Virus genome (UHGV): UHGV-0112814
DNA length: 39,031 nt
DNA from: a virus
Strand: one strand, 5' to 3'
Positions within the stretch are counted from its first letter, which is position 1; the number at the start of each line of letters is the position of its first letter. The notes under the pieces are model-generated. The model was given only the letters and a program-made list of their open reading frames with translations, did no database searches and was not told the DNA's origin. Shown piece by piece: positions 1 to 39,031 of this stretch. Position numbers and translations under genes: made by a program.

Positions 1-40
1 CATGGTTCGCGTCAGATCGTTGACAGCCGCACTCCATGAC

Positions 41-85
41 GGGTAAAAAGTGGATAAAATAATTTTACCCACCGGATTTTTACCC
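41..85 (+). repeat. Cluster of GGGTAAAA-type motifs (two direct at 41..49 and 52..60, two inverted ttttaccc at 63..70 and 78..85) directly upstream of the int start codon
   Basis: Same motif family as at the other window end; typical of integrase arm-type binding sites. Confidence 0.5.
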
Positions 86-1467
86 ATGCTCACCGTTAAG
101 CAGATTGAAGCAGCAAAGCCGAAAGAAAAACCATACCGCCTTCTCGATGGTAATGGCCTGTACCTTTATGTCCCTGTATCAGGGAAAAAGGTATGGCAGC
201 TTCGCTACAAGATTGACGGTAAGGAGAAAATCCTGACCGTAGGAAAATATCCGCTAATGACTTTGCAGGAAGCAAGAGATAAAGCATGGACCGCGAGGAA
301 AGACATCTCGGTTGGCATCGATCCGGTAAAAGCGAAAAAGGCTTCGTCTAACAACAATTCCTTTAGTGCCATTTACAAGGAATGGTACGAGCACAAGAAG
401 CAAGTCTGGTCAGTAGGCTATGCAACTGAACTTGCCAAAATGTTTGATGACGACATTTTACCCATCATCGGCGGTCTTGAGATTCAGGATATTGAGCCGA
501 TGCAACTGCTGGAAGTAATCCGCAGATTTGAAGATCGCGGTGCAATGGAGCGAGCAAATAAAGCCCGCAGAAGATGCGGCGAGGTTTTCCGTTACGCTAT
601 TGTCACCGGCAGGGCTAAATATAACCCGGCACCTGACCTTGCAGACGCCATGAAAGGATACCGCAAGAAGAACTTCCCGTTTCTTCCTGCAGACCAGATC
701 CCGGCATTCAACAAAGCACTGGCAACATTTTCAGGAAGTATCGTATCGCTCATTGCGACCAAAGTTTTACGCTACACAGCCCTAAGAACGAAAGAGCTTC
801 GCTCCATGCAATGGAAGAACGTCGATTTTGAAAACAGGATTATCACCATCGACGCCAGTGTGATGAAGGGACGCAAAATTCATGTGGTTCCTATGTCAGA
901 CCGTTTCTTCCTGCAGACCAGATCCCGGCATTCAACAAAGCACTGGCAACATTTTCAGGAAGTATCGTATCGCTCATTGCGACCAAAGTTTTACGCTACA
1001 CAGCCCTAAGAACGAAAGAGCTTCGCTCCATGCAATGGAAGAACGTCGATTTTGAAAACAGGATTATCACCATCGACGCCAGTGTGATGAAGGGACGCAA
1101 AATTCATGTGGTTCCTATGTCAGACCAGGTGGTTGAACTTCTCACTACGCTAAGCTCAATCACCAAACCAGTATCAGAGTTTGTTTTTGCCGGGCGCAAC
1201 GATAAGAAGAAGCCAATCTGCGAGAACGCGGTACTGCTTGTGATCAAACAAATCGGCTATGAGGGTCTGGAAAGCGGTCACGGATTCAGGCATGAATTCA
1301 GCACGATTATGAACGAGCACGAATGGCCTGCTGATGCTATTGAAGTGCAACTGGCACATGCCAACGGCGGATCTGTGCGCGGGATTTACAACCATGCTCA
1401 GTATCTCGATAAGCGCAGAGAAATGATGCAGTGGTGGGCGGACTGGCTTGATGGGAAGGCGGGCTAA
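86..1467 (+). pseudogene. int: P4/IntS-type tyrosine integrase, reading frame broken by an internal 224-bp tandem duplication (N-terminal fragment ends at stop 1007-1009; C-terminal fragment resumes as ORF 1030..1467)
   Basis: ORF 50..1009 and ORF 1030..1467 share the peptide MQWKNVDFENRIITIDASVMKGRKIHVVPMSD; the second ORF continues into a tyrosine-recombinase C-terminus (HGFRHEF ... GIYNHAQY). ATG at 86 (MLTVKQIEAAKP) preferred over the track start at 50. 224 is not a multiple of 3, so the frame shifts. Confidence 0.85.
677..1124 (+). repeat. Perfect direct tandem duplication, 2 x 224 bp (copy 1 677..900, copy 2 901..1124), with 2-bp CC microhomology at the junction
   Basis: The string ccgtttcttcctgcagaccagatcccggc ... 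gttcctatgtcaga occurs twice back to back, identical by eye. Confidence 0.9.
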
Positions 1468-1754
1468 CCAACTTTGCTATATCGCGGACAGCACAACGCC
1501 TGGCAATCCAGTGTAAAGCTTTGTGCGTATGAGTTTTGTATCGTTACGATCCACACTCCCAGAGAACTATACCATATAGCCCACCTACATCGTATAGTTG
1601 CGTTTTAATGTTGCCAATACCTAACGTATTGTGAGATCTTAGTATTCTCTATAGATAAACAAGGTTTAATGATATCATAATTTCAAATTATTATAGTTGT
1701 TTAATTGTTTGATTTTTAAACTCATTATTAAAATACACTATCAAGGTGATTTAA

Positions 1755-2804
1755 TTGAAACTTAATGATATTTTAAAGAAAGAAAATAACAATATAGATA
1801 TATTCAGAGTCATAGCTGCATGTCTGGTTATATGGGGACACGCTTATGTAATATCACCTGAAGTTGGGAAAAGTGATTTTATCACTTACCTTTTACCTCA
1901 CGACACTAGCGGTTCTATTGCAGTTAAAATATTCTTTTTCTTAAGTGGCTTAGTTGTTACTAACTCGATATTAACAACAAATAGTCCAATAAAATTTATT
2001 GCATCGAGATTTTTCAGGATATGGCCTGCTTTATTTTTCACATGTATTATTTGTGCATATATCATAGGGCCAATCGTTTCGACTCTTCCTTTGAAAGAGT
2101 ATTTCAATCCTGAAAACAGGATTTACCTTTATGTGTTTAACAATATATCGATGATAACGCAATACAATCTCCCCGGAGTTTTCTTGGATAATCCACACCC
2201 CATAAGTGTAAACGGTTCTTTATGGACAATTCCTTACGAGGTATATGCATATATAATTCTTTTATGTCTGTTTTGTATTGGGATTTACAAAAAACCGCTG
2301 CTAGTAGCATTTTTGGCTGTGGCAATAACATTTGAGTCTGTTTCTAAAATAAAAATTGTTTTTTTTAGCACACCATCTAACCCAGAAGTGCCAATGCTTG
2401 CGGCATGTTTTGCGTTCGGCTCAGTATTGGCCGCATATAAAAATGTAATTTCAATAACGTTAAAAACCTTTATCTCCCTATGGATATTGTATATTCTCCT
2501 TATTGATAACCCATATTCAATGTATCTATCCTATGCGGCAATCTTTATTGCCATACTATACTTATCAAAAACAAACACACTATTAAAGATTAAGCCAAAA
2601 GCTGACATATCCTATGGTGTGTATCTTTGGGGCTTTCCTGTTCAGCAAATCATAGCAATGTATTTTCTTAATAAAGGGGTGCTTTTTAACCAAATCTTAT
2701 CGATTTTTATATGCATAGTTCTTGGTTGGGCGTCATGGCACTTGGTAGAGAAAAGATTTATAAATCTCGGAAAGTTGGTGGGGAACCGCTTATCAGGTAA
2801 ATAA
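1755..2804 (+). CDS. oac: Integral membrane acyltransferase (acyltransferase-3 family), O-antigen acetylase-like serotype-conversion moron; TTG start
   Basis: 349 aa, highly hydrophobic multi-pass protein with an N-terminal IDIFRVIAACLVIWGHAY-type motif typical of acyltransferase-3 enzymes; very AT-rich by eye; sits between int and tailspike as oac does in Sf6-type phages. RBS aggtga upstream of TTG. Confidence 0.7.
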   Translation: MKLNDILKKENNNIDIFRVIAACLVIWGHAYVISPEVGKSDFITYLLPHDTSGSIAVKIFFFLSGLVVTNSILTTNSPIKFIASRFFRIWPALFFTCIICAYIIGPIVSTLPLKEYFNPENRIYLYVFNNISMITQYNLPGVFLDNPHPISVNGSLWTIPYEVYAYIILLCLFCIGIYKKPLLVAFLAVAITFESVSKIKIVFFSTPSNPEVPMLAACFAFGSVLAAYKNVISITLKTFISLWILYILLIDNPYSMYLSYAAIFIAILYLSKTNTLLKIKPKADISYGVYLWGFPVQQIIAMYFLNKGVLFNQILSIFICIVLGWASWHLVEKRFINLGKLVGNRLSGK

Positions 2805-2855
2805 ATCTACCCCCCCCACACAATTCCTGTGAGAACGTGGTGGTGGGGGTAGGTA

Positions 2856-5126
2856 TTACAAGCAAGCAGTTAACGGGAATGCAGTGTCTCCAATGTTAAG
2901 GACGACAGCAGCGATATCAATAGCAAAAACAGTACCGACAGGAAGGTTAATATTGACAATAACCTTTTCTTGTGTATCTAGAGAAGCACCTGGCGACATT
3001 TGGGCCACCCTGAAGTGAATAAACCTTCTGTAAAAATTCCCATCGTTTGGTATTGATACTACATTGTCACCCGAGCTTGCAAACCCTCCATTAACAGAAA
3101 CTACTGTTCCAGTGATGCCGCCAACTCCGCCAGCAGTAAACGTTTTAGCATAAAAAGAAAGGCACACATTACACCCCTGAATTTTGGCAGGAGAGATATC
3201 TAATTCAAATTGTAGCTGAAGATATGTTTGATCTGTAGCAGGTGATGTGCATAGTAACTGGAATGCATTTCTTTGCATATCTAATCGGTTTCGCTCATAT
3301 CCTCCTGCTGCAGTATTATTAGTAGTCCTTTTAGTTAGAGTAAAGCTACCTCCGGTTCCATCTGAAACGGCAGTCAACCCGCTTATTCCGAAATTACTAT
3401 TTATAGGAGCAGCGCCAACATATCCATTAATAATATCTGATGCATCCGAAATCTTCACTAGATTTTTTACTCTGCTTTTATATGAAGGCTTGTAAACAGA
3501 TGCGTACTCAGGCTCAATAAGATATCCAATATTATTTAAATTACCATCGTATCTAATAGTGCCAATATCCCAGTTTTTGTGACCAATAATTTCAGGAGAT
3601 TCAATTAACGGGTAGTGATAATGCACAAATGTTGCTTTATCAATAGACAAATCCTCTAATGCTAAATTATTTCCAAATATGAAATATCTACTTACGTGTT
3701 CAGTATTACCCATATTTGCATAACTACCATTTACTGTTAATCTTTTTACAAATGTAGATGCACCATTATCAACCATTCCGGCACCGCCATCGGCCTTACT
3801 GCCTGTAAAATATGGGTCATCATCATATGATAGCTGGATGCATTTAATTACCTCCCCTTCCTCTGGGCCAAATGGTTTCTCTGAGTAGAAATTTAGAAGT
3901 GTTACATCTGCACAACCAGCTGAAATGATAACATCAGTAAGCATGCCATTGTTTGCTCCTCCTTCAATAACCGTGCGCCAACCGCTAATCCAGTAAGCTA
4001 TCCCGCCACGCGACCAGCCAACACCTTCCACCTTATTGTTTGTTGCCGTCAACAATGTACTCCAAAGATCAACAACTTTACCAAGAACATGATCTTCGTA
4101 GTAACCAGGGCAGCGCACAAAGTTTCGTGTATTCACCCTATCAGCTATGAAATCGGTATGGGCCTCGAACAAGCAATCCCTTACCGATACCCTCCAGTTG
4201 TTAAATTCGGCATTAACAGCCCAGGAGCCATCTCCGCCAAACGCACGGAATTCGCAATTAGATACATCGCAATAAGTTACCCAATGAGCAAAATTTATTG
4301 CATATCCTGATGTTGCCCCCCCCTTAAAAACAGCACCTTCAATACTGTAGTGCTTATTAAACGGGGTCTTACCAGTAGCTCCGTTGTAGTCTCCGCTTAG
4401 ATCATATGGGCCCATGTTAAAGGCGTTTCCTGAGCCTAAGTAATGGAATACAGTTCCTTCGCAGATAATTCTTACCGGTCTGGTGAAATGCATGTCTTTA
4501 GAATATGAGATTGTACCTGGTGGGAATAGCACTCCAACAGGAATTCCATCAGTATTAGGTATCGCGTTCACATACTCCACGAAAGCGTTGATCGCATCAG
4601 TAGAGTCAGTACCATCCATCTTTACACCAAAGTCCTGTGGTGTGATGAAATCCTGATTTTTATCGTGTTGCGTCCTGTGTATTGCACCAATCGCAGGGAG
4701 GTGAACACCAATCAGCGCATCACCCTTTGTATCGTCATCGATATAACTGCCATCTTGAGCAAGCTGGTCTTTGAAGTCAGGACCAAACTGATCAGGGTCA
4801 TACTTCAGCACGTTAGGGAAATAGAACTGCTGAGCACCGTACGCATCATAAACAGCCATAGAATGGCCTTGCACAGTTACGAACTTGGCAATCTGTCCGT
4901 TATATACGGGGTAACCAGCAGCGTTAATGATGATTGGTTGCGATACAGGAACGTGAGAGCCGTCTTCGTTCTCTACATAAACCTGAATCTGGTTTTCAGG
5001 ATTTACCGGGTCAGTGTCAATTTTACCGATATAAATTTTGCCATTGGCTACGGCTTTAAAAGAACGAGCCATAGTGAAGAGTTGCGAAGGCATGCTGACC
5101 ACAACATTTGCGGTGATATCTGACAT
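2856..5126 (-). CDS. Tailspike protein with P22-type N-terminal head-binding domain and a divergent receptor-binding body
   Basis: N-terminus [59 protein letters not shown] closely matches the P22 gp9 N-terminus. Start moved to ATG at 5126 (the track start at 5174 adds 16 aa). Confidence 0.9.
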
Positions 5127-5151
5127 TTCATTGCTCCAGACGAATGATATG

Positions 5152-5174
5152 ATGCAATCATGATGTGATTGCAT
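5152..5174. promoter_or_regulatory. Candidate operator: inverted repeat atgcaatca-tgatg-tgattgcat between the tailspike start and mnt
   Basis: Perfect 9-bp half-sites with a 5-bp spacer in the 120-bp divergent intergenic region. Confidence 0.4.
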
Positions 5175-5247
5175 ACCGAAATGGTACTATTGAGTATTTA
5201 TCCAGTAGGTTACGATGCCATTCCACCCAACTGGTGAGACATCAAGG

Positions 5248-5508
5248 ATGTACAGCAAATACGACGAGGCGCAGTTTCACTTGAGACTTCCGCATGAACT
5301 CCACGCGAAAATTAAGCAGCGTGCGAAGATGAATAACAGGTCGCTGAACTCAGAGATAATTGCAGCGATTGAAGAATCATTGGCTAAACAAAGCTCTGCA
5401 TCAGTTTACATTGACGATGCAGAGCGTATGGCAGAACAACAATCTGATATGGTTAAGAAAATTGTCTTTGATACGCTCAAGGAGCTATATAAAAAAGACA
5501 GCAACTAA
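5248..5508 (+). CDS. mnt: Mnt-like ribbon-helix-helix repressor
   Basis: FHLRLPHELHAKIKQRAKMNNRSLNSEII ... DDAERMAEQQSDMVKKIVFDTLKELYKK aligns with P22 Mnt; transcribed opposite to the late genes as in P22. Start ambiguous between 5215 and 5248. Confidence 0.8.
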   Translation: MYSKYDEAQFHLRLPHELHAKIKQRAKMNNRSLNSEIIAAIEESLAKQSSASVYIDDAERMAEQQSDMVKKIVFDTLKELYKKDSN

Positions 5509-5597
5509 CCATCCATTACGGAGGATTTATGCAAAGAGATATGATGAATATTGCATTCTACATATTTGGTTTTTGCACTTTCCTGGTGTTTGCAAAG

Positions 5598-7595
5598 CTA
5601 TTCTGACAACGCATCAGACTTAGCCCCCTGAGTCAGAGCGTTAATGGCCTTTTGTGCCTGCTGCATGGCTTTCTCGAACACTGTTGATCCGCGTGGGGTG
5701 TTTGCCATTCGGAGCATTGCATTTCTGAATGGCTCGCTCTCATAGGCGCGAGTAAGAAGTCCGTAGCTTACTGCTGCGCCAGTTGTTGCAGGGTTCATTG
5801 CCGTCCCATACCCAATAATGAACGGGATGGTTTGCTGCCCTGTTGGTGTTGTTACTGCCGCTTTTGCAGCCTGCTGCGTGGATTGAAGGTAGTTTTTCAA
5901 TCCTTTCAGATAAGCGGCTTCCTGACCTTTAAATGTGATGCCAGTCTGGTTTTGCAGGATGTTAAGCTGTCGAAGGAACTGGTCAGGGGAACCACCTGAT
6001 TTCTCCATCGCCTTTCCAATGATGCCATTGCGCATTTGCGCCCTGCCAACACGACCAACTGAGTTATACAGCGTCTTAATTTCCGATTTGTTCTTGCTGA
6101 ATAGCATGTTGTTGACAACTTCCGGCGTCAGGTCGCCTTTCATGAGAACATTCTTCAGCCTTGTATTCTTTAATTTCGCCGCTTCGTCAGCGTAGACGGC
6201 ATTGGCCTGCTGATATTTACGGAGAGTATCGTTGCCAAGATTCTGACCAATGGCACCATTGATATCGTCTGTCATCGCCTTGTAAACGCGCTGAATGGCA
6301 GCATCGGAACGGTTTGGTAACACTGGTCGTTCCCCCTTCACGTCCATTCTGAACTGGCTGCGCAGATCGCTTAATTGCTTCAAGTCCAGATTTACCGGAC
6401 CATCAGGACCAGCATTGCGAATAAGCTCATCACGATAGGATTGAAGTTTTGAAATCGTCTCGTTATCAGCGACCTTACCAAGCTTCTGCAGGTTAGATAT
6501 TTCTGTATCAATCTGCTGAATTGCTCGAGCAGGCTGGATATTGACTCCCGCCATTGCATTCTGAACCTGCTCAAGACGGTTCCCTGCAGCACGACGAATT
6601 CCTGATGTTTTCGCTTTAAGGCTGTCAATAACAACAGCTGGATCATACTCACAGAATTTATCAGCAAATCTCTGCACCAACTGGCTTCTCGCTTCCTGTT
6701 GCGTTGCTCTCATTCCGCTTGTGCCAGCCAGGGGGATATTTTCCGCTGTCGTCTGCGCCATTTTCCCGACGCGGGAAGTTGGTTGTAACAGGTCTGTGGT
6801 GTGCAGAGGGACTCCTTCACGCTCTGCAAATCTGATAGCCTGCTGCGCTTCTGGCGCAATAGCACCGCGAACGCCACGATAAGCAGCACCTAATCCACGT
6901 CCAGCAGCGTTAATAGCGCCGCCTGCCAGAACTCCAACACCTAAATCGGTAGCGAGTGCTTCCGCATCATCTTTCGCACTATTTACAGCAAGTGATCCAA
7001 CTGCGTTTTCTGCTAGAAGGCGAGTTGCCCCATGAGCAATTCGACCAGCAAGTGTTGGTGCCTGTACCGACGCTCTCTCAACGCCAGCAGGAGTGAGGTA
7101 AGGCAATGCTTCAGCAAATACCCTTCCCTCTGTCGTTTGTGGAGTCAGCGCACCTTGCTGAAGGCCAAAGTCCTGCTCTAATCCCTGCGTTGTTACTCGT
7201 GGTGCTGGTTGATATGTACCATCGCCAATGCCGAGTTTACCGCCAGCCCAAGCCGCCGCGCTTGTTACAGCATCGGCAACTGATGCAGGTATGTTTGCCA
7301 CGTTCACGCCAGCCTGCACCAGTCCACGACCAGTCTCTTTTACTGCTTCACCAAGATCAGGCATAAATCCATTTTGCTGTGGTTGTTGCTGTGCTACTGG
7401 TTGTTGTGTCTCCACTGGCTGCACAGATGGCAATGGATAGGCAGCATAGAAAGCTTGCTTAGCCTGCTCTGCATTTTCTCCGGCTTGCGGGGCCACGACT
7501 TCATTGAAGTATTGCTCCTGAGCCTGCGCTTTTTGTTCTGGTGCTAACGCCTGATACTGTGGAGAGGCGATAACATCTTTCCATGCTTTAGCCAT
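5598..7595 (-). CDS. DNA ejection/internal virion protein (P22 gp16-like)
   Basis: 665 aa; position and order (gp7-gp20-gp16 upstream of the tailspike) as in P22; Ala/Gln-rich. Confidence 0.7.
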   Translation of the reverse strand: MAKAWKDVIASPQYQALAPEQKAQAQEQYFNEVVAPQAGENAEQAKQAFYAAYPLPSVQPVETQQPVAQQQPQQNGFMPDLGEAVKETGRGLVQAGVNVANIPASVADAVTSAAAWAGGKLGIGDGTYQPAPRVTTQGLEQDFGLQQGALTPQTTEGRVFAEALPYLTPAGVERASVQAPTLAGRIAHGATRLLAENAVGSLAVNSAKDDAEALATDLGVGVLAGGAINAAGRGLGAAYRGVRGAIAPEAQQAIRFAEREGVPLHTTDLLQPTSRVGKMAQTTAENIPLAGTSGMRATQQEARSQLVQRFADKFCEYDPAVVIDSLKAKTSGIRRAAGNRLEQVQNAMAGVNIQPARAIQQIDTEISNLQKLGKVADNETISKLQSYRDELIRNAGPDGPVNLDLKQLSDLRSQFRMDVKGERPVLPNRSDAAIQRVYKAMTDDINGAIGQNLGNDTLRKYQQANAVYADEAAKLKNTRLKNVLMKGDLTPEVVNNMLFSKNKSEIKTLYNSVGRVGRAQMRNGIIGKAMEKSGGSPDQFLRQLNILQNQTGITFKGQEAAYLKGLKNYLQSTQQAAKAAVTTPTGQQTIPFIIGYGTAMNPATTGAAVSYGLLTRAYESEPFRNAMLRMANTPRGSTVFEKAMQQAQKAINALTQGAKSDALSE

Positions 7596-8983
7596 TAATC
7601 ACCCCATAGTGAAGAAAAGTTACTGCTGGCTGCTGGCTGTGATACCTGTGCAGGTTGAGATTGCTTCCGCTGAGATTTACCAACATTAACGTTATATTGT
7701 TGGTTGTAATTGTTGGTGTATTCCTGAATTTCACGAATCGACTGCTGCATAGCCTCCGGGCTTGAATAGTCAACCTGCGGCATCCCCTGAAAATACATCT
7801 TCGCTTCTGCAACGGTGTTAATACCACTGGCACCCATGTCCCTTGCTGCCGCCACACCCTGATTCTGCATTCTGCCCTGAATACGTTGTGCTGAGTTATA
7901 TAACTGGCGCTGCTCTTTTCCCGTTAATCGGCTGCGAACATCAGCACCAATTGCTGGATTACCTGCACCGCCTGTCATTCCTGTCATGAAATCGAGAGCA
8001 GAAGCGTCTGCATTTGCGATCGCGTCGATATCCTTCTTCATGGCATAGTTTTGTGCTGATGCAGACGATGTTGCAGGCGCAGCGATTGAACTGGCAGGGA
8101 CGCGAACCATATTCCCCTCGTTGTCGATGCCTTCGTAGAACGCATTAGCCCCAGCGCCATGAAGCTTCCCGCCTACCGTTACAGTTCTGCCATCTGATAA
8201 CTGAACTGTACGCTCATCATTCCCAGCGATTCCTCTTGTTGACGCTCGCTGCATTGCCAAATCCTGACCTCGTCGCGCAGTAGAAGCAGATAAGTCCTGA
8301 CCGCGCATCGTGATGTTCTGGCCTCGTGCTGTTAGCGCCTCGCCAGCCTGATTTCTGCGGATTGTCTCTGCAAGTTTCCCGCGATCAATCTCACGACCAG
8401 CCATCTTGTCCTGAACATTGAAGTAATCAATTGGACCAAGAGCAGCCATTCCAAGGTGATCAACAAACTCACCAAATCCTGAAGGGTTCTGCTGATACAT
8501 CTGAGCAACGCTGTTAGGGTCAACACCTACGCGAGTCAGTTCCTTGGCGTTGTTTTGCAGCCATGATTGCATCGCTTCTGGAGACGATGCCGCAAGGCGA
8601 GCGCCAGCCGCTAAGGTACCGATGGAATTGCGCTGGTCTTCATCAATGAATCCCATGCCTTTACGAACGGATTCAATCTGGTCTGGATATTCAGTAGCTA
8701 ACTGACGCAAAGCACCGCGATCACCAGACGCATAAGCATTAGCGTATGCCTGCTGAAATTCTTTCTGCCGATGAGCCTGCTTTTCCTGCTGAAACACCCC
8801 CGCAATACCTGAAAGGCCTTGCAAAGCAGTCAGCCCAACATTGTTAGCGCCTGAACGCTCAATATCATTGTTCTGCCTGATAAGCTGAAGCGTATTGCCG
8901 ATGTCATTTACGTTCGGAGCGTTTGAGTTGACACCACCGATACCAGCCAACAATCCGCCATTTGTTCCTTGCCAAGTAGCCAT
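7595..8983 (-). CDS. DNA ejection protein (P22 gp20-like)
   Basis: 462 aa, Gly/Ala/Gln-rich, synteny with P22 gene 20 (471 aa). Confidence 0.7.
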
Positions 8984-8992
8984 GATTACCCC

Positions 8993-9688
8993 TTAAAACA
9001 ACGATCCAAGCAGGCCAAGTCCGCCGCCAATTGCCGCACCTAATCCAGTGCCAAGTCCTGGAACAATAGAGCCAAGAGCAGCGCCAGTCATAGCCCCTGA
9101 AGCTCCGCCGCTAATTGCTGTCTGAAGACCTGATGGTTTATTGGCATTAGCAGCGGCAAGAGCCGCACTTTGCTGCAAAATCTGACTCATGTTGTTGGCG
9201 TATGTCTGCCCGGCGTTTGCCTGACCTTGCAGAGCACCAAGACCAACGTTTGCCAGATTGTTGTAATTGCTCATCTGGTTTGATAACCAAGACTGACCGA
9301 GTGTCGGCGCGATCGTAGCCAGTTGATTGCTTGTGGCTGTCGAACCAAGTCCGCCAGTCGCTTCAGCAGCAGCAAGACTCTGGTAACGAGCCTGACCTGC
9401 AAGGTCTTTATACTGCTGAGAGTTGTAATACTGATTAAGTGCCTGCCCCTGACCTTCTAAACTGGAAAGGTTCTGAAGCTGGTTAACATACTGCTCCGCA
9501 AGAGGCGTGAACGGAGCAAGGTTTTTCATGATCGTCTGCCACTGCTGATTTTGCAGGTCTGCGTCATACTTCTGGGCTTCTGCTGCATACTTTGCGCTTT
9601 TATCAGAGCTACCACCTTTCCCGCCTTTTTCATGGCACCAAGGTTCCTCGCCGCGCAGTTTTCTGCCCAGCTTAAATGCATATAACAT
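8993..9688 (-). CDS. DNA ejection protein (P22 gp7-like)
   Basis: N-terminus MLYAFKLGRKLRGEEP...EKGGKGGS resembles P22 gp7; 231 aa versus 229 aa. Confidence 0.8.
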   Translation of the reverse strand: MLYAFKLGRKLRGEEPWCHEKGGKGGSSDKSAKYAAEAQKYDADLQNQQWQTIMKNLAPFTPLAEQYVNQLQNLSSLEGQGQALNQYYNSQQYKDLAGQARYQSLAAAEATGGLGSTATSNQLATIAPTLGQSWLSNQMSNYNNLANVGLGALQGQANAGQTYANNMSQILQQSAALAAANANKPSGLQTAISGGASGAMTGAALGSIVPGLGTGLGAAIGGGLGLLGSLF

Positions 9689-9690
9689 GG

Positions 9691-10146
9691 CTATCTCCCG
9701 TGATTCAGGAAGTCGATTAGTTCTTCGCGTGTGGCGCTGTAAAAAGTCACGTCATCCACACCTTTAAAGTATTTCTTGATGGTCCCGACACGCTTAAGGC
9801 CAATCATTGCGCAGTAAATCTGCCCGTGGCGGAATTTGCGTGCGGCGAACGATGTGACGCACTGAACGGTGGTGTTAGTCAGAATGTATCGCCAGAACGC
9901 CAGCCCGATTTCCTTGCTGAAGCCGCGAATCTCTGGCAGGTACATGGCGTGGCAATCGAATGTCAGCGGCTGAATCTCCTGATAGTAAACAATGCCGCCA
10001 AACTGACCGTGCACGTTAACCTCAAAGTAACGGCATTCAGGCTTGTAGTCGTATCCATCACCGTTGTTGCTCCCGGCGATAATGTCAGGGTGATTTCCGA
10101 CTGCTTCTATCAGGTCGATGTTTCGCGTTGGTTTGAATGTAATCAT
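9691..10146 (-). CDS. Virion-associated protein in the P22 gp14 position (assignment by synteny only)
   Basis: 151-aa ORF between tail needle and gp7, translationally coupled to both. Confidence 0.45.
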   Translation of the reverse strand: MITFKPTRNIDLIEAVGNHPDIIAGSNNGDGYDYKPECRYFEVNVHGQFGGIVYYQEIQPLTFDCHAMYLPEIRGFSKEIGLAFWRYILTNTTVQCVTSFAARKFRHGQIYCAMIGLKRVGTIKKYFKGVDDVTFYSATREELIDFLNHGR

Positions 10147-10784
10147 TAATCAATCAACCCATGTGCACGCAAGGCGTCTTCCAAAGCCTTAGTGCGCCGA
10201 CGCTCAGCAATTAGAGCATTGGCTATAGCCTGGATTTCAGATTGCGTGTAAGTATCGCTAACGGTGAATGTCAGGTCAGCATTGAATACGCCTTTATTCG
10301 CCGTACCTGTTGCCGCGGTCCATCCAGTCTGGCGAGCGCCAACAACTTTTGTACCGTTAACAGAATAACTTCCTGATACGTTAAGGGATGAGGCAAGAGT
10401 TTGAGTTCCTGCTCTGCTGAGTGAAACATAATCAACGATTATCTCTGATACCTTACCGTCGATATCCTGAACTTTTATTTTCAGACCATTAACATCATTC
10501 TCTATTTCAAGAAGCTTTACTTTTATTCCTGAAATATCCTCTTCTGTTTTTGCAATTCTTTTTTCGTGCTCATCAAGAATTACATCCTGCTCATCATTTC
10601 TGACCTGCGCATCATAAGCACCGCCTCCTGCCTTATTTGCCTTTTCTGCAATGGAGCCAACATCAGTACCCTGATTTATGACATACAGAAGGTAAGACTG
10701 ACTGAATATGTTGCGAGGGAGAATAGATGCATCAATGCGTGTAGCCTGAACCACGACAGGCTTATTAAGTGACGGGTCTGCCAT
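10146..10784 (-). CDS. Tail needle protein (P22 gp26-like)
   Basis: N-terminus [43 protein letters not shown] matches the gp26 N-terminal tip; coiled-coil heptads follow. Confidence 0.85.
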
Positions 10785-10787
10785 ATT

Positions 10788-12206
10788 TTACTCCAGACGA
10801 ATTTGACACCCGGATAGTGTTACTGGTGACTTCGTGATAACGCGCAATTTGAAGCCGACATTTTTCCTGATGCGCCCGACTCGCTTCCACAAAACACGTT
10901 TGTCGTAAACGAACGGTTCATTCTGTTCAATCATCTGCTCACGCCCGTAATTGATGCCGTCAGTGGTTGCAGAGAGAAAAAGGCGGTCGGCGTACTGCGC
11001 AACGCCAGTTGACGATTCAACCTCAAGATCAAAGCATCTGGCGTTATCTGCTTTGAAGATTGGAGTAAACAGCAGGTGTTCCTGTTGCTTGTCGTACTGG
11101 CTGCTGATATCGAATTGCAATTTCCCGGTCACGGACTCCAGCTTATCGCCGCACGTTATCTGATTGCCTTCGTAAATGAAGTCGATAGCGCGGTACACAT
11201 CGTCATACAGGCCTGTTTTCAACACACACCATTGCGGACCATTAGCGCTTGAAGATGCATCGTATACGAGGACATGGCGCGGAAGATGGATAATCAGCAA
11301 CTCATGCGCATCAAAGCGCAGCGATTCCATCACACCATCAGCCAGTTCATCAGCAGTGTAGGAGCGTAGTATTTTCTCAATGCTCGCGCTGGCGATTGGT
11401 GATACCTGACCTGATCCGATGATGTATACAGACGGCGCACCCGTTGCCGGGTTGCTGATGAAAGCATAGGAATCAGCAAACGGCGTTTTGCAGTAAGTCC
11501 CGGCGATGCCTTTTTGCACCATCAGTGATGGCTGTGCGACATACAAAGCGGCACCAACGGTAGTTGCGCCTGTCAGGGAGAAATATTCAATCGTCGATGA
11601 ACCAAAGCAGACGATGAAGTCTCGCCATGTGCCTATGCCGATGATGCCATCAGGCTGAGATTCTGCGCGATATTGTGCGCTGTATCGGTCAGGATGCGAT
11701 TCGTCTTCAGGGTCAGTGATAAACCATGAATCAGTGCCGTCTTTTGACCACGCATAACGCCCACGTAAGCGCGTAATGTCACGAACAGAACCTAACTCAT
11801 ACTGCGTGAATCCGCTGTCTGTAGGCCAGTTTGAGACGGTTTTAACCGTGCCATCATAGCGATACTCGACCAGTTGACCATTAACGCCTACCGCCTGAGA
11901 TGTTCGACCATGCGCCATTGATACGCGACCACTTCCGGCAACATCACAGACCTCGCTTTCTCCCTTATACAACTTGCCACCGCAAACGCGATAAACAGCA
12001 TTCTGCGCCATGTTGTACTCGACACCGCGCGATACACCGTTCACATCAGAACGTTTGGCAATGCCCGGGAATGAGCGAAGATATCCGCTGCTGTTCAGGA
12101 TTTCTTTGGGTGTAGCCAGCATATTCACTGGCAGATAGTCGATATAGTCGGCGTTTCTAAAGTCTTTGCCGACGCCTTTCATGAGCGGAAGTTGCTGAAT
12201 CGGCAT
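10788..12206 (-). CDS. Tail hub/head-completion protein (P22 gp10-like)
   Basis: 472 aa, same length and position as P22 gp10. Confidence 0.8.
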   Translation of the reverse strand: MPIQQLPLMKGVGKDFRNADYIDYLPVNMLATPKEILNSSGYLRSFPGIAKRSDVNGVSRGVEYNMAQNAVYRVCGGKLYKGESEVCDVAGSGRVSMAHGRTSQAVGVNGQLVEYRYDGTVKTVSNWPTDSGFTQYELGSVRDITRLRGRYAWSKDGTDSWFITDPEDESHPDRYSAQYRAESQPDGIIGIGTWRDFIVCFGSSTIEYFSLTGATTVGAALYVAQPSLMVQKGIAGTYCKTPFADSYAFISNPATGAPSVYIIGSGQVSPIASASIEKILRSYTADELADGVMESLRFDAHELLIIHLPRHVLVYDASSSANGPQWCVLKTGLYDDVYRAIDFIYEGNQITCGDKLESVTGKLQFDISSQYDKQQEHLLFTPIFKADNARCFDLEVESSTGVAQYADRLFLSATTDGINYGREQMIEQNEPFVYDKRVLWKRVGRIRKNVGFKLRVITKSPVTLSGCQIRLE

Positions 12207-12215
12207 TTATTCACC

Positions 12216-12677
12216 TCACGTACTCGGATCATCTTTCTCGATGTAAAACCGATTCCACGTAAACGCGCTTTTGTTACCACTACCGCGAGGCATGTCATTT
12301 CGCCGCTCAAGTGGTGGTATTTTGGTTAAAGCGATACAGATTGTTTGATATGCACTGTCAGCAGCGGTAAGGAGAGCGTCTGACGGCTGAATGACGTTAT
12401 CCATGCACACTTGCACAGCGAGTTTCAAAGCGACGCCATCATTTGCCCATGCAGGGATACCTGAATCATCGTCAGGTAACGGCATGATGCCGTTTTCTGT
12501 ATCAGAAAACTGATACCCAAGCTCGATACCTTTCGCCTGCCATGCTGCCATCATGTCTTCGAGGTCATTAATGGCATCTTCAATTGCCTGAGGGTCAACA
12601 TCTGTCAACGTGGCATTGGAATACAACCCGGCTTTTCGTAAAGCCTTTAGAACGAGATCACCCTTCGTTTTTGCCAT
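12216..12677 (-). CDS. Tail accessory factor (P22 gp4-like)
   Basis: 153-aa ORF between coat and gp10; synteny and size. Confidence 0.65.
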   Translation of the reverse strand: MAKTKGDLVLKALRKAGLYSNATLTDVDPQAIEDAINDLEDMMAAWQAKGIELGYQFSDTENGIMPLPDDDSGIPAWANDGVALKLAVQVCMDNVIQPSDALLTAADSAYQTICIALTKIPPLERRNDMPRGSGNKSAFTWNRFYIEKDDPST

Positions 12678-12846
12678 CTTCTTCCGCCTTAGCCACTTTT
12701 TGCTTCGTTGCGGTTTCTTCAGGAGTTTTTACCCAACCTTTTTTCAGGTGAGATTTAACTTCTTCGTCATCAACAATGACGTAATCGACAGCAAACTGAC
12801 CACAGGTGATCATGTTGCCCGGCTTATAGAGCATTGTTCGTGCCAT
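12658..12846 (-). CDS. Small hypothetical protein between coat and gp4
   Basis: ATG at 12846 preceded by gggagaa RBS, directly after the post-coat terminator hairpin. Confidence 0.4.
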   Translation of the reverse strand: MARTMLYKPGNMITCGQFAVDYVIVDDEEVKSHLKKGWVKTPEETATKQKVAKAEEDGKNEG

Positions 12847-12857
12847 TGTCTTCTCCC

Positions 12858-12880
12858 AATAAAAATGGGGCCGAAGCCCC
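12858..12880 (-). terminator. Intrinsic terminator/attenuator immediately downstream of the coat gene
   Basis: On the minus strand: ggggcuucggcccc hairpin followed by a U-run, 8 nt after the coat TAA. Confidence 0.55.
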
Positions 12881-12887
12881 ACCAAAA

Positions 12888-14141
12888 TTACTGCCCGGCA
12901 ATAACGATGCCCGTATATTCAGGAACAAGTACAGAGCAACCGTACAGAGTGGTGAAACGAGCAGTGGTTACGCCTTTGATGTGGTCGAAGGCGTAAGACA
13001 TGATCAGCGTAGCGCCCTGCTCGGTGGTTGCCGTCATTACCTGTGGCCCCTGACCAGTTGGGAACGCCAGTTTGCCGTACATCAGTTCAACAGAACCATC
13101 AGCCCAGAACAGGTTAGCCGGTGCGGCATTTTTGTTGAGAATGGTGATTGCTGCGCTACTTGCCGCATTAGCATCAACGTTTGCATATGGACGGCTGGCG
13201 ACATCCGCGTTGTCAGGCGGCAGAATTTTCGGGGAGATAGTTACTGTCGTTCCGCTAACTGCCAGAACACGGAATACCTGCGGCTGCCCGGTGGTATCTT
13301 TGGTGATCTGGTGTACGGAATTCACCCCTGCGATGGTAAACGCATCGCCAACCTGCAAACCTTCAGCAGATACCGTAATGGTCCCCTGTCGGTTATCCAC
13401 TGGCATATCGTTAGCATCTTTCGCTTCAACCTTGTGCGCAGGTGCTGCTGCCAGCGTAATGGAAGTTGCTGTACCCTTCGGAACACGACCAGAAATATCG
13501 GTCTTGTAGCTATCAAAGGAAGCAACCGGAGGGATCTGCGCTTTTTCGTATGCTGTCAGGGTTGCGCCCTGAGCATAGGCACGGTGACCAAGCTCGCCAG
13601 CAAGGTCTTTGTAGTTGAAGGGGTTCCAGAAAGAGCGGCGGTTGATACCCTGTGGTACACCAATCGCCGTCATGGTGGCATCAATACCTGCCGCACAGTT
13701 CCACAAATCACGGCCCTGTGAACCAGTGGTTGAGTCAGCCATTGTGATCACGTTAGTAGCACGCTGCGTGACCATGGAAATCAGGTCAGAGTCAATCTGT
13801 GCAGCAAGGCGCATACCTGCGGCGCGACCAGCTTCAGTTTTATGTTCCGGGTCACGCATTTCACGCGCATCCAGAGTGTACAGAATGTTTTTCGGCTCCT
13901 TGAACACAGAAGGAACAAGGCGCTGAACCAGTGCTGTTGGCGTTTTGCTGCTGAGGTCGAGGCCTTCCTCAATATTCATGTGGTAATGCTGCGGACGATA
14001 CAGAACATCACCTGCTCGCTGCATTGCTGTATCACCGGGACGGAATTTTTTAGCGTTACGGGAAACTACGCAGGCGGCCTCAAATCCTTCAACGTAGTTT
14101 TCGAACATGATTTCAAGGTCTTTTGCTAATTGGTTAGCCAT
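12888..14141 (-). CDS. Major capsid (coat) protein, P22 gp5-like
   Basis: 417 aa, in coat position between scaffold and gp4; followed by attenuator hairpin. Confidence 0.85.
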   Translation of the reverse strand: MANQLAKDLEIMFENYVEGFEAACVVSRNAKKFRPGDTAMQRAGDVLYRPQHYHMNIEEGLDLSSKTPTALVQRLVPSVFKEPKNILYTLDAREMRDPEHKTEAGRAAGMRLAAQIDSDLISMVTQRATNVITMADSTTGSQGRDLWNCAAGIDATMTAIGVPQGINRRSFWNPFNYKDLAGELGHRAYAQGATLTAYEKAQIPPVASFDSYKTDISGRVPKGTATSITLAAAPAHKVEAKDANDMPVDNRQGTITVSAEGLQVGDAFTIAGVNSVHQITKDTTGQPQVFRVLAVSGTTVTISPKILPPDNADVASRPYANVDANAASSAAITILNKNAAPANLFWADGSVELMYGKLAFPTGQGPQVMTATTEQGATLIMSYAFDHIKGVTTARFTTLYGCSVLVPEYTGIVIAGQ

Positions 14142-14159
14142 GCTTAATGCTCCGATAGG

Positions 14160-15053
14160 TTATTTTTTTGCCTTTTTAGCGGCGAAATACGGCGTCCAGT
14201 CACCAGTTTCCAGCGCCTTGGCTTTCAGTTTGTCGAGGTTATTGATTACTGCGCCGTTGCTCCCCTTAACTGTCGGGGTTGTGGCTGCCGTGGTTTTTGC
14301 TTTTGGCATGATTTTGGCCTTTGATTCGATACGTTCCAGCAGACGACCAATTGCTACGGGGTTGGTAGCTTCTGCCAGTTGCTTGCGCAGTTCAGCGTTG
14401 CGGCCGAGTGCCAGAACAACGATTTCCGGCTTCTCTGACTCAAACAAGATCGCGTTTTGTGTCTCGATGGGGATTTCCTCGAGTACGGCCTGCTCAGCTT
14501 CCTGATAGCCAGGAACTTTGAGAGCCTTAACACGTTGCTGATATTTGGATAATCGCTCTTGATAGGCAGCCTGAAGCTCCTGCTCCTTCTGCTTGCGAGC
14601 CATCTCCTGTTGCTGGTACTTGCCGTTATCCTCTGCCCACTTAGCCATGCGTTGCTGATAGATTTCTTCATCGAAACCGATGTCCTCATCATCCAGTTTT
14701 GGCATTCGCGGTGGTTGAGTGATTACCGGCTGCTGCTCGACGGGTTTCTGAGACTGACGCATCAGCTCTTTCAGCTCGCGGTCTTTCTCTTTAATCGTCT
14801 TGCGCAGGTGTTTTACCAGTCCATGCTCTGCGCTATCTTCGCTGGTTGGCGAATCCAGCTTTTCTTCACCAAAGTAGAATTCCTGTTCTGATTCGTCGTC
14901 ATCAGTTTCAGTAGCTTCCTCTGCATCATTGCCGGAGGACTCACTGCCATCTTCTGTTTCGACTTCTTCAGCCAGTTCGACATCATCAGGAATCTGCTCT
15001 GACGCGTCGGTTTCGATTTCAACTTCTGGTGTGTTTTCTGCCATCTGGTCCAT
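14160..15053 (-). CDS. Scaffolding protein
   Basis: 297 aa, highly acidic N-terminus, coiled-coil, Lys-rich C-terminal tail; between portal and coat. Confidence 0.75.
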   Translation of the reverse strand: MDQMAENTPEVEIETDASEQIPDDVELAEEVETEDGSESSGNDAEEATETDDDESEQEFYFGEEKLDSPTSEDSAEHGLVKHLRKTIKEKDRELKELMRQSQKPVEQQPVITQPPRMPKLDDEDIGFDEEIYQQRMAKWAEDNGKYQQQEMARKQKEQELQAAYQERLSKYQQRVKALKVPGYQEAEQAVLEEIPIETQNAILFESEKPEIVVLALGRNAELRKQLAEATNPVAIGRLLERIESKAKIMPKAKTTAATTPTVKGSNGAVINNLDKLKAKALETGDWTPYFAAKKAKK

Positions 15054-15143
15054 TTGTTACCCCTGTTTACTCGATGTTCAGCCCATCGGAAGGCAATAGG
15101 GTGCCAGGCCTCATAAAGACAGCCATTGCACGTTATGGGTTAA

Positions 15144-17342
15144 TTACTGCTGTGGTTGTTGCCGGGTTGATTTTTGCAGGATGCTGCTGATGTCCATGCG
15201 CTGCGCATGGCCCTGTGCCTGACTTTTCAGGACAAGCTCTGCATCAGCACGGGCATTGTCTCCTTGCTGTTGCTGGAACTGTCCGAGCAGTTTCAGAGCC
15301 TCGCGGATATCAGATTTCTGCTGGCTATCGGCAGATGCGAGTATTTTCACAACATTTGCCGCTGCAACCTGAGCATCAGTCTGTGCCTGGAATGCTTTAA
15401 CCTGAATGGCTGCCTGTTCGTTCTGCGCTTTCTGCAATTCAGCCTGACCAACAAGAAGCTGACCTTGCGCTGCAACCATAGCCGGATCTGGCTGACTGGC
15501 CTGTTGTTGTTTCGCCTGTTCAACCATCTGCTGTTCTTCAGGCGTTCTCGGCTTGATAACGCCAGACAGAAGCAACTGATTGCGGTTGTATTCTTTCAGA
15601 TCGTCCATCCCTTCGCCGTCCATATTGTCGAGAATCATCGACGATACAAGGTCGTGCTTCGGCGTTCCTGGTGGGATAAGTGCCAGCATGGAAAGTAACG
15701 ACTTAACCGTTGCGTCACGGCGAGTAGCGAACGACTGACCGACATCGACAGTCACTTCATAGTTACCCTGCGAAAGGTCATTAAGCGCGATAACCTGCCC
15801 TGTCTGACGGTCAACCACTTCACCAGTCATCAGCGCCACGTCATCGCTGCCGTCCTCATTAACGATACGCATCGGCGTATCACTGCCATAGACTTCACGA
15901 GCCATAGAAAGCCACACGACGCCAGCACGGCGCATGGATTTAGCCATGTTGTCCATGTAGATATAGGACTGCGTGTCCATCCGGTTAAAGATGCTATCAA
16001 CGGTATCGGTAGCGACGTTGCTCGGCATGTTCTCAAGCTGCGACGCACCTGTAATTTGCTGAATAGCCGTTCCGGTGTACTGCAATAGCCCGGCAAGAGC
16101 TGGAGGCATTTGTGTCTGAGGCGTATAACTGCTGACCTGAGCCTGCGCAGTAATATCTCCGTTTTTGTTTTTCAGACTGACCATCGGCAGGAACGCCGGG
16201 CGCTTTTTGTTGCGCTCCGCCCAATGAGTGGCGAGAGGACCAGGAATCATGTCAACATCAACTACAGGAATGCCATCACCGCCAGCCTGAGTAGAGTTAT
16301 CTGCAATCATGGAAACCATCAGGTTCTCAAGACGCTGTGCATCCATCGCTTTTGCTGCGTGACCTTCGATTCGCTCCTGATTATCAACAAATGAACGACG
16401 CCCATATACCGGGATGAGAGGAATATGTTCGCCCGGAATGCGCTTCGGTTCTTCCAGCCATTCAGCGCCAGACAGAAGTCCACAATAAACGCGGCGTTTC
16501 TTTACTGTCCGCTCGCCAATCAGTTCGAATGCGCCATCGGTCAGCTCGTCAACAATATCTTTGATTTGCTCTTCATCATAGATTGCCGTTTCTCCGCTAA
16601 CAGGGTTGCGCCACGCCGTGAGCTTCACCTTCTCTATGCGAACTTCGTAGTAGCGTCCAACATAGATGGCATCGGGCGTTGACCAGTCATATTGAGTGCC
16701 AGTGCCATCACGAGAAAGGCTTGCCGCGGTGGAATCAGGGTATTCAGCCTCGAACGCTTTAGGCGTCATGGAGAACATTTCCATAGCCCACATAGCATCA
16801 GAGCGGTCATATTGCTTGCTGTCCTGATCAAAGAAGACGCATGTCGCTGGGTCGTAAACAGGGAGAAGGCTTATACGGCGTTGCTCGTTACTCGGATCCA
16901 TTTCATCTTCATAATCGGCACACATGCGGAAACAACCGAATCCGCCCGTTACGGCATCATCAAATGCGTTATCACACGCTTCGCCACCGGATGTTTCCTG
17001 ATAGTCAGCGCGGAATTTGCCGTTCATTTTTTCGGCTAACGCTTCCGATGCCTTGTCATCCTTCGGCCTGAATTTAACGCTGATGCGATTCTGTCGATAC
17101 TCGCCAATGATGCGATCACATTCACGGGCAATCTTATTCAGTTCAAAGCGCGGGTAATGCTCAAACCTGCCTTCATCAAATGAGTAACCAGCGTTTGTGC
17201 TGCCTTCCCACTGTGCGCCGGACACCCGGACGAAACGTTGAGCCTCAATAATCTGCTCACGCATATCCTGAGTTGCTGACCAGGCATTATCAAAGTTGCA
17301 CAGCACCTTGCGATGCCAGTCAGTCATCTTTTTTTCTGCCAT
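15144..17342 (-). CDS. Portal protein (P22 gp1-like, with C-terminal barrel extension)
   Basis: 732 aa; conserved blocks such as GEHIPLIPVYG and a Gln-rich C-terminal helix as in P22 portal. Confidence 0.9.
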   Translation of the reverse strand: MAEKKMTDWHRKVLCNFDNAWSATQDMREQIIEAQRFVRVSGAQWEGSTNAGYSFDEGRFEHYPRFELNKIARECDRIIGEYRQNRISVKFRPKDDKASEALAEKMNGKFRADYQETSGGEACDNAFDDAVTGGFGCFRMCADYEDEMDPSNEQRRISLLPVYDPATCVFFDQDSKQYDRSDAMWAMEMFSMTPKAFEAEYPDSTAASLSRDGTGTQYDWSTPDAIYVGRYYEVRIEKVKLTAWRNPVSGETAIYDEEQIKDIVDELTDGAFELIGERTVKKRRVYCGLLSGAEWLEEPKRIPGEHIPLIPVYGRRSFVDNQERIEGHAAKAMDAQRLENLMVSMIADNSTQAGGDGIPVVDVDMIPGPLATHWAERNKKRPAFLPMVSLKNKNGDITAQAQVSSYTPQTQMPPALAGLLQYTGTAIQQITGASQLENMPSNVATDTVDSIFNRMDTQSYIYMDNMAKSMRRAGVVWLSMAREVYGSDTPMRIVNEDGSDDVALMTGEVVDRQTGQVIALNDLSQGNYEVTVDVGQSFATRRDATVKSLLSMLALIPPGTPKHDLVSSMILDNMDGEGMDDLKEYNRNQLLLSGVIKPRTPEEQQMVEQAKQQQASQPDPAMVAAQGQLLVGQAELQKAQNEQAAIQVKAFQAQTDAQVAAANVVKILASADSQQKSDIREALKLLGQFQQQQGDNARADAELVLKSQAQGHAQRMDISSILQKSTRQQPQQ

Positions 17343-17343
17343 A

Positions 17344-18759
17344 TCAACCTACACCACAAGGAATTGAGTAACTGGAATAGTCGGGTTGCGCAGCCGACTC
17401 CGGGCAATGCATACACATCATCAGCGCATCAGCCAGGTTAGGAGATGGAATACCGAGCTTCTGCTTCATTTCGACCTTAGTCATAAGCTCCAGCTTCCCG
17501 TTATTATTGAATTTGCGCTGAATCTGCGTCAGTTCTGCAAACAGCTTCTCCAGCATCTTCTCGCCTATCGCTTCTTTGTCGAAACTCAGCATGTCGTCGG
17601 GGTCTGCATACTCACCGTAAACAACCGCCCGATATGTCAGATACAGCCTGTCAGCCAGCGCGTAATAGAATTGCGCTCGCTTATTGCGGAACACATCACC
17701 AATAGTGCGAACGTTGTCGCCCTGCACGACTTCATCAGCCCATGCTCCGGCCTGATATGGTGCATCTTCATCGAATGGCGATTCACTGCCCTTGAACATC
17801 GTGGCGGTGATTTTCTTGCCGGAGAACGCTTCCGTTGTCTGTCTGCGTAGCCCCGCACCGACGCCATCACCATCCCACAGGTAATGGTCAGCGCCGTCTT
17901 CAATCGCCAGCGAAGTAGCCCAGTCAGCACCCTCGTTGATGTCCATCAGCAGACCTTCGGCAATGCGCTTAACTACCGAACCGTGACGCGATGCGTAACC
18001 TTTAGCATCTGGCCCTGTATCTGATGGGTCATGCGCAGAGACAACCGCGCCCTTCGCTTTCCATCCGAGTTTCTTGTGCGCATCGGTTGCGGCTTCAAGC
18101 CATTCACGTTTGATGATTGCCATATCACTTGCGCTTACTGGCTCACCAAGCCAGATGTGACGATACAGTGTCGGATTTCTGCGTTTACACTCTTCCATCT
18201 CCAGACGGAGGACTTCAGGAAAATGCGGGTTGTCGGTGTAGTTCACCGTCAGCAGGCAAATATCATCGGGAGGATTTACGACGAATCGCTGATAGGTATC
18301 GTCGAGGATGTTTTTCGGGTTGAAACTTACCCATATTTCAGAGAACGGCTTACGGATGGTTGGAATCAGGATATCCCACGATTCCTTCGTTACCGCTTCC
18401 GCTTCTTCCACCCAGCAGATATCAATGCCTTCGAGCGATTTAATCTTCGTCGGGTTGTTTTTGATGCCGTAGAACATGAATTCAGCATTCGTTCCGAGAT
18501 GACGAATCATGGAACGCTGAATTTCAAACTCAGCCGAATACCCTTCCCGCTCTATGGTGTCTTCAAGCAACCGAATTACCGAATCGCTGATACTGTTTTG
18601 CAGCTCACGAGCGCAAAGTATGCGCACAGGCTGCCGACGCGCCGCTTCAACAAGCAGCCTCGCAATTGCCCATGATTTGCCGCTACCTCGACCGCCTTTG
18701 GCGACTTTGTAGCGATGCGCCTCAATGAACGGTTCAAAGATAGGATTAATCGAGGTCAT
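17344..18759 (-). CDS. Terminase large subunit
   Basis: 471 aa; Walker A-like KGGRGSGKS near the N-terminus; position upstream of portal. Confidence 0.9.
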   Translation of the reverse strand: MTSINPIFEPFIEAHRYKVAKGGRGSGKSWAIARLLVEAARRQPVRILCARELQNSISDSVIRLLEDTIEREGYSAEFEIQRSMIRHLGTNAEFMFYGIKNNPTKIKSLEGIDICWVEEAEAVTKESWDILIPTIRKPFSEIWVSFNPKNILDDTYQRFVVNPPDDICLLTVNYTDNPHFPEVLRLEMEECKRRNPTLYRHIWLGEPVSASDMAIIKREWLEAATDAHKKLGWKAKGAVVSAHDPSDTGPDAKGYASRHGSVVKRIAEGLLMDINEGADWATSLAIEDGADHYLWDGDGVGAGLRRQTTEAFSGKKITATMFKGSESPFDEDAPYQAGAWADEVVQGDNVRTIGDVFRNKRAQFYYALADRLYLTYRAVVYGEYADPDDMLSFDKEAIGEKMLEKLFAELTQIQRKFNNNGKLELMTKVEMKQKLGIPSPNLADALMMCMHCPESAAQPDYSSYSIPCGVG

Positions 18760-19196
18760 TTTCCGAATAGAGTGCTCATCGGTGATGTTTCAATCTGAAT
18801 TGCGCCGCCGTCTTTGCCTGTTAGTTCGTGATCAACCTTGTCGCGCCATTTATCCTTCTGTCGGTTCTTAAGCCAGAAGATGGCGGCGGTTGTATCAGGC
18901 GGGTAATACTTCTCAAGCGGAGTTTCGACAATTCTGTTTTCAATAACACGAATATCGATGTCTGGAGCCACGAAGCCCATAGCGCGTTGATAAAGACGGT
19001 CACTAACTTCTGCATCAGCAACGGCCTTACCCTTTTTTATGGACTCCGAAAACTCAGGATAATCAAGCTTCCACTTGTTAATAGTTGACTCACTGACTTC
19101 GAAGAAATCAGCAAGCTCTGCATCGGTGTAGCCCAGCAAGCACAGTTTGCGTGCCTGTTCGGCGTACGCCTCTTGATACTTTGTTGGGCGCGCCAT
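18756..19196 (-). CDS. Terminase small subunit
   Basis: 146-aa ORF with stop/start overlap onto TerL; HTH-like N-terminal region. Confidence 0.7.
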   Translation of the reverse strand: MARPTKYQEAYAEQARKLCLLGYTDAELADFFEVSESTINKWKLDYPEFSESIKKGKAVADAEVSDRLYQRAMGFVAPDIDIRVIENRIVETPLEKYYPPDTTAAIFWLKNRQKDKWRDKVDHELTGKDGGAIQIETSPMSTLFGK

Positions 19197-19198
19197 GT

Positions 19199-19441
19199 TT
19201 ATGCTCCGGTAGTGAACAGGTCTAACGCTTCCTTCGATTTACGCACCGCTTCAAATGTGCGGATCGTGATATCTGAATTAGCGCCACCTGACTGGAAGTG
19301 AATTTTGAATAGCTCAAGCTTCAGTTCGTCAGTGCCGATGAATTGAAATGCTTCCTCTGCGGCTGCGTTCTGGTTCATGACCAGCTTGTAAATCTCTAAC
19401 TGGAATTTCTGTTCTTCAGTCATGGGAATAATCTCTGCCAT
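19199..19441 (-). CDS. Hypothetical protein upstream of the terminase genes
   Basis: 80-aa ORF with ggag RBS, immediately upstream of TerS. Confidence 0.5.
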   Translation of the reverse strand: MAEIIPMTEEQKFQLEIYKLVMNQNAAAEEAFQFIGTDELKLELFKIHFQSGGANSDITIRTFEAVRKSKEALDLFTTGA

Positions 19442-19668
19442 TGTTGGCTCCGTTTATCCGTTAAAAGGGATATCAGTTAAGTTATCCCGTGCAGGGTATA
19501 AGCCATTGTCGAGACCACTCATTGAATGGCCTCTGCAATAACCGATGTCTTTCCATCAGTCCGCCACCACAAAGAATCTTTTTTGCCATAAGGCAGGAGG
19601 TTCATCTTTCAGTGGCTGCCAGTGTTATTTCCCCACTTACTGGCTTGGGTTGCTTCGTGGTACTGCCG

Positions 19669-20211
19669 TTAACTGGTGAGTCCGGGGATTACGGTTTGCC
19701 CGTGCTGTTCAAGGCGTTCAATTCTCGCCAGTAGCTGAGGCTTCTTAATTTTTCCCCAGCGATTGAGCAGACGACCTGACATGCTGGCAACATCCTTCTC
19801 TTTCATGTACTCCAGCATTACGGCATTTCTCTCTTCTTCAAATTGACGATGACCAACCTGAAGCATGGCGTACATCCAGTTAAATGCGTTGATGTAAGCA
19901 ATTTTGATACGCATTGCTTCTTTTTTGGTGTAGGACATAACCAAAAGCATCAACCCATCCTTACGGAGACGGTAGAATTTTTGCGGCTTACCATTCTGTA
20001 ACTCATTGTTTTTATAGCAAAGCTCAAAGTTGAGCTTTGTATCAAACTCAGGAGGGCAAGCTTCTATGGTTCGCTCAATGTCACGGACTACGTTCTTCGG
20101 CAGCTTTCCAAATGCTTTTGCCACCATAAAAGAATCTGTAACCGGATCGTTGTTTGCTACAAAAATTAGGTCTCTGAAATCTATATCGTTAACAACGGTT
20201 GGGTAGTTCAT
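19669..20211 (-). CDS. rha: Rha-family phage regulatory protein
   Basis: N-terminal region around NNDPVTDSFMVAKAFGKLPKNVVRDI is Rha-domain-like; start taken at MNYPTVV. Confidence 0.7.
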   Translation of the reverse strand: MNYPTVVNDIDFRDLIFVANNDPVTDSFMVAKAFGKLPKNVVRDIERTIEACPPEFDTKLNFELCYKNNELQNGKPQKFYRLRKDGLMLLVMSYTKKEAMRIKIAYINAFNWMYAMLQVGHRQFEEERNAVMLEYMKEKDVASMSGRLLNRWGKIKKPQLLARIERLEQHGQTVIPGLTS

Positions 20212-20352
20212 TGCGTCTTTACCTTTTAGAAAGTGAGCCTGTCTCACAGAAAAGCCGCCCGAGAGAGGTCGCCACCTATAACGGCATTTCTCAGGCTCGC
20301 TTACTGAAAGGCTCTCGTTAATATGCGCGTGAGATGCGCGTTTACTGCGGAC

Positions 20353-20379
20353 ATAAAAAAGCCCCGCATCGCGAGGCTC
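20353..20379 (-). terminator. Intrinsic terminator downstream of Rz
   Basis: Minus-strand hairpin agccucgc-gau-gcggggcu (one G.U pair) followed by uuuuuu. Confidence 0.5.
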
Positions 20380-20409
20380 ATTAAATGGACTTTGTGATTT
20401 GCAAAAAAA

Positions 20410-20877
20410 TTATTTCAGGCACTGAGTCCTGATGTACTCCTGCAGGTAGTTAACCTGCGCGGTTATCTTGTCGATTCCACTTCGGAGACGGTAATAATTG
20501 AGTTCAGCATCTGCTGTAAGTCCTGGGCTTTCTCCATCGCCCATGCCGCCGGCTCCGGTCGTTGACTTTGCACAGGTGGCGGCGACTTGCAGGCGCTTAC
20601 GACCAGCAATGACATCGCTATGCAGACGCTCAATGGTTTCTTTCGCATCAGCCAGTTCTCCGGTGTATTTGGCATCCATTGCAGCGACATCACGCTGGCG
20701 GGTCTGCATGTCTTTAATGGTGGCGGTCGCCAGGAGGAGTTTCTCAGTGGCCTTATCGCGCTGGTCTCTGTAAGTGATGGCGTTGTCGCGGTAGTGGTTC
20801 ACGAAGAAAGCCAGTGCGCCGATTAACGCCAGCACCAGCAACTGCAGCCAGTAACGCTTAACCAGTGCGCTAATCAT
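20410..20877 (-). CDS. Rz: Inner-membrane spanin Rz
   Basis: ALIGALAFFVNHYRDNAITYRDQRDK ... RQRDVAAMDAKYTGELADAK closely resembles lambda Rz. Confidence 0.85.
   Translation of the reverse strand: MISALVKRYWLQLLVLALIGALAFFVNHYRDNAITYRDQRDKATEKLLLATATIKDMQTRQRDVAAMDAKYTGELADAKETIERLHSDVIAGRKRLQVAATCAKSTTGAGGMGDGESPGLTADAELNYYRLRSGIDKITAQVNYLQEYIRTQCLK
20463..20648 (-). CDS. Rz1: Outer-membrane lipoprotein spanin Rz1, embedded in the +1 frame of Rz
   Basis: MRKKPLSVCIAMSLLVVSAC lipobox signal followed by a Pro-rich segment; fully nested in Rz. Confidence 0.7.
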   Translation of the reverse strand: MRKKPLSVCIAMSLLVVSACKSPPPVQSQRPEPAAWAMEKAQDLQQMLNSIITVSEVESTR

Positions 20878-21323
20878 GACAGGAACAGAGCTCGCTCTGC
20901 CTTGCGGCGATTCGTGAGCCCCGGCATCACCTTTCCGCCTGATTTATTCCAGCGCAGAAATTCATCTGCCGCGCCTTTTATATCGCCAGCATTCAGCTTT
21001 TTCAGCAGTGTAGATGTGGAAAGAGCACGCGACCCAACGTTGTAAGCGAACGACACCAGTGCGTCGAACTGGCCTTGTGTCAGCTTCACCCTGACAACTT
21101 TCAGCACGTCATTCTCATAACCAACAAGCCCTGTTTTCAGAAGCCTGTCAGCGGTTTGCTGGTCGATAGTCATACCGCGCTTTACTGGCTTTCCGTCAAC
21201 CGGATGGGTCCAGCCATAGCCGATGGTCCACGGCGCATCTCCCGTTCCGGGGTCGGGGTAAGCAGTCAGCCGACAACCTTCAAATTTTTTTATCAGAGCA
21301 ATTCCGTCAGGACTGGTTTGCAT
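20874..21323 (-). CDS. Endolysin (lysozyme, P22 gp19-type)
   Basis: [10 protein letters not shown] ... TIGYGWTH ... C-terminal [11 protein letters not shown] resembles the P22 lysozyme; start at ATG 21323 overlapping the holin stop. Confidence 0.85.
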
Positions 21324-21630
21324 CGTCAACTCCCGCCTTTTTTGCTGCAAGTTTTTTAATAAGATTGCCGATCGAATCGGTGCCGATGTATCCAATAAAG
21401 ACGCTGGCTATGTAGGCGAGGTTGCTGCTCAGGCCGATAAAGTCCAGAAGGTCACGAACGAACCAGGCAATCATCGCGCACATCAGCGCATCAATTAGCG
21501 TTTTTGTTACCGCGCCGCCGTTATAGCGACCACGCAGATACGCCATGATAAAAGCCAGCATTGCACCAATACCCTGCTCCTTGGCGGCAAGTAGCGCAGC
21601 GATGAAATCTTGTTTGTATGGCATTTTCAT
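21307..21630 (-). CDS. S: Class I holin with dual-start motif (lambda S-like)
   Basis: [40 protein letters not shown] ... closely matches lambda S, including the Met-Lys-Met start. Confidence 0.9.
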
Positions 21631-22012
21631 AGGCCTCACCTCCGATTTTCCGGATGGTGCTGTGTGTGTTTGTAGGGGAAAGGCCGTCAGACTCTGATTG
21701 CTACATGGCATCTGAAAATGATATCTGCGGCCTGCAATAAAAAAGACCACGGCGCGGTGGGCAATAGAGGGTAGTGCGTTGAGCTTTTGCTCTTATGGTC
21801 CTGGTAGGTATTTGGTGTGTGGTGACCGGTGCTGTGTTTTCCGGCATGTAAATGAACTACCCGTCGTCGCCATGGTGAGCCTTTACCTCACCATCTAGCT
21901 GATAAGTTAGCGCATCAGCCTGCGCATTCACCACAACGATAATTGCACTGCGCCTGTTTCGGTTAGCGTAACGGGATTAACCGGTCACCCCAATGCAATT
22001 ATCTGTTGTGCA

Positions 22013-22047
22013 GATACAAAAAAAGCCCCGAGCTATTAACTCAGGGC
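22013..22047 (-). terminator. Intrinsic terminator a few tens of nt downstream of pR' (tR'-like; 6S-like short RNA end)
   Basis: Minus-strand hairpin gcccugag-uuaauag-cucggggc followed by uuuuuuu and then tgtatctgcac, as after lambda tR'. Confidence 0.6.
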
Positions 22048-22083
22048 TTTATTTAACGAGTGCATTTATCCATCGTTGAGTCA

Positions 22084-22112
22084 AATTTACCCAACTTTAT
22101 TCAAAAAGTCAA
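22084..22112 (-). promoter_or_regulatory. Late promoter pR' with Q-utilisation region (lambda-like)
   Basis: Minus strand reads TTGACT-17 nt-TAAATT-tgactcaacgatgg, nearly identical to the lambda pR' region. Confidence 0.7.
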
Positions 22113-22154
22113 TATCATGCCGTTAATATGTTGCCATCCGTGGCAATCATGCTG

Positions 22155-22778
22155 CTAACGTGTGACCGCATTCAAAATGTTGTCTGCGATTGACTCTTCT
22201 TTGTGGCATTGCACCACCAGAGCGTCATACAGAGGCTTAACAGTGCGTGACCAGGTGGGTTGGGTAAGGTTTGGGATTAGCATCGTCACAGCGCGATATG
22301 CGGCGCTTGCTGGCATTCTTGAATAGCCGACACCTTTGCATCTTCCGCACTCTTTCTCAACAACTCTCCCCCACTGCTCCGTTTTGGCTATATCAACCGC
22401 ACGGCCTGTACCGTGGCAATCTCTGCATCTTGCCCCCGGCGTCGCGGCACTACGGCAATAATCCGCATAAGCGAATGTTGCGAGCACTTGCAGTACCTTT
22501 GCCTTAGTATTTCCTTCGAGCTTTGCCACACCACGGTATTTCCCCGATACCTTGTGTGCAAATTGCATCAGATAGTTGATAGCCTTTTGTTTGTCGTTCT
22601 GGCTGAGTTCATGCTTACCGCAGAATGCAGCCATTCCGAATCCAGCTTGTGATTGCGCCATCCCCATAGCAGCCATCACATCAGTACCGGAAAGAGAGTC
22701 AGAAGCCGTGGCCCGTGGTGAGTCGCTCATCATCGGGCTTTTTGGCGAATGAAATTTAGCTACACTTTCGAGTCTCAT
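22155..22778 (-). CDS. Q: Late antiterminator Q (lambda Q type)
   Basis: MRLESVAKFHSPKSPMMSDSPRATASDSLSG ... matches lambda Q over its length; start at M12 of the track ORF. Confidence 0.9.
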   Translation of the reverse strand: MRLESVAKFHSPKSPMMSDSPRATASDSLSGTDVMAAMGMAQSQAGFGMAAFCGKHELSQNDKQKAINYLMQFAHKVSGKYRGVAKLEGNTKAKVLQVLATFAYADYCRSAATPGARCRDCHGTGRAVDIAKTEQWGRVVEKECGRCKGVGYSRMPASAAYRAVTMLIPNLTQPTWSRTVKPLYDALVVQCHKEESIADNILNAVTR

Positions 22779-22920
22779 CGTCTTCCCCTCTATCCTTTGC
22801 AATGACACCACACTTCAAACATTCGTTTCACAACCTCACGGCAGTAGAAACCGCTAATATCGCGGGAAAGATCGTAGCGATTGCCATAACGCTGGCGCAT
22901 ATATCGTTCGAATGCTTTGT

Positions 22921-23283
22921 TCATACGTTCTCCAGTTCGGTGATTTTTATTCCAAGCCGTCCGCCTGGTACTTTCACACCACGAATTACGCGAATGTCAT
23001 CGAATTGCTCGTCGTCTTCCGCAAATCCGGCGTGGATAAGGGAGTCGAGTAAACCTTTCAGGATGTTGTCGAGGTCGCGGCGGCGGGAGTCTGGAACGTC
23101 TGCGATGACTTTGATGCGGAGTCGTGATTTGGTGAAAATGTCTAACTTAAGTTGGCGGATGATTTGCTGAACGTCTTTTCGGTATTTCTGGCCTTTATCG
23201 CTGATGTAGTATTGGCTTCCCCGTCTTCGCCAGTAGGTATTCAGCGACGGTGGGTATGGAAGCACAAACTGATATTCGTTCAT
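22921..23283 (-). CDS. rusA: RusA-family Holliday junction resolvase
   Basis: 120 aa with conserved RRRDLDN block; nin-region position. Confidence 0.8.
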   Translation of the reverse strand: MNEYQFVLPYPPSLNTYWRRRGSQYYISDKGQKYRKDVQQIIRQLKLDIFTKSRLRIKVIADVPDSRRRDLDNILKGLLDSLIHAGFAEDDEQFDDIRVIRGVKVPGGRLGIKITELENV

Positions 23284-23570
23284 GGCTTAATCTTCCCCTC
23301 CTTCAGTAGTATCGCCTGCGTCCTGATCACGCCTTCGAGGTGGTAAAGTCTGGCGTCTTTGTTGTCGAGATTATGGGTGCGTCGGTCGATCTCCGCGTGG
23401 CAGTCACTACAAGCCCATGCGCCGATCAGGTCGTCAGGCTTCATTCCCGTTCCGCAAATTCCAGCCATCCGGTAATGTGCCAGAACTGTAGTTTCAGGAT
23501 TACCATTGCATATGCCGTAAATACGTACCTGGCATTCTCTGCCGCGCGCTTCTTTGCGTAGATTAGCCAT
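23280..23570 (-). CDS. YbcO-like zinc-binding putative nuclease (DUF1364-like)
   Basis: 96 aa, RGRECQVRIYGICNGNPETTVLAH ... CSDCH pattern resembles DLP12 YbcO. Confidence 0.6.
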   Translation of the reverse strand: MANLRKEARGRECQVRIYGICNGNPETTVLAHYRMAGICGTGMKPDDLIGAWACSDCHAEIDRRTHNLDNKDARLYHLEGVIRTQAILLKEGKIKP

Positions 23571-23775
23571 TTACCTTCCCTCGCAATTGAAGAATTGACT
23601 GAAGGTCTTTTTTAATAAATATGCGAGTGCGGATTGAGCAGTAGTTTTCCTTCATTCTGGCGTAGTAATAGTCCTTTCGTTGTTTAAGCTTGTTGGCATC
23701 CGCAGTCATCCAGTCTTTTACAGCAAACTTAATTAACCAGCGGTGGCAGAGATACCATTTCAGGTAATCACTCAT
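23563..23775 (-). CDS. Hypothetical nin-region protein
   Basis: 70-aa ORF with start/stop overlaps on both sides. Confidence 0.45.
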   Translation of the reverse strand: MSDYLKWYLCHRWLIKFAVKDWMTADANKLKQRKDYYYARMKENYCSIRTRIFIKKDLQSILQLRGKVNG

Positions 23776-23938
23776 CGTCTTCTTCCTCGTACATTGAGCT
23801 ATTCGGATCGCTCATCAGTTCTGCGCAGCAATCGGAGCACACGTGAACTTCCAGCACATGCAGCTTCTGACCGCAGTTAGCGCACGTTAAAGCTCGCTCG
23901 ACACTTCCTTGTTCGTAACTTCGATTTTGGTCAATCAC
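23768..23938 (-). CDS. ninF: NinF-like small Cys-rich protein (GTG start)
   Basis: Own translation gives ...[45 protein letters not shown], resembling lambda NinF; below the ORF-track size cutoff. Confidence 0.5.
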
Positions 23939-24117
23939 CTTGTTTTCCTCGCACGTTCTCTAAGCCACCGGATATCCCACAGGTGAGCCGTGTAGTTGAA
24001 GGTTTTTACGTCAGATTCTTTTGGGATTGGCTTGCGTTTATTTCTGGAGCGTTTCGTTGGAAGGTATTTGCAGTTTTCACAGATGATGTCGGTGATACTT
24101 CGTCGCTGTCGTCTCAT
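23935..24117 (-). CDS. ninE: NinE
   Basis: [52 protein letters not shown] matches lambda NinE. Confidence 0.8.
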
Positions 24118-24644
24118 GCCGCCCTCCTGACGCCCTGCCCGATCGCCATCAATGCCGCTTTGGATACGGTAGTAAACATCCGTCGAGGACTGATGAACGG
24201 TCGCCAAATCAGCAGCATGGAGCCTTTGCTGTTTCCCTTCTTCTCCAGCCCTGTCGATGGTTCGATAAAATTAATCCGTCCATCAGTGATAATGCGAACT
24301 TCGTCGACACTCTCCAGAGCCTTGCTGAACCATCCGACAGACATATCCTCTGGCACAAGCATCACTACCGTCTGTCGCTGTTGTATGCACTGCTCAGCTG
24401 CTTTTTCCACCCACGGCCTGATATTGCTGTACGGTGGGTTATTCCAGATTGCACCGTGACTTACCCACTCAGAATTGAGCGCGTCGTCGGCCTCAGTTAG
24501 CCAGTGAGCGCACAGAGCATTTTTGTCGCTCGCTGCCGAATCCAGCCAGAATCCAAACTCAATATCCAGTGCATCAAAAAGCCAGAGCGGCGTTTGCCAG
24601 CAGTCTCTAACTTCTTTTGGTGTTTCTGATTTATGCTTAATCAT
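24114..24644 (-). CDS. Phage-type DNA N6-adenine methyltransferase (Dam-like, orphan)
   Basis: 176 aa with NPPYS catalytic motif; ATGA-type overlaps with flanking genes. Confidence 0.75.
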
Positions 24645-25168
24645 ACAACCTTCGCATATTGTCCGTGATATTTGTTGATAGCCTCACTGGCAACCAAACA
24701 AGCAAGTTCAAGATCTTCATAGAGCCCAAAATACAACCGGCCAAAATCTGTGCGCACTTGAACGGCCCATTTATTTTTTTGCTTGTTCCATAAAACATTT
24801 TTTATTCCAGAACGGCTATTGCACTTAGTTTTCTGATTTCGGCTGTTTGCTATCCGGCCTGCCTCCCTAAGATTTTTTGGGGAATTGTCCAGCCTGTTTC
24901 CGTTAATATGGTCAATATTTTTCAATGGCATTCTTTTGTTGTGCAGCGCAAAAACAACTACGTGAACAAACATCTGAATGCCTGCAAAACACACCTGTCT
25001 ATACCCAGATCCATTTATCGATGTTTTAATTTCATCTCCTGCCCGGTGGCTGTGGTTGGGGTGTTTTAGCGAGTCCTTTTTGTATCTGACTGTATCTCCG
25101 TCTAAATACAGATAATCCTCAATAAGCCGATACCTATCTGACGCTGGCGTATTTGATTTGATAGTCAT
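24641..25168 (-). CDS. HNH endonuclease (homing-endonuclease-like)
   Basis: IDHINGNRLDNSPKNLR HNH motif; AT-rich relative to neighbours by eye; start at ATG 25168 overlapping the NinB stop. Confidence 0.7.
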   Translation of the reverse strand: MTIKSNTPASDRYRLIEDYLYLDGDTVRYKKDSLKHPNHSHRAGDEIKTSINGSGYRQVCFAGIQMFVHVVVFALHNKRMPLKNIDHINGNRLDNSPKNLREAGRIANSRNQKTKCNSRSGIKNVLWNKQKNKWAVQVRTDFGRLYFGLYEDLELACLVASEAINKYHGQYAKVV

Positions 25169-25605
25169 GCAGCCCGATCTCCCCATCGCGCTTTCCATTC
25201 GAGAGCCAGTCGCGCTTCGTCTGACCACTTAACGCCACGCTCTGTACCGAATGCTTGTATAAGCTCTAATAGCTCCGCAAATTCGCCTACACGCATCCTG
25301 CTGGTTGACTGGCCTATTACCACAAAGCCATTCCCGGCAAGGTTAGGAACAACGTCCTGCTGCTTTAATGCTGCGGTAAACACACACTTCCAGCTTTCTG
25401 CATCCAGCCAACGCCCATGCCATTCAACCTGACGAGAGACGTCACCAAGGCAAGCCCAAAGCTTCCGATTCTGGTCTAAGCTGCGGTTGCGCTCCTGAAT
25501 GATCACTACGATTGGCTTGGTTTGGTCTGGAAGGATTTGCTGTACTGCGTGAATAGCGCTTTGCTGATGTGCCGGAGATCGAATTTCAAAGGTTAGTTTT
25601 TTCAT
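25165..25605 (-). CDS. ninB: NinB recombination protein
   Basis: MKKLTFEIRSPAHQQSAIHAVQQILPD ... matches lambda NinB; start at M7 of the track ORF. Confidence 0.9.
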   Translation of the reverse strand: MKKLTFEIRSPAHQQSAIHAVQQILPDQTKPIVVIIQERNRSLDQNRKLWACLGDVSRQVEWHGRWLDAESWKCVFTAALKQQDVVPNLAGNGFVVIGQSTSRMRVGEFAELLELIQAFGTERGVKWSDEARLALEWKARWGDRAA

Positions 25606-25682
25606 GACTTCCCTCTCCCCCAAATAAAAAGGCCTGCGATTACCAGCAGGCCTGTTACAAGCTCAGTGATGTAGATGGTCAT

Positions 25683-27563
25683 TTAATACTCCGTCACGTT
25701 TTCCTGTCGCCACGCCTCGTCATATTCCGATTTCGGCATATTGGCGATGTAGCTATAAGGCGATCCTGATTCAAGTTGCAGGAACTGGTGCGATTGCTCG
25801 TCAAGGAACAACGGGACACCACCTTCCCAACCTTCGCCGTTACGTTGTTTTTCAAGCATCAAAACAGATGCCGGAGATGCCAGTAGCTGTTCGTCCTTCT
25901 CTGACATCTTTTCACCACTCTGAACTCTCTGTAACGCTCTCTCGCGAGCCTTGTTACGCCAGATGATAAAAAGGTTGTCTGTCAGGTCTGTTATCGCTCC
26001 AGAGCCTTTTACGTCCATTTTCCCGGTTGGTTTTTCTTCGCTATCTCCTTTTCTGGAGTGAGTAACGAGAATGACGTGGGAGTTTGTTTTGTTTTTGAAG
26101 TCACAAATCGAGTCAACAAATGCTTTCTGCCCGTTATAGTCATCGTCACCTATGCCGCATTTCATCAGGCTGTCGATGATGAATAACTGGATGCCGTATC
26201 GGCGGCGAGCGTAGTCGAATATTTCGATCAGCCTGTCGGCTTTCGCCGTTCCAGTCAGGCCAAACACCCAAAATCTTTCGTCATAAAATTTAAATGCAGA
26301 GTCAATTTCCAGCACTGGCGGCATCTTGCAGCACGTCGCCTGACGGGTAAGGCGCTTAAGGAGAATACCAGGCTTCAGCTCAAGTGACGCGATGCACGTC
26401 TTCACACCCTGACGCATTGCCTCAAGTGCCATATGCCCGACAACCTCCGTTTTTCCGTGACCGTTCACACCATTGACCAGCGTCAACTCGGCCTCACGGA
26501 ACTGGAATTTATCTGCCAGAGATTCCCACGGTGGATTAAACAGATACTGCTGCTTGCCGTAGAAAGCGTTGATAGTGTCCTGGTAAAACTCTCGCGCGCT
26601 GTAGAGTTCTTCAGGATCGAAGTAGGATGCCGTGCCGATGTACTGCCAGATTTCATCCTCGGTAACACCGTTCATCAGGCATTCGTTGATGTCTTTGTAC
26701 GGCAGAGTAACAAGACGGCAACGATGTTCACCGAGTCGGCTTGCGATTTCCCTTGCGGCTTCACGACCAACATCATCAACGTCCATCGAGATGAATATTT
26801 CCTCAAACCTGTCGAGGTTGTGATACTCAAACTCAATCCACTGTTGCTTAGCGCCTTTCCCGCCACCAAACGGCACGGATAACGCCGAGATGCCGTATTG
26901 CGCATAGCTCATACAATCAATTTCGCCTTCGCAAAGTACAACCGCCCTCACGCCAGCGTCCAGAGCCTGCCATCCAAACAGACAAGGTTCGCAATCACCT
27001 TCTGCCATAATGACTTTCTTCCCGTCCGGTCGCTCAGTGCTGATTCGCTTGACCTGCAACAACTCACCATCGCGTTTGTACGGAAGCACCAGTGCATCAA
27101 GTTCTCGTTCTCCATTCCACACCTTGCCGCTGACAACCTCGTAGCGCTTTACGACTTCTGGCGATATGCCACGCGATTGCAGGTACTCAAGATGGGATTC
27201 TGTTCTGGTAACGTAGCGGGCGATTTTCTTGCGGTCAGGTCTGGAGAATTTCTTCTCACGTTTGGCATCGAAATGGTGATCGTCATCCTTGATTCCGAGA
27301 AAGGCTTTCGCTTCCTGCATAGCCTGATGCAGGTTAATTCCACGACATGCCATCCACAAATCAAGCATGTCACCGCCGTCTCCCTCAGCGAAATCAGCCC
27401 ATTTTTTCTTGCCGCTAAGGTTGACCTTAAGGCTGTTTCCCTTGTCACCGTTGACGTTACCGGCAACCCACTCATGCCCCTCTTTCTTGCCGTTTGGCAA
27501 CAGGTGCGGAGCCACCCTGTCAACCTGCGCCCAAAGCAGGTCACTGAGTTCACTTGGAGTCAT
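25683..27563 (-). CDS. Bifunctional primase (TOPRIM)/DnaB-like helicase replication protein
   Basis: 626 aa; TOPRIM-like VVLCEGEIDCMSYAQYG segment and Walker A-like VNGVNGHGKTEV segment. Confidence 0.8.
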   Translation of the reverse strand: MTPSELSDLLWAQVDRVAPHLLPNGKKEGHEWVAGNVNGDKGNSLKVNLSGKKKWADFAEGDGGDMLDLWMACRGINLHQAMQEAKAFLGIKDDDHHFDAKREKKFSRPDRKKIARYVTRTESHLEYLQSRGISPEVVKRYEVVSGKVWNGERELDALVLPYKRDGELLQVKRISTERPDGKKVIMAEGDCEPCLFGWQALDAGVRAVVLCEGEIDCMSYAQYGISALSVPFGGGKGAKQQWIEFEYHNLDRFEEIFISMDVDDVGREAAREIASRLGEHRCRLVTLPYKDINECLMNGVTEDEIWQYIGTASYFDPEELYSAREFYQDTINAFYGKQQYLFNPPWESLADKFQFREAELTLVNGVNGHGKTEVVGHMALEAMRQGVKTCIASLELKPGILLKRLTRQATCCKMPPVLEIDSAFKFYDERFWVFGLTGTAKADRLIEIFDYARRRYGIQLFIIDSLMKCGIGDDDYNGQKAFVDSICDFKNKTNSHVILVTHSRKGDSEEKPTGKMDVKGSGAITDLTDNLFIIWRNKARERALQRVQSGEKMSEKDEQLLASPASVLMLEKQRNGEGWEGGVPLFLDEQSHQFLQLESGSPYSYIANMPKSEYDEAWRQENVTEY

Positions 27564-27667
27564 GATTCCCTCAGATTGAGATTTTTAAACCAGAAATCGA
27601 CAAACGAAATACTTAACCAGCCGTGGTTATAACCAGCGACCAGTAGCGATTTGATTTTTGATTTCAT
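27560..27667 (-). CDS. Small ORF (35 aa) translationally coupled between the O-like gene and the primase-helicase gene
   Basis: Own translation MKSKIKSLLVAGYNHGWLSISFVDFWFKNLNLRES; its ATG lies 3 nt after the O-like stop and its stop overlaps the primase ATG. Confidence 0.3.
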   Translation of the reverse strand: MKSKIKSLLVAGYNHGWLSISFVDFWFKNLNLRES

Positions 27668-27670
27668 GGT

Positions 27671-28531
27671 TCACCTGTCGAAAAACACGTAGCCAGTTTT
27701 CGATACGGTGATTGCGGATGATGGTTTGGATTGTGGTTGAATAGTTTCTGGCTTCTCGTCGTTCCAGCGCTGACCGTTCAGGTAGCTCGATGGTAACAAC
27801 CTGTCGAATCCGAACTGCTTACCATTCCTGCATGCGATGTCTTCTGCCAGCATCGTGGCAAACTCGCTTGCCGTACCCCTGGTAGTTTTACGCCATTCCC
27901 TGAACTGTGTTCTGAATGCCGAAGCTGCGTTTTTCTTCCCGGCTTTCCGCATGCCTGCACACCAGAATATTTCCTCGAATGCCTTGTCGGTTTCTTCGTG
28001 ACGGTCAGGTGATTTTTCACACTCCGTCCGAACACTTTCGGACATAGTGTTTTTATTATTTCTTTTTTCTTTTGTAATAGTTTCTTTTGTGTGTCCCTGT
28101 TTTGGTGACAGCGCTGTCACCGTTTTGGTGACACTTTTTGTCACCAATGCAGTGACATTATCACCAGAGTAGTGACACCCTTCGATTTGCCATTCTTCGA
28201 TGTTCTTGTTAGGCCCGATTTGCTGGCCTTCGCGAAGGATAACCTTCATCGCGATAAGCTCATTCTTGGCCTTGTTTACCTTCTGTCTTGGCAGCCTGGT
28301 AATTTGAGCTAACTGACTATCAGAAATGCGATCCATCTTTTTACCGTAGCCGTATGTTTTACGGCATATGGCGTGGGCAACCTTGCTCTGATTTTTCGTT
28401 AAATCTGCGCCGATAAGCTCTTCATACAGGGCATTTGCAAGACGGGTATAACCATCTTCAACTTCTGCCACACGACGCTCCACAGGCCGTTGTGAAGGCC
28501 TTAAATGTGTTACGGTTGCAAGATTACTCAT
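27671..28531 (-). CDS. Replication initiator with lambda O-like N-terminal domain
   Basis: N-terminal [37 protein letters not shown] resembles the phage O N-terminal domain; ori iterons lie inside the gene. Confidence 0.75.
28100..28180. repeat. Candidate replication origin iterons (GTGACA/TGTCAC core repeated about 6 times in both orientations) next to an AT-rich stretch at 28050..28095
   Basis: tttggtgacag / ctgtcaccg / ttttggtgacac / tttttgtcacc / agtgacatt / agtgacaccc inside the O-like gene, as lambda ori lies inside O. Confidence 0.55.
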
Positions 28532-28679
28532 GACCTTTCTCCTTCTGCATCAGCTTCACTTTTTCCAACTCAGCCCGGAATCGACCAGGCTGCTTGAAGC
28601 TGGACAGGAAGCGATCACGTAGTATGTGTTTGTGAATTTTGTCTGGTAAGGACTGAGTTGTTTTGTCATAATGACTCCT

Positions 28680-28757
28680 GTTGATAGATCCAGTAATGAC
28701 CTCAGAATTCCATCTGGATTTGTTCAGAACGCTCGGTTGCCGCCGGGCGTTTTTTAT
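28680..28757 (+). ncRNA. oop: oop antisense RNA (lambda-like), overlapping the 3' end of cII
   Basis: gttgatagatccagtaatgacctcagaa(t)tccatctggatttgttcagaacgctcggttgccgccgggcgttttttatt is near-identical to lambda oop, including its terminator. Confidence 0.75.
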
Positions 28758-28995
28758 TGGTGAGAATCGAAGCAACTTGTCGTGCCAATCGAGCCATGTC
28801 GTCGTCAACGACCCCCCATTCAAGAACAGCAAGCAGCATTGAGAACTTTGGAATCCAATCCCTCTTCCACCTGCTGATCTGCGACTTATCAACTCCCACA
28901 GCTTCCGCTGTCTTCTCAGTTCCAAGCATTGCGATTTTGTTAAGCAACGCACTCTCGATTCGTAGAGCCTCGTTGCGTTTGTTTGCACGAACCAT
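28702..28995 (-). CDS. cII: CII transcriptional activator (lambda CII)
   Basis: [62 protein letters not shown] ... is essentially lambda CII. Confidence 0.95.
28973..28986 (+). promoter_or_regulatory. pRE -35 region with CII-binding TTGC-N6-TTGC direct repeat
   Basis: ttgcgtttgtttgc inside the 5' end of cII, oriented toward cI as in lambda. Confidence 0.6.
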
Positions 28996-29074
28996 ATGTA
29001 AGTATTTCCTTAGATAACAATTGATTGAATGTATGCAAATAAATGCATACACCATAGGTGTGGTTTAATTTGAT

Positions 29075-29106
29075 GCCCTTTTTCAGGGCTGGAATGTGTA
29101 AGAGCG
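29075..29106 (-). promoter_or_regulatory. nutR (boxA cgctctta at 29099..29106; boxB gccctgaaaaagggc at 29075..29089), followed by tR1-like sequence
   Basis: Minus strand reads cgctcttacacattccagccctgaaaaagggcatcaaattaaacc..., matching lambda nutR. Confidence 0.85.
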
Positions 29107-29114
29107 TTGATAAC

Positions 29115-29345
29115 TTAAGCAGCCATTAATTCAGGCCAGATGCTTTCCCAATCAACCGGATGAAGGTCTTTGCGAGTCACTTCACCATTGCTGAACTTCT
29201 CAATCAGAACACAAAGTGCTGCGCCCAATTCATGATTACGGCTAAGTGCTTTCCTCAAATAGCCGATAGAAGTTCCGCACTTGGTGGCAAATTCTCTCTG
29301 CTCTTCCAGTGAAAGGGAGTTCAGATACAAGCGGAGTTCTTCCAT
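29115..29345 (-). CDS. cro: Cro-like repressor (non-lambda specificity)
   Basis: 76-aa ORF divergent from cI across the operator region, RBS aaggag; HTH-like segment TKCGTSIGYLRKAL. Confidence 0.7.
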   Translation of the reverse strand: MEELRLYLNSLSLEEQREFATKCGTSIGYLRKALSRNHELGAALCVLIEKFSNGEVTRKDLHPVDWESIWPELMAA

Positions 29346-29377
29346 TTGCTATCTCCTTCCCGTTGTTGAATAAGGTG

Positions 29378-29406
29378 AGTTTACCTGCAGGTAAAAAACA
29401 AATCAA
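29378..29406 (-). promoter_or_regulatory. Putative pR promoter (-35 ttgatt, -10 taaact) overlapping operators
   Basis: Minus strand: ttgatt-17 nt-taaact upstream of the cro RBS. Confidence 0.5.
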
Positions 29407-29433
29407 TACCCACAGGTTATTTACCGATAGGTA
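29382..29433. promoter_or_regulatory. oR: three operator sites (29382..29393 perfect TACCTGCAGGTA; 29407..29418 and 29422..29433 variants)
   Basis: 12-bp palindrome and two degenerate copies in the cro-cI intergenic region. Confidence 0.6.
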
Positions 29434-29453
29434 ATCAAAGATAGAATTAAATC

Positions 29454-30140
29454 ATGGATAAATACGAACAAAGACGACTAAGGCTGATAGAGATAAGAGA
29501 CCGATTCTGTAATGGAAAGGCCTCAGAGTTGGCTCGTCGAATAGAAAGGGAACCATCATACGTTTCCAGAATGCTGTATCCGGAAGGAAAAAGCGGAAAA
29601 AAACGCATTGCTGACGATATGATGGAACTAATTGAAAAATCTTTTAATCTCCCACGCGGATGGATGGACATGCTTGCAGATAGCAAAGTTGGATCTGCAG
29701 ACCATCTTGAGTTTGCGGGTAACGTTCGTGCGGGTTTTGTTCCGGTAATTGGTGAAGCCGTTTTGGGAGTTGATGGCTCAGTGGATATGATTGAATTCAG
29801 ATCCGGTTGGTTAAGCATCTACAGTGGCGATAAAGATGCTTACGGTCTGAAGGTTAAGGGTGACAGCATGTGGCCAAGGATTCAGTCAGGAGAATATGTT
29901 GTTATTGAACCAAATACGCCAGTACATCCAGGTGATGAAGTCTTTGTAAGGACCAAAGATGGTCATAACATGATAAAGATCATGAACAAAACAAGAGACG
30001 GAGACTATCAGTTTAGTAGTATAAACAGCGATCACCGTCCAATCACTCTTCCTGTTGAAGAAGTTGATAAAATGCATTTTGTTTCAGCTATTGTGAAACA
30101 CACTAGGTACGTAGACCAGGACGATCTGCCAAAATTTTGA
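29454..30140 (+). CDS. cI: CI-type prophage repressor with C-terminal S24 (LexA-like) autopeptidase domain
   Basis: 228 aa; C-terminal GDSMWPRI ... GDEVFVR ... IKI is a LexA/S24 Ser-Lys dyad pattern; divergent from cro. Confidence 0.9.
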   Translation: MDKYEQRRLRLIEIRDRFCNGKASELARRIEREPSYVSRMLYPEGKSGKKRIADDMMELIEKSFNLPRGWMDMLADSKVGSADHLEFAGNVRAGFVPVIGEAVLGVDGSVDMIEFRSGWLSIYSGDKDAYGLKVKGDSMWPRIQSGEYVVIEPNTPVHPGDEVFVRTKDGHNMIKIMNKTRDGDYQFSSINSDHRPITLPVEEVDKMHFVSAIVKHTRYVDQDDLPKF

Positions 30141-30451
30141 GGATAAAGCAGCAAATGTTTATACCAGGTATAGTGGTCGCTGTTGTAATCATCTGCTTCA
30201 TATGGGCAAAGTTATCTCCTGTAAGCTCTAAGCATACAGCTGAACTCATGAAGAAGAAGCATCTTATACATGAGGCAGAAACGATAATTAAGAAGTTCAA
30301 AGGCATGTCATATGACGACATGTCATCAGATCAGATTGCTATGTATAAATGCGCCATTGAGCGTCTTGACCACTTAAACGGACTCAAACCCAAACACACC
30401 CCGGTAGAATCAAAATTGCCGCAATGGCCAAGCAATCCAAATAGCTTCTGA
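30137..30451 (+). CDS. Small membrane-anchored protein co-transcribed with cI (candidate lysogen-expressed exclusion function)
   Basis: 104 aa; N-terminal TM helix MFIPGIVVAVVIICFIWA; start overlaps the cI stop; followed by a strong terminator. Confidence 0.6.
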   Translation: MRIKQQMFIPGIVVAVVIICFIWAKLSPVSSKHTAELMKKKHLIHEAETIIKKFKGMSYDDMSSDQIAMYKCAIERLDHLNGLKPKHTPVESKLPQWPSNPNSF

Positions 30452-30462
30452 CATCTCCTTTC

Positions 30463-30486
30463 AGCCCGCAAAGCGGGCTTTTTTAT
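30463..30486 (+). terminator. Intrinsic terminator ending the cI operon
   Basis: agcccgc-aaa-gcgggct perfect stem followed by ttttttata. Confidence 0.75.
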
Positions 30487-30548
30487 ATCAATCCAAAAAA
30501 TTAATTACCTGAAAATTCAAACAGGTAAACTCTCACACCAATTTTATT

Positions 30549-30585
30549 TACCTGCAGGTATAGACAACAGTTTTACCTGCAGGTA
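30549..30585. promoter_or_regulatory. oL: two perfect TACCTGCAGGTA operators (30549..30560, 30574..30585) overlapping pL
   Basis: Same 12-bp palindrome as in oR, centre-to-centre spacing 25 bp. Confidence 0.6.
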
Positions 30586-30589
30586 TATT
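30561..30589 (+). promoter_or_regulatory. pL promoter (-35 tagaca, -10 tatatt), predicted +1 near 30597
   Basis: 17-bp spacing; downstream leader atcagcaggacgcac... matches the lambda pL transcript start. Confidence 0.55.
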
Positions 30590-30630
30590 TTAAGCCATCA
30601 GCAGGACGCACTAACCACCATGAAGGTGAT

Positions 30631-30660
30631 GCTCTTAAAAATTAAGCCCTGAAGAAGGGC
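30631..30660 (+). promoter_or_regulatory. nutL (boxA gctcttaaa, boxB gccctgaagaagggc at 30646..30660)
   Basis: gctcttaaaaattaagccctgaagaagggcagca matches lambda nutL. Confidence 0.85.
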
Positions 30661-30858
30661 AGCATTCAAAGCAGAAGTCTTTTGGATTGGATGAATGCGC
30701 AGGCTGATGCTCGACCAATGTATAAACAGCGCTCATGGCAAGCAGTAACCAATCTGCGCCTCAAGACAGCGTCACTGGTAGTGCGGGCGCTCTAACCAGT
30801 AAGCCGGAGTTCAGCGCCGGCCATCCAATCACCAAAGCTAACTGACAGGAGAATCCAG

Positions 30859-31185
30859 ATGGATGCACAAACACGCCGCCGCGAACGTCGCGCAGAGAAA
30901 CAGGCTCAATGGAAAGCAGCAAATCCCCTGTTGGTTGGGGTAAGCGCAAAACCAGTTAACCGCCCTATTCTCTCGCTGAATCGCAAACCGAAATCACGAG
31001 TAGAAAGCGCACTGAATCCGATAGACCTTACGGTGCTGGCTGAATACCACGAACAGATTGAAAGCAACCTGCAACGTATTGAGCGCAAGAATCAGCGCAC
31101 ATGGTACAGCAAGCCACGCAGTGAAATGGGTGTGACTTGTGTTGGTCGCCATAAAACGAAGGGCAAATCCATCGCATTAATCTGA
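30859..31185 (+). CDS. N: Antiterminator N (lambda N)
   Basis: MDAQTRRRERRAEKQAQWKAANPLLVGVSAKPVNRPILSLNRKPKSRVESALNPIDLTVLAEYH ... is lambda N, including the Arg-rich boxB-binding motif. Confidence 0.95.
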   Translation: MDAQTRRRERRAEKQAQWKAANPLLVGVSAKPVNRPILSLNRKPKSRVESALNPIDLTVLAEYHEQIESNLQRIERKNQRTWYSKPRSEMGVTCVGRHKTKGKSIALI

Positions 31186-31193
31186 GGTGGCCC

Positions 31194-31295
31194 ATGAAGA
31201 ACAGCATCAAGTGCCCGGTATGCGGTCGTGACTTCGATCCACGCACTCCGGTCTGCCACATCAGCAAGTATCACCAGTCAGCGAAGAACTGCTAG
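31194..31295 (+). CDS. Small Cys-rich (zinc-ribbon-like) ORF just downstream of N
   Basis: Own translation MKNSIKCPVCGRDFDPRTPVCHISKYHQSAKNC; RBS gaggtgg; below track cutoff. Confidence 0.3.
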   Translation: MKNSIKCPVCGRDFDPRTPVCHISKYHQSAKNC

Positions 31296-31354
31296 CTGGA
31301 GAAGATACGCGATGCCCGGCGGCAATATTTCAAAGTAACAGCGAGTGAGGTTCG

Positions 31355-31696
31355 GTGATGGAAAATAAAACGGCTAACGGGATGTACGTACTGCGTGGTG
31401 AGCTGAAAAAGGGACTGATAGCGGAGCTGGTAAAGGCATACGACCAGCTGACTCAGGAGTCAGAAAAATTAAAGATCCTCGGACTCAGGTATAACACCCC
31501 TCGACGCATTGTTTATGGCTTTATGTATGAGGTTGCAGCATTAACCGTCAAGGAAATTATGTTTAAAACTGAGGGTGGCTTTTACATCCCACAGGATGAC
31601 TTCGAATCGAGCGACGATATCGATTCATTAGCCAAAGAGATCATCGATGTAATTGACTGTAATGGCGCATTCCTTGAGCGCCTTCTTAAGGAGTAG
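31355..31696 (+). CDS. Hypothetical early-left protein (acidic C-terminus)
   Basis: 113-aa ORF with no recognisable motif; first sizeable gene after N. Confidence 0.55.
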   Translation: MMENKTANGMYVLRGELKKGLIAELVKAYDQLTQESEKLKILGLRYNTPRRIVYGFMYEVAALTVKEIMFKTEGGFYIPQDDFESSDDIDSLAKEIIDVIDCNGAFLERLLKE

Positions 31697-31697
31697 C

Positions 31698-31836
31698 CAT
31701 GAAAAAACTGTATGAAAAACTCCCGTTCGTAGTGCAGGGGGTCATTTTGGGTCTGCTTATCACTGCGGCCATTCTTCTGTCTACCCCGCCAGTCGTCATG
31801 TTTCTTCGTTGGTGGTTCAGAGTTTGGGGTGTCTGA
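31698..31836 (+). CDS. Small hydrophobic membrane peptide (46 aa), translationally coupled to the upstream gene
   Basis: Own translation MKKLYEKLPFVVQGVILGLLITAAILLSTPPVVMFLRWWFRVWGV; strong aaggag RBS; ATG 2 nt after the upstream stop. Confidence 0.4.
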
Positions 31837-31911
31837 TCGGCGCAAGCATTACGCACAGAACGAATCGAGCGGGTCGAGTGGCCTGCGGTGAATAAACAAA
31901 GGGGTGAGGGT

Positions 31912-32094
31912 ATGGAAAATTTGGACAATGAACTGAAAAGAGTAGTTCAGGAACTGGCCAATGAAGAAGGCATCAGTTTTGCCGATGCCGTGGACGTTTC
32001 GATTAAGACGCTTCGTTACGAAATTCAGCACAGAAAGTCTTTTAATGGGTCGCCTGACCCCGATGGAGGCGCATCAGGAGTAGAGGTACGCTGA
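31912..32094 (+). CDS. Hypothetical small protein
   Basis: ORF-track 31888..32094; internal ATG at 31912 (MENLDNELK) preferred. Confidence 0.4.
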   Translation: MENLDNELKRVVQELANEEGISFADAVDVSIKTLRYEIQHRKSFNGSPDPDGGASGVEVR

Positions 32095-32233
32095 CCAAAT
32101 ATCGAAGCGGCAAACAAAAATCGCTGGGGTTTGACGATTGGTGTAACTGGATAGATACGGAACTTGGTGGGATAAATAACAGGTAACTTAAGCGTATTTA
32201 CTTTCGCAGCAAACCACTTATTTGAGGTGATAT

Positions 32234-32683
32234 ATGGAAGAACAAGCAAACAAGATTCTCGTAGAACTACTGCAAAAAGCCAGTAATGGAATAGACGCGG
32301 CTGTTTCATTCAGCCAGGCACAGATTCCTGATGTTGTTCATCAGTTGCTGCTATGGAATATGGTTGACAGTCTGATTAAAACATTAATGGCCATTCTAAC
32401 AATCCCACTGGTTTTCTGGTTTATGAAGAAGCAGTGCCAAAGAGTTGAGACAGGTAAAATCGGTGATGAAGGATATTCATGGGAGAAAGGAAATCCCAAA
32501 TACATGCCGACAATGGTTTGGGATAGCAAAGGTGATATTAATCTTCTTATCATGCCATTGGTTGTAGTTTTGACTCTGTGGGGGATTTTTATTATTGGTG
32601 TAGTAACCAATATGACTTGGTTAAAAATTTGGCTGGCCCCAAAGCTTTACCTTATCGAATATGCAGCATCATTGGTTAAGTAA
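32234..32683 (+). CDS. Two-TM membrane protein, moron-like (candidate superinfection exclusion/abortive infection)
   Basis: 149 aa with two hydrophobic segments (LIKTLMAILTIPLVFWFM; INLLIMPLVVVLTLWGIFIIGVV); preceded by a 139-bp gap with a possible promoter and followed by a terminator. Confidence 0.6.
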   Translation: MEEQANKILVELLQKASNGIDAAVSFSQAQIPDVVHQLLLWNMVDSLIKTLMAILTIPLVFWFMKKQCQRVETGKIGDEGYSWEKGNPKYMPTMVWDSKGDINLLIMPLVVVLTLWGIFIIGVVTNMTWLKIWLAPKLYLIEYAASLVK

Positions 32684-32688
32684 TTTCA

Positions 32689-32712
32689 GGCCGCATAGTC
32701 GGCCTTTATTTT
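32689..32712 (+). terminator. Intrinsic terminator after the membrane-protein moron
   Basis: ggccg-catagt-cggcc stem followed by tttatttt. Confidence 0.5.
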
Positions 32713-32729
32713 GGGCATAAACAACAGAG

Positions 32730-33026
32730 GTGAATATGAAATATACGCCAGGTCCATGGAAGTGGTGGACAAGTAACAGCTTCCTGCGATTAAGCAGCCA
32801 GGCTACAGGTAAAGATGGTGGAGTAATTGACTCTTATGTGATGCGTGATGGTCATCCTTCACTGCGCGTTAGCAAAGAAGATATGGCTCTAATAGCTGCA
32901 GCTCCAGATTTACTCGAAGCTCTGCAAGATTTGCTTATTCGTGTCGCTGATGATGAAGAGTATGGGCCTGAACATGCAATTACTCGGGCTCGCGCAGCAA
33001 TCAGTAAGGCTCTTGGGGAGGAGTGA
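32730..33026 (+). CDS. Hypothetical protein
   Basis: 98-aa ORF; stop overlaps the next start. Confidence 0.5.
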   Translation: MNMKYTPGPWKWWTSNSFLRLSSQATGKDGGVIDSYVMRDGHPSLRVSKEDMALIAAAPDLLEALQDLLIRVADDEEYGPEHAITRARAAISKALGEE

Positions 33027-33280
33027 TGGGTAATTTAGATAACGGTGGTTATGCATTCCCTATTCCGAATGCAGATTTTCAGACGTTTGCACCACACACT
33101 GTTGATGAATATAGGCGCATTCAATCAGGAATGACATTACGTGATTACTTCGCGGCAAAGGCTATGCAAGCAATGATTAGCAATCCATCGATTATCGATA
33201 ATGATTCTGATGGAGCTGTTAATTATGCAGCAAGCGCTGCATATAAGTTTGCAGACGCAATGCTCAAAGCTCGCGAATAA
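33023..33280 (+). CDS. Hypothetical protein
   Basis: 85-aa ORF, translationally coupled to the upstream gene. Confidence 0.5.
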   Translation: MMGNLDNGGYAFPIPNADFQTFAPHTVDEYRRIQSGMTLRDYFAAKAMQAMISNPSIIDNDSDGAVNYAASAAYKFADAMLKARE

Positions 33281-33375
33281 GCACTGTGTATTCATTCCAA
33301 CGAGTGAATACACGGAGCAATGTCGCTCGTAACTAAACAGGAGCCGACTTGTTCTGATTATTGGAAATCTTCTTT

Positions 33376-33401
33376 GCCCTCCAGTGTGAGGGCCTTTTTA
33401 T
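33376..33401 (+). terminator. Intrinsic terminator in the early-left operon, upstream of the cIII-like gene
   Basis: gccctc-cagtgt-gagggc perfect stem followed by ctttttatat. Confidence 0.55.
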
Positions 33402-33465
33402 ATGCATACCAATAACGCTTCACTCGAGGCGTTTTCGTTATGCAATCAAACAGAAGGAGCATCCT

Positions 33466-33636
33466 ATGCAACAGTTCGCTATTGCAGGGGCGGCATCGGT
33501 TCGCCCTTTCAACCCGATTTTATCGGTGCAGCATTCACGAAAAAATATTTTAACCGGAGCAGACTTTAAACAACCTCGCGTTAAGAGCTTGCTGGATCGT
33601 CTTGTTGAGTTTCTGAATCAAAAGGTACAGCCATGA
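33466..33636 (+). CDS. cIII: CIII-like small protein (possible FtsH inhibitor)
   Basis: 56 aa, MQQFAIAGAA ... KSLLDRLVEFLNQ loosely resembles lambda CIII; RBS aaggag. Confidence 0.45.
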   Translation: MQQFAIAGAASVRPFNPILSVQHSRKNILTGADFKQPRVKSLLDRLVEFLNQKVQP

Positions 33637-33797
33637 AAAAACCAACTTACGAGGAACTGGAAGAAGCCCTGAAAGAGCTTAGAAGAATAGCTTTCGCCAG
33701 ACGCACTAACTCTCACAACTGCGGCCCATTTCAGTACTCGGATTTATGCGAGGACATCATTGAGGTAACTCAACTGATTAAGGTCGTTAAGCAATGA
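33633..33797 (+). CDS. Small hypothetical protein (54 aa)
   Basis: Own translation MKKPTYEELEEALKELRRIAFARRTNSHNCGPFQYSDLCEDIIEVTQLIKVVKQ; start overlaps the cIII-like stop. Confidence 0.35.
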   Translation: MKKPTYEELEEALKELRRIAFARRTNSHNCGPFQYSDLCEDIIEVTQLIKVVKQ

Positions 33798-33878
33798 GTA
33801 TTGCGGATACATGGTCAGACGAAGAATTCATTCGTCAGATGAACAAAATGCTCAATCAGCACAAAGAACAGGATAAAG

Positions 33879-34190
33879 ATGATGATTCTGACTCTGAATG
33901 ATAAGCGTGAAATATCGCAAATAATCGCAAGTTTTACTGATGAAGATTACGAACGAATCAACAGTGAAGTTGATCGCCTCTGCAAACGTTGCGACCCAAT
34001 AAGCGAAATGCTTCGCTCATATAAACCAGATGAACACACTAAGGACGCTATCGACTGGCTGGAAGATGATGACTGTAACTATCAGGAAAAAGCCGCTGAA
34101 TGGTTCTGGGATGCAATAACCGAAAGAGTTAAGGCTGAATATGCCTTCGCAATATTCAAACGCAGACACATTTTTGGAGAAGCAGCATGA
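33879..34190 (+). CDS. Hypothetical protein
   Basis: 103-aa ORF immediately upstream of recT with stop/start overlap. Confidence 0.5.
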   Translation: MMILTLNDKREISQIIASFTDEDYERINSEVDRLCKRCDPISEMLRSYKPDEHTKDAIDWLEDDDCNYQEKAAEWFWDAITERVKAEYAFAIFKRRHIFGEAA

Positions 34191-35098
34191 GCAATATCGT
34201 TGAATTCGTTAAACAGCAAGAGCAGTTATTCTGCGGAGCATTGACTGAACAGACGGTGACATGGGCTAAGGAAAGCCAGTTTGCAATTCAGTATTTCCAG
34301 AAAAATGATTACCTGGCTAAAACTGCACTGGCAAATCCAACCAGCGCACAGAACGCCATCATCAATGTTGCGGCGATCGGCATCACCTTAAACCCGGCTA
34401 GCAAACTGGCTTATCTGGTTCCGCGCGACGGCATGGTGTGCCTTGATATCAGCTATATGGGATTACTACATATTGCAATGGAGTCTGGTGTTATCTCATG
34501 GGGTCAGGCAAAGCTTGTTCATGCTAACGATACTTATGAGTCAAACGGACTTGATAAAGCACCAACCCATAAATACAACGCCTTCGGTGATCGTGGCGAT
34601 ATCGTTGGTGTTTACTGCACAGTTAAGACGCCAGCAGGTGATTATCTAACGGAAGAGATGAGTCTGGCTGAAATTGAGGCTGTAAGGAAAACAAGCAAGG
34701 CGGCATTCAGCGATAAAGGACCATGGGTAAATCACTGGAATGAGATGGCGCGAAAGACGGTCGTAAAGCGTGCAAGCAAGTATTGGCCTAAGGCATCACG
34801 TCTTGATAGTGCTATTCACGTACTAAACGAAGAAGAAGGTGTATGGACTGAACCAGTTATGCCGCACAAATCAGAGGAAGATATACGCGAAGATGAACGG
34901 AAACGCCAGCAGGAAATAACGGATAAAGCACAACTTCTTTGTGATGAAATGGCTCAGGCTGAAAACATGGATGATTTGAAGAGATATTTTGCAGAAGCAT
35001 ATCGCCTGACATCTGGAATGAAATTGCAGCAGAACATACAAGCCATTTACATAGAATGCAAAGCGAAACTGGAGGTTGCCAGTGAGCAAACTATATGA
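34187..35098 (+). CDS. recT: RecT-family single-strand annealing recombinase
   Basis: 303 aa; pattern INVAAIGITLNP ... LAYLVPRDG ... ISYMGLLHIA ... WNEMARKTVVKR typical of RecT/Redbeta proteins. Confidence 0.8.
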   Translation: MSNIVEFVKQQEQLFCGALTEQTVTWAKESQFAIQYFQKNDYLAKTALANPTSAQNAIINVAAIGITLNPASKLAYLVPRDGMVCLDISYMGLLHIAMESGVISWGQAKLVHANDTYESNGLDKAPTHKYNAFGDRGDIVGVYCTVKTPAGDYLTEEMSLAEIEAVRKTSKAAFSDKGPWVNHWNEMARKTVVKRASKYWPKASRLDSAIHVLNEEEGVWTEPVMPHKSEEDIREDERKRQQEITDKAQLLCDEMAQAENMDDLKRYFAEAYRLTSGMKLQQNIQAIYIECKAKLEVASEQTI

Positions 35099-35564
35099 AA
35101 TTGCCAATGAATACGCAAAATTGATGGATTCAGATTTAGAACCAGAGATGATTGCTGACACAATAGAAGGCATGGAAGGAGAATTTACCGATAAAATAGA
35201 ACAACTTCTTTCCGTCATTAAAAATGAATCTGGTTATGCCGAACGCCTCAAGGAAGAGGCAAAGTCACTGAATGAGCGAGCCGCAGTAATTCAAAATAAG
35301 ATTGACAGCATCAAATCATATATAGCGTCATCGCTTGAAATGGTTGGCAAGAAAAATATTCGAGCAGGTATTCACCAGGTAACAATCCGCAAACCGTCAG
35401 AAATTGTAGAAATAATCGACTCAAGCGCCCTTCCTCCTGAATACGTTGAGTTTGAAACGACAATTAAAGCCGACAAACTGGCAATCAAGCACCAACTAAA
35501 AGCAGGAATAAATATTCCCGGTGCTCAACTCAAGGTTGGGAAACCTTCACTTCTTATCAAATAA
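35082..35564 (+). CDS. Gp157-family protein (accessory to recombination genes); GTG start
   Basis: ORF-track 35076..35564; GTG at 35082 has the better ggagg RBS spacing. Confidence 0.55.
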   Translation: MSKLYEIANEYAKLMDSDLEPEMIADTIEGMEGEFTDKIEQLLSVIKNESGYAERLKEEAKSLNERAAVIQNKIDSIKSYIASSLEMVGKKNIRAGIHQVTIRKPSEIVEIIDSSALPPEYVEFETTIKADKLAIKHQLKAGINIPGAQLKVGKPSLLIK

Positions 35565-35575
35565 CGGTATCGCCT

Positions 35576-35890
35576 ATGAAAAAGACTCCATGGGAGAAAT
35601 GGGAAGTCGATTTCTTGCGCGAAGTAGCGGCGACAATGCCAGTTGAAGTTATCGCTGAAAAACTGGGAAGGACTGAAAAAGCAGTAATGGCGAAAGCAAC
35701 AAGGATTGGCGCTGACATTGTTAGCCGACTTCGTGGAAGACGATGGACAAGAGCCGAAGTATCACTTTTCGGTAAGTTCTCCGCAGAAGAAATAGCAATT
35801 GCAACCTGCCGCTCAATTTATTCAGTAAGAGCTATGCGATACAAGCTAAAAAAACTCGATGAAGAAAGAGCAGGCATACGAATAAATTAA
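35576..35890 (+). CDS. Hypothetical protein with two internally similar ~40-aa segments
   Basis: 104-aa ORF; the two halves share W..EV..L...EEIA..R..AV.A pattern. Confidence 0.5.
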   Translation: MKKTPWEKWEVDFLREVAATMPVEVIAEKLGRTEKAVMAKATRIGADIVSRLRGRRWTRAEVSLFGKFSAEEIAIATCRSIYSVRAMRYKLKKLDEERAGIRIN

Positions 35891-35906
35891 CATGGAGTAA
35901 TTAACA

Positions 35907-36188
35907 ATGAAGCTAAACATCGACCTCGGAAAATACGTTATTACCGGAACCAAACACGACCTGATTCTTAGCGAAAGAGGAATTATCAAAGAAGGCGAGA
36001 ATGCAGGGAAAGAAACACTAAGTCGTATCGGTTATTACAGCAAGTTTGAGCATCTGGTTAAAGAGTTATGCAACCGTGAAATCCTGTTATCTCAGGCGCA
36101 GACGCTACAGGATATTCAGCAGCATATCGAAACTTTAGGTATGTCACTTAGCATGGCTGTTGACCAGTTCGTGGAGAGTAAATCATGA
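35907..36188 (+). CDS. Hypothetical protein
   Basis: 93-aa ORF in the early-left operon. Confidence 0.5.
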
Positions 36189-36349
36189 GAGGACTTGCAT
36201 ACAATCCCGGCATTCTTCCGGCAGAAATGATTATTCGCCAACGCGTAAAGCCAATGCCATCGAGAGAGGAATTGCTTAAGAGAAAGAGTTTCGGTTCTGT
36301 TAATGACAACAAATATCTGAATGCTATGTGGCGGAGTGGGAAGAAATGA
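36185..36349 (+). CDS. Small hypothetical protein (54 aa)
   Basis: Own translation [54 protein letters not shown]; ATGA overlaps on both sides. Confidence 0.3.
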
Positions 36350-36936
36350 AACAAATGACACTAATTGAGATGGATGGCTTTCTGAAAGGTAAATGCATCC
36401 CACGAGATTTAAAGGTTAACGAAACAAACGCTGAATATCTGGTGCGTAAATTTGCTGAAGCGGAGGCCAAGTGCGCGGCGCTGGCTTCGGAGAATGCGGG
36501 GCTGAAGGCTGCGTTTGACAAGCCTCAAGCCTATCTATCCTGGCACACTATCCCGCCAACATGGGAAGACCCTCTCCCGTGCGGTGAGTATCTTGATGTT
36601 CACGATGATGCTGGCCACAAGAATTCCGACGGTACTGATTGCTGGCCGGTATATGCCAAGCCAGAAATCAACACCCCGGCCACCGACGCTTTCCTGGCTG
36701 AAGTACGGGCGCAAGCCCACAAGGAAGGCGCTCACTTTGTTGCCAACCGAACGCTGGCTGCATGGGAGGCTGGTTTTATTGATGATACTGCGAAGAACGC
36801 CGCTGATATTGCCCGGATGATTCTTACCTCTACTGAGTTTATGGCTAATGCGCCGGAAGGCGATTTCGATCGCTCGTTCGCTGATGGTGTACTCGAAGAC
36901 ATCGCCGCCCAGCTTCGCAAAGGAGCCTCGCTATGA
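36346..36936 (+). CDS. Hypothetical protein
   Basis: ORF-track 36328..36936; ATG at 36346 overlaps the upstream stop. Confidence 0.5.
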
Positions 36937-37145
36937 GAAAATATCCGAGAGTTGAAGGTGTCTTGTCTAAAAAGAAAAACACTTCCGCGAAATGTCGTTG
37001 TGGCGCAGTGGCTAAATATAAAACCACGGTGCAGGTAGATATTTTTCGTGGCGATGATGAGGTTTTCTGGTCATGTGCCGAACACAAAAATGACTGTGTG
37101 TTTCTGCTAGATGGCGCAGTCGAGAGCAAAGGAGCATCCCAATGA
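36933..37145 (+). CDS. Small Cys-rich hypothetical protein
   Basis: 70-aa ORF with CRCG ... C ... H ... C spacing suggestive of a zinc-binding fold. Confidence 0.5.
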   Translation: MRKYPRVEGVLSKKKNTSAKCRCGAVAKYKTTVQVDIFRGDDEVFWSCAEHKNDCVFLLDGAVESKGASQ

Positions 37146-37423
37146 CAGCACTCAACAAACAGGCGCTGCGCCAAACAGCTGAGAAAGCTCAAGAGCATGG
37201 CGTGTTCAACATGGATATACATTCACAAACCGTTCTGGCGCTGCTGGATGAGCTGGAAGCCGCAGAGAAGCGGATTGCTGAGCTGGAGCGTAAAGAACAG
37301 CACAGTGACCGACAGTCAGTAATTGATGCGTTGGCTAGTTCGGGTGAGGAATGGAGTGATATCGAAGAATACATGCAGAAGTGGGACGCGGAACGCGCCG
37401 CCGCAGCCGGTAAAGGAGAGTGA
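37142..37423 (+). CDS. Hypothetical coiled-coil protein
   Basis: 93-aa ORF; heptad-like LLDELEAAEKRIAELERKE. Confidence 0.5.
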   Translation: MTALNKQALRQTAEKAQEHGVFNMDIHSQTVLALLDELEAAEKRIAELERKEQHSDRQSVIDALASSGEEWSDIEEYMQKWDAERAAAAGKGE

Positions 37424-37424
37424 A

Positions 37425-37706
37425 ATGGCTAAATTTACAGACGTACACGACCTGTTAACTGCTTATCAAAAACAGGCCCGAAAAGTACCGCCTAAGGGAG
37501 TTTACGCATCAAAGCAGCGACAACAGGAAGTCCAGGCGGCGCACACGAGAAAGGTAATGCGCCAGCGTAAGCGCTCTGTTGGAAAGTCTAACAAATTAGG
37601 ATTTCGTCGCCGGGCAGAAACTACGGCGGCGCTGATTTGCGAAATGAATTTTTGGGCGCTGGTGTGTCGTTCAAACCGCAAGAATTCCATCCAGGGTGAG
37701 GGATAA
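37425..37706 (+). CDS. Hypothetical basic protein
   Basis: ORF-track 37323..37706; internal ATG at 37425 has RBS aaaggagag and starts 2 nt after the upstream stop. Confidence 0.45.
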   Translation: MAKFTDVHDLLTAYQKQARKVPPKGVYASKQRQQEVQAAHTRKVMRQRKRSVGKSNKLGFRRRAETTAALICEMNFWALVCRSNRKNSIQGEG

Positions 37707-37708
37707 CC

Positions 37709-38455
37709 ATGAGCACTATTACCAAAGAATTAACCAAAGAGCAGTTACAGCAAATTATCGAAACTGACCACGTTCAATGCGGTGAGGCTTCGGCGCTGGC
37801 GCGTATCGCGCTGGCATCGCTCGAAGCGGAGCCTGTGGCGTGGGCGCACAGATTAATCAACAAGCGTAACGGAGTCGTTCACCCTTGGGTTTACGGTAGC
37901 GCAGAGGCGTGTCCAAGCGAGGGGGATATCTTCAATATTGAGGTAATGCCGCTCTACACCGCCCCGCCAGCGCCGGTATCTGTGCCCGCTACGATGGAAA
38001 TTGATGATGACTTTGACAGCGCGTTTGAACACGGAAAAGCTGTCGGCTGGAACGCCTATCGCGCCGCCATGCTTCAGGCCGAACCTGTAAGTAATAGTGA
38101 TGAGTTACCGCTGGACTATCTGCAAGGTCACAAAGACGGCCTTGAATGGGCTGCACAATTGGCAGAAGCCAATCATCCGCAAACAGGTGACTGGTTGTAC
38201 GACGACCAAATCGATCTTGCCAGGGCGATTCGCAAAGGTCCGGATATGCCTACTGTTCAGGGTGGCAACTCTCCGGTGATTCCAGATGGTTGGGTGATGG
38301 TGCCGGTTGAGCCTACGATAGCCATTCTAGACGAATTCGATTCGATTATTGATTACGGCGCTGAGGATTCTAAGGATGCGTGGAGTCGTCTTCTGGCAGC
38401 CGCTTGGATTAAATCGCTGCCAGCAGCGCCGCGGCAGGAGGTTAACCGTGGCTAA
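37709..38455 (+). CDS. Hypothetical protein
   Basis: 248-aa ORF, acidic, Pro/Ala-rich linker. Confidence 0.55.
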   Translation: MSTITKELTKEQLQQIIETDHVQCGEASALARIALASLEAEPVAWAHRLINKRNGVVHPWVYGSAEACPSEGDIFNIEVMPLYTAPPAPVSVPATMEIDDDFDSAFEHGKAVGWNAYRAAMLQAEPVSNSDELPLDYLQGHKDGLEWAAQLAEANHPQTGDWLYDDQIDLARAIRKGPDMPTVQGGNSPVIPDGWVMVPVEPTIAILDEFDSIIDYGAEDSKDAWSRLLAAAWIKSLPAAPRQEVNRG

Positions 38456-38555
38456 CCTGCAACTTGCCGTCAAAGGTGAATAACAATCCTCGCACTCGCG
38501 GGGATTTCTTTTATCTGAACTCGCTACGGCGAGTTTTGCTTTATGGAGATGATAA

Positions 38556-38723
38556 ATGCACTTCCGAGTCACAGGTGAATGGAATGGAGAACCATTCAAC
38601 AGAGTTATCGAAGCAGAGGACATCAACGACTGCTATGACCACTGGATGATATGGGCGCAGATAGCACATGCAGACGTAACCAATATTCGAATTGAAGAAC
38701 TGAAAGAACACCAAGCCGCCTGA
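38556..38723 (+). CDS. Small hypothetical protein (55 aa) ending inside a terminator hairpin
   Basis: Own translation MHFRVTGEWNGEPFNRVIEAEDINDCYDHWMIWAQIAHADVTNIRIEELKEHQAA. Confidence 0.3.
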   Translation: MHFRVTGEWNGEPFNRVIEAEDINDCYDHWMIWAQIAHADVTNIRIEELKEHQAA

Positions 38724-38737
38724 TGGCGGTTTTTTAT
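38714..38737 (+). terminator. Intrinsic terminator upstream of xis
   Basis: agccgcc-tgat-ggcggtt stem (one G.U pair) followed by ttttttatt. Confidence 0.55.
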
Positions 38738-38780
38738 TGCCTGATTTGCAGGTTCGATTCCCTATTCGGAGATAGCACTC

Positions 38781-38981
38781 ATGCAACACGAACTACAACC
38801 TGATTCACTGGTTGATTTGAAATTCATCATGGCTGATACTGGCTTCGGTAAGACCTTCATCTATGACCGGATTAAGTCCGGCGACCTGCCTAAAGCCAAA
38901 GTTATCCACGGACGAGCAAGATGGTTATATCGTGACCATTGTGAATTCAAAAATAAGCTCTTAAGCCGCGCCAATGGGTAA
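38781..38981 (+). CDS. xis: AlpA-family excisionase / DNA-binding protein
   Basis: 66 aa; TGFGKTFIYDRIKSGDLPKAKVIHGRARWLYRD fits the AlpA/Xis HTH pattern; last gene before the int end of the element. Confidence 0.6.
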   Translation: MQHELQPDSLVDLKFIMADTGFGKTFIYDRIKSGDLPKAKVIHGRARWLYRDHCEFKNKLLSRANG

Positions 38982-38998
38982 AATAGCGGGTAAAATAT
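38977..38998 (+). repeat. Two direct GGGTAAAATA repeats with 12-bp period, immediately after xis (candidate Int arm-type sites)
   Basis: gggtaaaatagc-gggtaaaatatt; the first overlaps the xis stop codon. Confidence 0.5.
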
Positions 38999-39031
38999 TT
39001 TTCACATCTAAAAAACACCATTCCAATCAAT

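Follow-up and report, generated by a model that had tools for sequence, protein, structure and literature searches.

The two direct copies of GGGTAAAATA that lie across and just beyond the 3' end of the xis gene in the virus genome UHGV-0112814 are, with a probability of roughly 0.9 as judged from sequence comparison, P-arm arm-type sites for the N-terminal domain of an IntS-type integrase. The repeats almost certainly form part of the argW-targeting recombination module that is common to KplE1, HK620, Sf6, CUS-3 and Kapi1, and the element appears to carry the standard version of this integration module. Both the repeats and the module are already known, having been studied since 2001-2010, and add nothing new to the understanding of site-specific recombination. 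The assignment of the two copies as P1/P2 draws on the identity of their motif with the published P' sites, the annotation of HK620, the covariation of the motif with the integrase in diverged phages and the two studies in which attR was reportedly footprinted, Panis et al. 2007 (J Biol Chem 282:21798) and Panis et al. 2010 (Virology 404:41). Binding of IntS to TAAA-type P' sites and of TorI to GTTCG-type attL sites has been shown by others (PMC2951348), and we infer that IntS physically occupies the two particular copies beside xis. The window denotes the whole stretch of 39,031 nucleotides that was analysed, in which the following features are relevant to this assignment:

38781..38981, plus strand: xis, recombination directionality factor (TorI/HkaC/Sf6 gp18), 66 codons
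38976..38985, plus strand: putative P-arm arm-type integrase site, copy 1 (GGGTAAAATA), overlapping xis codon 66 and the TAA stop
38988..38997, plus strand: putative P-arm arm-type integrase site, copy 2 (GGGTAAAATA), 12 bp past copy 1 and assigned on the same basis
39008..39031, plus strand: A-tract and first 7 bases (AATCAAT, 39025-39031) of the predicted, candidate IHF site AATCAATCCCCTG, cut by the window end
5..19, plus strand: TorI (Xis) sites I4 (GTTCG, 5-9) and I5 (GATCG, 15-19), adjoining the -35 of the int promoter and matching the published motifs
20..49, plus strand: int promoter (PintS / Sf6 pX), -35 TTGACA at 20-25 and -10 at ~43-49, the latter overlapping the first P' arm site
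41..85, mixed strands: P'-arm cluster of four arm-type sites reaching the int ATG (86); HK620 attP repeats 1207-1232 and 1232-1253; identical in K-12 attL
41-50, plus strand: P' arm site GGGTAAAAAG, same motif as the xis-side repeat
52-61, plus strand: P' arm site GGATAAAATA, same motif as the xis-side repeat
61-70, minus strand: P' arm site GGGTAAAATT, same motif as the xis-side repeat
76-85, minus strand: P' arm site GGGTAAAAAT, same motif as the xis-side repeat
86..1467, plus strand: int, IntS-type tyrosine integrase, in two ORFs split by a 224-bp tandem duplication
454..463, minus strand: seventh motif copy GGGTAAAATG, isolated inside int and equivalent to the HK620 annotated 'attP' repeat 829-839

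The repeat pair beside xis and the cluster before int

The xis product is identical in 66/66 residues to K-12 TorI, the recombination directionality factor (RDF) of the KplE1/CPS-53 prophage, matches PDB 1Z4H ('Tor inhibition protein') over its full length and has 100 % matches in HK620, Sf6, N7, Kapi1 and others, so that a TorI/HkaC-type RDF is encoded beside the P arm. At the opposite end of the window, the int DNA is ~97 % identical to intS of HK620, Sf6 and E. coli. The first of its two fragments contains the Pfam domains Arm-DNA-bind_3 (PF13356; residues 2-86; E = 1.2e-25), Phage_int_M and part of Phage_integrase, with the remainder of the catalytic domain found in the second.

The whole window contains exactly two perfect copies of GGGTAAAATA in direct orientation, the first spanning 38976-38985 and the second 38988-38997, and their starts lie 12 bp apart. 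A sequence-only reading of the window had described a 12-bp-period direct repeat at the xis end, and the pair is indeed exact over 38976-38997, while the start that it gave, 38977, is one base late. The xis ORF ends in ...AAT GGG TAA, and copy 1 starts at 38976 on the leading G of the final sense codon (GGG = Gly66), with the TAA stop (38979-38981) lying inside the copy; the repeat thus begins in the Gly66 codon and not, as had been proposed, within the stop codon. Neither does the array run on into the last 50 bp, as it consists of just two copies and its last base is 38997. Over its terminal 56 bases, the window has the sequence GGGTAAAATA-GC-GGGTAAAATA-TTTTTCACATCTAAAAAACACCATTCCAATCAAT, the part beyond the array (38998-39031) comprising a T-rich/A-rich spacer and half an IHF-like site. 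A third, inverted copy at 38996-39007 (10/12 complementary) is treated as a chance match, being unconserved in the Erwinia phages and polymorphic in close relatives. A role of the repeats as the xis terminator was also considered and rejected, as no terminator-like hairpin was found 3' of xis, the sole ones being located upstream (38517-38536 and 38713-38732).

The motif cluster that the same reading had placed at 41..85 is real and consists of four copies, two per strand, directly 5' of int. The window has the arm-type layout of the module: a direct pair lies at the xis stop, and the int promoter is separated from the int ATG by two direct and two inverted copies. All six contain TAAA and are identical to the K-12 and HK620 sites. 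This tetranucleotide is common to all the IntS arm-type P' sites (PMC2951348). The 8-mer GGGTAAAA is found in seven copies in the window against 0.84 expected, a number that was reached in 0/100 shuffles, and five of the seven fall in 41-85 and 38976-38995, that is, in the 45-bp and 22-bp patches by int and xis, respectively. The isolated copy at 454-463 inside int may be due to chance.

According to Panis et al. 2010 (PMC2951348), who studied attL, P'1 overlaps the -10 of the intS promoter, the P' sites mediate autorepression of int, and intS is repressed by both IntS and TorI. The same study places five TorI sites in attL (GTTCG/GATCG/GTCCG), arranged in two blocks, of which the I3-I5 block is nearest to the -35. 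Those seen in the window are I4 and I5 beside TTGACA, in a region that equals K-12 attL save for one base in the I4-I5 spacer, while I1-I3 fall in 114 bp that lie outside the window. The 'prophage excision' promoter of HK620 (1224-1273) and Sf6 pX are the annotated counterparts of the int promoter, the -35/-10 pair of which was not called in a simple consensus promoter scan because of its non-canonical -10.

Correspondence with the attachment modules of KplE1, HK620, Sf6 and lambda

Both ends of the window are 97-98 % identical to the P22-like (Lederbergvirus) phages N7, Kapi1, HK620, Sf6, CUS-3 and IME10. No database record spans the whole window, and the best covers ~63 % of its first 24 kb, which shows the genome to be a mosaic. 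The attP repeat regions annotated in HK620 (AF335538) comprise 1441-1463 (TGGGTAAAATAGCGGGTAAAATA), which are the same 23 bases as those beside xis in the window, as well as 1207-1232, 1232-1253 and the intragenic 829-839. Its attP core is annotated at 1368-1383, between the two repeat groups, and that of Sf6 (AF547987) is at the equivalent spot. A comparison with the attP of Sf6-like phages had been suggested as a check on the repeats, and it bears out their placement, given that the HK620 and Sf6 cores are flanked by arms in the same place and that the same bases are annotated as attP repeats in HK620. Related phages with attP mapped elsewhere and no such repeats at that location were also sought, and none was found.

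The order xis-attP-int in the circular phage, which the sequence-only reading had proposed, is the published arrangement: attP lies between int and xis in Sf6, HK620 and KplE1, placing the two genes at opposite ends of the prophage (PMC8787464, the Kapi1 paper). Its labelling of the xis side as P arm and attR is likewise correct, since the attL sites are those named P' (PMC2951348). In the KplE1 module, a 16-nt core forms the border and is conserved in HK620, Sf6 and CUS-3 (PMC2951348). The attR substrate that recombines in vitro was made with the primer CTCTTAAGCCGCGCCAATGG, named attR-IHF2 (PMC3509656). This primer is identical to window positions 38959-38978, and the published substrate consequently starts 17 bp 5' of the repeats, which places them inside a functional attR.

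One of the closest counterparts is the attR/attP of K-12 KplE1 (CPS-53), with which the window shares an identical TorI and the location of int and xis at opposite prophage ends. The identical 22-mer repeat block is found in the KplE1 attR right after torI (K-12 positions 2476505-2476526), and the identical four-copy P' cluster in attL right before intS; the -35 and the I4/I5 pentamers are also identical, the repeat-to-core distance in K-12 is the same, and a single spacer base distinguishes the final 56 bases of the window from K-12 attR. KplE1 is, however, a defective remnant of 10 kb, while the window represents a full-length P22-like genome, which differs further in lacking the core together with 98 bp of flanking arm DNA and in having an int with a 224-bp tandem duplication. 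The attP repeats lie on the same bases as in HK620 and Sf6 (and also in CUS-3, Kapi1, N7 and IME10), with the shared order xis-attP-int. The window is distinguished from HK620 and Sf6 by single-base polymorphisms in the spacer (TATTTTTCAC in the window versus TATTTCTCAC in both phages) and by the mosaic remainder of its genome.

Similarities to the lambda attP (P1, P2 and P'1-P'3, read by the Int N-terminal domain) include a heterobivalent tyrosine integrase with one arm-site consensus on both arms, bending by IHF and an RDF bound to one arm. The consensus, number, spacing and orientation of the sites nevertheless differ from those of lambda, the int-proximal arm (attL) carries the RDF sites, and attP lies between xis and int rather than 3' of int. 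In further contrast to lambda, the module has a P4/IntS-type integrase with a PF13356 arm domain, and the int promoter is embedded in the arm, resulting in autorepression (PMC2951348).

Conservation of the repeats and alternative explanations

The interval from xis to int was compared in five diverged relatives, which are listed here with the identity of their xis protein to that of the window:

Klebsiella phage Chronis: 86 %
Erwinia phage Midgardsormr38: 88 %
Erwinia phage EhrS49: 82 %
Salmonella phage Emek: 53 %
Erwinia phage phiEt88: 39 %

All five share one layout, in which xis is followed by two direct repeats with a 12-bp period, a spacer, a tRNA-Arg-like core, 2 + 3 RDF-type sites, TTGACA, and two direct and two inverted repeats extending to the int ATG. 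No indels were observed between the first P-arm repeat and the -35 in the seven-sequence alignment. Chronis, Midgardsormr38 and EhrS49 retain the motif as G(G/A)GTAAA, with two copies after xis and four before int. In the remaining two phages GGGTAAA is replaced by GGGCATA/GGGCAC on both arms, at 5/6 positions in Emek and 6/6 in phiEt88, and the integrases of these two phages have lineage-specific substitutions in common in their N-terminal arm-binding domains. A single protein domain that recognises both arms would be expected to lead to such a concerted change. One consensus thus occurs on both arms, as in a lambda-type attP (GGGTAAA in five phages), and co-varies with the integrase; the concerted switch is perhaps a single evolutionary event and may count as one or two independent observations rather than six. 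It represents a tidy illustration, across genera, of the co-evolution of arm site and integrase, albeit an expected one. Among related IMG/VR loci the 22-mer is exact in 41/43, with the other two differing by one base, while the spacer between the 22-mer and the core is polymorphic. In neither Emek nor phiEt88 do the repeats touch the xis stop, and this speaks for an incidental overlap of the repeat with the stop in the window.

Two other functions have to be weighed against that of integrase arm sites. The repeats could be Xis/TorI sites beside xis, bending the P arm in excision in the manner of lambda X1/X2. Lambda X1-X2 are short direct-repeat Xis sites, and the repeats in the window are likewise short and direct, are located directly 3' of xis and lie about one helical turn apart. 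TorI is, moreover, a winged-helix DNA binder (PMC3509656). Its published motif is GTTCG/GATCG/GTCCG, however, and its five characterised sites are on attL, on the int side (PMC2951348, PMC3509656). The corresponding pentamers can be seen in the window at positions 5-9 and 15-19, and further ones in the 114 bp that it lacks. GGGTAAA is instead common to the P' sites that have been defined as IntS arm-type (PMC2951348). The two classes of motif also change independently of each other in Emek and phiEt88 and are on that account separate: in Emek the arm motif has switched while the RDF-type sites are still GTTC(G/T)-like, and in phiEt88 both have changed, to different sequences (the RDF-type sites being GTAAC/GTTAC-like). 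Binding by Xis is consequently very improbable, and the repeats were rejected as Xis sites because the published TorI motif and the location of its sites differ. Fainter still is the prospect that the repeats form the 5' end of a small gene (HK620 hkaB / Sf6 gene 17, MGKIAGKIF...), the ATG of which overlaps the xis stop and the ORF of which crosses attP, with the repeat reflecting a repeated GK(I/V) peptide. This ORF is annotated in HK620, Sf6, Midgardsormr38 (ORF36) and Emek (orf47), and the frame is open for 46-58 codons in 5/7 phages, but EhrS49 has a stop at codon 22, while phiEt88 lacks a start codon and has a stop at codon 13. Substitutions are spread evenly, numbering 55/44/49 at the three codon positions, or 31/29/29 when the close set is taken alone, and do not favour the third position. 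The same motif furthermore occurs on both strands 5' of int, outside the ORF, which would be intact only in the circular phage and destroyed in every lysogen. The small ORF, which extends from 38974 onward across the attP core, was rejected as coding on account of the frame broken in two relatives and the lack of codon-position bias, and is probably a spurious annotation.

The repeat could, finally, have arisen in AT-rich intergenic DNA by chance or by slippage and be devoid of function. Of 300 dinucleotide-preserving shuffles of the window, 86 (29 %) contained one or more exact 10-mers that recur within 10-20 nt, and the control count of close repeats revealed another exact 10-mer direct repeat in the window itself (TTTCTTTTGT, 28066-28090; copies at 28066/28081, spacing 15 bp). 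Taken singly, the repeat pair is weak evidence and statistically not unusual. Its significance derives from the enrichment of the motif, the conservation of the 22-mer and the retention of position and period in diverged phages. The clustering of the motif at the int end, the invariance of the repeat in 41/43 loci with variable flanks, the position and period kept across genera together with the concerted switch of the motif, and the location of the repeat within an attR substrate that recombines experimentally (PMC3509656) all speak against a chance origin, which was rejected only once enrichment, conservation and covariation had been added and is the least probable of the three alternatives.

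As integrase arm sites, the two copies would take part in a recombination cycle in which the circular phage has the order xis, two direct arm sites, IHF-bent spacer, 16-bp core, five TorI sites, int promoter, four arm sites and int. Integration would split attP at the core, so that attR receives the repeats beside xis and attL the cluster beside int. Int would dock with its N-terminal domain on an arm repeat while its catalytic domain engages the core ~80 bp away, and in excision the IHF bend together with TorI on the other arm would give rise to an excisive intasome and strand exchange. The int-side copies, which overlap the int promoter, would at the same time allow autorepression by the integrase. 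The spacer DNA is probably bent by IHF at the candidate site AATCAATCCCCTG, which is a 12/13 match to WATCAANNNNTTR at HK620 1401-1413, although the IHF-site scan overall was not above chance (6 matches versus 3.2 expected). One functional IHF site on attR is said to have been described by Panis et al. (Virology, 2010). There is, in addition, an outside chance that IntS on the P-arm repeats and the four P' copies acts as a putative roadblock or loop on a read-through int transcript. This feedback reading arises because, in the circular phage, transcription from the annotated cII-dependent 'integration' promoter 5' of xis can arrive at int only after crossing xis and all of attP, and because the first arm site overlaps the xis stop; if it is true, the repeats gain a regulatory role in integration beyond intasome assembly.

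Window edges, the missing core and flanking features

The core, CTGCAGGGGACACCAT, is 16 bp in length and corresponds to the 3' end of tRNA-Arg argW. No match to it was found in the window with up to three mismatches allowed, and no tRNA gene was predicted in the window by ARAGORN. In N7, Sf6 and HK620, 114 bp separate the bases that match window positions 39031 and 1. In HK620, Sf6 and K-12 these comprise 23 bp of the P arm, the 16-bp core and 75 bp of the P' arm, the last containing three TorI sites. In HK620, Sf6, N7 and K-12 the first base of the core is located 24 bp past the window end, and the core ends 75 bp ahead of the window start. The window starts 49 bp 5' of its first ORF (GTG at 50) and ends 50 bp 3' of the xis stop, and many IMG/VR proviruses of the same family are likewise cut precisely at the xis stop. 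We infer that gene calls, rather than att junctions, determined where the window was cut. The absence of the core is best explained by this cut and does not in itself point to another att site. Joining the window end to its start, which had been put forward as a means of reconstructing the circular junction, does not rebuild attP, as the 114 bp including the core are missing; it generates a false junction because the edges are those of gene calls. Caution is thus required with window edges that are annotation-defined rather than recombination-defined. The real att boundaries are fixed by the comparison (23 bp plus the core past the end of the window, and 75 bp ahead of its start), which helps to annotate the prophage correctly. 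In IMG/VR relatives (L004-L083) the sequences that follow the core, ~80 bp past the xis stop, differ and include GATACCC..., TGAACAC..., TCCCGCTG... and TTTAAAG..., as well as the phage attP continuation TTATCAGTTCG; this indicates that the host context on the right-hand side varies or that elements lie in tandem at argW.

The tandem duplication in int is perfect over 224 bp (677-900 = 901-1124). As 224 is not a multiple of three, int is frameshifted into an N-terminal ORF of 307/319 amino acids and a C-terminal ORF of 145 amino acids. The top-scoring matches among E. coli complete genomes do not have the duplication (~1273 bp spanned of the 1500-bp query), and its junction has no exact match in IMG/VR or the GTDB representative genomes. 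The duplication may be a real inactivating mutation, resulting in a locked-in prophage, or an assembly artefact.

Two further features flank the module. An exact 16-mer, TTGCAGGTTCGATTCC, is located at 38746-38761, 20 bp 5' of the xis ATG, and is identical to the T-arm of tRNA-Arg argW, which lies directly 5' of the att core and overlaps it by one base. The 16-mer is kept in K-12 KplE1, HK620 and Sf6, and its position is annotated in HK620 as the integration promoter activated by cII (TTGC-N6-TTGC). The 16-mer may be what is left of a longer tRNA duplication of older date, or may coincide with the cII box by chance. Just 3' of int, an ORF of 349 amino acids (1755-2804) encodes a membrane acyltransferase-like protein at the place of the Sf6 oac O-antigen acetylase. 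The window resembles Sf6 in having an O-antigen acetylase-like gene at this position, and the ORF suggests a serotype-converting phage.
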